A stretch of DNA of 64,000 bases from a virus: the IMG/VR virus record IMGVR_UViG_3300007987_000009. One strand, 5' to 3'. Of this stretch, positions 1-64,000 are shown in pieces (position 1 is the first letter of the stretch; every line of letters begins with the position of its first letter). Both the position numbers and the translations under genes were made by a program. Under the pieces are notes generated by a model. The model saw nothing but the letters and a program-made list of their open reading frames with translations, did no database searches and had not been told where the DNA came from.

Positions 1-200
1 GAATGCTTTGCTCCAAGAACAACGCGGGATTGGGCATGCGCTCGTGGAGATACAGTGCGGTTGTCGACAATGGGTACATAGAAGCTCTTTTCTGTGAATC
101 CTGCGGCCCAACAATGTGCATGGACGAGTTCGATGGCGACCCTTTCGATGTGTCCGACGCACAGACAATGTTAGAATATTTACAAGATGGTCTGCTCTAA
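1..200 (+). CDS. Peroxiredoxin (Prx5/PGdx-type), C-terminal part; gene starts upstream of the window
   Basis: GLGMRSWRYSAVVDNG...DPFDVSDAQTMLEYL matches the Prx5-type C-terminus. Confidence 0.8.
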   Translation, partial: MLCSKNNAGLGMRSWRYSAVVDNGYIEALFCESCGPTMCMDEFDGDPFDVSDAQTMLEYLQDGLL

Positions 201-338
201 AAAATTGATTTTAGAAGTGCTGATAGAACACCCAATTATTAGTGAGATACTGAATGATGGCAAACAGGATGGACCAAATAGCGTTGGACTACTTCAATAA
301 GAATCCTCAAGAAAGAGACGAGGTAATCAAAGCCTATT

Positions 339-733
339 ATGCTTGACATTCTTCTAACTACGAGGAAGGCGCTCATAGATTTTTTTAATGATTCTAGAAC
401 CGCCGAATGCACGGGGTGTGGTCGAACTAGAGAACAAGTTCGCTACGATGAGTTGCCCCCAAAATGTTCTAATCATAGAGAAACTTACACTAAATATTAT
501 ATCACAAGCAAAATTTACGAAGAAGAAAAAATATCTACAACTACTTGGTAAGGCAGAGAATCATGTACCGCAGTTAATAGAAACGCACGGATTGAACGGA
601 AGGGTTTAAGCTTGGATGCATCATACGCACGGGTACGACCCAGAAGTGGTATCTATGTATGTGGATATATCCTAGGCCCTTCATAAAGACTATCTAGAAG
701 AAATGTTAATACACAAAGAGAAATCAAAAAATG
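339..733 (+). pseudogene. Disrupted ORF (CxxC plus AlaRS-like helical segment); decayed or mis-sequenced
   Basis: Frameshift in A-run near 525-531, in-frame TAA (607-609) and TAG (~673); reconstructed EEEKKYLQLL...HTHGYDPE. Confidence 0.3.
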
Positions 734-1558
734 ACAAATTTAAAACCAAAATGGGTAGTTGACAAGTACATATTCGATGGTTCCAGAATACCAGTAGAAG
801 TATTTGACGAACTTGGAATAGAATTTTTCGAATACGATTACATTCCGTTTCTTATAGAAGATAGAAGAATACCTTTTGACACCTCTGAGCCCGTAATAAC
901 CTACACCACACTTGGTGTGGTGAAAAAAATGAGACAGTTTTGGGGTTGTTATTACGATGATCTAAAATACAACTGTAACGTCTACATGTCATTGCTTGAT
1001 GTAGACGACAGAATGTTTTTGAACCACGACCATTTGTACTGTACCCTGTCCGATTTAATCACAAAACCGAATTACTATTTTGAACTTATGGGAATAGATC
1101 AACTCTTTTTCAGACCCAACCGGGGATGTAAAGAGTTTACCGGAGATGTTTGGAGCATGGAACAATTGCCTAGAGAACTTGATGCTATTGTTAAAATGTA
1201 TGGAGTCGATTTGGATTCGATGATTTTGATATCTACCCCCAAAAAGATATTCGAAGAAGAGAGATTTATTGTCGGCAACAGAGAAATTCTTGCAAGCTCC
1301 CGATACGCAGTCGAAGGCATCCACGTTGAAGACACAAAAGTAAATCTAGAATCCAAGGAATCTGTTCAAAGAATCCTTGATACTTCCGACTGGCTCCCGG
1401 ACACACTTTTTTGTATTGATATAGCTACAACAAATGAAGGTCCTAAAATAGTTGAACTGAACTCTTTTAGCTGTTCTGGTTGGTACGCAATGGACCCGAG
1501 GGAAGTTGTCAGAAAAGCGTCTGATGTAGTTATGGAAGAATATAGAAAGCAGTTGTGA
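731..1558 (+). CDS. ATP-grasp protein, R2K/DUF4343 type
   Basis: FFRPNRGCKEFTG, EERFIV..ILASSRY, IDIA..GPKIVELNSFSCSGWY. Confidence 0.8.
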   Translation: MTNLKPKWVVDKYIFDGSRIPVEVFDELGIEFFEYDYIPFLIEDRRIPFDTSEPVITYTTLGVVKKMRQFWGCYYDDLKYNCNVYMSLLDVDDRMFLNHDHLYCTLSDLITKPNYYFELMGIDQLFFRPNRGCKEFTGDVWSMEQLPRELDAIVKMYGVDLDSMILISTPKKIFEEERFIVGNREILASSRYAVEGIHVEDTKVNLESKESVQRILDTSDWLPDTLFCIDIATTNEGPKIVELNSFSCSGWYAMDPREVVRKASDVVMEEYRKQL

Positions 1559-2067
1559 TTTATGCTGGCATCGGCTCTAGAGAAACCCCAGAGCCCTTCT
1601 GCAAGATAATGCGAAAAATAGGGCGTACTTTTGGCAGTCGTGGTATGATTTTAAGGAGTGGTAACGCCAGAGGCGCGGATGAGTCTTTTATTAGAGGAGC
1701 AATGGAAGTTGGTGGTAAAATGGAAGTATATTTGCCTTGTGTCGGGTTTGGAACTATAAAGCCAGCCCAAGATGACGATAGGTTTGTTAATATAATACCA
1801 AAAGGTGCGTTCAATATAGCCGAAAATTTTCATCCAAGATGGAATAGCCTGTCAGACTTTGCAAAAAGACTTATGGCTAGAAACGTACTACAGGTTTTGG
1901 GCCAAGACCTCAATTCACCAGTAGATTTTGTCGTGTGTTACACACACGATGGGTTAGCAAGCGGGGGCACCGGTCAGGCTTTGCGCATTGCCGAAAGCTA
2001 CAATATCCCAATCTTTAATCTCAACATACAAAAAGATTTCCAAGACCTGAAGCCATATATTCGCTAA
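1555..2067 (+). CDS. DprA/SMF-like (SLOG superfamily) protein
   Basis: YAGIGSRETP, LRSGNARGAD, ARNVLQVLG, GGTGQALRIA. Confidence 0.8.
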   Translation: MIYAGIGSRETPEPFCKIMRKIGRTFGSRGMILRSGNARGADESFIRGAMEVGGKMEVYLPCVGFGTIKPAQDDDRFVNIIPKGAFNIAENFHPRWNSLSDFAKRLMARNVLQVLGQDLNSPVDFVVCYTHDGLASGGTGQALRIAESYNIPIFNLNIQKDFQDLKPYIR

Positions 2068-2100
2068 TAAGTAAACTTACAAATATCATTGTTATAAATC

Positions 2101-2123
2101 GGGCGACAGAACCCCTGTCGCCC
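2101..2123. terminator. Hairpin between convergent genes
   Basis: GGGCGACAG-aaccc-CTGTCGCCC. Confidence 0.6.
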
Positions 2124-2135
2124 TATTCGACAATT

Positions 2136-3760
2136 TTAAACTGGACAGGTTCCCCATACTGGAAGTTTGGCCGTTCCATTGATTGGACTGTTGATTGCAA
2201 AGCTTGATGGTTCCGGGGTAATATTTGTAACACACCACCCGGATATGTCTTGATCAAACGACGTTGCGTTTGCAAACATAAAGCTCATAAGGTTTCTATT
2301 AGTTACACTACTAACATCCCAAGAACCAATATCTGCATTGAAAGCAGTAGCACCTGAAAACATTGAGGTCATGTCACTAACATTTGAAACGTCCCAAGAG
2401 CTAATATCTGCATTGAAAGCAGTAGCACCTGAAAACATTGAGGTCATGTTACTAACATTTGAAACGTCCCAAGAGCTAATATCTGCATTGAAAGCAGTAG
2501 CACCTGAAAACAAGTTGCTCATGTTTGCTAGTGATTGAATGTTCCAGCCGGAAAGATCACGATTGAACGGAGTTCCACTAAACATAAAGCCAGCAGAAAT
2601 TAACGATTCTGTGTTCCAGTTCCCGATGTCGGTGTTGAAAGAGCGAGCGTTAGAGAACATGAACCCCGTGTCGGTTACTGAAGAAACATCCCATTCGCCG
2701 ATGTCCACATTAAATTGATAACAAGAATCAAACATAGAATTCATATTAGTTACTGAAGAAACATTCCACCCACCCACATCATCATTAAAACTATAACAAC
2801 TATCAAACATCGAAGCCATGTTTACTGCACCCGAAGTGTCCCAAGATGAAGCATTTATCGATTTGAGGCTGTTGCAACGCGCGAACATGTCAGACAGATC
2901 ACACGACCCCGAGAATTTCCAGTCTGTGGCATCAACAGACGAAAGTGTCGCACAGTTGTTAAACATGCTAGTGCAGTTACAATTGTTAAATTTCCATCCT
3001 CGCAAACATAGTGTATCTATCTGTTCTGAGTCTATAAACATTTGAGCGGTTGTAGTTGCTTTAGAAACGTCCCATTTGCTCAAATCTAATCTGTTTGTGT
3101 TTCTGCTCCTATTGAAAGTTGATTGGAAATTAGTAACGTTTGAAACATCCCAATTTTGCAAAGACTCTTTGGCTTTTTCTGTCAAAAAGGAATCTCTGAA
3201 ACAAGAGTTTAATGTAATAACACTAGGGGGTAATTCTTCTGGTAGATCGTCGACGTATCCAAATTCAAAAGTACTTACCAGACCGGTAATACCTAGATCT
3301 CCAAAATCTACAATACGTTCGCTCGTACTATTGAAATCGAAAAATGATCCAAAAGTCTCCGACGTACCACTAATGGATATAGTATATTTTCCTTTAGTAG
3401 GATAATTGCGGTTTACGTTAACAGACGCGCCTTGGAAATTTTCAACTGGAGACCCATCTCCCCAATCTATTAAAATATCACAATTAGAGAAAAAATACCC
3501 AGAAATACTATTGTTGTTACTTGCAGAAGTGTCAATCTCTATAAGCATCGGGCGATACGCCAAGGGTTTGACAACAGTTTTTCCATTTTCCAAATTTACA
3601 TAAACACTATCGCCATCCTCTATTATGTCTTCTATTGTTTTGAGTTTTCTATCTGTGTTGTAGCAATATTTCGAGGAATTGGCGCGCAAGTTTAAAGTAG
3701 AGATAACCTCTTTGGCCTGACTGAATCAACTGTGTCTAGTACGTATAAAAATTCTTTCAT
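2136..3760 (-). CDS. BspA/DUF285-type repeat surface protein; probable true start 3760 with a 1-nt frameshift at ~3707
   Basis: Many 25-aa FNxDIxxWDVSxVTxMxxMF repeats and an IDWGDGS domain; TATAAATA on - strand at 3795-3802. Confidence 0.85.
2328..2512. repeat. About 2.5 near-identical 75-bp tandem units inside the BspA gene
   Basis: AATATCTGCATTGAAAGCAGTAGCACCTGAAAACA starts at 2328, 2403 and 2478. Confidence 0.95.
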
Positions 3761-3840
3761 TTTGGTATAGTTTCCATTTTCGGGGCATCGATTATATTTA
3801 TATTTTCTACTAAGAAAAAAAAAAAAATTCCAAATGGGGG

Positions 3841-3911
3841 TTGACATACACGATTTTTCGGTGTAGAATGGCCTTCCAAATAAATGTTAAAAGTTCGCTA
3901 ATGTATAAATA
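3841..3911 (+). promoter_or_regulatory. Sigma70 promoter plus T4-type late promoter upstream of HNH gene
   Basis: TTGACA(3841)-17-TAGAAT; TATAAATA 3904-3911. Confidence 0.75.
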
Positions 3912-3939
3912 GTAAAAGAACATTTGGCCGAACAAAAGT

Positions 3940-4653
3940 ATGGATTATGAGAAAATTTACGCAAATTTAATTAATAGGGCAAAGAATAGAGAATTACAAG
4001 GATATGTGGAAAAGCATCATATAGTGCCTAAATGTTTGGGTGGGGACGATTCTGTAGAAAATTTAGCGATACTAACCCCGGAAGAACATTACTTGGCGCA
4101 CCAGTTGTTGGTAAAGATGCACCCAGATCATGAAGGATTAACATGGGCCGCACTACAAATGACAGGTCGCCCAATAAGTGAACAACGAACCAATAACAAA
4201 GTGTATGGTTGGCTAAGAAGAAAACACTCCGAAAACTCGAAAAGGAGAGTGGGAGAGAAAAACGGATCATACGGAAAAAGATGGTTTTATAATCCAGACA
4301 CTTTGGAAAACATCAAGTGCGATCCACAAGGAAAACCAATTGGATTCATTGCGGGTAGAATAATTAAAAAAGAAAAGAAGAAAACATATTGTCTAGATTG
4401 TGGAAAAGAGGTAGAAAAGCCAAGGGCAAAATACTGTGATTTTCACCGCAAAAGAAGAATGAAAAAAGTAGATTGGGGAAAGTCTAAAAGGAAAAAAACC
4501 GATCTAGACATAAAAAAAGCCTTGACATCCAACAATTATGATGTTACGATGGCAATGAAAAGTTTGGGTTACTCCGAAAAATCGTGTGAAGGAGGAAATA
4601 CCAGATACAGATTTAAAAAAATATTATCAGAAATTTTACAGACTGATAAATAA
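3940..4653 (+). CDS. HNH homing endonuclease (Mob-like)
   Basis: EKHHIVPKCLGG..NLAILTPEEHYLAHQLL; Lys-rich CxxC C-terminus. Confidence 0.9.
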   Translation: MDYEKIYANLINRAKNRELQGYVEKHHIVPKCLGGDDSVENLAILTPEEHYLAHQLLVKMHPDHEGLTWAALQMTGRPISEQRTNNKVYGWLRRKHSENSKRRVGEKNGSYGKRWFYNPDTLENIKCDPQGKPIGFIAGRIIKKEKKKTYCLDCGKEVEKPRAKYCDFHRKRRMKKVDWGKSKRKKTDLDIKKALTSNNYDVTMAMKSLGYSEKSCEGGNTRYRFKKILSEILQTDK

Positions 4654-4666
4654 CGTAGAAATTAAT

Positions 4667-4753
4667 GCGAGTGTAGCTCAGTTGGTCAGAGCGCGACCCT
4701 TCCAAGGTCGAGGCGAATAGGTTCCGCAGGTTCGAATCCTGTCACTCGCTCCA
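4667..4753 (+). tRNA. tRNA-Gly(TCC) with 15-nt variable region
   Basis: GCGAGTG/CACTCGC-T-CCA; CGACC-CT-TCC-AA-GGTCG; TTCGAAT. Confidence 0.9.
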
Positions 4754-4770
4754 AATTTTGCTTGAGGTAT

Positions 4771-5006
4771 ATGAATACTAAAATTAAAGCTCTAAAGAGA
4801 GAAATACGAGTAATACAAGAATCTCTCGAAAAGAAAATAAAGAGCTTGACGCATTACACAAGGTGTGGTGTAATGGTGGCTGTAAAAGCGGACTGCACAG
4901 ATGGACAGAGGAAGAAGTCACTGAAGAGTTAGTCTTAATAGCAGAAAAAAACACAATTAGACTACGACAATGGTGGGAAAATTCAAAAAGTCGTAAAAAA
5001 GCTTGA
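4771..5006 (+). CDS. Hypothetical protein (1-nt frameshift in A-run near 4836)
   Basis: RBS GAGG and ATG; frame continues as ELDALHKVWCNGGC after one added A. Confidence 0.5.
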
Positions 5007-5031
5007 CAAGTGATATAAATAGGTTTATACT
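5003..5031 (+). promoter_or_regulatory. Nested sigma70 and late promoter
   Basis: TTGACA-17-TATACT with TATAAATA (5014-5021) inside the spacer. Confidence 0.8.
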
Positions 5032-5059
5032 TGTAAAACATTAAAGAATTAAAAAAATT

Positions 5060-5224
5060 ATGAAAACTATTGCAAACACAAAAATTAATATCGACGGACA
5101 CAAGACTATTGCGTCTACCGATACTATTATTTCCGCCAAAAATTGGTCGGAGAGTCAGCAAGTGCGCGATAATTTTGCGCCTAGCAATAGTGCCTTTTTG
5201 TCTAAAGGACGAGGGATGGTTTAA
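5060..5224 (+). CDS. 54-aa putative leader peptide
   Basis: MKTIANTKINIDGHK...SAFLSKGRGMV*, between promoter and terminator; overlaps the antiterminator strand. Confidence 0.6.
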   Translation: MKTIANTKINIDGHKTIASTDTIISAKNWSESQQVRDNFAPSNSAFLSKGRGMV

Positions 5225-5282
5225 ATAATCCAAACCTCAGAAAGAAAGACAAAAAGGCAGCTTAAAAAAGCTGCCTTTTTTT
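5192..5282 (+). terminator. Terminator/antiterminator (attenuator)
   Basis: Stem GGCAGCTT/AAGCTGCC plus T7; alternative perfect 12-bp pair 5192-5203 with 5247-5258. Confidence 0.8.
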
Positions 5283-5292
5283 ATGTTCAAAA

Positions 5293-5390
5293 CAGTGCAA
5301 ACGGAAACGAGGTCCAATCAGCACTTTAAAAAATGAACGGGCGGGAACGAGGATGAAAACTCTCTTGTGAGTGGAAAAATTCGTTCTAAA
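5293..5390 (+). ncRNA. Candidate structured ncRNA
   Basis: Non-coding; AGTGC/GCACT, GAACGA/TCGTTC and ACTC/GAGT stems. Confidence 0.4.
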
Positions 5391-5403
5391 ACAAATTGTA
5401 GGT

Positions 5404-5457
5404 GCCCCCGGCTACCATTTTGTAGGTTGAGAAATGTGTAGGACGGTAGCCGGGGGC
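5404..5457. repeat. 13-bp perfect inverted repeat
   Basis: GCCCCCGGCTACC ... GGTAGCCGGGGGC. Confidence 0.85.
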
Positions 5458-5529
5458 TTTGTTATGCTTTATACTTGACAAAGAATGTTAAACTTAGTAT
5501 AAGAAGATCAAACAATAAAGGATAAAGTT

Positions 5530-5751
5530 ATGGAAGATTATCAAAAAAGAGTGTTAGATGAAAAACATGATCTAGACCAGAAAATATTCAGGTTGTACTG
5601 TTTCATAAACTCCAACAGTAAACCATACGGAGATTCTATATTTCCCACTCTGTCCAAAACAGAACAACAACTAATGAAAGAACAGCTTCAAATAATGAAT
5701 TCATATTCTGATATTCTAGGCAAGCGAATAGCAGAATGGGAGAAAGAATAA
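5530..5751 (+). CDS. crAss001_48-related helical protein (putative signal sponge)
   Basis: YQKRVLDEKHDLDQKI..L..F...LSKTEQQLMKEQL..M..Y..IL..RI. Confidence 0.7.
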   Translation: MEDYQKRVLDEKHDLDQKIFRLYCFINSNSKPYGDSIFPTLSKTEQQLMKEQLQIMNSYSDILGKRIAEWEKE

Positions 5752-5861
5752 TGGCATATATCGTCCATTTTATTTTCCCCAACCGCGATGGCAAATACCC
5801 CATCATAATAATAAAGTAATGCAACATACACAAGTCACGGAGTTTACGGGACTTGTTACAT

Positions 5862-5944
5862 ACACCTGATGACTAATTGGCAGGTCACCAGCCTTTCACG
5901 CTGGAGTCAGAGATGACGAGCGGGTTCGAATCCCGTCAGGTGTG
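5862..5944 (+). tRNA. tRNA-Glu(TTC) with long variable arm, no encoded CCA
   Basis: ACACCTG/CAGGTGT; CCAGC-CT-TTC-AC-GCTGG; variable hairpin GTCA-GAGA-TGAC. Confidence 0.85.
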
Positions 5945-6038
5945 CTTTAGCCCTTGCCATAGGGCATACCAAGATGGTAGAATAAGAAAAAGTGGCAAAA
6001 ATATGTAAGACCACTGATCTTAAAATGGAGAAATAGAA

Positions 6039-6518
6039 ATGAAAAATAACACATACAGACTACAACTGAGTTTGGTAAATGATAATAATGAACGTGCTGC
6101 CGAACATACATTAGAAACGGCTATCGCTAAAGAAGCCGTGGAAACCGCGATAATGGTACGTGGCGACATAATTGAAGAAATATGTGACCTGTTGATTGGA
6201 GAAGTTAGAGATATTTTAATTGATCGCAATCAGTTGGAAGTTTCGATTCATAGTTTGGTCGGACAATTGGCCGAGGGAAATCAGGTAGGGAATGATATGG
6301 TAGATAGTACAAGCGATGATAGAACTACAAACAACACCATGAGACATAATTACAGAGTGTTGTCCGATACTGAAAAAAGAGCGATGTCCAACATCAAAGA
6401 CATGGGCCTAGAACTTCACGAATACATTGATAGTTTGGGAAGTTCCAGAGAACTATCCATCGCAAAAACAAAAATTGAAGAAGCTGTCATGTGGGCAGTC
6501 AAGCACGTGACAAAATGA
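6039..6518 (+). CDS. Protein with C-terminal Acb2/Tad1-like domain
   Basis: RHNYRVLSDTEK..M..IK..G...SRELSIAKTKIEEAVMWAVK. Confidence 0.7.
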   Translation: MKNNTYRLQLSLVNDNNERAAEHTLETAIAKEAVETAIMVRGDIIEEICDLLIGEVRDILIDRNQLEVSIHSLVGQLAEGNQVGNDMVDSTSDDRTTNNTMRHNYRVLSDTEKRAMSNIKDMGLELHEYIDSLGSSRELSIAKTKIEEAVMWAVKHVTK

Positions 6519-6766
6519 TTTTCAGGGCAAAAACACTTGGAAATGAACCGGAGTTACAAATCAAAGGAACTGACATAGATCATATTCTTAGTTCTAGATT
6601 CTTTGATTATTATTATTATCCGGATGACGGGAAATTCGACGTTGTGGCCGATCCAGAGTTAACAATAGTGAAAGTCGTTGAAACGGGTGACAGTTTTGAT
6701 CAAGGCGTACTTATTGGATGGATAGAACACGAAATTCGAAAGTCTGAAGTAAGATCAGGAAAATAA
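6515..6766 (+). CDS. Hypothetical protein
   Basis: ATGA overlap with upstream stop. Confidence 0.6.
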   Translation: MIFRAKTLGNEPELQIKGTDIDHILSSRFFDYYYYPDDGKFDVVADPELTIVKVVETGDSFDQGVLIGWIEHEIRKSEVRSGK

Positions 6767-6767
6767 T

Positions 6768-7109
6768 ATGACTGAAACATTAGAATCTTTAGCAAAAAAA
6801 TATTACAATCTTATAAACGAGATTGCAGGAACAATAGTTGATTTGGAATCTAGTATTGGCCCAGAACATTTCGATACCAAACAAGAAGAGACGCTCGTAG
6901 CTTTATATTCTTTACTCGACGGTATCGAAGACCAAAACTTTGTAGATTGGGTAAAGCGTGATGCTGAAGAATTGAAAGAAGCAGTGAAAAAAGCATATCC
7001 AAATGGTGACTATTACTCCGTGACGGGAATACAAATGCGTCAAGAAATTGATCGTACTATAATCAGTGATATTCTTATAGAAGCTTTGAAAGACAAGAAA
7101 AAAAATTGA
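6768..7109 (+). CDS. Hypothetical protein
   Basis: ORF with RBS, operonic spacing. Confidence 0.6.
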   Translation: MTETLESLAKKYYNLINEIAGTIVDLESSIGPEHFDTKQEETLVALYSLLDGIEDQNFVDWVKRDAEELKEAVKKAYPNGDYYSVTGIQMRQEIDRTIISDILIEALKDKKKN

Positions 7110-7175
7110 GGACCCTCTCTCGGAGATATTATAGTTTCTATTTTGAAAATGTTCAGTCCGAAGTATCAATATTAT

Positions 7176-7459
7176 CAAGAAAACAAAGAAGACCCCGTCC
7201 TTCAGGGAAGGGGACAAATTCTAAAAATATTCACTACTTGACATAAACACTAGATAGTGGTACAATATCAAATATTCAGTATCGATAACCAAGTGCTGAA
7301 TAATATTGTAAATATCTACCTTAAAAGCAGTAGAAAAAAGAACCGTAGGGCATACGGGGATAGCTTGCGGAGTCCGACATAAATCTAAAGTTCTTGTAGA
7401 GAACAATGTAGTGGACGATGAAACAAGAATCCTCTTCCTTTAGGGAGAGGAGAAGTCAA
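7176..7459 (+). mobile_element. Non-autonomous IS200/IS605-derived element, copy 1
   Basis: TTAT|CAAG left end, hairpin CCCCGTCC-TTCAG-GGAAGGGG; tnpB-tail-like RTVGHTGIACG; right hairpin TCCTCTTCC/GGGAGAGGA ending TCAA; internal TTGACA-17-TACAAT. Confidence 0.8.
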
Positions 7460-7461
7460 AT

Positions 7462-7537
7462 GGGGCCGTAGCTTAATTGGGAGAGCAGTTGCTTTGCAAG
7501 CAACAGGTTGTCGGTTCGATCCCGACCGGTTCCACCA
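7462..7537 (+). tRNA. tRNA-Ala(TGC)
   Basis: Cloverleaf, G3:U70, CCA. Confidence 0.95.
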
Positions 7538-7543
7538 TTTAAA

Positions 7544-7619
7544 GTAGGGTGAACTAGTGTGGTCATAGTGCTGGTCTGAAAAACCAGAAAAGTCGGTTCG
7601 ATTCCGGCACCCTGCACCA
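7544..7619 (+). tRNA. tRNA-Phe(GAA)
   Basis: CTGGT-CT-GAA-AA-ACCAG, CCA. Confidence 0.9.
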
Positions 7620-7714
7620 AGTTTAAGATGTATGGTGATCGTTGTAAATTTTACTAATAGTAATTAGATTGTTCTATTTAATCTTTTTAAGATTAAATTG
7701 AGAACAATAACACA

Positions 7715-7900
7715 ATGCGATTTAAATGCGCCGTAGTGGGGAGCAGCCATACTTCTTTCTTTTAGGTGAGTAACTCAATAACCTATCAATTAGACCGTAT
7801 AAATGGAGATAATACAGATAATAAGATAGAAAATTTGAGACTTCTCTGTCCTAACTGTCACTCCCAGACCGGTACATATGGTGAAAGGAATATTAAAACA
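7715..7900 (+). pseudogene. HNH endonuclease remnant
   Basis: QLDRINGDNTDNKIENLRLLCPNCHSQTGTYG without an intact 5' part. Confidence 0.75.
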
Positions 7901-7902
7901 AT

Positions 7903-7977
7903 GGGTGTATAGTTCAATGGAAGAACGGGTCCCTGTTAAGGACTTGGTTGGGGGTTCAAATCCCTCTGCACCCGCCA
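7903..7977 (+). tRNA. tRNA-Asn(GTT)
   Basis: GGTCC-CT-GTT-AA-GGACT, GCCA. Confidence 0.9.
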
Positions 7978-7987
7978 AAAACAATTA

Positions 7988-8062
7988 GGGTGAGTAGCTC
8001 AGTGGCAGAGCATTCCGCTGTTAACGGAACGGTCGTCGGTTCGAACCCGACCTCGCCCTCCA
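7988..8062 (+). tRNA. tRNA-Asn(GTT), U73
   Basis: TTCCG-CT-GTT-AA-CGGAA, TCCA. Confidence 0.9.
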
Positions 8063-8292
8063 ATTTAAAATGTAACTAATAGCCCGACGCATCCGAAAGT
8101 AACATCGGACACAGATTGAGTTCAATGCGGAGCAATTGGTTGAGAGGAAGGAAGAGCCTTATATGATTTAAACACGCTGGTCCTCGCATGATCGTCCCGA
8201 TGATAAGAGCAAAGATCGTTAATATTGTCGCCAGTGTCTAAGAATTCAATGCCGGATGATCTACGTGTGAATCCACGTACCGGCTCCAAATT

Positions 8293-8395
8293 GTTGCATT
8301 ATTCTAATGTAAAGTGAAAACCGGTTAGTAGCTTTGCTTGGTAGGATGACAGCCAGAGGCTGTTGGCACAGGTTCGAACCCTGTATGCAACACCA
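8293..8395 (+). ncRNA. tRNA-like RNA with enlarged D loop and collapsed anticodon loop
   Basis: GTTGCAT/ATGCAAC-A-CCA; ACAGG-TTCGAAC-CCTGT; ACAGCC-AGA-GGCTGT. Confidence 0.7.
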
Positions 8396-8405
8396 AATTA
8401 ACAAT

Positions 8406-8482
8406 ACCGAGGTAGCTTAACTGTCTAGAGTCCCCGACTGTCACTCGGGTGGATGCGGGTTAGAATCCCGTTCTCGGTGCCA
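8406..8482 (+). tRNA. tRNA-Asp(GTC), atypical D and T loops
   Basis: CCCGA-CT-GTC-AC-TCGGG, GCCA. Confidence 0.85.
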
Positions 8483-8490
8483 AATTCGAA

Positions 8491-8566
8491 TGGGGTGAAA
8501 CGCAAAGGGTTGAGCTGACTGGCTTTGAACCAGTCGTAGAGAGTTCGATTCTCTCCACCCCGGCCA
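8491..8566 (+). tRNA. tRNA-Gln(TTG)
   Basis: ACTGG-CT-TTG-AA-CCAGT, GCCA. Confidence 0.85.
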
Positions 8567-8573
8567 CAACAAT

Positions 8574-8651
8574 GGAGCAGTAGTTTAATTTTGGTAAAAT
8601 GCCTCCCTGTCACGGAGGATGATGCGGGATCATACCCCGTCTGTTCCGCCA
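8574..8651 (+). tRNA. tRNA-Asp(GTC)
   Basis: CCTCC-CT-GTC-AC-GGAGG, GCCA. Confidence 0.9.
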
Positions 8652-8660
8652 AATTTCAAT

Positions 8661-8738
8661 GCCCATCTAGCTAAACTGGATACAGCATTCGGCCACGAAC
8701 CGAAAGAATTGGGAGTTCGAATCTCTCGGTGGGCACCA
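8661..8738 (+). tRNA. tRNA-Arg(ACG), C33
   Basis: TTCGG-CC-ACG-AA-CCGAA, ACCA. Confidence 0.9.
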
Positions 8739-8744
8739 AACAAT

Positions 8745-8826
8745 GTGGGGGTTGATCCTGTGTGATTGTTAGATGGATTTCTAGACCTGAAGGCGAACGA
8801 CGGTGAGATTCCGTGTCCCTACACCA
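8745..8826 (+). ncRNA. tRNA-like RNA, anticodon undetermined
   Basis: GTGGGGG/TCCCTAC-A-CCA; ACGG-TGAGATT-CCGT; 6-nt loop in the anticodon position. Confidence 0.55.
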
Positions 8827-8843
8827 ACATCAATTATAACATT

Positions 8844-8922
8844 GGGGGCGCATGTTCCAAGGGATGGCGAGGTTGCCTTGCAAGCTACCTGTGGTCGGTT
8901 CGATTCCTGACCGTCTCCACCA
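8844..8922 (+). tRNA. tRNA-Ala(TGC), atypical
   Basis: GGGGGCG/CGTCTCC-ACCA, G3:U70, CT-TGC-AA loop. Confidence 0.8.
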
Positions 8923-9001
8923 ATTTTTTACTTGACATGACTGTCATTTCAGTGTATGATCTTAGTATCGATACATGGAGAAGAAAGTTTTTAAACAATT
9001 C

Positions 9002-9077
9002 GGGTCGTTGGCAGAATGGTTATGCACCGGACTCTTAATCCGTCATAATGGGGGTTCGATTCCTCCACGACCCACCA
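9002..9077 (+). tRNA. tRNA-Lys(CTT)
   Basis: CGGA-CT-CTT-AA-TCCG, ACCA. Confidence 0.9.
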
Positions 9078-9087
9078 AATTACCTTT

Positions 9088-9312
9088 ATGAAAAACAATC
9101 ACAAACATCGAAAAAAATCTATGAAGAATCGGAATGGTAGAACTCATTACGAAAAAGGACATGGTATCTATACGATGGAAGGAAAAAATCCTTTGAAGAT
9201 TCGACTTAAAGCTAAAAATAAATGTAAGAATAAGAATAGGAATAGGGGCGGTATAAAGGTAACACTTGCCGATATATGGCCAAAAAATACCGAGGACACG
9301 TTAGTGGATTAA
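9088..9312 (+). CDS. Small basic hypothetical protein
   Basis: 74-aa Lys/Arg-rich ORF. Confidence 0.4.
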   Translation: MKNNHKHRKKSMKNRNGRTHYEKGHGIYTMEGKNPLKIRLKAKNKCKNKNRNRGGIKVTLADIWPKNTEDTLVD

Positions 9313-9633
9313 CTATTGTAGATAAGGTCTGGTACTGCAACTAGCCTCTGATGCAAGCTAGATAACAGAGAACGGATTAACTTTACTACAGTAGCCCACT
9401 GACTCCTCACAAATTAAATAATTTTGACTTGGCTAGTGAAGGAAAGTATACTTAATCGGGCCGACGAGCCTTTACTCCTCCCGAAGAGCGGTATCGTAAA
9501 GATATATGGACCGCCTATGTGTAGTGTCAAATATAATATAAATGAAATGCTGGTTAGCCGAGTTTCTGTTTGATACGGCGATAGGTTAAGCTCGGTCTCG
9601 TCATAGAGAGATGCGCCGTTTCCAGATTTCAAT

Positions 9634-9709
9634 ACCCCCGTAGCTCAATGGGAAGAGCATGGTCCTTCTAAGGCCGTGGTTGCGGGTTCGAGTCCTGCCG
9701 GGGGCACCA
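9634..9709 (+). tRNA. tRNA-Arg(TCT)
   Basis: GGTC-CT-TCT-AA-GGCC, ACCA. Confidence 0.9.
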
Positions 9710-9717
9710 ATTTAAAT

Positions 9718-9819
9718 GGAGAGGTTATCCGAAAGATTCGGGGTAGCGGAGGCGATCTTGAAAATCGTTTGTTAGTGTAAAAAGCTGGCGTGTGGGTTCG
9801 AATCCCACCCTCTCCGCCA
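9718..9819 (+). tRNA. tRNA-Ser(TGA), enlarged D loop
   Basis: GGAGAGG/CCTCTCC-GCCA; GCGAT-CT-TGA-AA-ATCGT; long variable arm. Confidence 0.85.
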
Positions 9820-9829
9820 ATTTTACAAA

Positions 9830-9901
9830 GGGGCTGCTGTATGGGACAGGCTTGTGATTTGCAATCACGATGGCGGGGATCGTTACCCCGTAGCTCCACC
9901 A
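9830..9901 (+). tRNA. tRNA-Ala(TGC), atypical
   Basis: GGGGCTG/TAGCTCC-ACCA, G3:U70, TT-TGC-AA loop. Confidence 0.8.
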
Positions 9902-9982
9902 AATTCAATGCTAATATGAACACATCAAACTTATACAGAGAGTTCGCAAATGTATAAATAGAAACACATTAAGAAAGTTCTT

Positions 9983-10804
9983 ATGGAATATAGTAGGCAT
10001 TATGAAACTCTTTGTGAACGAGCAAAGAATAGAAATTTAGAAGAATATACTGAAAAGCACCACATCATTCCTAGATGTATGGGAGGGACAGATGGTGGAG
10101 AAAATTTAGTTGACTTAACTCCGGAAGAACATTATGTGGCACATCAGCTTTTGGTTAAGATGCATCCGGATAATGGAAGTTTGATATATGCGGCTAATAT
10201 GATGTCTGTGGATTCAAGTTGTACTAGTAGAAACAATAAGAGGTATGGTTGGCTTAAGAAAAAATACCAACAAGTGGCAAAAGCTCGCATAGGCCCCAAG
10301 AACGGCTCATACGGCAGAAGCTGGTATTATCACCCTGATACTAAACAAAATGGAAAGTTTTTGAAAGATCAACAGCCGAATGGCTGGATAAAGGGGAGAA
10401 TTCTTCCCGAAAGCAAAAAAAGAAGATGGTTCTACAATCCGAAATCGTTGGAAGTAGTATATGTGTTAGAAAAAGATAAACCGGACGGATGGGAAAGAGG
10501 AAAAAATCCCAAAAAGCTCAAGAAAAAGCCTCAACCCGAGCCGAAGTTGATTAAAAAATGTAAAAACTGTGGTAAAGACTTTGAACCAAAGAAGAAACAA
10601 GTAAAATACTGCATTGAATGCGGATACAAGACACATTCTAGAAAAAATCGAAAAAGATTCAAAGAAAAAGAAATAGAGTTTTTGAATCTTATCAAATCGG
10701 GTGATAGCTTCTCTAACATCTTAAAAAAGCTGGGATATAAATCATATAACCTCCAGAACGGGGTGGGAAAGTGGGCTAAAGAATTACTAGAAAGAAAAAT
10801 ATAG
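9983..10804 (+). CDS. HNH homing endonuclease (paralog of 3940-4653)
   Basis: EKHHIIPRCMGG..NLVDLTPEEHYVAHQLL; late promoter 9953-9960. Confidence 0.9.
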   Translation: MEYSRHYETLCERAKNRNLEEYTEKHHIIPRCMGGTDGGENLVDLTPEEHYVAHQLLVKMHPDNGSLIYAANMMSVDSSCTSRNNKRYGWLKKKYQQVAKARIGPKNGSYGRSWYYHPDTKQNGKFLKDQQPNGWIKGRILPESKKRRWFYNPKSLEVVYVLEKDKPDGWERGKNPKKLKKKPQPEPKLIKKCKNCGKDFEPKKKQVKYCIECGYKTHSRKNRKRFKEKEIEFLNLIKSGDSFSNILKKLGYKSYNLQNGVGKWAKELLERKI

Positions 10805-10892
10805 GAAGGTAAACCAGACATGGGTTTGGAGCGACCTGCTAAGTCGATTGTCCCCCAATGGGGATGTGGTTCGAGTCCACTGCCTTCCACCA
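10804..10892 (+). tRNA. tRNA-Ser(GCT)
   Basis: CGAC-CT-GCT-AA-GTCG, long variable arm, ACCA; first base shared with the HNH stop codon. Confidence 0.85.
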
Positions 10893-10905
10893 AATTATGA
10901 TATAT

Positions 10906-10995
10906 GGAATGACGGAAACTGGCGTATCAAGCATCTTGGAAAGGTGTCCCTCGGCGTGAGTCGGGGTGTGGGTTCGACTCCCACTCATTCCGCCA
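10906..10995 (+). tRNA. tRNA-Ser(GGA)
   Basis: GCATC-TT-GGA-AA-GGTGT, long variable arm, GCCA. Confidence 0.85.
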
Positions 10996-11001
10996 AACAA
11001 C

Positions 11002-11077
11002 AGGTGTCTAGCTCAATTGGTAGAGCAGCGGTCTCCAAAACCGCAGGTTGTGGGTTCGAGGCCCTCGGCACCTGCCA
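11002..11077 (+). tRNA. tRNA-Trp(CCA)
   Basis: GCGGT-CT-CCA-AA-ACCGC. Confidence 0.95.
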
Positions 11078-11141
11078 AAATTCTATTGACAGTATGATGT
11101 ATACGTGTTATTATACAATAAACAAAATATTGGGATACATT

Positions 11142-11438
11142 ATGCCGTTCTCTGTAGTTAAATCGGACAATTCCGTCGAAGATATCGTATACCGACAGAT
11201 AAAAATCTCTGGTTCAAAAATTTATGAGGTATATTTAGGAGAAGATCTTCTTGGCCAATTACACCACCAACGCAACTCATGGACAGCCATAATCATGTAT
11301 GATGGTTTTGATTCTAATACCGCACTAAGAATGGTTGAAGGATTTTCCACCAGATACGATGGTGTGGCATATATGCTGTATGCCTTGGGGTTTTGGAGGC
11401 GTTATTCGATACACACACAGGACCCGTGCGTCCCATAA
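11142..11438 (+). CDS. Hypothetical protein
   Basis: ORF behind TTGACA-17-TATTAT promoter at 11086. Confidence 0.55.
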   Translation: MPFSVVKSDNSVEDIVYRQIKISGSKIYEVYLGEDLLGQLHHQRNSWTAIIMYDGFDSNTALRMVEGFSTRYDGVAYMLYALGFWRRYSIHTQDPCVP

Positions 11439-11476
11439 TTACGTGTCAACGCGTTCTTGTGTATTAAATTTTTTAT

Positions 11477-11676
11477 CAAGAAAGCAAAGAAGACCCCTTC
11501 CTTCAGGGAGGGGACAAATTCTAAAAAAATATCTGCCTCAAAAGTGGTAGAAAAAAGAACCGTAGGACATACGGGAATAGCTTGCGGAGTCCGACATAAA
11601 TCTAAAGTTCTTGTAGAGAACAATGTAGTGGACTGTGAAACAAGAATCCTCTTCCTTTAGGGAGAGGAGAAGTCAA
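11477..11676 (+). mobile_element. Non-autonomous IS200/IS605-derived element, copy 2 (shorter)
   Basis: Same ends as 7176-7459, preceded by TTAT, ends TCAA; lacks the internal promoter segment. Confidence 0.8.
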
Positions 11677-11752
11677 GGGTCTGTAGTTTAATTGGCAAAA
11701 CAGCGGACTTTTAATCCGCACGTTCTCGGATCGTACCCGAGTGGACCCACCA
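11677..11752 (+). tRNA. tRNA-Lys(TTT)
   Basis: GCGGA-CT-TTT-AA-TCCGC, ACCA. Confidence 0.9.
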
Positions 11753-11773
11753 ATTTTTACAAAGGAAGTTGTT

Positions 11774-12049
11774 ATGAAATCATTAGAAGATCGATGTGCC
11801 GAAGCCATCCGTTTAGAAATTTTAAAAGAGTTTGAGGGAAAGCGATTTTCCAGAACTAATCAAGGGAATTTTTATTTGAATGAACATAGCGGGGGGTGCA
11901 GAGTAAAAGACGCTGAAGTTAGAATAGTTGAAGAGAGTCCATATGACTCTGATCACTGGTGTGATGTCACCACATTCAAAACCACACTGATATTGGAAAG
12001 TCTTAAAGGTAATAAGACGTATCGCTGCGAATATGATATTTTTTGTTGA
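11774..12049 (+). CDS. Hypothetical protein
   Basis: AAGGA RBS and ATG. Confidence 0.55.
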   Translation: MKSLEDRCAEAIRLEILKEFEGKRFSRTNQGNFYLNEHSGGCRVKDAEVRIVEESPYDSDHWCDVTTFKTTLILESLKGNKTYRCEYDIFC

Positions 12050-12089
12050 TAGAAAAACCGTCTAAGATAATTAAATTTTGGAGAGAGTA

Positions 12090-12490
12090 ATGAAGAAAAC
12101 GGTTGTTGGTAGAAAGGTAGAATTGGATTGTGAATGTTACTTGGACGAGGCGACAGATTCTTTCTGGGGCTACGTAGACCATTGGCTTGAACAAAACAAT
12201 ATGACTAGATCGGATATTATAGGCACCCCGTATTTGTCGCTAGACACTATGAACTCCAAATATGAGAAGAGTACAGAATATCCCCGTCTCAATGCAGAGT
12301 TTCAAACTCTCGAAACGGATAAAGAGTTCAATACCAGAGTTGCGTCGGTAAAAATAAAAAAGTAATGCGAGCAAGTCGGTTGAAAGAATCGCGAGAGTCA
12401 TACTTGGTTAAGAAAATGTACGACGAAATTTACTCTTACAATGAAGAAAAATATCGCGAGCTGCTTCAAAAGGAAGAAGCTACAGTATAA
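12090..12490 (+). CDS. Hypothetical protein (frameshift in A-run near 12355)
   Basis: Frame continues to TAA 12490 with one added A. Confidence 0.5.
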
Positions 12491-12498
12491 AAAACAAT

Positions 12499-12574
12499 AT
12501 CCCCATAGCTCAGCGGTCAGAGTTTCCGGTTTCGACCCGGAAGGTCGGGAGTTCGAATCTCTCTGGGGACGCCA
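12499..12574 (+). tRNA. tRNA-Arg(TCG)
   Basis: TCCGG-TT-TCG-AC-CCGGA, GCCA. Confidence 0.9.
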
Positions 12575-12724
12575 AATAGTGTTCCAAAGTGTCTGTGAGC
12601 AGGGTCGCAGCGTGTAATTGACCGTACCATACGATAAGGGGTAGCCGGGGCGGAACTGGCAATATTTACTTGACGCACGTTACCATATTGTGTATAATTT
12701 GATATCTAATACGAAGGAACAACT

Positions 12725-12913
12725 ATGAAATTCAAAGAACTTGATGAGCCTATTGTCAGTAGCGATTTGTATTACGATTTGATGCAAGGCTATATCGATC
12801 CGGAAAAGTTACTGGAAAATCCGGAAATGGTCACTGCTGTAAAAGAGGCCATATACCTGCTAGGCCAGTTTTTGGATTTGGCAGAAGCAGAGGGCGTATT
12901 GGAGGTTGCTTGA
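12725..12913 (+). CDS. Hypothetical protein
   Basis: TTGACG-17-TATAAT promoter, AAGGA RBS. Confidence 0.6.
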   Translation: MKFKELDEPIVSSDLYYDLMQGYIDPEKLLENPEMVTAVKEAIYLLGQFLDLAEAEGVLEVA

Positions 12914-13229
12914 TATGTCGCAACATACCCCCGATGGATGGGCAATCCTAGAGCAAGAACAACCAGACAAACGCAAAGAGTATTTTGTTTTTGGTAGCTG
13001 GAGCGGTAGTTATCTGTACGGAGATTCTTGGAGAGCCAACAGTGGCATCAAGAATGTCGAAGAAACTGATGATTCATACCTGTTTCATGGTTACAGTGGT
13101 AGTGTATACCGTTGTTCCAAGCATTCGGAGGGTCGCATCAGCGCTTATAACGTTGGGGTCATGACAGACCTTGCAGAGCGCAGTAACGCCAAAGTCGTAA
13201 AATACGATGATGTGAAGGAAAACTTTTGA
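12906..13229 (+). CDS. Conserved phage hypothetical protein
   Basis: TPDGW...FGSWSGSYLYGDSWRANSGI...GYSGSVYRC. Confidence 0.7.
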   Translation: MLDMSQHTPDGWAILEQEQPDKRKEYFVFGSWSGSYLYGDSWRANSGIKNVEETDDSYLFHGYSGSVYRCSKHSEGRISAYNVGVMTDLAERSNAKVVKYDDVKENF

Positions 13230-13795
13230 ACATTTTTGTTCTTTCAGAATGCCCAATTGAAGCAGCACAATTCCAATGTAATGCTCATGTTGTCAAGATG
13301 ATTCTGGAATCTGCTCAGATGCTTTCTACTGCGCATCGTATTCTTGATGGAGAGCTTTCTATCATTGAGAAGAACGGCAGAAAATGCAAGGTCTATACAT
13401 TGAACGATGAACGTGATGGGCAGATGTACAAAGCCACCCACATCAATCATCCATGTTCGATATGGTGTCGAGAGTCAACCTCAAATTATGATTGGTTGTA
13501 CAATCATTTCTTGATGCTTTGTGAAGAGTACCAATATCGCTACAACAAGATTCACAAGACTGATTCGTTGTTGGGAGAGATTCTAGCAACTCATCCAGAT
13601 AATCTTCCTGAGCATGGGATGACACGATTTGCTTTAGCAATGCCAGATGAGTTTAAAATGGATAATGTGGTAGAATCTTATCGTCTTTATTACTCTTCAA
13701 AAATTAAAGATTTCAAGATGGTTTGGAAGAACTCTGGCCCACCGGAATGGTTCAGGATGTTGACGCTCTTAGATCAAGATTATAATATAACCTAA
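13226..13795 (+). CDS. Pyrimidine-dimer DNA glycosylase (DenV-like family)
   Basis: MNIFVL..P..AAQ..C..HVVKMILESAQMLST, YKATHINHPC..W, YRYNKIH. Confidence 0.85.
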   Translation: MNIFVLSECPIEAAQFQCNAHVVKMILESAQMLSTAHRILDGELSIIEKNGRKCKVYTLNDERDGQMYKATHINHPCSIWCRESTSNYDWLYNHFLMLCEEYQYRYNKIHKTDSLLGEILATHPDNLPEHGMTRFALAMPDEFKMDNVVESYRLYYSSKIKDFKMVWKNSGPPEWFRMLTLLDQDYNIT

Positions 13796-13808
13796 AAAGG
13801 ACACAAAA

Positions 13809-14168
13809 ATGAAAATGTACTGTATATTCTCACGGGAATCCTTGAAAGCCATGAAAGGAATACGAGGAAAGATGGCTTCACAAGCTGGACACGCTTTTCT
13901 ACATGCCTTTTGGGACAGTGAAGAACGCTATTTGTATGATGCAATTGAATATGCAGAATCAATGAACGCAGTTAAGATAACTTGTGTCGTTGACACTCAA
14001 GAAGAATTGAAGAGGTTGTATCACACGCACCTAAACGTCTGTGGGGTTACTCAAGTTGTTGATAGCGCTTTTACGGTATTGGATGCTCCGATGTTGACAT
14101 GTGTAGGTATTGGACCGATAAGAGATGAAGAGGCTGAAGAACTCAAAAAGCTGGAATTATTGACATGA
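13809..14168 (+). CDS. Peptidyl-tRNA hydrolase, Pth2 type
   Basis: GKMASQAGHA, VKITC, VVDSAFT, TCVGIGP. Confidence 0.85.
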   Translation: MKMYCIFSRESLKAMKGIRGKMASQAGHAFLHAFWDSEERYLYDAIEYAESMNAVKITCVVDTQEELKRLYHTHLNVCGVTQVVDSAFTVLDAPMLTCVGIGPIRDEEAEELKKLELLT

Positions 14169-14236
14169 GAATTGCCGCTGTTGTGGCGCTAGGTGGAGTA
14201 CCAAAAAAGAATGAACACTAAGTACTAGGAATCGAT

Positions 14237-14461
14237 ATGAGCTATTTAAGCACTGAAAAAGCAGAAATTTTTTCTATACCGGGAAACAAAGATGAACATT
14301 GGGTCCGATTTGTTTACCGGGACACGGAAAAAAATAGATGTACTATATTTTTTTCTGTGTCCAATAGGGATCAGGCCAACGTTTGGGTTGATGCCCTGAA
14401 CGCAGGTCTAACAAGAAACAGCGAAAAAACTTTTACAACACAGGTGACGAACAATGATTGA
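14237..14461 (+). CDS. Hypothetical protein
   Basis: AGGA RBS; N-terminus shared with the 15436 ORF. Confidence 0.55.
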   Translation: MSYLSTEKAEIFSIPGNKDEHWVRFVYRDTEKNRCTIFFSVSNRDQANVWVDALNAGLTRNSEKTFTTQVTNND

Positions 14462-14660
14462 CATAAAAGAAACAGTGAGAAGTGACGTACATTTCAGATA
14501 CTTCCGTGATGGGGCCTTGTGGTATGAAACCTGTAATGGAGATTTGTTTCCGGTTCCGGTAGATGATGCGGGTTCTTCAACTTTCAACAGAGAGGAAAAA
14601 GGAATGTATCTGATGCGCTGGATGCGTAAATGGAACGAAAACCACAAAGAGGAAGATTGA
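14454..14660 (+). CDS. Hypothetical phage protein
   Basis: Coupled ORF; FRYFRDGALWY..FPVP. Confidence 0.6.
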   Translation: MIDIKETVRSDVHFRYFRDGALWYETCNGDLFPVPVDDAGSSTFNREEKGMYLMRWMRKWNENHKEED

Positions 14661-14716
14661 ATGATATCTGTGAAAGAAGACCTTTTGATTTTTGGTTCAT
14701 AGCTGGAGCTATTGAA

Positions 14717-15190
14717 ATGACAAACAAAAATACCATATTGTATTTTGATCTGGAAAACACTCTCATTGAGCATTGGACTGATCAAAGACTTTGTTGGCAA
14801 AACAACAACAGGTCAATTTTTGACTACCATAATCACTCCAAAATTGGAATTTTTAGTTTTGCGTTGTGGTGTGATGAAAACATACAGACGTTTATCATCG
14901 ACGGTATGATGGGCATGATTCAAGACGAATATGGGATTGAAATAGATGTGGATGAAATCATTCACGTAAATGACATGATAGAAGCATACAACACAATCTC
15001 AGGCACAACAACCGAACATCCCGGAAGCAACAATAAAGTCATGTATTTCGAGGCTTGGTTGGACGTAAATTTGCCGCGCTTAGACGAATATGAGCATATT
15101 GCACTGGTAGATGACACCGCAGAAGAATGTATGATGTCATATGGACCTGAGAACAAACATGTACACTACAGAAACCCGACAGTGATTTAG
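14717..15190 (+). CDS. HAD-like hypothetical protein
   Basis: LYFDLENTLI motif I; LVDD motif. Confidence 0.5.
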   Translation: MTNKNTILYFDLENTLIEHWTDQRLCWQNNNRSIFDYHNHSKIGIFSFALWCDENIQTFIIDGMMGMIQDEYGIEIDVDEIIHVNDMIEAYNTISGTTTEHPGSNNKVMYFEAWLDVNLPRLDEYEHIALVDDTAEECMMSYGPENKHVHYRNPTVI

Positions 15191-15435
15191 GATTTTATAC
15201 AATGGAAAATAATAAAATAGCAAGAACTGCATTTTATGAAATCAGTAAGACTTTAAACCTTTCTTACATTTACTCACCCGATGTTTGGCAAAATTTACCA
15301 AAACATTTGAAAGGAAGAGTTGGTGAGAATTGGGGAAAATGTTGATAATGTAGACATTAAGGTGTATGATTGCTACTGTTGCGGTGCCAAATGGAGTACC
15401 ATAGAAAGAATAAACACCAATCAAGAGAAATAGAT

Positions 15436-16044
15436 ATGGGATATTTAAAAACAGAAAAAGCAGAAATTTTTTCTAACTACGAAAAATTTAATGAGTTGTA
15501 CGCAGCGCATTGGACTCTTAGAAAAATAAAAGACGAACTACATCCGCGTGTTGAAGAGGTTTTCTTTAGATATATCAAAGCTAGACGTTGGAGCTTGGAG
15601 CGCAAAGATGAGTATCCCGAAAATTTCAGAGAATGCTTGGGCCTCGAAGAATGGGGTTACTCACATCATCCATATGCAATAAAAGTTACTATAACTTGGA
15701 AAGCTAATAGCGGACTGGAAGTTACTAAATCTTTCTTTCTGCCTCCATCTCTTATCTACGATGAAGAAGCTTTGAAATTCTTCGAAGAAGATGAAAAATG
15801 GAAATCTGAGAATAAGGACAACTTGGTTTATGATGAACCTGTTATGTTTTCATCGTCTGACGGATATGATGTCTACACCATTAAAGAATTTAAAGATTTG
15901 GTATTTAATGGAGTAATTGTTGATTCTGATGGAGTTGGTCATCCGGTCAAGAATAAAAAAGCATGTGGGGAGTGGGAAGTATATCCGTCGCGCATACATG
16001 AAATACCGATAGAAGCCACTCACATTGTGTGGTACAATAATTGA
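15436..16044 (+). CDS. Hypothetical protein
   Basis: Long ORF ending ATHIVWYN. Confidence 0.6.
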   Translation: MGYLKTEKAEIFSNYEKFNELYAAHWTLRKIKDELHPRVEEVFFRYIKARRWSLERKDEYPENFRECLGLEEWGYSHHPYAIKVTITWKANSGLEVTKSFFLPPSLIYDEEALKFFEEDEKWKSENKDNLVYDEPVMFSSSDGYDVYTIKEFKDLVFNGVIVDSDGVGHPVKNKKACGEWEVYPSRIHEIPIEATHIVWYNN

Positions 16045-16361
16045 GAGACTGTAAATTGGCGGTATTCTAATAGACTATGTATAGAACACCAGCTTGCTAC
16101 AGACTAGGATACTATTAAAAAGTATACATTACTAGCATCGAGCCTAGACTTCGGTGTGGACATATTTTACAGACTTATGTATAATAATACAATTTTCTAG
16201 AAAAGTAGCACAGTCTCTTTTTTAAGTTGACAACATTCCATCAAGGATGTACGGTTGATAAATAGAAAACAAAAGGTATAAACCAAAGATTGGATCGATC
16301 ACTGGCTATCTTTGGGACGGTCTAAAAGTCGAAAAATTAAGTTTTAAAATTTAATTACAAT

Positions 16362-16437
16362 GGAACCATAGCTCAGTCGGTAGAGCATTCGACCGATAAT
16401 CGAAATGTCGCAGGTTCGAATCCTGCTGGTTCCACCA
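16362..16437 (+). tRNA. tRNA-Ile(GAT), C33
   Basis: TTCGA-CC-GAT-AA-TCGAA, ACCA. Confidence 0.92.
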
Positions 16438-16444
16438 AATTAAA

Positions 16445-16520
16445 GCCTCGTTAACTCAATTGGCAGAGTGTCGTCTCGACAAGGCGAAAGTTCGTGGTTC
16501 GAGTCCACGACGAGGCACCA
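16445..16520 (+). tRNA. tRNA-Val(GAC), C33
   Basis: TCGTC-TC-GAC-AA-GGCGA, ACCA. Confidence 0.92.
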
Positions 16521-16583
16521 CTTTACATTTTTACCTGAATATTATAGAATATGAACCAGTGGAACACAGAAAGGAAAATTAGT

Positions 16584-17180
16584 ATGAACAACAAAAATAT
16601 TCAGAAAATTGTAGAACAAAAAATACAAACTCTTGTGGAAGAACGTCGAGACATCCCCGTACAAAGAGAAGCTCCTGAAAATGTCGAGGAATACAAAGCC
16701 ATAGGAAAGTTCTCTCCTCCATTGGGAATACGAGATTCCAAGGCACCTCTGGTGGAAGAATTAACACAACAATTTATTAATGCTGTTGAGCTTGAAGTTG
16801 TTACTGAGTTATACTCAAATTTGCAAAAAATTAAACCAAATGGTCCCGATCTTCTTGAGGAAATTCTTAAAATTTCGGAAGGTCCAACAAACTACACACA
16901 TGTTTTGTTGAATCCTATTACTCTGTCATTAATACAATCTAACACAGGAAACAATTGGAAATATACCCAAAATCAAACTACCGGATTTTCTATTCTCGAA
17001 GGACCGAATAGGGTCGGAGTTATAACCACGGGCGACGGTAGAGAAATAATTGTATTGTTAACCATAATGGATAACCCTTTTGTGTTTTTCTCAAAAGGTG
17101 ATATTGTGATACAAGTTGGAGACGTTGAACTTTCGAAAAAGGGAGTATCGTTTCATTACAAGACACATATCAGGAAATAG
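16584..17180 (+). CDS. Hypothetical protein, possibly a degenerate gp23/gp24-like fragment
   Basis: LTQQFINAVELEVVTEL...LLNPITLSLIQS...RVG loosely recalls the capsid fold. Confidence 0.4.
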   Translation: MNNKNIQKIVEQKIQTLVEERRDIPVQREAPENVEEYKAIGKFSPPLGIRDSKAPLVEELTQQFINAVELEVVTELYSNLQKIKPNGPDLLEEILKISEGPTNYTHVLLNPITLSLIQSNTGNNWKYTQNQTTGFSILEGPNRVGVITTGDGREIIVLLTIMDNPFVFFSKGDIVIQVGDVELSKKGVSFHYKTHIRK

Positions 17181-17267
17181 TTCTGATTTGATATTCTTCG
17201 TAGAAAATTAAACTGTTCTTCCTGAAAAAATAAAGATTTTGTTTCTGTAGCGTACAGATAAAACAAT

Positions 17268-17346
17268 TGCGGGAATGGAGAAAGAGTAGTCTCGCTTGGC
17301 TCATAACCAAGAAAACGGGGGGGCGCAACTCCCCCACCCGCTACCA
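17268..17346 (+). tRNA. tRNA-fMet(CAT), atypical
   Basis: CTTGG-CT-CAT-AA-CCAAG; 1:72 mismatch; ACCA. Confidence 0.75.
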
Positions 17347-17351
17347 AACTA

Positions 17352-17427
17352 GGGGCCGTAGCTCAATTGGGAGAGCACTACAATGGCATTGTAGAGGTCG
17401 GCGGTTCGACCCCGCTCGGCTCCACCA
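17352..17427 (+). tRNA. tRNA-Ala(GGC)
   Basis: CTACA-AT-GGC-AT-TGTAG, G3:U70. Confidence 0.95.
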
Positions 17428-17554
17428 AATACTTGACAAAAGCAGTTCATCATGAAATAATTGTACTTTAAAAGGAGAACTCATTATGAGTATGAAAACT
17501 GTAAGAGAAATAACCACCGAAGAGTGTCCGTGGTTGGACGATAACATTGCAGAA

Positions 17555-17579
17555 GGAAGGGGTCTTCTTTGCCTTTTTG
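17555..17579 (-). mobile_element. Isolated left end of the same IS200/IS605 element, truncating a small ORF that starts at 17487
   Basis: Reverse complement TTAT|CAAAAAGGCAAAGAAGACCCCTTCC matches the copy 2 left end. Confidence 0.7.
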
Positions 17580-17610
17580 ATAAATAAATCGAATCAGAAC
17601 CAAAAATTAC

Positions 17611-17943
17611 ATGAAAATTAATGAAGTATTATCGGAAATGACTGAACAACAGATATATGACGCTAAGAACCTCCCAGACGAACTAGAAATCGGGGAGGTT
17701 TTTGGAAATAAAGCAACTGTTATGGGAAGCACCGTGTATGCTGACAAATTCAAGGTAGAAAAAAAGATTTTTGATAAAGCTCTTAACACGTATTTCTATG
17801 TGGCTTTTAGCTTGGACCGAACAGTACCCCATTACGACCCGGACGAAGCTTGGGAGTATGACTATTTTAAATTCAGCATACAAAATGGAAGAATAAAACC
17901 GGCCCCCGGTTTCGGGGGAGTGATAACAAATTACAACTTTTAA
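17611..17943 (+). CDS. Putative internal head protein
   Basis: MKINEVLSE N-terminus; ATAAATA upstream. Confidence 0.55.
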   Translation: MKINEVLSEMTEQQIYDAKNLPDELEIGEVFGNKATVMGSTVYADKFKVEKKIFDKALNTYFYVAFSLDRTVPHYDPDEAWEYDYFKFSIQNGRIKPAPGFGGVITNYNF

Positions 17944-18064
17944 AGCTTGACAACTTTTATCCAATGTTATAAACTGAGGGTGTGGATGTGGTTATAAAGT
18001 AAACCCAGTGGGGCTCGAATCCTCCAACATCCAAATTTTTAATTTATAAACGAAGGAGTTAAAT

Positions 18065-18679
18065 ATGTACAACCCATTTTCATTCAAAAAGAATGATGCA
18101 GTAGAAATATTGGTAATCGCAGATCGATCTGGCTCTATGCAATCCATTGAAAAAGATGCAGTCGGAGGGTTCAACGCGTTTTTAAAAGAACAAAAAAGTA
18201 TAGAGGGGGAGGCAAGACTCTCTTTGGTTCTTTTTGACGATCAATATGAAATGAAACTAGATTCTGTTCCCCTTGCAGAGGTCACGGAGATAGAATCTTT
18301 GGGGCCAAGAGGAATGACTGCGATGAACGATGCTATTGGTCGTGCTATGAATAGTCTGTTTGAAAAAGACCCAGAAAAGGCTATTATTTGTATTTTGACC
18401 GACGGTCAGGAAAACGCGAGTCGAGAATACAACAATTCGCAGATTAAAGAAATGATTCAGAAAGCGGAAAAAGAAAAAGGATGGCAGGTTATCTATCTCG
18501 CCGCAAACCAAGATGGATTTAGTGAAGGCGCAAGTAGGGGAATATCAAAATCTAACATTTTTAACTATAACGCTGATGCTAACGGGATCAACGACGCGTA
18601 CAAGGACTTGAGTTTTTCTGTTCGCTCTTATAGACAAAATACTTCCAACACTTACACGGACAAAAACACCGTGGAATGA
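18065..18679 (+). CDS. VWA-domain protein
   Basis: DRSGSM MIDAS, TAMNDAIG, ILTDGQENAS. Confidence 0.9.
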   Translation: MYNPFSFKKNDAVEILVIADRSGSMQSIEKDAVGGFNAFLKEQKSIEGEARLSLVLFDDQYEMKLDSVPLAEVTEIESLGPRGMTAMNDAIGRAMNSLFEKDPEKAIICILTDGQENASREYNNSQIKEMIQKAEKEKGWQVIYLAANQDGFSEGASRGISKSNIFNYNADANGINDAYKDLSFSVRSYRQNTSNTYTDKNTVE

Positions 18680-18683
18680 AAAC

Positions 18684-18968
18684 ATGAATCTTGAAAATTA
18701 CGTAAAAGATTTGGAAGGGTTTATCAAGAACCGGTTGGCGTATTTCGTATCAGAATATGCCGTCGAAGGAGATTCCGAAGATTTATCGGGTGTTACTTTA
18801 AAAGATTTTATGGACAGAGAAATAGACAAAGTGACTATTCAAATAGATAGTGCGTATATTTCACGAGATCACGTGACTGGACAGAGAATTTTTAGGGTTA
18901 ATGCAAAAATGGGAAATGACACTTTCTGCTCGGAATTGAGAGTAAACGATTATATCTTCAAAAAGTAA
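18684..18968 (+). CDS. Hypothetical protein
   Basis: Operonic ORF. Confidence 0.55.
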   Translation: MNLENYVKDLEGFIKNRLAYFVSEYAVEGDSEDLSGVTLKDFMDREIDKVTIQIDSAYISRDHVTGQRIFRVNAKMGNDTFCSELRVNDYIFKK

Positions 18969-19058
18969 AAAAGTCGAAAAAAGTGTTGACAAATGTCCCA
19001 CATGGTAGTAATATGTATCACATGATCTGTTTTGAAAGATTCAGATCAAAAGTTTAAA

Positions 19059-19904
19059 GCATGGATGCTTGCTTTGGGCAACCAGAGTAAAGGGTGAAAG
19101 AACTACAATTCATCCGTCCCGCAAGGGTCAAGCCATGCAAGCGCCGGTTAGGAAGTACGAGATAAAACTCTAAGGCTTCCCCGTATGATAAGTGCGGTGT
19201 GTGCGAAATCGAGAGTAAGAGTCCGAAAGGATAGTCTCAGAGCCATTCGGTGAGAGACAAGGCAGTTGGCGCTGCTCACTTTTACATGCCAACTCGATGA
19301 GCATTTAATACTAAGGCGTAGGTATAGGGTTCGATTGTTCGCGCAAGAGATGCTCTGTACCATCTTGATCGGATGAAGTGTAACAACTTCAGTCGTGAAA
19401 AGACGTTGAGTAGCTCGCAAGGCGAAAGACAGTGTGGAGTGTTGTATTCTGATGGACAAAATCTGTTGGAGCAACTGGGGCAGCACTTCATGGTAGGTAA
19501 TACGATACGGCCAAATTGGTAAAGGCATCTGTTTCCTAGACAGACGATTGAAGGTTCAATTCCTTTTATTGTTGAAAAAGCGAAAGTCTGCCTCAGTGTG
19601 CTGTTAAAGGCGATTAATACCAGACCGAAAAGAATCTGGTGCAACAATACCCGCAAGGTTGCGTTGTTTGATCGGACAGAAGACGTAAGAGTTTAGCGAC
19701 TCCGAATGGCTCGCAAGGTCAGCGGAAGATGGAAGGTCGAGTAGCAGTACATGATGAGTGAACCGCCACACTCTAAAAAAGGCATCGTTGGAAGATACTA
19801 GGAGAGCGTTCGACGCGCCTAGTGGATAACGGGAGAACCCACCGAAAGCAAAGGTAGGGATAATGCCCAAAGGCTTCCAAGACATTGCCGTAGTCTCAAG
19901 CGTG
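19059..19904 (+). ncRNA. Large ornate ncRNA, GOLLD-like
   Basis: ~850 nt, GC-richer than flanks, many GCAA/GAAA tetraloop hairpins, perfect 11-bp long-range pair 19240-50 with 19702-12; promoter TTGACA-17-TAATAT at 18986. Confidence 0.75.
19501..19574 (+). tRNA. Degenerate tRNA-like module (CCT anticodon) embedded in the large RNA
   Basis: D arm GCC/GGC, TCTGT-TT-CCT-AG-ACAGA, GAAGG-TTCAATT-CCTTT, no CCA. Confidence 0.65.
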
Positions 19905-19954
19905 TCATTTTATTTCTCAGACCATTTACGAGTGGTTTAAGAAATGAAAAAAAT

Positions 19955-20275
19955 GGAGGCCATTTTGTTCGCATCCTTCTACTATTTTTGGATAATATAA
20001 TCAGCGACATAGCTTTCCTCCTATAAATTTTAAAAATCATTGAAGGCTATATATGTGCATCCTTCTACTATTAGAATTACATCTAACTCAAAATGTGCGC
20101 AGATTCTTTCTTTCAATGATATCTATGATTATGACAGGCCATTGATATGTGCATCCTTCTACATATAGGTAATTTGTGGGTCGCAGGTTCGAGTCCTGCC
20201 CTCCCGTCCATTTATCGGGAGGTAGCTCAGTTGGTAGAGCAACAAACAAAAAATAGCGTTATCTTCTTTCCTGTC
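19955..20275 (+). ncRNA. Array of three paralogous structured RNAs; the third has a permuted tRNA domain (Y-RNA/YrlA-like)
   Basis: GCATCCTTCTAC at 19971, 20057 and 20151 inside differently sequenced closing stems. Confidence 0.75.
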
Positions 20276-20351
20276 CCCTCTTTACAACATCCCCCCAAGT
20301 CTATATACTGTTCCCACAAATAAAGAAGTACATATTCGCGAGGTTAGTAGA

Positions 20352-20654
20352 ATGATAGATTTAATAAGAGAAGCGAAAAATAGATTGATGCAAACCGACA
20401 TTTTATTCTCCAACAACACCGAACAACTTAGGAGCAAAGTAGAAAAAGAACTTTCTATTACGGTAGAAATGTGCTATGGAGCCCCCTTGTATTCAGTTAA
20501 ATGCGACAGTGAAAACAATACAGAAGAATCTATTGGAAAAAATAAACTGGTAGTACATTTCACTGGAAACACTGTAGAGACCCCAAGTTTTTCACTGACA
20601 CTTGAACCCGATACGGAAGCAGGTGGTCCAAAGTTTAATCTAGAAAGACTTTGA
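20352..20654 (+). CDS. Hypothetical protein
   Basis: GAGG RBS and ATG. Confidence 0.55.
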   Translation: MIDLIREAKNRLMQTDILFSNNTEQLRSKVEKELSITVEMCYGAPLYSVKCDSENNTEESIGKNKLVVHFTGNTVETPSFSLTLEPDTEAGGPKFNLERL

Positions 20655-20692
20655 AAATAAGTTCGCCAAACCCGGTATAGATTCACAACAAT

Positions 20693-20804
20693 GCAGTCGT
20701 TCTCGTTCTAGAGTGAGAACATATGGGTAAATGGGCGGGAGAGCATGCATCAAATATTCACTCTTAGCCGTTGAATGGAAGTTCGATTCTTTCAGACTGC
20801 GCTA
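20693..20804 (+). ncRNA. tRNA-like RNA (acceptor and T arm, atypical body)
   Basis: GCAGTC/GACTGC; GGAAG-TTCGATT-CTTTC; followed by a terminator. Confidence 0.5.
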
Positions 20805-20809
20805 ATTCA

Positions 20810-20836
20810 AAGGGCTGACTTCGGTCAGCCCTTTTT
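20810..20836 (+). terminator. Intrinsic terminator, UUCG loop
   Basis: AAGGGCTGAC-TTCG-GTCAGCCCTT-TTT. Confidence 0.9.
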
Positions 20837-20908
20837 ATTTGTCCGTTGACATCACATCTAAAAGCAAGTACAATTTATGAATTCTACAATAAGAAGAGAG
20901 TTCGAAAC

Positions 20909-21520
20909 ATGAAATCTTATCCAAGTATACCACATAAAATCGACTGGAAACTTAAGTATATTGCGTTTGACAAACTAGACGGATCAAATATAAGGGCCGA
21001 ATGGTCCAAGAAGAGGGGTTTTTACAAGTTTGGTTCTAGGACACAACTGTTGAATGAACAACAAACTTCCCTATATCCATCAATAGATATAATTAAGGGC
21101 AAATACGAAGATGGTGTTGCTACAATGTTCAAGAACATGGGCTATGATCGAGGTATATGTTTCTTTGAATATTTTGGTCCTAATTCTTTTGCCGGATCAC
21201 ATTCTGATCCGGTACAAGATATGGACGCCGTTCTGATTGATGTCAATCCATACAAAAAGGGAATAATTCCCGCAAATGAGTTCCTAGAGGTTACACGAGG
21301 TATGGAAGTACCTGATGTTCTGTATACAGGTGTTCTCGATGAAGAATTTGTGGATTCGGTCAAGGACAGCACTCTTCCGGGGATGACGTTAGAGGGTGTT
21401 GTGATCAAAGCAGTAGATAAGAAACATAATTCCATGGCGAAGATTAAGTCTAGGAAATGGCTTGACATGCTCAAAGAATACTGCAATAATGATCCTAAAC
21501 TATTCAACAGGTTAAAATAA
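20909..21520 (+). CDS. RNA ligase-like nucleotidyltransferase
   Basis: DKLDGSN, FEYFG, EGVVIK, AKIKS. Confidence 0.75.
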   Translation: MKSYPSIPHKIDWKLKYIAFDKLDGSNIRAEWSKKRGFYKFGSRTQLLNEQQTSLYPSIDIIKGKYEDGVATMFKNMGYDRGICFFEYFGPNSFAGSHSDPVQDMDAVLIDVNPYKKGIIPANEFLEVTRGMEVPDVLYTGVLDEEFVDSVKDSTLPGMTLEGVVIKAVDKKHNSMAKIKSRKWLDMLKEYCNNDPKLFNRLK

Positions 21521-22113
21521 TGATAGAACTCGAATTACTGGAACACCCAACATACCCCGAGAACCGAGTTCGCTTTACTGCTCGGGTAGATATGGTTAAA
21601 ATGATGGTGTGGCTGGCACACCGTGGAGAAAAATATGAACGGGTCCGGGGGACTACTAAAGATGGGAAGTCTTTCATATTTGAAGGATTCTTTTTACTTC
21701 CTTCCGATATTAAAAATACCGACGCAACTGAGCCGGATTTAGAGGAAATAATTTGTCAGGGGTGCTTTGATCATTGTGTAGTACAAAAAGAAGAAGAAAT
21801 GAATGCCGGCCAAAAAATGGAGCAGATGTTCCGAAAAGATTCACAATTACTACGAGGGATAGAACTCTGTGAAATAGAGTATGATGAAAAGACTGATACA
21901 TACTCCATGGTTTTGTTGTCTGAAAGTATGAAATACATCATATGCGGCAGAGACAAAACGCCAAATTGCAATAACTACATGGGTTGTATTGCAACTGAAA
22001 GATACGGGATCGCGGGAAATGATCTAAGTGACGGAGACTTTTCTGCAAACACATGGAGCCAAATCGTACTTGATATTCAATATTACGAGGCTTTGTCTAA
22101 ATCGGATTTATAA
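21520..22113 (+). CDS. Hypothetical protein
   Basis: Coupled ORF. Confidence 0.55.
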   Translation: MIELELLEHPTYPENRVRFTARVDMVKMMVWLAHRGEKYERVRGTTKDGKSFIFEGFFLLPSDIKNTDATEPDLEEIICQGCFDHCVVQKEEEMNAGQKMEQMFRKDSQLLRGIELCEIEYDEKTDTYSMVLLSESMKYIICGRDKTPNCNNYMGCIATERYGIAGNDLSDGDFSANTWSQIVLDIQYYEALSKSDL

Positions 22114-22115
22114 TT

Positions 22116-22439
22116 ATGAAAAGAAAGCAATTGGTAAGAATGAAGTTCAGGGACGCAGTTTTAAAGCGGGACAATTATACGTGTGTGAGTTGTGGTCGAA
22201 AAATGGACGAAAAGCTATTGGACGCCCATCACATAACCGACCGAAACGAAATGCCCAACGGTGGTTATGTAAAAGAAAACGGCATTACTCTATGTAAAGA
22301 AAAGTGTCACTTGGAGGCCGAACAGTTTCATATCAGCGGCGGGAAAAATTGGACAGATGGCTTGCATCCCGACGAATTGTATGCTAAGATAGGCTCTTCA
22401 AAGGAAGAAGCAATATCTGCTTCAAGGAGATTAAAATGA
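22116..22439 (+). CDS. Small HNH endonuclease
   Basis: RDNYTCVSCG..LDAHHI..NGITLC..CH. Confidence 0.85.
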   Translation: MKRKQLVRMKFRDAVLKRDNYTCVSCGRKMDEKLLDAHHITDRNEMPNGGYVKENGITLCKEKCHLEAEQFHISGGKNWTDGLHPDELYAKIGSSKEEAISASRRLK

Positions 22440-23089
22440 ACCATTACAAGTACCCTAGAACGCCACACCTTCCATGGAGTGAAGGAGTTACCGACGATGA
22501 TAAAAAGCTTTCTTCTGTTGATCATTTCGAAGGTAAAAGAGTTTACGCCACCGAGAAACTCGACGGAGAAAATACGACACTTTATCGAGATTATGTTCAT
22601 GCTAGGAGTATAGATTCTCCCACAAATTTTACTCGATCTTGGGTGCAAAATTTCCATCGTCAAATTGCGCACAATATTCCAGAAGGATGGAGAATTGTGG
22701 GTGAGAATGTATGGGCAGAACACTCAATCCGATACGAGAATTTGAAATCATACTTCTATCCATTTGCGGTCTATAACGACGAAAATTTCTGTCTTTCTAA
22801 GGGCGATATGGAAATTTTCTTGAGAACGGAAGCTTTTAAGGATTTGCCAAATCGTTGGAAAATACCAACGAGCCCACCGGTGATATACAGAGATGTTTTC
22901 GATAGATATGCCATAGAGGCCATTGAAATCGACCGAGAAAAACAGGAGGGGTATGTTATTAGAACCGAAGACGGTTTTCATTATGATGATTTCGCACTCC
23001 ATGTTGCTAAATATGTTCGAGAAGGTCATGTCCAGACTGACATACATTGGCTGAAGAACGCCAAGAAAAATGGGGAAATAAAAGGATGA
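22436..23089 (+). CDS. RNA ligase family protein
   Basis: KYPRTPHLPWS, TEKLDGENTT, EGYVIR, AKYVR. Confidence 0.85.
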   Translation: MNHYKYPRTPHLPWSEGVTDDDKKLSSVDHFEGKRVYATEKLDGENTTLYRDYVHARSIDSPTNFTRSWVQNFHRQIAHNIPEGWRIVGENVWAEHSIRYENLKSYFYPFAVYNDENFCLSKGDMEIFLRTEAFKDLPNRWKIPTSPPVIYRDVFDRYAIEAIEIDREKQEGYVIRTEDGFHYDDFALHVAKYVREGHVQTDIHWLKNAKKNGEIKG

Positions 23090-23185
23090 TGTGTCATATG
23101 ACACATCATCCAAATTTAGAAAAATAATTTCTAAATATATGAATGATCATAACCAATAATACTTCTTCCAGATGGAATTTTTCAG

Positions 23186-23824
23186 ATGAGCGGTGAATGC
23201 ATCTTTAGTAAAATCTACAAAAACAACGCATGGAAAGGGGAAGAATCTCGAAGCGGTCCCAGTTCCGGCATGGAAAGAACTAGAGTACTTCGAGAAACTT
23301 TGCCAAACATAATAAAAAAATACAAAATATCCACTTTTCTAGACATCCCCTGTGGAGATTTTTATTGGATGAAAAGTGTTCCGATTGACGTAGATTATGT
23401 CGGTGGGGACATAGTGTCGGAAGTCATAGAAAAAAACAATCTGGATTTTTCCACAAATCGAAAAAAATTTATTCACACAAATCTAGTGGAAGATTCTCTA
23501 CCAAAAGGGGATTTGCTGTTCTGTCGAGATTGTTTATTTCATCTGTCTTATGGGGACATAGCAAAAGTTTTTCAAAACATATTACATTCCGAAGTAAAAT
23601 ATATAATGTTAACTAGTCACATAACAGACCAAAATTTCCAAAATAAAGATATAAAAACGGGGCAATGGAGATGGTTCGATTTAACTAAAACGCCCTTTTG
23701 TATTCCAGAAAGCTTGTGTTTAGAAAAAGTGATGGATGGTGGCGGTGACCGCTACATGTTGATGTGGAGGGTAGACGAGATAACAGAATTTCTAAAAAAT
23801 AGTATAGAATTACTCAGAGATTAA
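23186..23824 (+). CDS. Class I SAM-dependent methyltransferase
   Basis: SGPSS, LDIPCGDFYWM, YVGGDIV, DLLFCRDCLFHL. Confidence 0.85.
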   Translation: MSGECIFSKIYKNNAWKGEESRSGPSSGMERTRVLRETLPNIIKKYKISTFLDIPCGDFYWMKSVPIDVDYVGGDIVSEVIEKNNLDFSTNRKKFIHTNLVEDSLPKGDLLFCRDCLFHLSYGDIAKVFQNILHSEVKYIMLTSHITDQNFQNKDIKTGQWRWFDLTKTPFCIPESLCLEKVMDGGGDRYMLMWRVDEITEFLKNSIELLRD

Positions 23825-24590
23825 AATATTTGATCGAATAGTTGTCTATTTGTCGCACAATGTTTTGGTATTTTGGATCTAACAACACCAACAGGTCTTT
23901 CCACTCTTGAGACCCCGTGAGTTCTTTCCAACGCTTTATTCGATATTCGTTAATACCCCAAGATATTTTTTTGCTGTCTATGGTTCTATTTGGACTGCAA
24001 TGGATTCCATGAACCGGCCTAAACTTCCCTATGTCTAAATCTTTTCTGGGTTCTTTCCCTGTTTTTTGTGTGACCAAAAGATACAGGGCCATTTCGTCAT
24101 TGATTTTATCGAGAGTTGCATCTCTTTGCATCGGGAGAGGATAGTATGAGTCCCATTTTGTAAAGTGCAGTCCAGTCAACTTTGTTGTGTTGGGCCGAAC
24201 GATATTTGAAAAATCTTGTCCGGTTTCCGACATTAGTTTGAGATGTATATCAGTAATGTTTTTGTCAGTAAAAAATATGTCTATATCTGATATGTAAACA
24301 AACTTCGCTTTGGTTACAGGTTCGTGTATGAACCTGACAGTATTTGGTATTGCATCGCCGAAATCTACTTCAGTGAGTTTGAAATTTTCACTAATATTTT
24401 GTTGGATGAAATTTAATGATTTTTTATAATCTTTAGTAAATTGGGTTTTATCATTTAGAAATATTTCAACAAAAGAATCTTCTTGGGTTTTAAAAATGCT
24501 GAACAAAAAAGGAACTACAAAATGATAATATGGCTCGTTTGCGCAAGTCAAAAATAGCGTTCTGGGGTTAGAATCCATGGGGGTCATCAT
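23814..24590 (-). CDS. Putative GT-A glycosyltransferase
   Basis: NTVRF, YISDIDIFF (DxD), DEMALY, HGIH. Confidence 0.55.
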   Translation of the reverse strand: MMTPMDSNPRTLFLTCANEPYYHFVVPFLFSIFKTQEDSFVEIFLNDKTQFTKDYKKSLNFIQQNISENFKLTEVDFGDAIPNTVRFIHEPVTKAKFVYISDIDIFFTDKNITDIHLKLMSETGQDFSNIVRPNTTKLTGLHFTKWDSYYPLPMQRDATLDKINDEMALYLLVTQKTGKEPRKDLDIGKFRPVHGIHCSPNRTIDSKKISWGINEYRIKRWKELTGSQEWKDLLVLLDPKYQNIVRQIDNYSIKYFNL

Positions 24591-24642
24591 ATCTACTATT
24601 GTATATATATCTTTGTATGCTGAGCACTATCGGATAACAGGT

Positions 24643-25206
24643 ATGAGCGAATGTAAAGAATGTAATTCAATTTTAGACAAAGTGATGGACGAATTGGGTG
24701 ATACCCAAATGCAGAGAGAAGAATATGCATACGTAGCAAGTTTTCTTAAAGAATCGAATTTTTTGGTTTTCGGAACAGGACATGATTCTAAGTATTGGAA
24801 ATGCGTCAATAGTAGAGGAAATACCGTTTTCTTAGAAGATGTTGATGAATGGATAGAGTTCTACGGCGATGGTGTTTTAAAAGTTACATACAATACAGTA
24901 ATGTCAGAATACGAAAAACTTATGAAATTGTATTTGAAGGGAAATACTTCTAAATTGGAAATGAGGTTACCTAAAGAAATACGGGATACTAAATGGGATG
25001 TAATTTTTGTGGATGGTCCTGTTGGTAACTGTTACGAGACCGCTCCGGGGAGAATGCAAAGTATTTTCACAGCATACCAACTGGCAAATTCTAAAACTCA
25101 TGTGTTTGTACACGACTGTGATCGCCCCGTCGAGGATTTGTACACCTCAAAAATATTCAAAAATAAAGTAAAAGATTTAGTCAAATTGAGGCATCTTAGA
25201 AAATGA
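24643..25206 (+). CDS. DUF579/IRX15-like polysaccharide O-methyltransferase
   Basis: NFLVFGTGHDS..W, TVFLED, WDVIFVDGP, PGRMQSIFTA, VFVHDCDRPVE. Confidence 0.8.
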   Translation: MSECKECNSILDKVMDELGDTQMQREEYAYVASFLKESNFLVFGTGHDSKYWKCVNSRGNTVFLEDVDEWIEFYGDGVLKVTYNTVMSEYEKLMKLYLKGNTSKLEMRLPKEIRDTKWDVIFVDGPVGNCYETAPGRMQSIFTAYQLANSKTHVFVHDCDRPVEDLYTSKIFKNKVKDLVKLRHLRK

Positions 25207-26606
25207 ACAAGCGGTGTGTCTTTACCGTAATAACAGGGGGATACGACATAATACAAGAGCCCTCAATACTTACAAACGGATATGACTATATCTGTATAAC
25301 CGATAACCCCAACATCATTTCTAAAAATTGGAAAATTCATCCAATATCCGACGAACATATGAAAATAATTTGTCCTAAAAGAAGGGCAAACGCAGTAGCC
25401 ATGAATTATCATGATTATTTGTCTGAGAACTATGAAATTTGCATTTATGTTGATGGGAATGTTAAGATCAAAAAAAATATGGAAGATTTCTTATCTGAAT
25501 TCGGATTTGATGTTGAAACATACGATTTAATGTTACCAAACCACCCCGACCGTGCGTGTATATATCAAGAGGGTAGTGCTGTCATACGCCTGAAAAAAGA
25601 TGACCCCACGGTTGTGGACCAACAAATGAGATCAATACGAAGGGAAGGTTATCCAGCCAACAACGGCCTCTATGAGACCCACCTAATGGTATTCAATAGA
25701 AATAGTAAAGCCTTGCGGGAATTCTTAGGTAAGTTATTTAGTACATATATGTCGATGCCAAGTAAACGAGACCAATTGGTATTCAATTATGTACTCTGGA
25801 AAAACAATACTGGTATAAGAGTTCTATCACACAAATCTCCCCACGGCAGTAGAGGGAAAGACCGCAGACCATACAACAATTATGTAGAAGTTATGGCCCA
25901 TACACCAAACCATTCGAAAGAGAATGGAGATTTTATTATATTTGAAAACACCCCTTTTAGAATCGATAAGAATCTTATAAAAGCCTACAATGAGTTTATA
26001 GAGATGATGCCCGAAAACGGTTGGGCTCTCTTCAGGGATGCTGACACTTTGTTTTTGGACCCGTTCTACGGTGAAGTTTTTGAAAGAGCTATAAGAAACA
26101 ACCCAGACGCCGGGTGTTTTACGTGTCTGACAAACAGAATAGGCAATGAAATTCAACTACACGGAGAATATTCTGGTGATGACATAAAAATACATAGAGA
26201 CATAGCACAAAAAATAAAAGAAGAGAATTACAATCAATATAGTGTTTTTCCTTTCAACCCTCTTAAAAAAGAAGCTCTTAGTGGGATGGTCATACTCCTC
26301 AGTAAAAAATCTTGGAAATCTATAGGAGGTTTTAAAAAATCCACGATTCCAGTTAGAGCGAAAAATGTTAATTTAAACATTCTTGGTGTAGACAATCAAT
26401 TGCACAAAGATTTGAATCAAAAACGGATACCATTAAAAATAATAAAAGAAATGTACGTATATCACTGGTATCGGGGGGGAGAAGAAGATAAAACACACTT
26501 GGAGACAAACTCAAAATACACACACAAGTCCGAGAATAAAACCCCAATCCAACCGACTGTTCGCATTAATGCCAGAGATTTTTTAAATAAACGGGGACAT
26601 AGATGA
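25203..26606 (+). CDS. Two-domain glycosyltransferase (DUF616-like plus GT-A)
   Basis: TVITGGYD, YVDGN, HPDRACIYQE, RDQL; second domain RDADTLF. Confidence 0.8.
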   Translation: MNKRCVFTVITGGYDIIQEPSILTNGYDYICITDNPNIISKNWKIHPISDEHMKIICPKRRANAVAMNYHDYLSENYEICIYVDGNVKIKKNMEDFLSEFGFDVETYDLMLPNHPDRACIYQEGSAVIRLKKDDPTVVDQQMRSIRREGYPANNGLYETHLMVFNRNSKALREFLGKLFSTYMSMPSKRDQLVFNYVLWKNNTGIRVLSHKSPHGSRGKDRRPYNNYVEVMAHTPNHSKENGDFIIFENTPFRIDKNLIKAYNEFIEMMPENGWALFRDADTLFLDPFYGEVFERAIRNNPDAGCFTCLTNRIGNEIQLHGEYSGDDIKIHRDIAQKIKEENYNQYSVFPFNPLKKEALSGMVILLSKKSWKSIGGFKKSTIPVRAKNVNLNILGVDNQLHKDLNQKRIPLKIIKEMYVYHWYRGGEEDKTHLETNSKYTHKSENKTPIQPTVRINARDFLNKRGHR

Positions 26607-27235
26607 CTTCAAAAACCGTTTTAATAACTCCGACCGGAGAGAGACCCGAAGCATTTTCCAAATGTGTTGAGCATATGTCGTCACAAGATTATAACGGTTC
26701 AGTGACATGGATTATAGTTGATGACGGACGCGAGCCCACGAATATACCAGAAGGGATAAACGATTGGGAAATAGTTCACCTAAGACCCGAACCTTTTTGG
26801 GAACCCGGACAAAATACGCAAGCCAGAAATATATTAGCCGGTCTTGAATTCGTAGAAAATGATGATCGGGTGATCATCATCGAAGACGACGATTATTATG
26901 CGCCATGGTGGATACGCCAATGCAACATTTGGCTTAACAGCCATGATCTTGTGGGAGAAGCGCCCAGTTTATATCGTCATTTGAACGGTACAGAAAAAAA
27001 AATGAACAACACAACGCATGCTAGTCTCTGTTCTACAGGTATGAAAGGCTCTGGGGTTAATACCCTGAGAAGAGTTCTTCAAAGAACACCGAAATTAATT
27101 GATGTCAACTTATGGAGAAACCACGGGACAAAAACCAAAAAAATTTACCCATTCAAAGGTGGGGTGATAGGAATAAAAGGATATCCCGGCAGACCCGGAA
27201 TAGGGGTGGGCCACAAGTTAAAAGACCACAGATAG
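26603..27235 (+). CDS. GT2-family glycosyltransferase
   Basis: ITPTGERP, WIIVDDG, IIEDDDYY. Confidence 0.8.
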   Translation: MTSKTVLITPTGERPEAFSKCVEHMSSQDYNGSVTWIIVDDGREPTNIPEGINDWEIVHLRPEPFWEPGQNTQARNILAGLEFVENDDRVIIIEDDDYYAPWWIRQCNIWLNSHDLVGEAPSLYRHLNGTEKKMNNTTHASLCSTGMKGSGVNTLRRVLQRTPKLIDVNLWRNHGTKTKKIYPFKGGVIGIKGYPGRPGIGVGHKLKDHR

Positions 27236-27303
27236 CAATCCCAAACCTTGACATTAACGAATATTTCATGTAGAATTTACACATACATTAAAGGAATATT
27301 ATC

Positions 27304-27990
27304 ATGGATTTGGGTGACAGGATGAAAAGATACGAAAAATGCGTAAGCCCCCAGCTAATTCCGAGGGTTCCTGTAATTATTCGCGTAGATGGAAGAGCGT
27401 TTCATACCTTTTTGAAGGGTTTTGAAAAGCCGTTTGATGCGGAATACATAACATCCATGAAAGAATCTGCTCAAGTGGTGGCCTCTGAAATGCAAAATTT
27501 CAGAATAGCCTATATTCAATCAGACGAAGCAACATTCATGCTCCACAGTTCTGATCCAAGGAGCCAATTCTGGTTTGACAACAAACAGCAAAAAATGACT
27601 AGTATATCAGCAGCCTTAATGACTGCGAACTTTAATAGAATTCTTTCCACTCACAAAGGGAATTTGGAAAAATTAGCTGTGTTTGATGCTAGGGCTTTTA
27701 ATGTCCCCGAGTCTGATGTGGTTAATATTTTTTTGTGGAGAGTAAAAGACTGGAAGAGAAACAGCTTACAGATGTACTGTAGAGCGCACTTCAGCCACAA
27801 GAAATTAATTGGTAAGAATACAGAGGCAATGAACAAAATGTTAAAAGATTCGGAAATTACACCGTGGGAAAACTTACCTTCTAATTTGAGAAACGGTACA
27901 TTTATTTTTCGAGACGGTTCTAAAACTTCGGATTTTGACCCCACTTACGAGGGTCTTACAGATCTTTTTTGCAACAGAGGAGTTCTCTAA
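27304..27990 (+). CDS. thg1: tRNA(His) guanylyltransferase Thg1-like
   Basis: RVDGRAFH, YIQSDE, FDAR, WRVKD..RNS. Confidence 0.92.
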   Translation: MDLGDRMKRYEKCVSPQLIPRVPVIIRVDGRAFHTFLKGFEKPFDAEYITSMKESAQVVASEMQNFRIAYIQSDEATFMLHSSDPRSQFWFDNKQQKMTSISAALMTANFNRILSTHKGNLEKLAVFDARAFNVPESDVVNIFLWRVKDWKRNSLQMYCRAHFSHKKLIGKNTEAMNKMLKDSEITPWENLPSNLRNGTFIFRDGSKTSDFDPTYEGLTDLFCNRGVL

Positions 27991-27994
27991 GGAT

Positions 27995-28369
27995 ATGAAA
28001 TTTTTCATGAGAGTCAAAACAAAATTGGATGAAAGGTACAATACAGAAGAAGTAATCCGATTGATAAATGGAGGCAACGAGATTCCAGTTACGATGGCGG
28101 GGGCCGTGGATAACACCAACCCCTTTGGGGTGAATCTAGCTAGAATCGTTGGAAATGTAGCATCCGGTTCTGCCGCCTTGACAGAAGATGGCCAACTAGA
28201 ATACGATATCGAGGTATACGAATCACTTCCACTATCCAAGATTTTGCTAACTCTCAAAGAAGAAGAAGCAGACGACTGGATACCCCCGGTTTCCCTGTCT
28301 ATGAAAGGAACCTTTGATGAAGATATTGTGGCGGTGGAAGAAATAATCTGCGTGGACATATCAGCATAA
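27995..28369 (+). CDS. Hypothetical protein
   Basis: AAGGA RBS and ATG. Confidence 0.55.
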   Translation: MKFFMRVKTKLDERYNTEEVIRLINGGNEIPVTMAGAVDNTNPFGVNLARIVGNVASGSAALTEDGQLEYDIEVYESLPLSKILLTLKEEEADDWIPPVSLSMKGTFDEDIVAVEEIICVDISA

Positions 28370-28612
28370 TGTAACCAAAATTCAAAGTAAAAACCAAAAA
28401 GGTGGAAGTTCTTAAAACAGAAGAAGCACGATTATACTGGAAGTGTTTCCCTTATTGGTTTTTGCCATCTAGTAAACAAGTTGTTTCAGAGAAAGCTTGT
28501 TGTTAAGTATCGTTTGAGTGAATATAAGTTGGAAGAAGAACAACCCTTGGAAGCCATACACCCCGTGGATATCCATAAGGAAATAACGAAAAGCATAAAG
28601 GAGTAAGAAAAA

Positions 28613-28831
28613 ATGAGTGACAGGTTAGATGAGCCTCGCTTTACCGAAGATACTGGCATATGGAAAGTAATGACTAAAGGCTATGAAGGAAGAGTTGTTA
28701 TCGAAAGTAACGACTTTTCTTTTGATGCTCAGATGTTAATCACTGGCGACTTTGTTGATTACAAAGAGCGTATTGAATATGCCCAGAAAATTTGTGATCG
28801 GCTAAATGCTACAATACCCGACAGTTCGTAA
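28613..28831 (+). CDS. Hypothetical protein
   Basis: AAGGAG RBS. Confidence 0.55.
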   Translation: MSDRLDEPRFTEDTGIWKVMTKGYEGRVVIESNDFSFDAQMLITGDFVDYKERIEYAQKICDRLNATIPDSS

Positions 28832-28907
28832 GATTAACTTTGTCGGTTGACACAGATTCTGCTAACTGTTAAAATAGTATAATACAATTTATAGGCCAAC
28901 ACAAAAA

Positions 28908-29345
28908 ATGATTCTTATCACATTTATTGTACTATTAGTACTTTTTCAGACAAAACACTTTTTGGTAGATTTTGTAATACAACTTCGAAGAAAGGATGGG
29001 ATGGAGAAATTTAACCGAACGGGGTGGGTTTGGCCATTGGCGAAACATGCAGGAGACCACGCAATATTTTCCGGGATCATAGCGGTTTCAACTCTTTGGT
29101 TTTTTGGGGTGGGTTTGCAAACCATTGTGCTGTGGACTGCAATATGCTTCTTCACTGACTTTGCTATTCATTTCACGATGGATAGAATCAAAGCATCGCC
29201 CAATTTATGGGGGCGTTATAAAGATATGAACAATGCCCCTTATTGGATGTGCCTGGGATTAGACCAAGCAGTACACCACTTGACACATTATGCGTTAATC
29301 GCTATGATAATCATTCAGACAGGAATTTTAAAATTACCGCAATAG
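28908..29345 (+). CDS. DUF3307-like membrane protein
   Basis: KHFLVDF.IQ, H...H, HFTMD, GLDQAVH. Confidence 0.8.
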   Translation: MILITFIVLLVLFQTKHFLVDFVIQLRRKDGMEKFNRTGWVWPLAKHAGDHAIFSGIIAVSTLWFFGVGLQTIVLWTAICFFTDFAIHFTMDRIKASPNLWGRYKDMNNAPYWMCLGLDQAVHHLTHYALIAMIIIQTGILKLPQ

Positions 29346-29768
29346 TATTGAACTTAACAAATGACGCAGCAATGGCACAGTATGGTAAAAAAGTGGGGAT
29401 TCTTCTCCAAAGACTCGAAAAAGATAGAGCCATGCAGCTATACACCGGAAGCCTTCAGGGCGATCTGGAGAATCTACGAACAGCCATATACCGTGCTAGA
29501 TTGGTAAAGGGAACGGTTTCAGTTGACATAGAATTGATAAGCAGAATAGAGTTAGCTCTGGTGGAATATATTGAAGAAGATCAAAACTAAAACACACCCC
29601 AATTCTTGTGATCGGTAGAATAATTACACCATTTATTTTTTCTTACGCTTATTGACATTACCCCTTACGCGTGTTAGAATTTGTTTCTAGATTGCCCCAC
29701 ACAAGTGGAAATCCGGTTTCGGCTATCTCGTGGGGGTATAAAACTATGTTTAAGTTACAGGGGAAGAA

Positions 29769-31094
29769 ATGAACACAAACATAACTTTAAAGCTGTTTCT
29801 GTCCATAGCCTTCAGTTTGCTATGGTTGTTATTTTCGCTATGGTTGGGCCAGTGGTGGATTCAAGATTTGGCAAATGATTTTGGTGCCGTGGGCGCATAT
29901 GTCATATTTACCGGAATCGCGGGTATCCCCGGAACTGCCACCGCTTTCATTCTTGCGTCGATTTTCTTTAGAAGTACCGAAAACTATGATTTTTCGGTGG
30001 GTCAGCCGCGAGTTCCGGTAACAATTATCGTCGCAGCTTTTAACGAGGAGAGCAGAATCTATAAAACTCTTTTGTCTATTAAAAGACAAAATTATTATGG
30101 TGGCATTAGGACAATTGTAGTAGATGATGGATCAGAAGACTCGACCACCCAAAAGGTACGACGATTCATCTACAATTATCCAAATATGGATGTTCGATTG
30201 GTCCAACAAGAACAGAACCAAGGAAAAGCTTCCGCGTTGAATAAAGCATTGGAACAGGTGGACACCGAAATTATCATTACGCTGGACGCAGATTCTATCC
30301 TTGAACCATCTGCGGTCACTGCTTTGGTTTCACAGTTGGTCAATTCTTCTGAAAATGTTCGATCAGCCGCAGGTACTATTTTGGTCAAAAATTACAAAAC
30401 CAGTATGTTAACCAAAATGCAACAGTGGGATTATTTCTTTGGAATCGGAATCGTGAAAAAAGCGCAGTCGTTGTATAACGGAACGCTAGTCGCACAGGGA
30501 GCATTTAGTGCTTACTACACCGAAACCGTGAGAGAAATTGGGGGGTGGCCAGAATTAATAGGAGAAGATATTGTGCTTACGTGGGCCTTTAGAAGGCATG
30601 GGTATGATGTCAGCTATACAGATACAGCATTATGCTTTACGGACACCCCAACGAATTTCAGAGGATTTTTTAGCCAGCGTTCTAGATGGGCGATGGGGTT
30701 GATTCAAGCGTTTCGGACTCACCCTTCTACGATCTGGAAACTGAAGCACAACACTCCTTTCGTGTGGTATAATTTGACTTTTCCGTTTGTGGACTTTATG
30801 TACTTGTGTGTGTTTGTTCCCGGTGTTATAATGGCTTTGTTCTTTGGCTATTATGCCATTGCAGGATTGTACACTATAGCCCTGATACCGTTGGGCCTTG
30901 TCGTTATGATCATGCATTTCAAGAGCCAGACCGGAAGTCTGGGAAGAGTTGGAATTGAACCGGGAAAGAACGCTAAAAATTGGTTGGGATTCGTCATGTT
31001 CTTCCTGTTTTATCAGGCAATACTTTCGTATTCTTCACTAATGGGATATTTGCAGTATTTTTTCAAAAACGACAGAAAATGGAGCATAAAATGA
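29769..31094 (+). CDS. Processive GT2 synthase, PgaC/IcaA-like
   Basis: AAFNEE, VVDDGS, GKASALN, LDAD, GEDI, QRSRW; TM helices at both ends. Confidence 0.85.
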   Translation: MNTNITLKLFLSIAFSLLWLLFSLWLGQWWIQDLANDFGAVGAYVIFTGIAGIPGTATAFILASIFFRSTENYDFSVGQPRVPVTIIVAAFNEESRIYKTLLSIKRQNYYGGIRTIVVDDGSEDSTTQKVRRFIYNYPNMDVRLVQQEQNQGKASALNKALEQVDTEIIITLDADSILEPSAVTALVSQLVNSSENVRSAAGTILVKNYKTSMLTKMQQWDYFFGIGIVKKAQSLYNGTLVAQGAFSAYYTETVREIGGWPELIGEDIVLTWAFRRHGYDVSYTDTALCFTDTPTNFRGFFSQRSRWAMGLIQAFRTHPSTIWKLKHNTPFVWYNLTFPFVDFMYLCVFVPGVIMALFFGYYAIAGLYTIALIPLGLVVMIMHFKSQTGSLGRVGIEPGKNAKNWLGFVMFFLFYQAILSYSSLMGYLQYFFKNDRKWSIK

Positions 31095-31960
31095 GAAAGG
31101 CTTTAGTAGTATTAGGACTGTTGTCAGTCATGACAACTGCGACGGCGGACAGTTACACCGGAATAGAGACCACCGTGTTTGTGGACGAATTTTCACAATT
31201 TTATCGGGCAGATATAATTGCATACGGTAAAGAAAATTCTTCTGGATATCTAGTATTGGGTGGAATTACCGCAGTGGAATCTTTCGACGGAAACGGTACC
31301 TTTGACGGTGGTGGATTTATTGGAGTTGAAAAGTATTACAATGAACATGCAAGGTTGCGTAGTCGTTTGTATTACTACGAAGACAATGGACTTTTGGGGC
31401 AGGCCACACTCTTTGGTAAGACGTTCGTCAATAATGTGGCATATTACGGTCAATGTCAGAAGCAAGTCATAGATAATACTTGGGGCATCACAACTGGTAC
31501 AACATATGTGGGTTGTGATGGAAGTCTGGAGTGGACCCTTGGGGATTTTGGGTTGGTTGCAGGTGCATATAGATTTGATTTCTCGGACGACAACCAAAGA
31601 GAAGGAAACTATTTTAAGGGATTTTATGACTTTGACGAGAATTTTCGTTTGAGTTTAAACTACCGTGATGACGGGTTCGCCCTTGACAGTGATGAGTATT
31701 TCAGCCCAGATGATTGGGAGCAGACTTATGCAATGGTTCATTGGAAAGAAGAAATTCTCGAAGGGTTCACCAATCACTTAGGTGTGGGCTACGGTGAAGA
31801 ACGCATCGACGGATTCACCAGAAACCCGGTATACTTGGAATACAAAGTATTCTGGGACACCGGTCCCCACAGCCTTTTTGGCGAAATAAAGGGTAGAATG
31901 TCAAGTGACTACAAGTTTATTTGGTCAACCGTAGGGTACAGATACCGTTGGTCCTCGTAG
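31091..31960 (+). CDS. Outer-membrane beta-barrel, possibly a PgaA-like exporter
   Basis: Signal peptide MRKALVVLGLLSVMTTATA; EYFSP loop; terminal VGYRYRW; coupled to the GT2 gene. Confidence 0.65.
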   Translation: MRKALVVLGLLSVMTTATADSYTGIETTVFVDEFSQFYRADIIAYGKENSSGYLVLGGITAVESFDGNGTFDGGGFIGVEKYYNEHARLRSRLYYYEDNGLLGQATLFGKTFVNNVAYYGQCQKQVIDNTWGITTGTTYVGCDGSLEWTLGDFGLVAGAYRFDFSDDNQREGNYFKGFYDFDENFRLSLNYRDDGFALDSDEYFSPDDWEQTYAMVHWKEEILEGFTNHLGVGYGEERIDGFTRNPVYLEYKVFWDTGPHSLFGEIKGRMSSDYKFIWSTVGYRYRWSS

Positions 31961-32027
31961 CTCAACTGGACAGAGCACAGTCCTCCTAAGACTGGGGTTG
32001 GGGGTTCGATTCCCTTCGAGGACACCA
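31951..32027 (+). tRNA. tRNA-Arg(CCT), overlapping the barrel stop codon
   Basis: CAGTC-CT-CCT-AA-GACTG, ACCA. Confidence 0.92.
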
Positions 32028-32337
32028 AATTTACTTAAAAAGAGGGTTGACAGACTTAGATATCTTTGGTATGATTAAACCATGAATAGAAAACAACAAA
32101 CTCCAAAAGAAAAAGCCGCCAAGATGCGAGAGTCTCATCTCAAATATCTTGAAGAAATTACAAGCTTGAACCAGCTTTCAGTTGGTGACGCCGTATTGGC
32201 TCTTTGTGAAAAGCAATTGCCCGATCCTTAAAATGTTGACCACTGTTATTGGGATTGGAAAATGGACTACACCATTAGGGTAGTGAGCCGAATTTCTACC
32301 TACGGCGGAATAACTAACATTAACTTGGTGGGGTTAG

Positions 32338-32772
32338 GTGACACTCACGGAAGAAATAGCTATTCTTTTCGATGGGGATAACTACGATATTGCGAAACTG
32401 TATCGTGCGAATCCCTTTCACATCGCTTTGGGAATGACCAAAGAACTTTTAAAGAAAGGCTCGTGCAGTGGCAAAGACCTTATTATTACGCCAGAGATGC
32501 CGGGCGCAAACGATTGTGATAGCATTCTGCTTACCATTCTCCAGAAATATCTGGATACCGTATTCGTAGAAATGGGCGGTTTCAAAGAGTTTGGTGATTC
32601 CGTAAACTTCCATAAAGCGTTTCGTTCGATGGGTGTTACGGGTATTGACATAATGGACAGCATAGCTTGGGATGCCATACACGGTTCTGAGTTGTTCAAT
32701 TATTTCTACAACAAATTCGTGTTGGGTCAATTTGAAGAATGGAAAAAAATGATCGAGGGGGAAAATCTATGA
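32338..32772 (+). CDS. Hypothetical protein
   Basis: ORF on the co-oriented strand. Confidence 0.5.
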   Translation: MTLTEEIAILFDGDNYDIAKLYRANPFHIALGMTKELLKKGSCSGKDLIITPEMPGANDCDSILLTILQKYLDTVFVEMGGFKEFGDSVNFHKAFRSMGVTGIDIMDSIAWDAIHGSELFNYFYNKFVLGQFEEWKKMIEGENL

Positions 32773-32924
32773 GTAATATAAAACAGGTAATAAGTAAAAT
32801 TTTGGTCGTGTTGGTAATAGCCTTGTCGTTACTTTGGTTTTCGGCTATCGACAATAGCCACGATCCGGGAACTTTGAAATCTGACTTCGATAAATATAAT
32901 TTGAAATCCCGCAAATAGGATAAC

Positions 32925-33000
32925 GGCGATATAGCTCAGTTGGTAGAGCGGCAGACTCATATTCTGAAGGTCACAGGTTCGAACCCTGTTATCGCCACCA
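32925..33000 (+). tRNA. tRNA-Met (or Ile2) (CAT)
   Basis: CAGA-CT-CAT-AT-TCTG, paired 1:72, ACCA. Confidence 0.9.
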
Positions 33001-33030
33001 AATAAAACGGTTTTTGTCGTATAAATAGAA

Positions 33031-33172
33031 GTGCATTCTCGCACCGAAGACGAAGTGCGGCAGGAATTTGAAGTTTGCATTGTATGCGTTGAAGCAGGGG
33101 TTTTCGCACTTTCGACCTGTGGAGTAAGCCTTGGTAATCCTAGGCCGTGTGGCTTCTAATTATGCGAGAACA
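33031..33172 (+). ncRNA. Candidate late ncRNA
   Basis: Follows TATAAATA 33020-27; TTCTCGCA/TGCGAGAA closure and internal hairpins. Confidence 0.4.
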
Positions 33173-33183
33173 GTAAACAGTAA

Positions 33184-33258
33184 GCAGCCATAGTGTTAGT
33201 GGTAGCACGATAGCTTGCCAAGCTATAAGGCGGGATTCGAATTCCCGTGGCTGCTCCA
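33184..33258 (+). tRNA. tRNA-Gly(GCC)
   Basis: ATAGC-TT-GCC-AA-GCTAT, TCCA. Confidence 0.92.
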
Positions 33259-33286
33259 TTATTGCCAATGTATAAAGAAAAATATT

Positions 33287-33496
33287 ATGTACGTTTGCGT
33301 TTGTAATGCCATTACCGAATCGGAGCTTATCAAAGAGGCAATACAATGCCCCTCTGCCCAGCATCTTATTGCCAAAACCGGGGCAAGTGGTTGTTGTGGG
33401 CAATGCCAAGAGATGGTAGAGGACATATATAATCGTTCCATGCCCAACAACTCCCAGATTCCCATACCCTATAAAATATTTCAAACTTTCTCTTGA
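33287..33496 (+). CDS. bfd: Bacterioferritin-associated ferredoxin
   Basis: MYVCVCNAIT...GCCGQC. Confidence 0.85.
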   Translation: MYVCVCNAITESELIKEAIQCPSAQHLIAKTGASGCCGQCQEMVEDIYNRSMPNNSQIPIPYKIFQTFS

Positions 33497-33544
33497 CTAT
33501 TAGAACCCTTTAAAGTAAAATCCATCCAATAAAGAGAAAGAAAA

Positions 33545-34069
33545 ATGGAAAAATGGGCAAAAATAATAGTGGACGTAGAGGCGGATGGTCCGTGTCCGGG
33601 AATTTATTCAATGATTTCATTCGGTGCGGTTGTTTTTGATAAAAATGGAAAGTTTGATCAAACTTTCTACGGAAAGTTGCGTCCAATGACCGATTACTAT
33701 ATTGAGGAAGCATTAGCTGTATCCGGATTCACCAGAGAACAAGTAGAAACTTTTCCTGATCCAAAAGTTACGATGAAAGAATTTGAGGGGTGGATTAATG
33801 TTGTTTCCGATGGTAGACCATTCTTTTTGAGTGACAACAACGGATTCGATTGGCAGTTTATCAATTACTACTTTCACTACTATTTGGAATGCAATCCTTT
33901 TGGTCATTCTTCCACTAACATTGGAAGTCTTTACAAAGGTATGGAACGGTCAATGTTTGGCAACTTCAAGCATTTGCGAAAACCTAAACACACACATCAC
34001 CCTGTAGATGACGCGAAAGGAAACGCAGAAGCTCTGTTAGCCATGAAAAAGATGGGACTAAAAATTTGA
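33545..34069 (+). CDS. DEDDh 3'-5' exoribonuclease (RNase AS/DUF5051-like)
   Basis: VDVEADGP, NGFDWQF, HHPVDDA. Confidence 0.85.
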   Translation: MEKWAKIIVDVEADGPCPGIYSMISFGAVVFDKNGKFDQTFYGKLRPMTDYYIEEALAVSGFTREQVETFPDPKVTMKEFEGWINVVSDGRPFFLSDNNGFDWQFINYYFHYYLECNPFGHSSTNIGSLYKGMERSMFGNFKHLRKPKHTHHPVDDAKGNAEALLAMKKMGLKI

Positions 34070-34356
34070 CATTCGAAGAACATGTGGAAAAATTAGGGGC
34101 TTTGGCCTTGACAATTTTCCCGTATCATGATACATTTAAACTGTATGAGACAGACAAGAATTTTTTTATGTCGGTTAAATATGATAGACCACCGAAATAC
34201 AAGAATACATATCCTTCTGAACCAAAAGTTGAGTTTGGGGGAGAATTAAAATTTTTTAAAGAATTCGTGGATGATTCTTGCGAAATTTTTGTCGCACGGG
34301 GTGACAGTTTATCTGCTTTAGAAGAGCAGTTGGAATTATTAAAAGGAAAGAGGTAA
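34066..34356 (+). CDS. Hypothetical protein
   Basis: Coupled ORF. Confidence 0.5.
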   Translation: MTFEEHVEKLGALALTIFPYHDTFKLYETDKNFFMSVKYDRPPKYKNTYPSEPKVEFGGELKFFKEFVDDSCEIFVARGDSLSALEEQLELLKGKR

Positions 34357-34362
34357 TTTAAA

Positions 34363-36441
34363 ATGAACAAGCTACAAATTTCTCTTAAGAAGAGAAACGC
34401 AGTTGTGTTGAACAGCACCGAACAGTCTGACGACCTGTCCAAGGTTATGACACTACAGGCCAATGTAATCACACTGGGTTTTGTTCTGTCGGAGCCCTTG
34501 GCAAAAACTTTGGCGGCATTGGATAGCGACGCTACTTACAACCAGCTTGTTCAAGAACTTCGTTCTTTGAAGGGGGCAGACGTACAGTATCGCCCAATGT
34601 ACCCAAATTTCCCACAACAGGTTATGGAAGCTAGTGATCTTGAGTTGTACATAAACGCTATTGTGCATTACTGGAGCTTAGGAACATGGTCTCAAGAATA
34701 TGAAGTTCTTCCGAGAGAGTTTGCCGCCGAAAACAACAAGCTGATCGAAATAGGATTGATCGACGAAAAGGAATTCGCAAGCATCTTCACAGAAATCTTG
34801 TCTTCTAATGATTCTATTTTTGATTACGACAAGAATGTGGTCGAATGGTTCTTGCAGAATTATGAAAACATCCGGTATCCAGACACCATTCCGTATAAGG
34901 AAAATGTGGCTCTTATCGGAGCGTACATGGTTCGTAATGGAATGGAGTTGGATAGATTGACCAAGACCACTACAGACGTTCTAAGAGTAGCTGTGAGGCT
35001 TTCCGACGGTGATGTGTCTCTCGGGACCAACACCAAGTTCAAGAGCCTACCGCGAAGTCAGAGGCGCGTTCTGGTAAATGCTCTGGATCGTGTGACTGAG
35101 CGTTTGGGTGATCGTCAGGTGGCCGAAGATATTTATCGTTACGGTGGAATGTGGAAGCGGTTGGCACACTCGTTGCACGTTGGGGATTTTTCCAATAAGG
35201 CATGGGATACCATGAACGGTTTGAGAGAAGGTAAGAAAGCCAATCATTTCTACTCCGATTTGGAACAATTTTTGGCTAGTGGCCACTACGCAAAAGCCAC
35301 CAAGTTGTTGCTAGAACGTCCGGGTGAAATGGCTCGTAGACTTGATCTTTTGTTGAGGCGCGTAGATAGCAAAAACAAACAGACTCGGATTTTGACTGCA
35401 TTCTTGGGAGTGGCAGATAAAGTTTCGACTAGGGTTTTGTTTCAGGTTCGAGGTCACTTCAACACTAGAAAACACGGTTCTGACTTCCGAATCGTTCTTC
35501 CTAAAGGAAACATTAAGGCTGGAAAAAAGATTGCAGGACAAACTGCCTTGGACAGCACCATAGTTGATAAGTTGATTGCTGGTATAGATTCCGTATTGGT
35601 TGAAAAATTTTCCAGTATGGATTCTTTGGGCAAAGTATATATTTCTCCGGAAATGATGAATTGTCCGTTGCCATCACAACAAAGAGAATCCAGCGACGGT
35701 CTACGACAACTGGCAAGAGGAACTCGTGTCAAGGTCAACGAAGATCAGTCTACCGTTAGATTCTTTGTATATTGGGTTGGTAGAGATATCGATTTGAGTG
35801 CGGCTTTCTTGGATGAAAATTTCGAAAGTGTAGGACACGTTTCTTACACTAATTTGAGAGACTCGGGGCTGGCCGCGTATCACTCTGGGGACATCGTCAG
35901 TGCTTTCCGTGGTGCAAGTGAGTTTATCGATATCAATATTGATAAAGCCAAAGAGAGCAATACTAGAGCACGATATGTTTCGATGAACGTTTACGTTTAT
36001 AGTGGACCGAGTTTCAAAGAACATTCAACTTGTCATGTCGGTTGGATGTCCAGAAGCAAGCCTAAGAGTAACGAAATCTATGATCCGAAGACCGTAGAAA
36101 ACAAAATAGACCTAAATTGGAACACAAAAAATTGTATTCCTCTTCTGATCGACTTGGAAACCAGAGAAGTTGTTTGGATTGATCTACCCTATCAAGGAAA
36201 TAATTACGGTTGTTGGGGTGGAAATAACATCGAAAACAACATGGCTTCTACTGCTGAAATCATGGAAATGAGTGCTTCTATGGTAGAAAAGAAAACTACC
36301 CTTTGGGATGTTTTCATGATCCATGCAGAAGCGAGGGGCGAACTTGTAGAGTCCCGAGAAGACGCAGACACTGTGTTTGATTGGGATGGTAATGTTACTC
36401 CATATGATGTTTCTAGGATTGATGCAGAGTTTCTAATGTAA
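34363..36441 (+). CDS. Helical (ROT/TROVE-like) repeat protein with C-terminal TerD-like domain
   Basis: PMYPNFPQQVM, TTTDVLR, RPGEMARRLD; TerD motifs DIDLSA, HSGDI, GASEFIDI. Confidence 0.75.
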   Translation: MNKLQISLKKRNAVVLNSTEQSDDLSKVMTLQANVITLGFVLSEPLAKTLAALDSDATYNQLVQELRSLKGADVQYRPMYPNFPQQVMEASDLELYINAIVHYWSLGTWSQEYEVLPREFAAENNKLIEIGLIDEKEFASIFTEILSSNDSIFDYDKNVVEWFLQNYENIRYPDTIPYKENVALIGAYMVRNGMELDRLTKTTTDVLRVAVRLSDGDVSLGTNTKFKSLPRSQRRVLVNALDRVTERLGDRQVAEDIYRYGGMWKRLAHSLHVGDFSNKAWDTMNGLREGKKANHFYSDLEQFLASGHYAKATKLLLERPGEMARRLDLLLRRVDSKNKQTRILTAFLGVADKVSTRVLFQVRGHFNTRKHGSDFRIVLPKGNIKAGKKIAGQTALDSTIVDKLIAGIDSVLVEKFSSMDSLGKVYISPEMMNCPLPSQQRESSDGLRQLARGTRVKVNEDQSTVRFFVYWVGRDIDLSAAFLDENFESVGHVSYTNLRDSGLAAYHSGDIVSAFRGASEFIDINIDKAKESNTRARYVSMNVYVYSGPSFKEHSTCHVGWMSRSKPKSNEIYDPKTVENKIDLNWNTKNCIPLLIDLETREVVWIDLPYQGNNYGCWGGNNIENNMASTAEIMEMSASMVEKKTTLWDVFMIHAEARGELVESREDADTVFDWDGNVTPYDVSRIDAEFLM

Positions 36442-36491
36442 AAAATAGCGGGGACCTTCCCCGCTTTTCTTATTGACAAAAGAGAAAAAAT

Positions 36492-36779
36492 ATGGAACAA
36501 TGTCAATCTTGTGGAAGAATGCTACCTCTCACGGAGCATCATTTGATCCCAAAAGAAATGCATAATAAGAAATGGTGTAGAAAAATGTTCACCATCAGGG
36601 AAATGAATACATGCGCGGTCTTAGTTTGTCACGATTGTCATGCGGCTTTTCACAAATTCGTGTCGAATAAAGATTTGGCCAAAAGCTATTACACACTTGA
36701 GAAGCTATTGGAGCATTCCCAAGTAAAAAAATTTATAGAATGGGTATCAAAAAATGACAACAGAAAATTCAAATACTAG
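36492..36779 (+). CDS. Small HNH-like protein
   Basis: CQSCGR..LTEHHLIP...CHDCH..FH. Confidence 0.75.
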   Translation: MEQCQSCGRMLPLTEHHLIPKEMHNKKWCRKMFTIREMNTCAVLVCHDCHAAFHKFVSNKDLAKSYYTLEKLLEHSQVKKFIEWVSKNDNRKFKY

Positions 36780-37221
36780 ACCAGAATACTACGGTTATTT
36801 CGTGAGCCATGTGTATATTTCTCAAATTCAACATGGCATTCAGGCAGCGCATGTTATTCAAGCGATGTATGAAAAATATGCCAATTCAAGAAGTCGAGCA
36901 TCAAATATTTTTAAAAATTGGATGATGGAAGATAAAACCATGATTGTTTTGAATGGTGGGAACAGTGCGATGATTAAAGATGCGATGAAAAGAGCCTTAA
37001 TCATCGATAGAGATGGACTATATCCAATGGCCTGTTTCTGCGAAGATAGCCAGTCTATGGAAGGGATGATGACTGGTTGGGGTATTGTATTACCTAAAGT
37101 AGATAGAAATGAATGGGAATACAATATCCATTGCGGAGCGTATCTTGACAGTAAGGGGTATTCGGCAGATGTAGGGACTGCTCTCTATCTTGAAGTATTG
37201 TCAAACTTGAAATTAGCTTGA
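36754..37221 (+). CDS. Pth2-like phage protein
   Basis: GIQAAH, KTMIVLNGG, FCED, TGWGIVLP. Confidence 0.6.
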   Translation: MTTENSNTRPEYYGYFVSHVYISQIQHGIQAAHVIQAMYEKYANSRSRASNIFKNWMMEDKTMIVLNGGNSAMIKDAMKRALIIDRDGLYPMACFCEDSQSMEGMMTGWGIVLPKVDRNEWEYNIHCGAYLDSKGYSADVGTALYLEVLSNLKLA

Positions 37222-37233
37222 ATGGAGTAATAT

Positions 37234-37612
37234 ATGAAAAAGTTATACGAAATTTTGGTACCGACAAAGAGAAATGACGGAAGACCCATCAGTGCCAGAT
37301 TCCACAGAGTTTGGGACAACAAAAACTATGACCATTAGTAATGGTATAACCATTTTAACTCCAGAAAAGGGTAAATGGGTTTCTCAGGAAAACAAATTGT
37401 TTTTAGAAAGAATGATACCTGTAAGAATCGGGTGTGACGAATCTGAAATAGAAGGAATTATTGACATGACAATGGATTATTACGAACAGGAAGCTGTTAT
37501 GGCTTATGTGTTAAGCGAAAATGTTATAATCAAAAATAGGAAAAAGTCGTTGAAGAAAATTTCTAATCCTACTTCGGAACACCTACTGGTTAAAGCTCTT
37601 GGTAGTAGTTAA
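37234..37612 (+). CDS. Conserved phage hypothetical (frameshift in A-run near 37323)
   Basis: YEILVPT..NDGRP...FHRVWD joins GITILTP.KGKW..ERMIPVRI if one A is removed. Confidence 0.65.
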
Positions 37613-37916
37613 TGATCTTACGCATCTCTTCTAGGGATGCGTTTGATTTTAGTTGATTTACCCGGTATGATACAATGACCAAGTTGTCTCTAGTATAACC
37701 TTTGGTCGAATCAACCCTATCAAAGGAAATCGAGTCCGGTTTAGGTTTCCCCTTGTTGAACTTCAACGGGATACCTAAAACAGGGCAAGATATTGGAATA
37801 CCGATATCATCAATATCGGAAGTTGTAAGGTTGAAAGGAATATTGCGCTTTTTTGCACTGGCCTTTAATGCATTGAGAAGTTGTTTTGTTTCTTTGGCTG
37901 TGATATTTGTACTCAT
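37590..37916 (-). CDS. HNH-type endonuclease
   Basis: CPVLGIPL, SFDRVDSTKGYTRDN, N.LKS. Confidence 0.75.
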   Translation of the reverse strand: MSTNITAKETKQLLNALKASAKKRNIPFNLTTSDIDDIGIPISCPVLGIPLKFNKGKPKPDSISFDRVDSTKGYTRDNLVIVSYRVNQLKSNASLEEMRKIINYYQEL

Positions 37917-37975
37917 GCAATAATTTATCAAGAAAAGATTGACATGAAAAACAATTTGGAATATACTAAGAACTT

Positions 37976-38659
37976 ATGACAACTTTCAGAAAAAAACTAC
38001 CAATAGAAGTAGATCATAAATTCATGTGCTATATCGCGCACCGGTTTTCCAGAGAGGAAAGACTGTTTATTGTTCCAGAGAAGTATCCGGGGGCAAATAA
38101 AATTGCTGAGAAAGAAACATATTGGTTGTCCGAGAAATATGCAATCATTAATGACAGCTTTATCGCATATCAATCTGATTACATCTCTAGGGATGATTTT
38201 GATTGGAAACCTGCTGACACAATGGTAAAATCACAGGCTCGATATGGGTTTGAATGTTGCAAAATAGAAAATAAAAAGTTGAAAGCTGTCACAAAGTCAG
38301 AATTACTCAAATCGGGTGTTGCATCAGAGGCTTTTCCCAGTCAAGATGACGAGGGTATACCAAAAGAGTTTGCGTCTCGTCCGAAAGAGTTCTGGAGATT
38401 CAGGAAACGTTGGGAAAGTTTATTTGAAGATTTTCAAGAATGGGACGACAAGACTGAAGTTCTTATCTTTCATTTTCAGGTGCATCGATTTAAACCAGAA
38501 TTGCCAATCTACAATTGGCACGTTCAAGAACGCTTGAACTATCAGACGAGGGAACAAGAATTTAAAATTCGTATGGCCGAAGAATCAGAAAAAGGCGCGG
38601 AAGATGAGAAAAATGGCCGGAAAAAGAAGAAAACTGCAAGAAAAACGCGGAAAAAGTAA
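37976..38659 (+). CDS. ASCH-like protein
   Basis: ETYW...WKP..M...AR...L..V......G...F...W.SL...WD....V...F pattern. Confidence 0.55.
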   Translation: MTTFRKKLPIEVDHKFMCYIAHRFSREERLFIVPEKYPGANKIAEKETYWLSEKYAIINDSFIAYQSDYISRDDFDWKPADTMVKSQARYGFECCKIENKKLKAVTKSELLKSGVASEAFPSQDDEGIPKEFASRPKEFWRFRKRWESLFEDFQEWDDKTEVLIFHFQVHRFKPELPIYNWHVQERLNYQTREQEFKIRMAEESEKGAEDEKNGRKKKKTARKTRKK

Positions 38660-38751
38660 ATAACAGAACAAATACGGAATTAAGCATGATTTACAAAATA
38701 TTAAAAGGAGAACATCATGATCATTAGGTGACTTAACACAAGGAGATCATC

Positions 38752-39075
38752 ATGTCTAATACTTACAAAGATAAACTCAAATATAACATTAAAAAATATT
38801 ACGAAGACAGGAGGCATAATTTTTGGGAGAGTGAGCAACCTAAACCTCCCAATTACGAATTACAGCACAAACTCGGATTGACTAATGATATTATTGAAAT
38901 TTGCAAAAACAAATTTGCAAAGGGTCCAAATCGTTTTCATCACGATTATACTTGCATACCCAACCGAAGAAAAGTCAAGAGGGCGCTGGACAAAGTTAAG
39001 CATCTTGCAGATTATGAAGATTGGGACCCGTCAGAGATTCCCGTTGACGGAAAGCCGCAAGAATGGTATCTTTGA
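38752..39075 (+). CDS. Hypothetical protein
   Basis: AAGGAG RBS. Confidence 0.6.
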   Translation: MSNTYKDKLKYNIKKYYEDRRHNFWESEQPKPPNYELQHKLGLTNDIIEICKNKFAKGPNRFHHDYTCIPNRRKVKRALDKVKHLADYEDWDPSEIPVDGKPQEWYL

Positions 39076-39091
39076 TTATAAATAGAAATAT

Positions 39092-39166
39092 GGCGGAATG
39101 GCCGAGTGGTTTAGGTGCTAGTCTGCAAAACTAGTTAGACGGGTTCGATTCCCGTTTCCGCCTCCA
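39092..39166 (+). tRNA. tRNA-Cys(GCA)
   Basis: CTAGT-CT-GCA-AA-ACTAG, TCCA; late promoter 39077-84. Confidence 0.93.
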
Positions 39167-39173
39167 AATACAG

Positions 39174-39249
39174 GCCGATGTAGCTCAGTTGGTAGAGCGC
39201 ATTCTTGGTAAGAATGAGGTCGCAGGTTCGATCCCTGCCCTCGGCACCA
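39174..39249 (+). tRNA. tRNA-Thr(GGT)
   Basis: CATTC-TT-GGT-AA-GAATG, ACCA. Confidence 0.93.
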
Positions 39250-39255
39250 AATTAC

Positions 39256-39346
39256 GCGGTTGTGGTGGAATTGGTAGACACGCATGAATGAGAGTCATGT
39301 GGGCATCAGTAAGCCCGTGGGGGTTCGAGTCCCCCCTCCCGCACCA
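39256..39346 (+). tRNA. tRNA-Leu(GAG), two acceptor mismatches
   Basis: CATGA-AT-GAG-AG-TCATG, long variable arm. Confidence 0.85.
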
Positions 39347-39466
39347 ATTTTGGGGTATTGATATTTGGGTTTTGTAGGATTTTTGCAAACGTGTTTGTAT
39401 AACAAAAAATTCACTTTAGCATTATTGTTATACATGCTATAATGCAAAGACTATTGGGAAATTAAA

Positions 39467-40240
39467 ATGACAAAATATAAAACCGTCTGGATATCTGATA
39501 CCCACCTAGGAAATCCAAATTGTCAGCATGAAAAGCTGTATGCTTTTCTTAAAAGCTTAGAAAATAGCAAAGGCAATTATGACATAGAAAAACTCTATTT
39601 GGTTGGTGACATTATCGACATGACACAAATAAATCATAAAATTTTGTGGTCCAAACATAGAAAGGTCATAAAAAAGATTTTTAGAATGGCCGACCATGGT
39701 GTAGAAGTCATCTACATCCCCGGAAATCATGATTATTATGTCAGAACTGAGTTTCTGAAAGATAACCCGGATGGTGTAGATTTTAAAAACATTAAGATAA
39801 AAAGAAACGATATACATTACACCAAAAAAGGAGAAAAGGTTTTCATCTTACATGGGGACGAGTTCGATGGTGTCATTAGAATGTATCCAATTTTGTATAA
39901 AGTTGGGGATTTGAGTTACAAGATGATTATCTTCTTGAACAGGCTTCAGAACCGATTCAGAGGGGTTTTGGGTATCCCAGAATGGAGTATGGCACAGTGG
40001 ATCAAACAGAAGGCTAAGAGAGCTATACAGTTTATAAACCGATACGAAGAGTTGGTTGTGAAAGCTGCCATAGAAAAAGGCGTAGATGCTGTTATATGCG
40101 GTCATATTCATAATGCTGCTAATACATTAATCGAAGATGACGGAAATACAATAAGATATTTAAATTGTGGATGCTGGGTAGAGTTTTGTTCTTTTGTGTA
40201 TGAAGATAAAAACGGGACGTTGGTAATGAAGTACATATAA
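39467..40240 (+). CDS. Metallophosphoesterase, PlcP/LpxH-like
   Basis: ISDTHLG, VGDIID, PGNHD, HGDEFD, CGHIH, NCGCWVE. Confidence 0.85.
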   Translation: MTKYKTVWISDTHLGNPNCQHEKLYAFLKSLENSKGNYDIEKLYLVGDIIDMTQINHKILWSKHRKVIKKIFRMADHGVEVIYIPGNHDYYVRTEFLKDNPDGVDFKNIKIKRNDIHYTKKGEKVFILHGDEFDGVIRMYPILYKVGDLSYKMIIFLNRLQNRFRGVLGIPEWSMAQWIKQKAKRAIQFINRYEELVVKAAIEKGVDAVICGHIHNAANTLIEDDGNTIRYLNCGCWVEFCSFVYEDKNGTLVMKYI

Positions 40241-40268
40241 AAAAGGCTGGCCATTGGCCAGCCTTTTT
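40241..40268. terminator. Bidirectional terminator
   Basis: AAAAGGCTGGCCA-T-TGGCCAGCCTTTT. Confidence 0.8.
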
Positions 40269-40284
40269 TGGTTATTGTTCCTGT

Positions 40285-41305
40285 TTATACGGCTCCACTT
40301 CCAAATCCAGCGTTCGTTACTCCTCCTAGCGAAGAAGACGTAAAAAGTGCAGAAGAAGAATCAATCGTAGCGGTTCCGATCTGCGCGCCCCTCTGAACCA
40401 AAGATCCTCTGAAAGCGTTTACTGTGTTTTTCCCAACCGACGCCGTAATAAACGCATTTACACCAACAATAACGGTAGATGCATCGTAACAAACAATTTC
40501 GTCACTTAACGAGCTTTCCATGGTGACGGCACCACCCCCTCTACTGAGACCAGCTTTAAATGTTGATCCAGCTAACACCGCGACGTTCGCTCCGACTCCA
40601 CCATTGTCTGAAACATCTGCTAAGCCACTGTCTAAGCCACTACCGGCGTTGCGCATATAAACCGCATCCAGTAGGGTCAAAGTCGATCCAGCCGCAATTA
40701 GTGTGTTGTTTTTGGGAAAGTTTGAAAACCCGGCATTGCCGCTATTACTAGCTAAATATCCGATATTCACATGGCCGTTATATGCAAACAATCCAGTAAA
40801 TCTAGAATCTACAGAACTGGGGTCAGGTACGGAAGTAAAATTCACTAAAATTCTAGGAGCTATTGCGTTATTAACTATCATGTAAGGTCTACAAATGTAA
40901 TCACTAGCAGCAATGATCTCGTCAACGTCCGGGAAAGACTGGTAATATTGCATCAATGCCGTTTCGTTGACATCCACAACCGCATTAGAAAAACCGGTGG
41001 TGAGAGGTCGGATTGTCATATTGGAAAAATCTCCATGGGAGATAAGAACAACGCTATCTTCAGTATGATTTTCCGCGTCTACAAGTATGTCCACTTCGTC
41101 TTTGTAATAACGTAATGCCGAAATAGCCTCGTTAATAGAAGCATAGTCCCCCCGTTGGACCCACCACCACTTCCAATTTCCCAGACACAGAATTTCTGAT
41201 TTCTTCGGGCAATTCTAACCTTTCTTTAATTGCCTGAGCATCTTCTAATGCTGATCTTCTTTGTGGTCTTCGCCCTTCTTCATATATGTAAACAAATTCT
41301 GCCAT
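40285..41305 (-). CDS. Putative virion surface/beta-helix protein (extra base in C6 run 41148-41153)
   Basis: Removing one base joins MAEFVY..VVVGPTGDYASINEAI to the 269-aa ORF. Confidence 0.6.
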
Positions 41306-41379
41306 TTTTATTTCCTTGTTGTATTGAGTTCACTCTAATATTTATTATAAATAAGCAGCCGAATAAACAAAAAAGCAAC

Positions 41380-41883
41380 ATGCAACTACTAATAATATTT
41401 TGTATTTTATCATTGGTACTACTTATCATCGGAAGACTTACAATTTTTCCTGTATTCAAATGGAAAAACTTTAGTTCTAAATCAAGATATTCCGGAAAAA
41501 ATACTATGTTTTGGGTTCTTGTAGATCCAAAAGGAGCAACACCTTTGGCGGTAGTGGCACGAGAATTAGCAGAAGCAGAATCCAAATGGAAAATCAAAAA
41601 CATGTTACTTCGATTTACAAAAGAAAGAAAAAGAACGGCAGAAGCATTTAGAAGAGAGGTCGAATCACATGTTGCCATTTACTTTTATGATCCGTTTAAA
41701 TCAATAGAAGAAATTAGGATCGACCAAGCCATGATTATGATAGAATACTATCCCGCCTTCAAAGGAATGAAGATAGATGAAGTTGTACAATTGATGAGAA
41801 ATCAAGAAAGTTCGGCAGTACGGTGGTTTAACGAAAACAAAGAAAAACTAAAATCGTTAGAGAGAGTTAGACCAATTCTTTAA
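41380..41883 (+). CDS. Membrane-anchored hypothetical late protein
   Basis: N-terminal TM; TATAAATA 41346-53. Confidence 0.55.
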   Translation: MQLLIIFCILSLVLLIIGRLTIFPVFKWKNFSSKSRYSGKNTMFWVLVDPKGATPLAVVARELAEAESKWKIKNMLLRFTKERKRTAEAFRREVESHVAIYFYDPFKSIEEIRIDQAMIMIEYYPAFKGMKIDEVVQLMRNQESSAVRWFNENKEKLKSLERVRPIL

Positions 41884-42107
41884 AAACGGTTATGGTGGTC
41901 AGTATAACCACTTTTTTCATCCTCTTCCCGTCGCATAACATAATCTTTAAATACTCTAAGATCATTCAAGCCGAATATCTGGCGAACCCTATTGAGTATA
42001 AAATCTGGTGACTCAGACGGCAGTTTTTGTGAAAGCATACGTTTGTAATATTCGTATGCCTTCACAAATGTATCGCTGACTTCCATAACAATCTCTATTC
42101 TCATCAC
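41880..42107 (-). CDS. Hypothetical protein
   Basis: Follows the upstream minus-strand gene. Confidence 0.45.
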   Translation of the reverse strand: MMRIEIVMEVSDTFVKAYEYYKRMLSQKLPSESPDFILNRVRQIFGLNDLRVFKDYVMRREEDEKSGYTDHHNRF

Positions 42108-42119
42108 TTCTCATCCATA

Positions 42120-44602
42120 TTAATCAACAACGGTCCATCCTTTGCTTGTTGCGATGGTAGGATCATACCCCGCTTCTAATATTCCCGGATTCCCGGTCAC
42201 CGTAACAGTTTGTGGATTGGATGTGACATCCGCTAAACCAGTGAACAGGGCGTTAAGTGCTTCTGCATTCAATTTGTTATTTGCAATGCTGAAACCAAGA
42301 TACATGTTTTCTAACACTACAGATTCGATATTTCCAGTGTTGTTGAACATTTCTAAAGTTTGTTCGAATGCCTCATCTTGAAGAACGTAGAGGGGGCTTA
42401 TGGTTCTCAAAGAAGTACATCCCTCAAAAGTTTCCCGAAAGTATGGTCCAACCATTGCCTTGTTGTTTTTGCCTTCATTAAACGAAAAGCTTTCCAAATT
42501 TGGATACGAATTCTGAAACATTCTAAGTGGTTGAAATATGGGAATATTTGACTGTGCTCTAATGTGTTTTATGTCTTCTGGGTTATTTGTTCTAGCGCCA
42601 GAAATTAAGTGAACAGACGATACAGAATCAATATTATTCATATAAATTTTAAGAATATAATTACCGGGAGCTTCGTAGAAATTTTTTAAAGTTCTCGCTT
42701 TAGTGGAATAATAATCTGATAGATTGCCACGATAATAAGAGGTATTTCCATCGCCCCATTCAACATAACATCTTCTTGAATCAAGAATATTAAAAGACGG
42801 TGCAAGGAAAGATACTTCTTTTGGCTCTGTTATGTCCATATCTATTTCTACTAAAAACTGGTAATTTTTTCGAAATCAGTCACAGGATCGTTGTTATAAA
42901 AAACTTCATATTCATTAATATCCTCATTGTCCGGGTTTTCAACTAATTTGTATATGAATTGATTTATAAATCTTGGTGTGGCCGAATTTCTATAAGGGCC
43001 TAGTTCTTCTAGAGGTATATTGTATGGTTGTAAATTTAATGTTATTTTATTTCCAGTAAACGCCTGTTTGTGTGCAAATCTTCTGTCGTATACGGATTTA
43101 ACTATATTTTTCAGGGACTGAAGAGATATGTTTTGGGCAGTAGAATAACTACCCAAAAGATTTAAATATCTGAAGGGGCCATCATTTTCAGTTTCTTTGA
43201 GTGGTGGTATATGTAACGGATATTGCGTTCCTATTCCACTAAAAAGATTAATAGCAAATGCAGGATTTTCAAGCCCATAAGAATTGACCACACTCAAATC
43301 TGTTATGTTAGTAGCCCCTAATATAGCATTATATTGTTTTAGACCAAAGGATGTAATTTCCTCGTCGGTAATCTCTTTAGGCAATATTTTTTTAATGTTT
43401 TCTGGTCTAAAATTATAACACTCCCCATAGGCTATGGAACTCATCAAAAAATCTCCATTTAATTGGATATCCACAAATCCTGTAATTGATGAATATCTGA
43501 ACATCCCAGAAAGATTAATTCTATCGTCTATAGTAGCAGGTGGTGTTATGTAATTAGCTGTGAAAGATAGTTTACCAATTTTATCGGTTATGGGATTTCT
43601 ATTGAATATATCAAAAGAAGTAGTAGTTAATGAATCAAAATTCATATCGGGCAAAGATGTTGCTTTTGAATTACGAAACATATTACTGGCATTGCTTATA
43701 TTTGACACATCATAACTATCGGGTAATGGGCCACAGAATGTACCAAAGAAAGAAAGACTTCCATTAATGACGTTAGAAAAATCTACTCTAGGAAATGCTC
43801 CTCTGAAACTATTGTAAAATTGATAATAACTAACATTCTCAAAAGTATCAGTCGTGGAAAATGTTACAATCTCATTCCCTTCAACATAAGTATGTGCTGG
43901 AACCCCCATAGCAGTAACAGGAGATCCATTTCCAAAATCCCATCTGATTTGGTCTCCGGTTTTAGTCCATGTTCTGGCAGTTAAATTTGAATTGATGAAA
44001 GTGACGAACACAAAATCGCAAACCTCTTTGTTTTGGCCTGATGGACCGAACGTATCAAATAGATATCCACTAGAAAGTCTATTGTACAACTCTTCAATAG
44101 CCCTTTTTCCTGATGGCTTCTCTGCGCTGTATGTTTCTATGTCTACCCAGAATTGACGATTGGCTGTTAAAATATACTCTTCTGGCTCGGGTCCATACTG
44201 ACCATTTCTGACCCAAACGTATGATTCGGGTGCAAAATCTGGGTCATATTGGAGCCTATCGCGTTCCTCAATTGTATCGACTTCAACAGTTTTGAACCAA
44301 GAGTGCTGTTCTGGATTTCTAACCAAATAACTACGAATCATTCGATCTGACCATTCTGGAAAACATCTAGCCTTGTCTATTTTGATGGTTGTCCCCCGTT
44401 CATTTGAGGCGTATATTTCAAAAAGAGATTCCGTTGCTTGTAGTTCAGAAACAAGCATTCTTCTTGGTCTAGTTTCGCTGGCAAATTTTGCATAGATGAA
44501 GTGATCAAGATAATCAACTAATTCATCAACATAAATTGTTGTTATTTTTCCGTTTATATCTGAAACTCTTGTTTTAAGTAAGTCGAATACGGTGTAGCTC
44601 AT
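42120..44602 (-). CDS. Large PKD-like/BspA-like surface protein (split by frameshift at ~42855)
   Basis: WDFGNG and EWGDG domains, BspA-like MF repeats; one added base fuses 42851-44602 with 42120-42839. Confidence 0.6.
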
Positions 44603-44692
44603 GGATGCAATTTGCCTGTTTTTGATAATAATATTTATTGATTTGAAAGACCGAAATTGACTTTTCGGTATCAACTTCATATAATAAAAAGC

Positions 44693-45013
44693 ATGATCGA
44701 AAAACCAAAAGTAGTCAATATAGGACACGGTGACTCCTATGATGTGTACATTGGCCGCGCCGGAAAAGGATGCAACGGATATTTCGGAAACCCAATACGG
44801 GAAGGAACCAGAAAACAGAAATTGGACGGGTTTAGAGAATATGCTGTTACAAGAATACAACAGGATGCCGAATTTAGACAGAAAATTAAATCCCTAGAAG
44901 GAAAAACCCTAGGGTGTTTTTGTAAGCCAAAACCGTGTCATGGGGATATCTTAGCTGAGCTTTGTGTTATCATAAACCAAGAAGATGAATTTTTTCAACA
45001 AGAGGACACTTGA
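44693..45013 (+). CDS. DUF4326 protein
   Basis: DVYIGR, FGNP, LEGKTLGCFCKPKPCHGDIL. Confidence 0.88.
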   Translation: MIEKPKVVNIGHGDSYDVYIGRAGKGCNGYFGNPIREGTRKQKLDGFREYAVTRIQQDAEFRQKIKSLEGKTLGCFCKPKPCHGDILAELCVIINQEDEFFQQEDT

Positions 45014-45163
45014 ATGAGAAGAAAAGAACACGACGAGATTGTAACGCAGAATTATTTGACAACCCGCAAAGGAAAGTCTTTATCCAGAGGAAAAACACTT
45101 CACAAGAGAAGAAAGTCAAGACGACCCTCTTCCCACGTTTTATTAAAAAGCACCCTACGAAAA

Positions 45164-45880
45164 TTAGAGACTGTCTAAACTAGGAACCTTAGACACTTTG
45201 TTTTCAAAAGCTACACAAGCCTCGCCATTATTTTTAAGTAGCTTTTCAAAGTTTGTAAAGCTTATATAAGCGTGACCATTATCGGCCCAACCTCTTCCCC
45301 AAGAGTTTTTGATTCTGAACAACTCTTTGTCTCTGTTAATACCATTGATTAGATAAGCGTGGCCCCCTTGGTCCGCTCCCGTGGGTCTCATTATATAACG
45401 ATGGCTTGTTGGGTTAGTCATATTTCGGGTCCAATGTGTACCAACAACCATTGGACCAATATGTGTTACGGCAGCAATTACATCATCAAGGGTTTTTGCC
45501 CAACGATATTCACCAATAACACCAAGTTTCTGAAGAATTTTAGCACCAGCCCGAACCGTTGTTCCTTCATAATTTTCACCCGGAATTTGATCCCAGAGTT
45601 GGCATAATCTGTAGAACTCGGTCATGTCAAACATAGGTTTTGGTCTTCCCGGAATAACATCCTGAATTACAGGTCCGTCTTCCAGCCAGTGCGACCAACT
45701 ATAAACTACACATCTTGGCGTTCTTCCTTGATCACCACTCCAACCTTCAGCCCACCAAAACTTTTGCCTGATGTCAGGCAGACCTTCTTGAGGAATTACG
45801 TCTCTAATCAGGTAATTTTCGTCTTTTGGGTCTTCCAGATATACTCTACCGAAATTAATGTTTTTGACTTGATTGTTCAT
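45164..45880 (-). CDS. Papain-like (C1) cysteine peptidase
   Basis: DQG..P.C, GGHAY, KNSWGRGW; TATAAATA on - strand 45909-16. Confidence 0.85.
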   Translation of the reverse strand: MNNQVKNINFGRVYLEDPKDENYLIRDVIPQEGLPDIRQKFWWAEGWSGDQGRTPRCVVYSWSHWLEDGPVIQDVIPGRPKPMFDMTEFYRLCQLWDQIPGENYEGTTVRAGAKILQKLGVIGEYRWAKTLDDVIAAVTHIGPMVVGTHWTRNMTNPTSHRYIMRPTGADQGGHAYLINGINRDKELFRIKNSWGRGWADNGHAYISFTNFEKLLKNNGEACVAFENKVSKVPSLDSL

Positions 45881-45929
45881 ATATAATATGCTATACTTCT
45901 GTGTTGGATATTTATATTTGGAGTAAAAC

Positions 45930-46775
45930 ATGTTTAGAATAATCAGTGATTTGCATTTAGAAGGAATGGACAAATACTCTCTTCCAAAAACCAAAAACGA
46001 GAAGGAAATTGTATTGTTTCTAGCTGGAGACATTTGCGAATTTCATATGATTACCTATCATGAACCTTACCAGAAATTCCTCACAGACTGCAATAAAAGA
46101 TTTAAATTAACAATTTATGTTCCCGGAAACCACGAATATTATGGTTCTTCTATTGTAGATTTCAGAAAATATAAAACTTTAATAGAAAAGAAATACAAAA
46201 ATGTAAAGGTCGTGGATCGTGAAATAATTACTGTTCCGATAACAGTAAAAGGGAAAGAAACTAACTTCAAAGTTGTATGTGCTACGTTGTGGACTGACAT
46301 GAATAGGAAAGATCCTATTACAAAAGTCAGGGGACAAACATACCTCAAAGATTTCAATATGATCAAAGAATTCACACCGGAACTCTTTATCGAAGAAAAC
46401 GAAAAAGCAAGAACATTTATTCGTTACGCTGTTATGGATTCTGAAGAAAGATCAGAGCCAACCATTGTTATTACCCACTACGGACCTACATATAAATCCG
46501 TAAGTCCCACATACCAAAACCTCGGATATCAAACCAATGGTTTGTTCGTTAACAATGACCTAGACCTGTTATTTGAAGCCCTTCCTCTGCGCCTGTGGGT
46601 TCATGGGCATACCCACGAGAGTGTTAACCATCTATTGGGGCATGGGTGTAGAGTTATTGCTAACCCGAAGGGGTGGACAAGCTTAATATCGTTGGGGGGT
46701 AAAGTTCTATCGAATCATCAAAACTCTAATTACGATGAACTTTTTACCCTATCTCCAGAAGACTTGTATTTCTGA
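45930..46775 (+). CDS. Metallophosphoesterase
   Basis: SDLHLE, AGDI, PGNHEYY, THY, HGHTH. Confidence 0.88.
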   Translation: MFRIISDLHLEGMDKYSLPKTKNEKEIVLFLAGDICEFHMITYHEPYQKFLTDCNKRFKLTIYVPGNHEYYGSSIVDFRKYKTLIEKKYKNVKVVDREIITVPITVKGKETNFKVVCATLWTDMNRKDPITKVRGQTYLKDFNMIKEFTPELFIEENEKARTFIRYAVMDSEERSEPTIVITHYGPTYKSVSPTYQNLGYQTNGLFVNNDLDLLFEALPLRLWVHGHTHESVNHLLGHGCRVIANPKGWTSLISLGGKVLSNHQNSNYDELFTLSPEDLYF

Positions 46776-47362
46776 ACAGCTTTTTCGTGGTTTATTCTGA
46801 TTAGGTCAATGAGAGATGCAAATTCTTGGGGAATACCCAAGATTTGCATTTTATAGGTTTGCTTGACAAATTGGTCTTCATTCCCGAACAAATATTTTAG
46901 GTAGCTTGGAGTTATTTTATCGTCGTAGGCTACAAATACGATACTACCATCTTCTAGTTTGTTTTGGAAGCTGTATGCTGCACTCAGACGCGTCAAAACG
47001 GCCTGTTTAAGGGTAGAGCCTCCAGTCCTAACATCTTCCTTAGAAAGCTCTGATAATAGCGGATAGAGCTTTTTATAAGCCAAAGACTTCTCAGACAGCG
47101 GTTTGAAATACGGAGCATCTAAACATCGCATGATAAGGGTTGCAGCTTTCAAACGAGTTGTGGCATGAACTCTATTCATTACGGCAGGAGAAATAGTCGA
47201 GAGTTTGTTCACTGTTGTAGAAACAATGTTGACTGCATTGACTCGTCTTTTAATTTTCTTCCATTCATTATACAGTTGGTTGACAGTATCAATTGAATAT
47301 TTGACCTCTTTCTGTGCGGCCTTTTCTGATTCAAATAGTTGAATTTCTTTTAAAAAGTTCAT
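46730..47362 (-). CDS. Putative internal head protein
   Basis: MNFLKEIQLFE; TATAAATA on - strand 47386-93. Confidence 0.5.
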   Translation of the reverse strand: MNFLKEIQLFESEKAAQKEVKYSIDTVNQLYNEWKKIKRRVNAVNIVSTTVNKLSTISPAVMNRVHATTRLKAATLIMRCLDAPYFKPLSEKSLAYKKLYPLLSELSKEDVRTGGSTLKQAVLTRLSAAYSFQNKLEDGSIVFVAYDDKITPSYLKYLFGNEDQFVKQTYKMQILGIPQEFASLIDLIRINHEKAVQKYKSSGDRVKSSS

Positions 47363-47401
47363 ACATAAATAACATTGTGCTAAGATATTTATAAACTTAA
47401 A

Positions 47402-47743
47402 ATGGAAACAATACGGGTTTTATCAGAAGACGAGAGAAACAGAATATCACACATAACTAAAATAGTTAACCATTTTCTTTCCAAAAAAACTTTGTTCGAG
47501 AGACGAACACAAGATGAAAACAACAGAACAACTCTTGGGGGTGTTTCTTTTTTTTACAAGTTTGAGAAAGACCAAAGTGGTAATGTCAAGAACGTTACTC
47601 TAGTTTGGGACGTACATCCTAAAGATTGGGAAGACTCTCTAATACTCGAAGACATTAGAACTCAGGAAGCTTATATGGACAAAGCTCAAGAAACGGGCGA
47701 AGCCTTTGGCTCCAACCCGCATTACAACCCATTTAGGTATTAG
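47402..47743 (+). CDS. Hypothetical protein
   Basis: ORF filling the intergenic gap. Confidence 0.5.
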   Translation: METIRVLSEDERNRISHITKIVNHFLSKKTLFERRTQDENNRTTLGGVSFFYKFEKDQSGNVKNVTLVWDVHPKDWEDSLILEDIRTQEAYMDKAQETGEAFGSNPHYNPFRY

Positions 47744-48072
47744 CGTTTAGGAATAGATGCAGCAATCTCGATATTGCTGGTGTGGCGAATGTATAGCTGT
47801 TCCATTTCTTTATGAGCCTCAAATGCTGTTACAAAATGAGAAGAATCCCAGATTATGGCGGTGTCTTCTTTTAACGTAAAAGAAAAGGGGGCTAGTCCCA
47901 CACGAACTCCACCAGATTGTGGATCTTGTTGTGGGATTATGGCAAGTGGGTTTGTTACGCTTACTGCGTTAACACTTTGAATTCCGTTTTCAAGAATGTT
48001 TTTTCCAACCACATCATCTACTTTTACGACAAAATCTTGAAGAGTTGCTGAGTGTTTAAGAATAATTACCAT
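47740..48072 (-). CDS. Hypothetical phage protein
   Basis: Downstream of guaC, AGGAG RBS. Confidence 0.6.
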   Translation of the reverse strand: MVIILKHSATLQDFVVKVDDVVGKNILENGIQSVNAVSVTNPLAIIPQQDPQSGGVRVGLAPFSFTLKEDTAIIWDSSHFVTAFEAHKEMEQLYIRHTSNIEIAASIPKR

Positions 48073-48076
48073 TTGA

Positions 48077-49141
48077 TTAGTCTCCTATAGTTGTGTTTTC
48101 AAATGTACGATTGTGGGTGTTATTTACCCGAACGAAAGTTGTGCGTTTCGGTAGTTCTTTTATTTTCTTAGCACCAACATAGGCGCAAGTACTTCTGATG
48201 CCACCGAGAATATCTTTTATAACTTCCTCGACCGGCCCAGAATATGGTATTTTTGCTGTACGACCCTCACTACTCCTATAATCTTTCAAACCGTCTCCGA
48301 ACTTTTCTTGTGCTGTTCTAGAAGACATACCATAATTGATACAGAATTTTTTACCATCTGGTCCAGTAATAATGTCACTGCCAGATTCATCACAACCGGC
48401 GAAAAAAGACCCGGACATTACGATGTCTGCACCACCCCCAAGGGCCTTGCCGAAGTCTCCGACATGAACACAGCCGCCGTCAGAAATGATATGACCACCC
48501 ATACCATGTGCGGAATCGGAGCATTCAATGACAGAACTCAACTGCGGAATTCCTACACCGGCTTTGATTCGGGTTGTGCAAACGCTACCATTGCCAATTC
48601 CAATTTTAACAATATCGGCCCCTGCAAGAATAAGAGCTTCCGTCATTTCGGCGGTAACTACATTCCCGGCAGCTATTGTGAAAGATGGAAACATTTCACG
48701 AATGCGAGAGACATAATCGACGAATGTTTCGGAATAGCCGTTGGCCACATCAATCATGACTCGTTTTATTCTTTCATGTGGTTCTCGACCCCTGTTGAGT
48801 TGAGCTAGAGCTTCTGCGTCTTCCATATTCATCCCCATGGGGAAAAACAGGTTGTCAATATTAGTGGTTGTGTTTGAAAGAAAACTCTTCCATTCGACCA
48901 AGGTATAATGCTTATGCACCGTAGCCAAACATCCATTACGAAGCAATACTTCTGCAATCTCAAAGGTTCCACTGGTGGCCATATTAGCATTCATTATTGG
49001 CACAAAAGTCATTTTTGATTCAGCATAAGGAAGTTCTATTTCTCGGAAGAGATTAACATCTTTCCTGCTTGTGAGAGTGCTTCTTTTTGGGCGTATGCTT
49101 ACGTCTGAGAAGTCTAGTTTTATATCATGTTCAATGTGCAT
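48077..49141 (-). CDS. guaC: GMP reductase
   Basis: KLDFSDVSIRPKRSTLTSR, DVANGYSE, GIGNGSVCTTR, YRSSEG. Confidence 0.95.
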   Translation of the reverse strand: MHIEHDIKLDFSDVSIRPKRSTLTSRKDVNLFREIELPYAESKMTFVPIMNANMATSGTFEIAEVLLRNGCLATVHKHYTLVEWKSFLSNTTTNIDNLFFPMGMNMEDAEALAQLNRGREPHERIKRVMIDVANGYSETFVDYVSRIREMFPSFTIAAGNVVTAEMTEALILAGADIVKIGIGNGSVCTTRIKAGVGIPQLSSVIECSDSAHGMGGHIISDGGCVHVGDFGKALGGGADIVMSGSFFAGCDESGSDIITGPDGKKFCINYGMSSRTAQEKFGDGLKDYRSSEGRTAKIPYSGPVEEVIKDILGGIRSTCAYVGAKKIKELPKRTTFVRVNNTHNRTFENTTIGD

Positions 49142-49258
49142 TTTTTACTCCTGTTCGCCTGTCGTCATAGACTAGAGACTTGACCCTTTGGTGTCAATTA
49201 TTTCATATGACTTTCTACCCTTATAAATAGTACTGAATTTCCTAAAAAGGTAAGAACA

Positions 49259-49750
49259 ATGGGAGAATTATACAATATATTGCGTGAGTTTGATATCAGT
49301 TTCGCGGATCACGACGATGAAGATGAAAGAAGCGAATTCACTTTTGGTGACGACGATGACACTGACGGAGTTGATGACACTGATAGAGTCGTAGATTTCC
49401 GTGATGGTGAAGATGAAGACAAAGATGATGGCGACATCGAGTTTGATCGAGATGAAGACGAGGATGATCTTGAAAGCGACGATGATGACGGCACGAGCTT
49501 TGATCGCGGAGATAAAGATTTCGGTGGTGAGGATGATGGCCAAGACACGTTTGCTGGAGAGAAAAGGGTTGATATCACCAACAAGCTAAGAAGCATGTTA
49601 GGCTTGGACAAAGATGGTGAAGAAACGGGTGACGAAGAACAAGAACGCTTTACCCCATCTCTGTCTGATTTGGATTTGGACGATGGGGAAGAGGAAGAAG
49701 AAGACAGTGAATTTGACTTCGACGTTTTTAACAAAAGAGGTGCAAAATAA
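49259..49750 (+). CDS. Highly acidic late protein (putative prohead core/internal protein)
   Basis: D/E-rich; TATAAATA 49222-29; MGELYNILRE. Confidence 0.6.
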   Translation: MGELYNILREFDISFADHDDEDERSEFTFGDDDDTDGVDDTDRVVDFRDGEDEDKDDGDIEFDRDEDEDDLESDDDDGTSFDRGDKDFGGEDDGQDTFAGEKRVDITNKLRSMLGLDKDGEETGDEEQERFTPSLSDLDLDDGEEEEEDSEFDFDVFNKRGAK

Positions 49751-50130
49751 TGAGCATTGTATATGATCTACTAGTTGAGAACAAAATCAACAACAACATT
49801 AAAACGGTGAAGAGAGAATATAATTCTCTTCTAAGAGAATCTAAACAGGACTTGACTCTGTTCAAGAACGAGTTCCAAACGTTAAATGAGACTACCAACG
49901 TCGACGATTCTGATTTGCGTAAAAGCTTCAAGCAGGTTTCAGAATGCTTGAAAGAAGCAAAAGCGTTAATCATTGAAGCGGAAGGTATGAAGAATCTTAA
50001 AGAACAGCAGGAAACCATCAGAAAAGCTTACCGTGTTGTTCGTGAAGGTCAGGACTTGCGCGAAGCACTTATGGAAGATTTCAGCCAAACCGTTTCCCAA
50101 GCACAGAAAATATTTGAAAGCGTAATATAA
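49750..50130 (+). CDS. Coiled-coil late protein with many L/I-x-E sites
   Basis: LVE, LRE, LNE, LKE, IIE, LME, IFE. Confidence 0.6.
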   Translation: MSIVYDLLVENKINNNIKTVKREYNSLLRESKQDLTLFKNEFQTLNETTNVDDSDLRKSFKQVSECLKEAKALIIEAEGMKNLKEQQETIRKAYRVVREGQDLREALMEDFSQTVSQAQKIFESVI

Positions 50131-50154
50131 AAAGGGGCCTTCGGCCCCTTTTTT
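50130..50154. terminator. Bidirectional UUCG terminator
   Basis: AAAAGGGGCC-TTCG-GCCCCTTTTTT. Confidence 0.85.
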
Positions 50155-50176
50155 ACCACATTTTTATGTAGGTATT

Positions 50177-50521
50177 TTACGAAAAGATACGCTGTTCAAA
50201 ACCGCGACGAGGAATCGCCTGACGATTCTGACCGTTCCAGAGGTTATAATAGGTACCGTTGCCCTTCTGAACGCTCTTGAGGAACTTATTGCGAGAGGTG
50301 GACCAAATTCTACCGTTAGGGTAGGCAAGATAACTGGGGAAGCCCGGAATGGAACGAGCCACAGGGATGTCGGAATAGCTATCGCCACTTGCAATTCGAC
50401 GAATTGTAGAAGCTGCTGCGGAATGGCGCTGTGCCACGGAAGAGGGAGATTCGCCCAATACGTTGATTGCGTGACGAATGCTGCACACCTGATTTTTCGT
50501 AAACCGTCTTTGTGTATTCAT
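50177..50521 (-). CDS. HTH plus NUMOD4-like DNA-binding protein
   Basis: VAQRHSAAASTIRRI; IPGFPSYL...GRIWS. Confidence 0.6.
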   Translation of the reverse strand: MNTQRRFTKNQVCSIRHAINVLGESPSSVAQRHSAAASTIRRIASGDSYSDIPVARSIPGFPSYLAYPNGRIWSTSRNKFLKSVQKGNGTYYNLWNGQNRQAIPRRGFEQRIFS

Positions 50522-50605
50522 GTATTAACTCCTTAATTTTGTTAAAGTTTTTCTAATTCGCCCTATTGCGAACCTTCGATATATTACAGCAATAGCGCGG
50601 ATGTG

Positions 50606-51590
50606 TCAAGTATCTTTCTGGCTTTTTGCTTCACCATCTACATCATACAGTCGGTCTTTCCCTACGAAGGGATTTTCGGACGCCGCGAAAGGATTGTACT
50701 CTTCTATTTCTATTTTCTTGACACACAACGGGCCATTTACCACTCCGCCGAACTCCCCGAGGTTACCTATATCTTCGCAATCTTCTGGAAAATCTTCTAA
50801 ATCACTTTTATCCTCTATATCCTTTTCAGTAAGAACACGAACACCCGCAAAACCGGAGGTTTCGGGGGCGTGGTAGTTATTCACGAAAATTTGGAATGTC
50901 CGCTTCCCGTAGCCGGTCAACAATAAACGGAAATTTTTATCATACAACACTGCATCTTCCAATTCCTCGTTAATCGCCTCAAGAGATTCAAAGAACACAT
51001 CCTTGCCAAGAATAACGCTGTTCAAATCTACAATGTCTTTTCTTAGCTTTATCCTGTAGAAATTGATACCAGAACCAAAGTTACCTTCATTAAAAATCCA
51101 AAGGGTGTTGGTGGGGCGATTGAACATTTTTTCGTTGATATCCATTTTATTCAAGAACCGTTCTGGGTCATAATTATCGGAGAACTGTTCCATGTAATTG
51201 ATAACAATGAAATCTTTTTCACCAGAATAATTTTTATCAAGGAATACATTTAATCCCTCTGCTGAAAGAGGCAAGGGCGTTACCCTGTTTTTCTTTTTTG
51301 CATCCGTTACAAGAGAAGCGAGATCAATCGTTAAATTCTCATCTCTTAGACCGTATATTTCAGAAAGAACAACATATGGTAATGAGTTTTTAGATGCCTT
51401 AGTCGCCGATATTTGGATATAACTCAGTACAGGCAACGGTCTCGGATGGGTGCGTAGGCTAATATCATTTGGGTCCGACTTGGTGAAAAATTTCTTTTTG
51501 ATTTGGACAAAGAACCCATATACTCTATACTCTACTTTCTTTTGCTGCCCGTATAACTGCTTCTAAAGTGCTAATTTTTTCTTCTGACAT
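50606..51590 (-). CDS. Hypothetical protein (frameshift near 51542)
   Basis: AAGGAG RBS and ATG at 51590; joins the 276-aa ORF if one base is removed. Confidence 0.5.
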
Positions 51591-51727
51591 GTCTGTCTCC
51601 TTTGTTAAAATATATTGGTCTTATAATTGTATAGTGTTGGGGTATTTAACTCAACCTTTTTTGATTGTCATTTTAGTTGACACTTTTGACTCAAGAATAC
51701 ATAATTTGACCCGAAAACAAAGGAACG

Positions 51728-52303
51728 ATGATGAAAAAAGTGGTAATTTTGAACTGCCCGCCCCGGAGTGGTAAAGATACAATAGCTGAAGAGATTTCGA
51801 AAACAATCCATTGCCATTGTGGAATCTTGTCTTTCAAGTATAAATTGATCGAAATTGCTTTAACAGTCTCAGGCATCCAAAAATCAGAATGGGATGAAAG
51901 ATACTGCACAGTGGAAAAGGAACAACCATGGAATAAGTTGGGTGGTTTGTCACAAAGAAACTATCTGATCAAGATCAGTGAAGAGTGGGTTAAACCTGTT
52001 CATGGTAAGACGTACTTTGGAGACCGGGTCCTTGAAGATGTACTTTGGAGAGAAGAAGAAAGTTTCATTATCCCCGATGGTGGGTTTAAAGAAGAAGTTC
52101 TTCCATTGTATAGCGTATTGTCAGATGGTCTTTTAATATTGCAATGGGGTAGAGAAGGATGTTCGTTTGAAAACGATAGTAGAGATTATGTAATGGATTA
52201 TCCAGAAATAACTAGAAGGATCAGAGACAACAACTCTTCGATACAAGATCAAGTCGATGCCGTCCGAAGAGAAATAATAGATTATTATGGAGAAGAATTG
52301 TGA
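51728..52303 (+). CDS. dNMP-kinase-like P-loop protein
   Basis: NCPPRSGKDT, IPDGGF..E, FENDSR. Confidence 0.75.
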   Translation: MMKKVVILNCPPRSGKDTIAEEISKTIHCHCGILSFKYKLIEIALTVSGIQKSEWDERYCTVEKEQPWNKLGGLSQRNYLIKISEEWVKPVHGKTYFGDRVLEDVLWREEESFIIPDGGFKEEVLPLYSVLSDGLLILQWGREGCSFENDSRDYVMDYPEITRRIRDNNSSIQDQVDAVRREIIDYYGEEL

Positions 52304-52929
52304 CATTTGTAATAGATAGCTCTAAACCAACTCTTGGAGTTGATGTGGATTTGACCACATTACGATCTGATCGGGCATGGTGGATTTGGTTAAAACATAT
52401 GACGATGGATACAACATTACCTGACACAATTGACGAATATGTTGCCCAAGGAAACACTGTAAACTATTGTATTTCCGATCATTTTGGAAAACCCTATAAC
52501 GATAATGTTGACAGTTTGGATTTTTGGAGAAACGAAGGGGTATATGATACAATTACTCCGGTAGATGGTGCTGTAAAATCTATAACGTCCTTAATGGAAC
52601 ACTTTAACATTGTATTTGTCACACACAACAAGGGTAACGGGGGTAGATCAAAGTTCAATAACTTGGCTCGTCACTTTGGAAAAGGAAACTTTGGTCAAAT
52701 CGTGACTAAAGAAAAATATTTAGCCAAAATAGACGTTTTGATAGATGATCGTAATGATTTCTTAAACAAGTGTGCTGAAAACGGTATTTTGAGTATTAAA
52801 ATAAATACCCCATTTGTTCAAAACACCCCGGCAGATTATCGCATTCTTGAATTTGACTTTTGGGATGAAATTGAAGAATATTTGATATATCGACAAAGCA
52901 AATTGACATCAAATAACCGAAAATGGTGA
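52300..52929 (+). CDS. HAD 5'(3')-deoxyribonucleotidase-like
   Basis: GVDVDLT, FVTH, LIDDR. Confidence 0.75.
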   Translation: MTFVIDSSKPTLGVDVDLTTLRSDRAWWIWLKHMTMDTTLPDTIDEYVAQGNTVNYCISDHFGKPYNDNVDSLDFWRNEGVYDTITPVDGAVKSITSLMEHFNIVFVTHNKGNGGRSKFNNLARHFGKGNFGQIVTKEKYLAKIDVLIDDRNDFLNKCAENGILSIKINTPFVQNTPADYRILEFDFWDEIEEYLIYRQSKLTSNNRKW

Positions 52930-52934
52930 CACAC

Positions 52935-53972
52935 ATGAAAAAATTATTATTGTTCACGGACGCTTGGAGTCCACAAGTAAATGGTGTTGTTACGACCTTG
53001 AAAAATGTAATAAGAGAGTCTTCTTGGGACATCGAAGTTGTCAATCCCACTATGTTCAGAACTTTTTCGTGTCCGGGCTACTCAGAGATTAAATTGTCTA
53101 TGGTCACAAGAAGAACCATATTGAAATTAATTAAAGAATTTGATCCAGATTATATTCATATATCCACGGAAGGCCCAATAGGCTGGCAAGCATATAGGGC
53201 TTGCAAGAAACTGGGCAGGAAATTTACTAGCTCGTACCATACACGCTTCCCAGAGTACGTAAACACAATGTATCCTTGGATACCTACAGAATGGGTTTAC
53301 AATGTCCTTCGAAAGCTACACATGGATTCTGAAGGAACACTTGTTCCAACCAAATCAATCGTGAAAGAATTATCAATAAAAGGTGTATGCAATCGATACA
53401 TCGTTTGGGGTCGGGGCGTAGATACCAACAAATTTGCTTTTCACCCCAACCGCGAAAGCAGAGAAAAGTTGGTGGTATTATACGTTGGAAGAATATCTAA
53501 AGAGAAAAATCTAGAAGCGTTTCTAGATATGAAATTTGACCAACCCGTTGAAATGAGAGTTGTTGGAAAAGGACCCCACGAGACAGAACTAAAAAAGAAA
53601 TACCAAGATAGAAAAGAGATAGTATGGGTTGGAGAAAAAAGAAACACTAGTTTGGTTATGGAATACCAGAATGCAGATGTATTTGTGTTTCCCTCTAAGA
53701 CTGATACGTTCGGACTCGTCATGCTTGAAGCAATGGCTACAGGAACTCCTGTAGTTGGCTACAACGTCCCCGGACCGAAGGATGTGATTATCCCCGGAAT
53801 AAATGGATACATAGCCTACGACGGAAACCTTGTCAAATCAGTAAAAGAAGCTATAAAAATTCCTAGATATACAACTTCTAATTTTGTCTCCGAATTATCT
53901 TGGAAAGAAGTAGCACAGGAATTTGAAAGAATCATAGAATACACAAACAACATTACCGGTGATGTTGTTTGA
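52935..53972 (+). CDS. GT4 glycosyltransferase, Agt-like
   Basis: TDAWSPQVNGVV, HISTEGPIG, YHTRFPEY, DTFGLVMLEAMA. Confidence 0.88.
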   Translation: MKKLLLFTDAWSPQVNGVVTTLKNVIRESSWDIEVVNPTMFRTFSCPGYSEIKLSMVTRRTILKLIKEFDPDYIHISTEGPIGWQAYRACKKLGRKFTSSYHTRFPEYVNTMYPWIPTEWVYNVLRKLHMDSEGTLVPTKSIVKELSIKGVCNRYIVWGRGVDTNKFAFHPNRESREKLVVLYVGRISKEKNLEAFLDMKFDQPVEMRVVGKGPHETELKKKYQDRKEIVWVGEKRNTSLVMEYQNADVFVFPSKTDTFGLVMLEAMATGTPVVGYNVPGPKDVIIPGINGYIAYDGNLVKSVKEAIKIPRYTTSNFVSELSWKEVAQEFERIIEYTNNITGDVV

Positions 53973-54337
53973 TGTTGAATTTAGACAAGTATGAAAAATT
54001 TGAGGTAAAAAATTGGAAAGTTGGAAGAAGGTTTATCCACGTAGCAACTGGAGAAATCTTAATCTTCCGTGGAGCTTCCGGCAACCCACGGGACTTTTGT
54101 ACAATGTACAGTTTTACAGGAAAAGATGGGTTACAGTTAGACTTCACCGATGAGCTGATGTGTGAAATAGAAAATAGTGATAATCCATTCAAACTACTGG
54201 AATCTGAACTTTCACTCAGACCTTTAAGTATCGGAAAACATAATTTCAGAATTACATATAGTGGAATGGCTACTACTTTTTTTTGTCCATACATGCCTTT
54301 AACAAGAAGTATAGTATATTGTTCTACAACGACATAG
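53972..54337 (+). CDS. Hypothetical protein
   Basis: Coupled ORF. Confidence 0.45.
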   Translation: MLNLDKYEKFEVKNWKVGRRFIHVATGEILIFRGASGNPRDFCTMYSFTGKDGLQLDFTDELMCEIENSDNPFKLLESELSLRPLSIGKHNFRITYSGMATTFFCPYMPLTRSIVYCSTTT

Positions 54338-54403
54338 CCGTACCAATGCCCCCAAGGAGGTTGACTACTATAAATATAAATGCACGTAAATTTATACTTA
54401 TTA

Positions 54404-55111
54404 ATGAAAATCCAAATTATCTTAGAGCTTATCGAGCCTGAAGTAAAAAACTACAATACCAATAAAACATTCAAAGATAGGCCATATAACTACCATAAAG
54501 AAAAAAACGATCCTAAAGTTTTAGGCTCTGGCAACTTTTCAAAAGTTCGTACTACGAGTGATCCCCATTTAGTCAAAAAAAGTTCCGTTGAAACCACTAC
54601 GGGGAACCCCGAAAAAGATGATTCTTATTGGGATTTTATAGATTTCTTGTTAAAAAACAAATTGTGGGAAAATCCATATTTTCCCCGAGTGTACAAAAAA
54701 ACTTCTATGCATGGTAAAGAAGATACTAGTCACCACAGTGTTGTAATGGAAAAGCTTGAGCCTATATCAAACGCAGAACACGACGATCTTTTAGCAATTA
54801 TACGTAAATCGTTTAACGAAAAAGGCCGAGAAGAGATTAAAAACCGATATTCTGAGGAACGGGGATATAAACTACCGGATAGTATCGCGAAGATACTAGA
54901 TGATGCCGTCCATCGAGGAAATCTGTCTTTTATTAAAGACGAACAACTCGAAAAAGCTTTAAAAATTTTGAACCTTTATGCCAAACACTCGAAAGTGGGG
55001 GTGGATATACATTCCGAAAACATTATGGTTCGCAGAACACCAGTCGGTTTGCAATTAGTTATTTCTGACCCGTTTTCTTTCAAATTATCATTTGACAGTG
55101 CCCCGACTTAA
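54404..55111 (+). CDS. Protein kinase, T7 gp0.7-like
   Basis: LGSGNFSKV, VKK, FPRVY, MEKL, DIHSENIM, ISDP; TATAAATA 54369-76. Confidence 0.8.
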   Translation: MKIQIILELIEPEVKNYNTNKTFKDRPYNYHKEKNDPKVLGSGNFSKVRTTSDPHLVKKSSVETTTGNPEKDDSYWDFIDFLLKNKLWENPYFPRVYKKTSMHGKEDTSHHSVVMEKLEPISNAEHDDLLAIIRKSFNEKGREEIKNRYSEERGYKLPDSIAKILDDAVHRGNLSFIKDEQLEKALKILNLYAKHSKVGVDIHSENIMVRRTPVGLQLVISDPFSFKLSFDSAPT

Positions 55112-55144
55112 TGGTATAATTTTAAGATACCAAAAGGAATTTAT

Positions 55145-56317
55145 ATGACCGATTTGCTGAAAATAGACAATCACGTGTACAACATTGATCCTTCTGAGAT
55201 AGATTCTGAGTTTGTAAACGTTTTCAGCCGAACCCCCGACCATGTTGTTGTTTGGCCCGAATTTGACATGAACGCCAAAAAATTTCCAAAAATATGTGAA
55301 TTTGTTGAAAAGAGTATAGATTTTTTTACAAGCCATGATATTGACATAACCACTTCTATTTCTAACTCCGAGTATAACGAAAAACTAGATAATGGGATCA
55401 AATTGTACGCGGGAAATTGTATTATGAGAATTTCTACAACCCAAAAGAATAAAGCGTATATGGGGATTACTAAAGAAAATTTTCATCTATTGTTAAAAGA
55501 CAAAACAAGGTTAGAAATTGCTTTCACAAATGATAGTAGTTATGCACAAGAAGTTTACAATCCCTTGTTCAACAGCTTAACTGTTATCAATTCCTCTAAA
55601 AACTCTGATGCTGTGTTCAACATAATCGAGGCTGATCCGCATGGGGGAATGTATTTGAACGATGTTCAGGTAAAACTGGAAGACAGCAATTTCCAGATCG
55701 AAGAAATGTACAATGATGATTTCCCTGCTGTTCATCAAAACATTATGAAAAGTTTTACCGCTTTAGAAACTGGTCTAGTTCTGCTTCATGGTGGATTCGG
55801 AACAGGAAAGACTAGCTATATCCGAAGACTCATAAAAGAATTGTCAAAGCATGAAAAAAGAGTCATCTATATGCCACCAAATATGGCAAATAGTATATCT
55901 ACTCCGAGCTTCATGACATTCTTAATCGAACACAAAGAAAGCATCATTGTTATCGAAGACGCCGAGAACATCTTAAGAACCCGCGAGGCTAACGAAAATT
56001 CTTCCGTTGCTAACATTCTTAATTCTACTGACGGGTTGTTGGGAGACGCCCTAAAACTACAATTTATTTGCACTTTTAATGCTGACCGACAAGAAATTGA
56101 TCCTGCACTCTTTCGTAAAGGGCGATTGCTTCAAGAATACGAATTTACGAAGCTACATGTAGACAAGGCTAGAAAATTGTGGTTGGATGTAGGAAATCCG
56201 CCCGACAAGTTCCCAGAAACAGACATGCCTATTTCTGATATTTTTAACCACGGGGACCGTGTTGAGGTTGAAGAAAAGAAAGCCAAAACTTCTTTCGGAT
56301 TCATTCCCAACAATTGA
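55145..56317 (+). CDS. AAA+ ATPase
   Basis: GGFGTGKT, IVIEDAE, IDPALFRKGRL. Confidence 0.88.
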   Translation: MTDLLKIDNHVYNIDPSEIDSEFVNVFSRTPDHVVVWPEFDMNAKKFPKICEFVEKSIDFFTSHDIDITTSISNSEYNEKLDNGIKLYAGNCIMRISTTQKNKAYMGITKENFHLLLKDKTRLEIAFTNDSSYAQEVYNPLFNSLTVINSSKNSDAVFNIIEADPHGGMYLNDVQVKLEDSNFQIEEMYNDDFPAVHQNIMKSFTALETGLVLLHGGFGTGKTSYIRRLIKELSKHEKRVIYMPPNMANSISTPSFMTFLIEHKESIIVIEDAENILRTREANENSSVANILNSTDGLLGDALKLQFICTFNADRQEIDPALFRKGRLLQEYEFTKLHVDKARKLWLDVGNPPDKFPETDMPISDIFNHGDRVEVEEKKAKTSFGFIPNN

Positions 56318-56328
56318 AAGGATCTAGT

Positions 56329-56656
56329 ATGAAAAAACAAACCATTTTATCAGAAGAAAAGAATCTTTCTATACACAAAATTGTTCTTTTTACAACACTG
56401 GTACTTCTACACATGTTAGATGCATTTTTTTCTATCATCTTTATGGAAGTCGATATATCGAACGAAAAAAAATGCAATTATGGCTTTCTTATTCACAGAT
56501 TTTGGGGCGATTGGGGTTTGGTTGATAAAAATAGGAACATTGGCGATATTGGCAACAGTGTTGCCGTACATGGGGGTATGGCCCATGTATGTTCTAAACG
56601 TTATCATGTTGCCTATTGTGTATTTTGGATATGTGGTGTCGAGTGGTGTAAGCTGA
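56329..56656 (+). CDS. Small membrane protein, DUF5658-like (frameshift in A8 near 56468)
   Basis: LD...S....E.N.IM pattern restored by removing one A. Confidence 0.55.
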
Positions 56657-56658
56657 TA

Positions 56659-57057
56659 ATGAGATATGAAATAAAAAGTTCTTTAGCTGTTATTTTCTTG
56701 TGCATATCGTTTAACGTTTTTTTATTTTTCATGTTGACGTCAGTAAATCATAACATACACGCATACGAGCCAGAATTAGTAAACAAAACTGCTGATAAAA
56801 CTAACGAGTTTATTAGAGTAAAAGTAATAACCCACAACACTACTGAAGAAGTCAACGAAGCTTACAAGCAGTATATGCTGGAGCGAGGCCACCGAGAAGA
56901 AAATATTATAACCGTAAATGGTTGGGCCAGATGGGCCAATAAGCCTATCCAATACTGTGTAATCCATGTTGTAGAACCATTTACGGCATACGATCAAGTG
57001 TTCAACACATGGGGACATGAATTAGCACACTGCGTTTACGGTTCTTTCCATAATTGA
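56659..57057 (+). CDS. Exported zincin-like protein
   Basis: N-terminal TM; GHELAHC. Confidence 0.65.
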   Translation: MRYEIKSSLAVIFLCISFNVFLFFMLTSVNHNIHAYEPELVNKTADKTNEFIRVKVITHNTTEEVNEAYKQYMLERGHREENIITVNGWARWANKPIQYCVIHVVEPFTAYDQVFNTWGHELAHCVYGSFHN

Positions 57058-57121
57058 CAACTTAACCAGCTAAATTGTTGTTTCGCGGTTCTCAACATTG
57101 TTCGCTGCTTCTAGATAGAAC

Positions 57122-57820
57122 TTAGTTAGAACGCCAGAAAGAGAAAGGATCAACAATGACTGGATGCACTCCGTGTGGTCCACGACGGGCCATTATATTG
57201 CCTTTGTGAAGATCATACAAGTAATTTGTATTTTTATTTATTTCCTTCAGAGCTTTCATTGCCGATATAAAATTTGTATCCATTTTGTCAGATTTTTTTC
57301 CGTCCCAAACACGCCGGAAAATTTGTTTGATCAAATCCATAATATCATTTTCATGATGATAGGGCTGAATTATTCCCAAGTATTCGGGGTCATCCCCAAT
57401 CATTCTAGAAACTACGGCTATAAGTTCCGGTTTATTCAAATCTTCCATTTGTACTAAAGTTTCTAGTTTCACGCGGTAGTGTGCATTGGAACCTTTGTAA
57501 AATTTCTTGAACTCATAGACTCTGGGGAAATACGGGTTCTCCCATAGATTGTTATCTATTACTTTCTTTATGTAATACCAATATCCATCATTACGGGCCA
57601 TATCGGCGTCTCTGCTGGTTTTTTGTACGAAGTGGGGGTCTCGGTCTTTCTTGACTGTAGAGAACTGCCCAGCGCCCACATAGCCTTTACCTTCTTCATC
57701 TGATGTCAACGCCCATCTACTAACACCATCCCCGGATGTTTTACGATCAAATTTACGTCCTCTCATGTTGATCTCTTTGACGCGTGGCTCGATTAGTTCT
57801 AAAAGGGTTTGTATTCTCAT
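57122..57820 (-). CDS. Protein kinase, T7 gp0.7-like (paralog of 54404-55111)
   Basis: VGAGQFSTV, LWENPYFPRVY, DLHKGNIM, IVDP; TATAAATA on - strand 57846-53. Confidence 0.8.
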   Translation of the reverse strand: MRIQTLLELIEPRVKEINMRGRKFDRKTSGDGVSRWALTSDEEGKGYVGAGQFSTVKKDRDPHFVQKTSRDADMARNDGYWYYIKKVIDNNLWENPYFPRVYEFKKFYKGSNAHYRVKLETLVQMEDLNKPELIAVVSRMIGDDPEYLGIIQPYHHENDIMDLIKQIFRRVWDGKKSDKMDTNFISAMKALKEINKNTNYLYDLHKGNIMARRGPHGVHPVIVDPFSFWRSN

Positions 57821-57907
57821 CAAATTTGTATTAACCGGCTAATTTTATTTATAAAAAAGCCCCCGTAATCGGAGGCTTTTCGTAACACTGTGGTAAACCT
57901 TCTTAAC

Positions 57908-59353
57908 TCATTTCTTTTCTTGTTGGATGGCATCAACAATGGTTCGTATCTTCGCCAACCTCTTGTCATCAGTAGAAAGATTGAATTCTTCCCATCCGAA
58001 AAACTCCAGCATTGCTTTTTTAACTTTGTCTTTTTTAGTTCCATTTATAACGAACAGAATTCTCTCCATAATATCGTTGCTCAAAGATACTAACTGACCT
58101 CTATCCAGAATAGTCAACCAAACATTCACTACAGCTTTACGAGTTGACAAATCTTTTTGAATCTCGGTTAGCCCGTGCTCTCCAATGTGACTCAAAAAGT
58201 TTTGGATTCGCGCGTTTCGGTGATGTGTGGTTTCTTCGTATGGATTCTGCGGGTCAATTGACAAGAATTGAAGAAGATCCTCACTAAGTCCTTCGTATTG
58301 ATATACATTGGAATTGGTGGTTAGCCATGCATTGATTTTTCTACGCTTGGTCTGTGAAACCGTTGTGCTTTGTGCCATTTCCTTAAGAGCGTCAAAAAAT
58401 TCGGGACTGTCACTAGCATCAACTTTTTCTAGAATTTTTTCAAATTTATGTATTGAGTTAGACTGACAGAACTTAGCCACATTCTCGGCAGACATGTGGG
58501 GAACCAGTTTAGATGCTAGTTCATCGTCGTTCTTTACTTTATTTTCAACAAAAGTATAAAAGCTAGGATCGGTCAGATGTTCCCTCATTTCTTTTCTACC
58601 GATTGAACCCTCTTTCATTTCTTCCAAGATGCGTATGAAAGAACCACTTTTAAGTTGAGAAATAAGATCCTTACAGGGGGCACCTGCCGGGAGAATGTCT
58701 TTGATAGAACCACCTAGGGATTCGACCTTCATGCAGTAATCAAGACGGCGGGGACTAATGGATTTTTGAAGATCAGTAGTAAGAGACTTCCACCACTCAC
58801 AAGCAATCGTACCCTTTTCACCGTACTTTTCATAAAAATATTGAACGCTAACGTCATATCCGAACTGGAAATGTACGTGGAATCGATCAAGCTGTGCCGG
58901 GTCAATTTCTTCAACATCATAGTCGTTCTCATCGTCGTTCGATGGGTTGACTGCTGCCCACACACACTTTAGATTAGTGAAACGATGACCATTGATCGAG
59001 CCAAATTGCATCAACTCCATCACAGCGTTTCTAACTTTTTTCGGCGCACGGTTGAATTCGTCAAAGATGATTGCTTTAACCTGATCTCTCTCAAACACTT
59101 CAGGTCGAACAAGATCAAGGAACACAACACCATCATCAGCGACCCTCTCCTTGGGAACACCAACGAAATCCACCCACGGGTCCATCGTTGCGGCGGAGAA
59201 ATACAACCAATCACGGCCACGCTCTCCGAAAATTTCGTTGAAGGTCTTCTCGGCCAGAGCCGTTTTACCAACACCGTGTGGACCCTCGAACAAAACGTTC
59301 AGTCCGTGTGTGGCCCAGAAGGCCAATTTACTTTCACTAGGAAATCTTGCCAT
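57908..59353 (-). CDS. MoxR-like AAA ATPase
   Basis: GPHGVGKT, FDEFNRA, AAVNP, DPAQLDRF, SPR. Confidence 0.88.
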   Translation of the reverse strand: MARFPSESKLAFWATHGLNVLFEGPHGVGKTALAEKTFNEIFGERGRDWLYFSAATMDPWVDFVGVPKERVADDGVVFLDLVRPEVFERDQVKAIIFDEFNRAPKKVRNAVMELMQFGSINGHRFTNLKCVWAAVNPSNDDENDYDVEEIDPAQLDRFHVHFQFGYDVSVQYFYEKYGEKGTIACEWWKSLTTDLQKSISPRRLDYCMKVESLGGSIKDILPAGAPCKDLISQLKSGSFIRILEEMKEGSIGRKEMREHLTDPSFYTFVENKVKNDDELASKLVPHMSAENVAKFCQSNSIHKFEKILEKVDASDSPEFFDALKEMAQSTTVSQTKRRKINAWLTTNSNVYQYEGLSEDLLQFLSIDPQNPYEETTHHRNARIQNFLSHIGEHGLTEIQKDLSTRKAVVNVWLTILDRGQLVSLSNDIMERILFVINGTKKDKVKKAMLEFFGWEEFNLSTDDKRLAKIRTIVDAIQQEKK

Positions 59354-59419
59354 TTTTTTTTTCTCTCCAATTGATTTGTATTTTAAGTATATTTCAATTT
59401 TTGCCGTATGTCAATCTAA

Positions 59420-60823
59420 TTATTCAAAATCTTCCAATTTGTGAATTATGGAAGTTTTGGGGACATTGTTGGTAGAATATCCACTAGTCATAAACCAGTG
59501 CCATCTTTCTGGATGCTGTGGAGATACGTTATTACCATATCCATCTGTGATCAGAAATACCGCATCCGGATAACGAACTTCTTCACGGGCCATGATTTTT
59601 TGAATCTCTGCCTCGATTGGACTGAACGCAGTACCACCAAATCCATAAAGTTCACCAGACTCAAGAGATGTCTCGTACACTCTGGTATCAAAGCAGAACA
59701 TACGAACGTTAAAGAACTCTTTAGGAATTGATTTGGCGGCTCTCCAAAAACGGTCGGAGTAGCCGGAACATGAACCGGAAGTGTCTAAGAAAAAGTAGAT
59801 TCCTATTTTGTTCTTTTCTATAAGTGGCTCATCTGTTTCCATTTCACTAGGCAGAATCAAATCAGAATCTCGAAGCAACTGGAAACGACGAGCGTTTCTA
59901 GCCCACTGTTCTTCAACTCGAAATTCTTCAAGTCTAGTCTTTTTGACCCACTTTTTAATTACAGTCTCCCACTTTGGTTTTGGTTTGACTCGCATGTTGG
60001 GGTCCATCTTTCTAAGGATGTTTCCGGGACTGACACCAGCTTTTTGGTTTGCTTCTTTTGTTTCTATACCATCATTAATTTTTTCGTCAAGGTCTTTATG
60101 ACGCTTCTGAAAATCTTTTGCTACCTCGTTCATTTCTTGGGTGTCCATCCGTTCAGCCAGTTCTTCAAGAAGTTCGGTCATATCCTCAAACTCCCCAGAG
60201 CCGTTGTCACCATCTGACTGGTCTGAGTTATTCTCGTCGCCGTCCTGTTCCCCAGAGCCATCACCGGAGCCACCTACGTGTTGATCAACAGTCTCTAAGA
60301 TATCTTTCAACTTTTCAAGAGTTTCATCACTCATTTCTTTCAACTTGGTGTAGTAATATTCCGAGCTTCGGTTGGGCGCAATTTCATGTGATCGTTCTTT
60401 GAACACTGTATCAATCCAGCAATACTTGCTTTCTGGATCAATGTCATCCCTAGAAAAACCTAACTCCACGAGACGATGATTGATGACAATATCACATGCC
60501 CAGTTCATTAGTAGTACTTCTCTCTGAGTCTTGGCGTGTCTGAACAACCGATATCCGTGATTATATGTCACATGAAGACATTCATGTGCAATCAGGAATG
60601 CTTTCTGTTGGAAAGTCAAAGTATTCCAGAAATTCTCGTTTATTAAGAATTCTAGAAATTTACCACTTCTATTGAAACTCACTGCACCCGTTATAACGAT
60701 TTCTGCCTCAGAGCCTTCAACAAAACGAGGTTTACCCATTTCCCACAAATGATAAAACGAACCGTGCTTGTAGTCCAATTCGTTTAACAAGTCCAAATAT
60801 TCGTAATGTTCAATTGTTTTCAT
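59420..60823 (-). CDS. DUF2201-type metallopeptidase plus VWA protein
   Basis: AHECLHV, NWACD..IN, DTSGS, GGT.F, TDGY. Confidence 0.88.
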   Translation of the reverse strand: MKTIEHYEYLDLLNELDYKHGSFYHLWEMGKPRFVEGSEAEIVITGAVSFNRSGKFLEFLINENFWNTLTFQQKAFLIAHECLHVTYNHGYRLFRHAKTQREVLLMNWACDIVINHRLVELGFSRDDIDPESKYCWIDTVFKERSHEIAPNRSSEYYYTKLKEMSDETLEKLKDILETVDQHVGGSGDGSGEQDGDENNSDQSDGDNGSGEFEDMTELLEELAERMDTQEMNEVAKDFQKRHKDLDEKINDGIETKEANQKAGVSPGNILRKMDPNMRVKPKPKWETVIKKWVKKTRLEEFRVEEQWARNARRFQLLRDSDLILPSEMETDEPLIEKNKIGIYFFLDTSGSCSGYSDRFWRAAKSIPKEFFNVRMFCFDTRVYETSLESGELYGFGGTAFSPIEAEIQKIMAREEVRYPDAVFLITDGYGNNVSPQHPERWHWFMTSGYSTNNVPKTSIIHKLEDFE

Positions 60824-60887
60824 GATTTGAATTATACCAACCCTTCTACAAAGTGTCAAGAAAAAAAAAAAATACCAAATTTTTGTT

Positions 60888-61148
60888 TCAGAGGGTAGAT
60901 TCTTTGATTTTGGACCCACTTTCCGGATTCGTAAGAGGGAGAATATAATCAATAGTTTGCTCCACACAGGTCCTAGTGGAAACCACCAAAATTACATCCC
61001 CAGATGGATCAATTGCATACGTAGTCTTACATACTTCTATTCGAGGCAAATTGTGATTTGCAATCCCGATTAAAAACGCAAGGCCAACCAAAGCGACTAA
61101 GATTACGATAAAGAAACCATAATACGCACCACGTAGAGCACGACTCAT
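60888..61148 (-). CDS. Small membrane protein
   Basis: N-terminal TM, coupled. Confidence 0.55.
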   Translation of the reverse strand: MSRALRGAYYGFFIVILVALVGLAFLIGIANHNLPRIEVCKTTYAIDPSGDVILVVSTRTCVEQTIDYILPLTNPESGSKIKESTL

Positions 61149-61639
61149 ATATTTTCTCCAGTAATTCTTTTTACAAAATCTTCGGACATCTGGGATTGTT
61201 TATATTCTTGCATCCAATATTTTAAATCCAGATCGAGGTTATAACAATCAGCTAAACATTTTAAATCTGAATACAACCTAGAATTTATTTCTTTGATGTT
61301 AAAAGATTGGACCATAACAGAAACTGTCCCGTTAAGGTCTCCTTCAAATTGTTTCATTACTTTAAGTCTATTGGTAATAGTTTTCAAAGCAAAAGCCAGC
61401 ATTGCGTATTCTTTCACAATATGCGGCATTACAACATCATTCATTCCCAGCAAATGGGAAACTTCAATATCTCGAACAACAGAGATTGCCAACAACTGGG
61501 CTTCGTAGATTTTCCCATACGCCTCTTTAACCTGTAATTCCCGCTTCGGTTTGATCTCAGCAGATACCATGGCGGGAATATATTTCTTTAGTTCACCGCA
61601 TAGTGTTTTCATATATTCGGTGCTAGGATATTCTTTCAT
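61145..61639 (-). CDS. Hypothetical protein
   Basis: Operonic ORF. Confidence 0.55.
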   Translation of the reverse strand: MKEYPSTEYMKTLCGELKKYIPAMVSAEIKPKRELQVKEAYGKIYEAQLLAISVVRDIEVSHLLGMNDVVMPHIVKEYAMLAFALKTITNRLKVMKQFEGDLNGTVSVMVQSFNIKEINSRLYSDLKCLADCYNLDLDLKYWMQEYKQSQMSEDFVKRITGENI

Positions 61640-61640
61640 T

Positions 61641-62090
61641 TTAATCTTTCGACCCCTGCCACGCTGATCGTATTTTTTGAAGAAGGTCTTCTACTTGAAA
61701 ATCGTAACAATGTACTTCTTCTTCAATGCCAGATACCAAGAGAATAGTTATTGTTGCTAGGTTAGGGGAAATTTCATATACGACTGTATCGGGAAGAGTT
61801 CTTTTGTCTGAATAAGGCCAACTATCTATTCCCTTCTTTAGTGCGTAATACCAAATACTGTCTCCTTCTTCAGAAACTTTTGTAATACTGGGTGTTTTTC
61901 CCTTATAAGAAATGTATATCTTTTCGATACGACTGCATCGCAAATGGTCGCACCCTTGAACGACCAAAAATCTATCGTCCTCTCCTCGAATAACATCAAC
62001 ACTAGGAAGGGAACCCGTTTCTTTATGGTTTTTCTTTTCCCTTTCGTACTCTTCCATTAATTGCTGATATTGATCCTCGAACAATTTCAC
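61641..62090 (-). CDS. Hypothetical protein (5' part likely broken by homopolymer indels)
   Basis: ORF preceded by T-runs at ~62092 and ~62172. Confidence 0.5.
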   Translation of the reverse strand: MKLFEDQYQQLMEEYEREKKNHKETGSLPSVDVIRGEDDRFLVVQGCDHLRCSRIEKIYISYKGKTPSITKVSEEGDSIWYYALKKGIDSWPYSDKRTLPDTVVYEISPNLATITILLVSGIEEEVHCYDFQVEDLLQKIRSAWQGSKD

Positions 62091-62442
62091 ATTTTTTTTT
62101 TCTGTTCAGCCTGATCCTCTTCACACCACATCAGGTATGGATCATACCCAAGAATCGGGTAGCGGTCGTAGTTTTTTTTTTCACTCTCACACTCAATTTC
62201 TTCTTTTTTCTGTGTATTTTTATTAAAAATTTTAAGCATTTTTCTTCCTCGATAAATTTTTCACGTATAGAATAAGAATAGCACATTGACTTACAGTTTG
62301 CAAACATTTTAGACATACGCTATAGTAATTCCATTACAATTAAGGAAGATAATACAATGATATTAAAAGTAAAATAAACTTGCTGGGGTTACTTCGGACC
62401 CACATTTTTGTCATAAAAAACCCACCTGTGGCGGGTTTTTTT

Positions 62443-62928
62443 TTACGAAATGTAAACGTTTAGCTCGTAGGGGTGTTGTTCGGTGCCCCGATTGTATACT
62501 TGAAGATGCAGTCTCTCACGAGCCTGTTTCCCGTTCTCGTGGTACAGATTCAAATGCAAATCGTTGGTTTCACCCGGACTGGGTTTCCTTGGACCCATTC
62601 CGATAACCCGCATGGCCTCTTCGTCGTCAATAACATACCCTCTCCGGGTAGCGATATCCCTTGCGGCTTGAATTGCAGAAGTATAAGTATCATGATACAA
62701 CTCGTAATTTTCTTTCAATTTGTATTGATCTTTTCTATATTTCTTCCAATTCCGTTCTGTATGGGTGGGTTTGTCGTCGTATGTTGATGGCAGGTTCTTC
62801 TTGTTTCGCTTGGCACGTATATTCGGTGTCAGTTCATCTGAATCCGAAGAATTGCGTTTTTCTTGTGCAGTTTTGGGTGATCGGTAACCGGTTATGGTAT
62901 ATTCTGTCAGAAAATCAATGAAACTCAT
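62443..62928 (-). CDS. Putative internal head protein
   Basis: MSFIDFLTE; terminator at 62415-62443. Confidence 0.6.
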   Translation of the reverse strand: MSFIDFLTEYTITGYRSPKTAQEKRNSSDSDELTPNIRAKRNKKNLPSTYDDKPTHTERNWKKYRKDQYKLKENYELYHDTYTSAIQAARDIATRRGYVIDDEEAMRVIGMGPRKPSPGETNDLHLNLYHENGKQARERLHLQVYNRGTEQHPYELNVYIS

Positions 62929-63173
62929 AAATCTTCTCCCCGTGACACCCTTAGTCCTGCGTCGAAACCTGCGTCAAAAGCATCTTCTACGGAAACGTCG
63001 CCTTCAACTTCTTCAAGCCCTTCAAGCCACCGCTGTCTAGCCAAGTCACGGGTATTTTGTCCGTTTTCCCCATCTACAACAGTTTCCTCGTCTCCATCTA
63101 CACTAGGTAATTCTATCGCAGATTCTTCGACAACCCGTCTAAAGCTCCGTACCCAATCGTCTTTATGTTTCAT
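62925..63173 (-). CDS. Acidic late protein
   Basis: TATAAATA on - strand 63197-63204; GGAG RBS. Confidence 0.55.
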   Translation of the reverse strand: MKHKDDWVRSFRRVVEESAIELPSVDGDEETVVDGENGQNTRDLARQRWLEGLEEVEGDVSVEDAFDAGFDAGLRVSRGEDL

Positions 63174-63300
63174 GTTAGCTCTCCAAATGATAAAACTATT
63201 TATAGATATATTAGCACGATAGCAAGAAAACTCAAACGATTATAGTTACTGTTGAAAAATAAACATAAATAACCAAAGACAACATGGAAGTTCAATTAAC

Positions 63301-63879
63301 ATGAAAACTTTAGGAACACTACTTCTTGCATTTTTTCTATCCCTATCCACCACAGTATATGCCGAAGTTGATATTGGTATAGATGGTGTTTTTGTTTTGT
63401 CGGATGATTTAGGATACAACACCACCGGGTATGGTATTCAGTTGGATGCATCTGGAAAACATGGGAACTGGGGTTGGGACTTTCAAGGAACGGCACTGCG
63501 GCATGGTAAATGGCTCGCGAACGGTGAGAGGTACCAAGTTATCGCGATGGGACGAAGATTCTTTGGAGATTTCTTCCTAGAAGCCGGTGGTGAGTGGGGC
63601 GGATATCAATCCAGATTTGAAGATGGTGTTGTTTGGGAAAAATATGGATACGCACCTGCTGTTGGGGTAGGGGTAAATAGTGATGGTACAGAAGTAACCC
63701 TTCGATATCTATTACCCGACACTACACCAAACAATACGTCAATCGCCACGGCAGGATTAGAAATACCACTGAATGATTCATATGTCGGGGGAGTTTCTAT
63801 CGAATATTGGTCTTTTGACATAGGAGATGAGCGCCTTAATGGTGTTCAGGTCAACTTGGAATTTGGGTACCGATTCTAA
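63301..63879 (+). CDS. Small outer-membrane beta-barrel
   Basis: Signal peptide ending VYA; amphipathic strands; terminal LEFGYRF. Confidence 0.75.
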   Translation: MKTLGTLLLAFFLSLSTTVYAEVDIGIDGVFVLSDDLGYNTTGYGIQLDASGKHGNWGWDFQGTALRHGKWLANGERYQVIAMGRRFFGDFFLEAGGEWGGYQSRFEDGVVWEKYGYAPAVGVGVNSDGTEVTLRYLLPDTTPNNTSIATAGLEIPLNDSYVGGVSIEYWSFDIGDERLNGVQVNLEFGYRF

Positions 63880-64000
63880 TCACTTATAGCACTTTTTGCT
63901 TTTGTGGCAATTACATACGGATCGAAATCAGCATCTTTCCCGTATTTCTCGACGTACTCCTCCGAACCCAAAAGATCCAGATCAACTATTTGTTGCAAAA

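What the first reader, a model, noticed from the sequence alone, without database searches (positions are those of the whole stretch)
19955..20275. Three-member array of a new Y-RNA-like ncRNA family; one member carries a circularly permuted tRNA
Seen: three units (19955-20021, 20036-20120, 20133-20275) share one architecture. Each has an outer stem with different but complementary sequence (GGAGG/CCTCC, ATCATTGAAGG/CTTTCAATGAT, GACAGG/CCTGTC), an internal loop CYAT opposite CTTT, an inner stem ending in GC, and the invariant ATCCTTCTAC followed by a variable domain. In unit 3 the variable domain is a complete permuted cloverleaf: TTTGT, GGGTC, T arm GCAGG-TTCGAGT-CCTGC, CCTCCCG-TCCA, linker TTTAT, CGGGAGG, D arm GCTC-AGTTGGTA-GAGC, ACAAA. 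The conserved stem occupies the place of the anticodon loop. Known: bacterial YrlA Y RNAs have this T-acceptor-D order on a Ro60-binding stem, but I do not recognise the Ro60 motif here. Inference: modular adaptor RNAs with a constant protein-binding handle and swappable payloads. The retained CCA could give a chargeable two-piece RNA after RNase P cleavage, that is, a tRNA mimic with no anticodon to cut.
Basis: partly seen in the sequence, partly recalled or inferred. Interest (0 to 1): 0.88.

Follow-up and report, generated by a model that had tools for sequence, protein, structure and literature searches.

The report
Phage Y-like RNA array, tRNA mimic
Three small RNA genes just after a giant GOLLD RNA in a jumbo phage share one conserved "handle", and one carries a back-to-front tRNA look-alike; they belong to a large uncatalogued RNA family that sits beside the gene for a large helical+TerD protein in about 77 of 80 other phage loci, so they are probably the RNA parts of an undescribed particle resembling Ro60/Y-RNA.

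Summary
Units at 19955-20021, 20036-20120 and 20133-20275 share an outer stem, a CYAU/YUUU internal loop, an inner stem closed by C-G, single-stranded AUCCUUCUAC and a variable payload. Unit 3's payload is a permuted tRNA (T arm, acceptor, D arm). It matches Rfam YrlA at 51.5 bits, below the cutoff of 69.

The family is real. A syntenic phage (L084/L071) has GOLLD followed by three diverged units. A covariance model built from six units finds 167 more copies in about 77 of 80 phage loci. All lie on the gene strand, directly flanking homologues of the window's 692-aa protein (34363-36441). Over 71 sequences, 96.5% of cells pair (57% when shuffled), 10 of 12 pairs covary, and UCCUUCU is invariant.

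The protein has a helical domain plus a TerD domain (NCBIfam SCO0854 family, no RING). Its resemblance to Ro60 is weak (Z 5.9-6.9). The canonical Ro60 motif GNCGAA and a TROVE gene are absent.

The most likely reading is trans-acting Y-like scaffold RNAs for this protein. In this lineage they have moved next to GOLLD.

The encoded CCA and open acceptor of unit 3 are not conserved, because the orthologue's acceptor is sealed.

This scan found the same RNA-protein pair earlier on other genomes. I found no Rfam family or paper describing it.

The parts
18986..19014 (+). Promoter-like site (TTGACA-17-TAATAT) ahead of GOLLD. No terminator-like site was found between it and the end of the array.
19434..19903 (+). 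Conserved 3' domain of GOLLD RNA, with embedded tRNA-Arg(CCU) at 19501-19574 that lacks CCA. This is context: the array starts 52 nt downstream.
   Evidence: Rfam RF02032, 169.8 bits against cutoff 150
19925..19940 (+). 16-nt element CATTTACGAGTGGTTT between GOLLD and unit 1. It is identical in the diverged relative L084.
19955..20021 (+). Unit 1: outer stem GGAGG/CCTCC, loop CCAT/CTTT, inner stem 19964-19972 with 20004-20012, handle 19973-19982, 21-nt AU-rich payload.
   Evidence: 69 bits
20036..20120 (+). Unit 2: 11-bp outer stem, loop CTAT/CTTT, inner stem ending GC at 20057-20058, handle 20059-20068, 26-nt payload with a small hairpin.
   Evidence: 84 bits
20133..20275 (+). Unit 3: outer stem GACAGG/CCTGTC, loop CCAT/CTTT, inner stem 20143-20152 with 20256-20263, handle 20153-20162, payload is a permuted tRNA-like module.
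   Evidence: 33.7 bits, not in the training set
20173..20246 (+). tRNA-like module of unit 3: anticodon-stem equivalent TTTGT/ACAAA, variable loop GGGTC, T arm 20183-20199, acceptor 20200-20206 with 20216-20222, D arm 20225-20240.
   Evidence: Rfam YrlA RF02553, 51.5 bits, E 8.6e-11 over 20166-20268, below cutoff 69
20207..20215 (+). Discriminator U plus CCA (20207-20210) and the 5-nt linker TTTAT that closes the acceptor. The predicted RNase P site is between 20215 and 20216.
   Evidence: Sequence. 23 of 25 window tRNAs encode CCA. Not conserved in L084/L071.
34363..36441 (+). 692-aa helical + TerD protein, the candidate protein partner of the handle RNAs. It is followed by a GC-rich hairpin and a T-run.
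20846..23089 (+). Context: RNA ligase (20846-21520), unknown ORF, HNH (22116-22439), RNA ligase (22436-23089).
27304..27990 (+). Context: Thg1-like tRNA 5'-end repair enzyme. It is also present next to the unit in L072.
18065..18679 (+). Context: stand-alone MIDAS vWA protein upstream of GOLLD. It is syntenic in L084/L071 but not linked to the RNA family elsewhere.

Best explanation
The three units are genes for small, trans-acting, Y-RNA-like scaffold RNAs of a large family that is not in Rfam. Each RNA has a constant two-helix handle. Its parts are an outer stem ending GG, an internal loop CYAU opposite (R)(A/C)UUU, a 6-9-bp inner stem closed by an invariant C-G, and single-stranded (A/U)UCCUUCUA. 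On the handle sits a variable payload. Inferred step: the handle is the docking site for the phage's 692-aa helical+TerD protein (34363-36441). The payload displays a tRNA elbow (unit 3) or short loops and hairpins (units 1 and 2). These could recruit, sequester or present tRNA-recognising factors, by analogy with Ro60, Y RNA and exonuclease complexes. In most phages the RNAs flank the protein gene. In this lineage the array has moved to the 3' side of GOLLD. It is probably transcribed from the GOLLD promoter and cut out at the AU-rich 12-14-nt spacers. Shown here: the structure, its conservation, covariation, family size and gene linkage. Inferred: protein binding, processing and biological role.
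For: There are three exact handle copies and a shared fold. Orthologous GOLLD-plus-three-unit arrays occur in L084/L071 with compensatory stem changes, and single units occur in L072/L085 and L081. Model R1 finds the untrained units W3 and C at 33.7 and 42.7 bits, while chance hits stay below 20 bits. Covariation on 10 distinct sequences: 89.7% of cells paired against 69% shuffled. Covariation on 71 sequences: 96.5% paired against 56.7% shuffled and 42-55% slid; score 0.98 against 0.185; 10 of 12 pairs change on both sides; the two loop-closing pairs and UCCUUCU are invariant. Gene linkage: 167 R1 hits in about 77 of 80 viral loci that encode a homologue of the 692-aa protein (63 loci at E below 0.001). 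All hits are on the gene strand, mostly within about 0.6 kb upstream or 2 kb downstream. By contrast there were no hits in about 650 kb of other phage and metagenome loci. Long units in those arrays again hold YrlA-like modules. G-U pairs and the tRNA-module orientation fix the + strand. In the YrlA alignment, the handle motif sits where YrlA has its Rsr-binding GNCGAA motif. Three Ro60 structures are the only matches spanning the protein's length.
Against: There is no binding or expression data. In this window the array is 14 kb from the protein gene, and no units flank the gene. The Ro60 resemblance is weak: Z 5.9-6.9 for a helical-repeat protein, no Foldseek match, no sequence or profile match, and no TROVE Pfam hit. 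Units that flank a gene on its own strand could in principle be cis-acting UTR elements. The covariation alignments were fitted to the model, which inflates pairing somewhat. The role of the TerD domain is unknown.
Confidence: 0.58

Rival explanations
1. They are ordinary YrlA/YrlB-type Y RNAs that bind a canonical TROVE Ro60, either host-encoded or encoded elsewhere in the roughly 257-kb phage genome, through a diverged binding site.
For: The unit 3 payload aligns to Rfam YrlA. YrlA plus a hairpin-type YrlB made from one precursor is the known pattern. Some jumbo phages encode TROVE proteins (PMC7824862). The rest of the genome could not be searched.
Against: GNCGAA is absent between 19809 and 20662. 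There is no TROVE or DUF2828 gene in 64 kb. The family is linked to a different protein gene in about 77 of 80 loci. The score is below the Rfam cutoff.
Confidence: 0.1
2. They are cis-acting elements, either autoregulatory operators or stability and processing signals in the UTRs of the protein's mRNA and in tRNA/GOLLD precursors. On this reading they have no function as free RNAs.
For: In most loci they flank the gene on the coding strand. AU-rich spacers and closing stems look like processing sites.
Against: In the window, L084/L071 and L072 they lie in GOLLD or tRNA operons far from the gene. There are up to several copies per locus, with different payloads that include complete tRNA-elbow mimics. 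That is not expected of operators.
Confidence: 0.1
3. Unit 3 is a tRNA decoy or a chargeable two-piece tRNA mimic. RNase P would cut at 20215/20216 and expose an encoded CCA end, giving a tRNA body with no anticodon for host anticodon nucleases to cut. The handle's CUUCUA may itself mimic an Arg(UCU) anticodon loop.
For: Unit 3 has a 7-bp acceptor, discriminator plus CCA and a 5-nt leader. M. smegmatis YrlA is cleaved by RNase P and CCA-tailed in vivo. The surroundings encode tRNA repair functions: RNA ligases, Thg1-like, PTH2. The handle is 8 of 10 identical to the phage tRNA-Arg(UCU) anticodon arm.
Against: The orthologue has a sealed 8-bp acceptor with no CCA. Only 7 of 71 aligned family members are 120 nt or longer, the size of tRNA-like payloads. 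The anticodon-loop likeness could be chance (roughly 0.01-0.05), and the handle is not a closed stem-loop.
Confidence: 0.1
4. They are accessory or cargo RNAs of the GOLLD nanocage, and the handle docks them to GOLLD.
For: The array lies 52 nt after GOLLD with no terminator between them, and this is conserved in L084/L071. GOLLD cages are proposed to hold tRNAs (10.1101/2024.12.08.627333).
Against: The handle-GOLLD duplex energy is no better than shuffles. 80 protein-linked loci, and L072, have units with no need for GOLLD nearby. phiCbK and DSS3P8 GOLLD loci lack such units.
Confidence: 0.07

Closest known systems
YrlA/YrlB Y RNAs bound by bacterial and mycobacteriophage Ro60 (Rsr); Rfam RF02553; Chen et al. 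2014, PMC4201824
   Same: Both have a basal stem with a conserved motif at the 5' side of a large loop. Both carry a permuted T arm, acceptor and D arm tRNA mimic. Both have several Y RNAs per locus made from one precursor, only one of them tRNA-like. Both sit in an RNA-repair gene context. M. smegmatis YrlA, with a 7-bp acceptor, is cut by RNase P and gains CCA.
   Different: The GNCGAAN0-1G motif is replaced by C-G|(A/U)UCCUUCUA plus a CYAU/UUU internal loop. There is no TROVE gene. The linked protein is helical+TerD. The match is below the Rfam cutoff and covers only the tRNA-like part.
Thermus phage phiLo Ro60 with Yrl1/Yrl2 (PMC12135203)
   Same: A phage-encoded ring protein has two or more Y-like RNAs encoded right beside its gene.
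   Different: phiLo has a canonical TROVE+vWA Ro60 and RNAs with the CGAA motif. Here the protein has a TerD domain in the position of vWA, and the handle is different.
MXAN_6230/SCO0854 family RING-domain proteins (NCBIfam NF041916) and actinobacterial 'TerD family' proteins
   Same: The helical domain and TerD module are shared: E 1e-107 over residues 291-671, and TM 0.84-0.87 over residues 1-450.
   Different: The phage protein lacks the Prok-RING_4 domain and scores below the equivalog cutoff (361 against 600 bits). I found no RNA partner reported for the bacterial family.
ACAGCAA-handle RNA arrays beside DUF2828+DUF7788 genes
   Same: These are tandem stem-closed units with one constant single-stranded motif and swappable payloads, including YrlA-like permuted tRNAs. 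They lie next to a large protein gene inside tRNA regions.
   Different: The handle sequence and architecture are different, R1 finds no match, and the protein family is different.

Membership tests
YrlA (Rfam RF02553) | Permuted tRNA-like module: T arm, closed acceptor stem, D arm, on a basal stem | tested here: met
   The full-length model alignment covers 20166-20268, and the T arm, acceptor and D arm all align. The same holds in L084/L071 and in three protein-linked arrays.
YrlA (Rfam RF02553) | Score at or above the Rfam gathering threshold (69 bits) | tested here: not met
   51.5 bits. No hit at gathering threshold. Units 1 and 2 have no YrlA match at all.
YrlA (Rfam RF02553) | GNCGAAN0-1G Rsr-recognition motif near the 5' end (Chen et al. 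2014) | tested here: not met
   No GNCGAA on either strand between 19809 and 20662.
YrlA (Rfam RF02553) | Encoded next to a Ro60/Rsr (TROVE) gene | tested here: not met
   No TROVE or DUF2828 hit among the window ORFs scanned or in the L084 flanks. The genome outside the window could not be searched.
UCCUUCUA-handle RNA family (uncatalogued; model R1) | Two-helix handle with a GG|CYAU...UUU|CC internal loop, an inner stem closed by C-G, then (A/U)UCCUUCUA | tested here: met
   All three units score 33.7-84 bits. The invariant positions match the 71-member consensus.
UCCUUCUA-handle RNA family (uncatalogued; model R1) | Genome also encodes the helical+TerD protein of about 690 aa, usually adjacent | tested here: met
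   The protein is at 34363-36441. However, it is 14 kb away and not adjacent, unlike about 77 of 80 other loci.
Ro60 / TROVE proteins (for the 692-aa protein) | TROVE HEAT-repeat ring detectable by sequence | tested here: not met
   No Pfam TROVE hit even at E up to 10. The profile search against PDB sequences finds no Ro60.
Ro60 / TROVE proteins (for the 692-aa protein) | Ro60-like ring fold | tested here: inconclusive
   2NVO: Z 6.9, 314 residues, rmsd 4.8. 9L5Y: Z 6.0, 299 residues. 1YVP: Z 5.9, 327 residues. These are the only near-full-length matches, but Z is below the level that is safe for helical repeats. Foldseek gives none.
Ro60 / TROVE proteins (for the 692-aa protein) | C-terminal vWA/MIDAS domain | tested here: not met
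   The C-terminal domain has a TerD fold: Z 14-15 to 2QZ7 and 2KXT.
GOLLD RNA (RF02032; context) | Score above the gathering threshold, with an embedded tRNA | tested here: met
   169.8 bits against cutoff 150 at 19434-19903, with tRNA at 19501-19574.

The most novel reading that the evidence does not exclude
Large phages, and relatives of the protein in bacteria, use a second ribonucleoprotein system that is independent of canonical Ro60. A ring-like helical+TerD protein is loaded with interchangeable UCCUUCUA-handle RNAs that display tRNA parts. The system would serve to capture, repair or decoy factors acting on tRNAs during infection. In this lineage the RNAs are co-expressed with the GOLLD nanocage RNA and may work with it.
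Probability: 0.3. Interest if true: 0.85.

Novelty: new variant of a known kind. Interest (0 to 1): 0.72.

Why it matters
Ro60/Y-RNA particles are the only well-studied example of small scaffold RNAs that tether a ring protein to RNA-processing enzymes, and their bacterial tRNA-mimic form (YrlA) is still not understood functionally. This locus belongs to a widespread family with strong covariation and the same modular logic. It differs in having its own handle and in being linked to a different protein (helical+TerD). It is absent from Rfam 15 and Pfam, and I found no paper describing it. That gives a second, independent system in which to ask what tRNA-mimic payloads are for. It also gives an otherwise uncharacterised family of more than 1,400 proteins a testable RNA partner. 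Finally, this lineage places the RNAs directly behind GOLLD, an RNA with a known structure but unknown function.

Tried and rejected
1. Exact-motif scans of viral contigs returned only chance hits in coding DNA. The family was missed because the handle varies at one or two bases.
2. The genome-contig scan gave 7 chance hits, all 18 bits or lower.
3. The KVP40 match is two adjacent pseudo-tRNAs with long anticodon insertions, which is a dimer artefact and not a Y-like RNA.
4. Relatives found through the vWA protein and the 100-aa ORF carry tRNA arrays but no units.
5. The vWA protein as a Ro60 remnant: it is a generic integrin-type MIDAS vWA with no Ro60 among the top matches and no PDB sequence hit. 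It co-occurs with the protein gene in only 1 of 80 loci.
6. Handle pairing with GOLLD is no better than shuffled sequence.
7. Other GOLLD phages (phiCbK, DSS3P8) have tRNAs and permuted tmRNA after GOLLD, and no units.
8. A coding reading is rejected. The ATG upstream of the handle is present only in units 2 and 3, and the stems covary with G-U pairs.
9. The unit 3 module is not a recent copy of a window tRNA.
10. No diverged units lie next to the protein gene in the window.

Full report
OBSERVATION. GCATCCTTCTAC occurs exactly three times in the window, at 19971, 20057 and 20151, all on the + strand. Each copy sits in the same frame:
- an outer stem (GGAGG/CCTCC; ATCATTGAAGG/CTTTCAATGAT; GACAGG/CCTGTC);
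- an internal loop, CYAT opposite CTTT;
- an inner stem ending in GC;
- the 10-nt single-stranded ATCCTTCTAC;
- a variable payload.
Minimum-free-energy folds give this nesting for all three units. The units are separated by AU-rich spacers of 14 and 12 nt.

UNIT 3. Its payload is a circularly permuted tRNA body: anticodon-stem equivalent TTTGT/ACAAA, variable loop GGGTC, T arm, a 7-bp acceptor (CCTCCCG/CGGGAGG) and D arm. The tertiary-interaction positions are kept (U8, A14, G18G19, C48, U54U55C56). Rfam's YrlA model aligns to it end to end at 51.5 bits (E 8.6e-11 for the 481 nt searched). That is below the family's gathering score of 69, and only the tRNA-like part aligns well. ARAGORN calls no tRNA there. 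Nothing resembling the missing halves of two tRNAs flanks it, so it is not the dimeric-tRNA false positive that Chen et al. warn of. The Rsr-recognition motif GNCGAAN0-1G of YrlA (PMC4201824) is absent, with no GNCGAA between 19809 and 20662.

RELATIVES AND STRUCTURE. Exact-motif scans of viral contigs returned only chance hits. A metagenome scan found true relatives among 58 loci.
- L084 and L071 carry GOLLD (151 bits) with an embedded tRNA. About 55 nt later come three units whose third member is again a YrlA-like permuted tRNA (47.9 bits).
- L072/L085 carry one unit inside a tRNA array.
- L081 carries one unit with an unrelated structured payload of about 80 nt.
L084/L071 are syntenic with the window: vWA protein 71% identical, RNA ligase 78%.

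Orthologous units differ by compensatory changes. Examples are outer stem GACAGG/CCTGTC against TGTAGG/CCTACA, and anticodon-stem TTTGT/ACAAA against TCTGT/ACAGA.

A covariance model (R1) was built from six short units only. It recovers the two untrained tRNA-bearing units at 33.7 and 42.7 bits. All chance pattern hits stay below 20 bits. On the 10 distinct sequences, 89.7% of cells pair (69% shuffled, 39-57% slid) and 9 of 12 pairs change on both sides.

THE PROTEIN LINK. An earlier first-reader note on this genome (e1-5667259) proposed the 692-aa protein at 34363-36441 as the partner, and I tested that. The protein has no Pfam hit. It does have more than 1,400 full-length relatives at 44-76% identity. 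A few are named 'TerD family protein', and its exact sequence lies on a contig of 256,834 nt.

I fetched 80 viral contigs that encode a relative and searched them with R1. The result was 167 hits at E up to 1 in about 77 of 80 loci, and 63 loci at E below 0.001. All hits are on the gene's strand. Almost all lie within about 0.6 kb upstream or 2 kb downstream of the gene. About 650 kb of other phage and metagenome loci gave no hit.

On 71 distinct members, 96.5% of cells pair, against 56.7% shuffled and 42-55% slid. The covariation score is 0.98 against 0.185, with 0 of 500 shuffles reaching it. Ten of 12 pairs change on both sides. The two pairs that close onto the loops, and the core UCCUUCU, are invariant. 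These alignments were fitted to the model, which favours pairing somewhat. The slid and shuffled controls were run on the same alignments.

The long units in those arrays again contain YrlA-like modules. Most members carry short payloads: 59 of 71 are under 100 nt. Other RNA-processing genes do not travel with the protein gene. Thg1-like genes occur in 12 of 80 loci, RNA ligase in 6, vWA in 1 and the DEDDh exonuclease in none. In the window no unit flanks the protein gene. In this lineage the array therefore sits 14 kb away, behind GOLLD.

THE PROTEIN. The AlphaFold model (pLDDT 83, pTM 0.81) has a helical region of about 440 residues and a C-terminal beta-sandwich.
- The sandwich is a TerD fold: Z 14-15, and TM about 0.65-0.68 to 2KXT and 3IBZ.
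- NCBIfam places the protein with the MXAN_6230/SCO0854 RING-domain family (E 1e-107, below the equivalog cutoff).
- The atlas shows the same helical domain (TM 0.84-0.87) in actinobacterial TerD and Prok-RING_4 proteins.
- Three independent Ro60 structures are the only matches spanning most of the protein: 2NVO (Z 6.9, 314 residues), 9L5Y (Z 6.0, 299 residues) and 1YVP (Z 5.9, 327 residues).
- Such Z values are not safe for helical repeats. Foldseek and sequence profiles find no Ro60. A Ro60-like shape is therefore possible but unproven.

CONTEXT. The window is part of a jumbo phage with at least 25 tRNAs. It carries a tRNA maintenance kit: two RNA ligases and an HNH gene just downstream of the array, a Thg1-like enzyme, PTH2 and an RNase T-like exonuclease. 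This is the kind of kit described for jumbo phages (PMC7824862). A sigma-70-like promoter precedes GOLLD, and no terminator-like site lies between it and the end of the array. Co-transcription with GOLLD is therefore plausible but not shown.

MECHANISM. The best-supported reading is a Y-RNA-like scaffold. The constant handle docks the helical+TerD protein; this is inferred from gene linkage. The payload presents a tRNA elbow or other small modules to further partners; this is by analogy with Ro60, Y RNA and PNPase, and with the rsr-yrlBA-rtcBA operon. In the YrlA alignment the inner stem corresponds to YrlA's basal stem. The invariant UCCUUCUA occupies the place of the Rsr-binding GNCGAA motif.

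It also fits this phage's habit of encoding CCA in 23 of 25 tRNAs. However, the orthologue has a sealed 8-bp acceptor with a tetraloop and no CCA. The idea therefore cannot be the family's general function.

A docking role on GOLLD is not supported by complementarity or by other GOLLD phages. The conserved adjacency in this lineage nevertheless remains unexplained.

COMPARISON AND NOVELTY. The units fail three of four YrlA criteria: the Rfam cutoff, the GNCGAA motif and an adjacent TROVE gene. They meet the fourth, the tRNA-like module. They work like Y RNAs but should not be filed as YrlA. They also differ from the ACAGCAA-handle arrays beside DUF2828 genes that I saw in phages Bop and KP13-26, where R1 finds no hit.

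Rfam 15 has no family for the handle. My literature searches found no description.

This scan has already reported the same RNA-protein pair on other genomes (e1-5760879, e1-5761127, e1-5708501, e1-5341766), and my linkage result reproduces those reports independently. Three things are particular to this window: the array is detached from the protein gene, it is placed directly 3' of GOLLD, and unit 3 has an open, CCA-bearing acceptor.

LIMITS. A TROVE gene elsewhere in the roughly 257-kb genome cannot be excluded. I did not check whether the L084 lineage also carries the 692-aa protein.

Noticed in passing
window 19925-19940; L084 8907-8922 (- strand): The 16-nt element CATTTACGAGTGGTTT, between the GOLLD 3' end and the first unit, is identical in the two phages although its flanks have diverged. 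It could be the true 3' end of GOLLD or a processing site.
   Followed up: no
window 19501-19574: The tRNA-Arg(CCU) embedded in GOLLD lacks an encoded CCA, whereas 23 of 25 tRNAs in the window encode it. A second, free tRNA-Arg(CCU) lies at 31951-32027.
   Followed up: partly
L036 (Enterococcus phage Bop) about 300-800; L035 (Klebsiella phage KP13-26) about 420-990: Arrays of 3 and 5 stem-closed units share the single-stranded motif ACAGCAA. Some carry YrlA-like permuted tRNAs. They lie next to unannotated DUF2828+DUF7788 proteins that have a faint Ro60-vWA match. This is a different handle family from the one in the window.
   Followed up: partly
window 19973-19982 versus tRNA-Arg(UCU) 9634-9709: The handle AUC-CUUCUA-C has the form of an anticodon loop (C32 U33 UCU A37). 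It is 8 of 10 identical to the anticodon arm of the phage's own tRNA-Arg(UCU). This may be chance or a relic of origin.
   Followed up: partly
L123 (phiCbK) 1702-2020; L124 (DSS3P8) 3157-3455: In two other GOLLD-bearing phages, a permuted (two-piece) tmRNA gene lies beside GOLLD. GOLLD's neighbours are repeatedly tRNA-shaped RNAs.
   Followed up: no
L084 about 8606-8609 versus L071: The two near-identical contigs differ in the acceptor tetraloop of unit C, CAAG against CTTG. This is an inversion of the hairpin loop.
   Followed up: no
window 57908-60967 (- strand): A MoxR-type AAA+ ATPase is paired with a metallopeptidase(DUF2201_N)-vWA protein. This is the chaperone pair described for group 2.2 jumbo phages (PMC7824862).
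   Followed up: no
window 22116-23089: An HNH endonuclease ORF directly precedes the second RNA ligase and overlaps its start. PHROG 24030 ('RNA ligase') covers both ORFs, so fused HNH-ligase forms exist elsewhere.
   Followed up: no
L034 (Vibrio phage KVP40) 517-763: The two annotated 'tRNA-Pseudo' genes are cloverleaves with 45-49-nt insertions in the anticodon loop.
   Followed up: no
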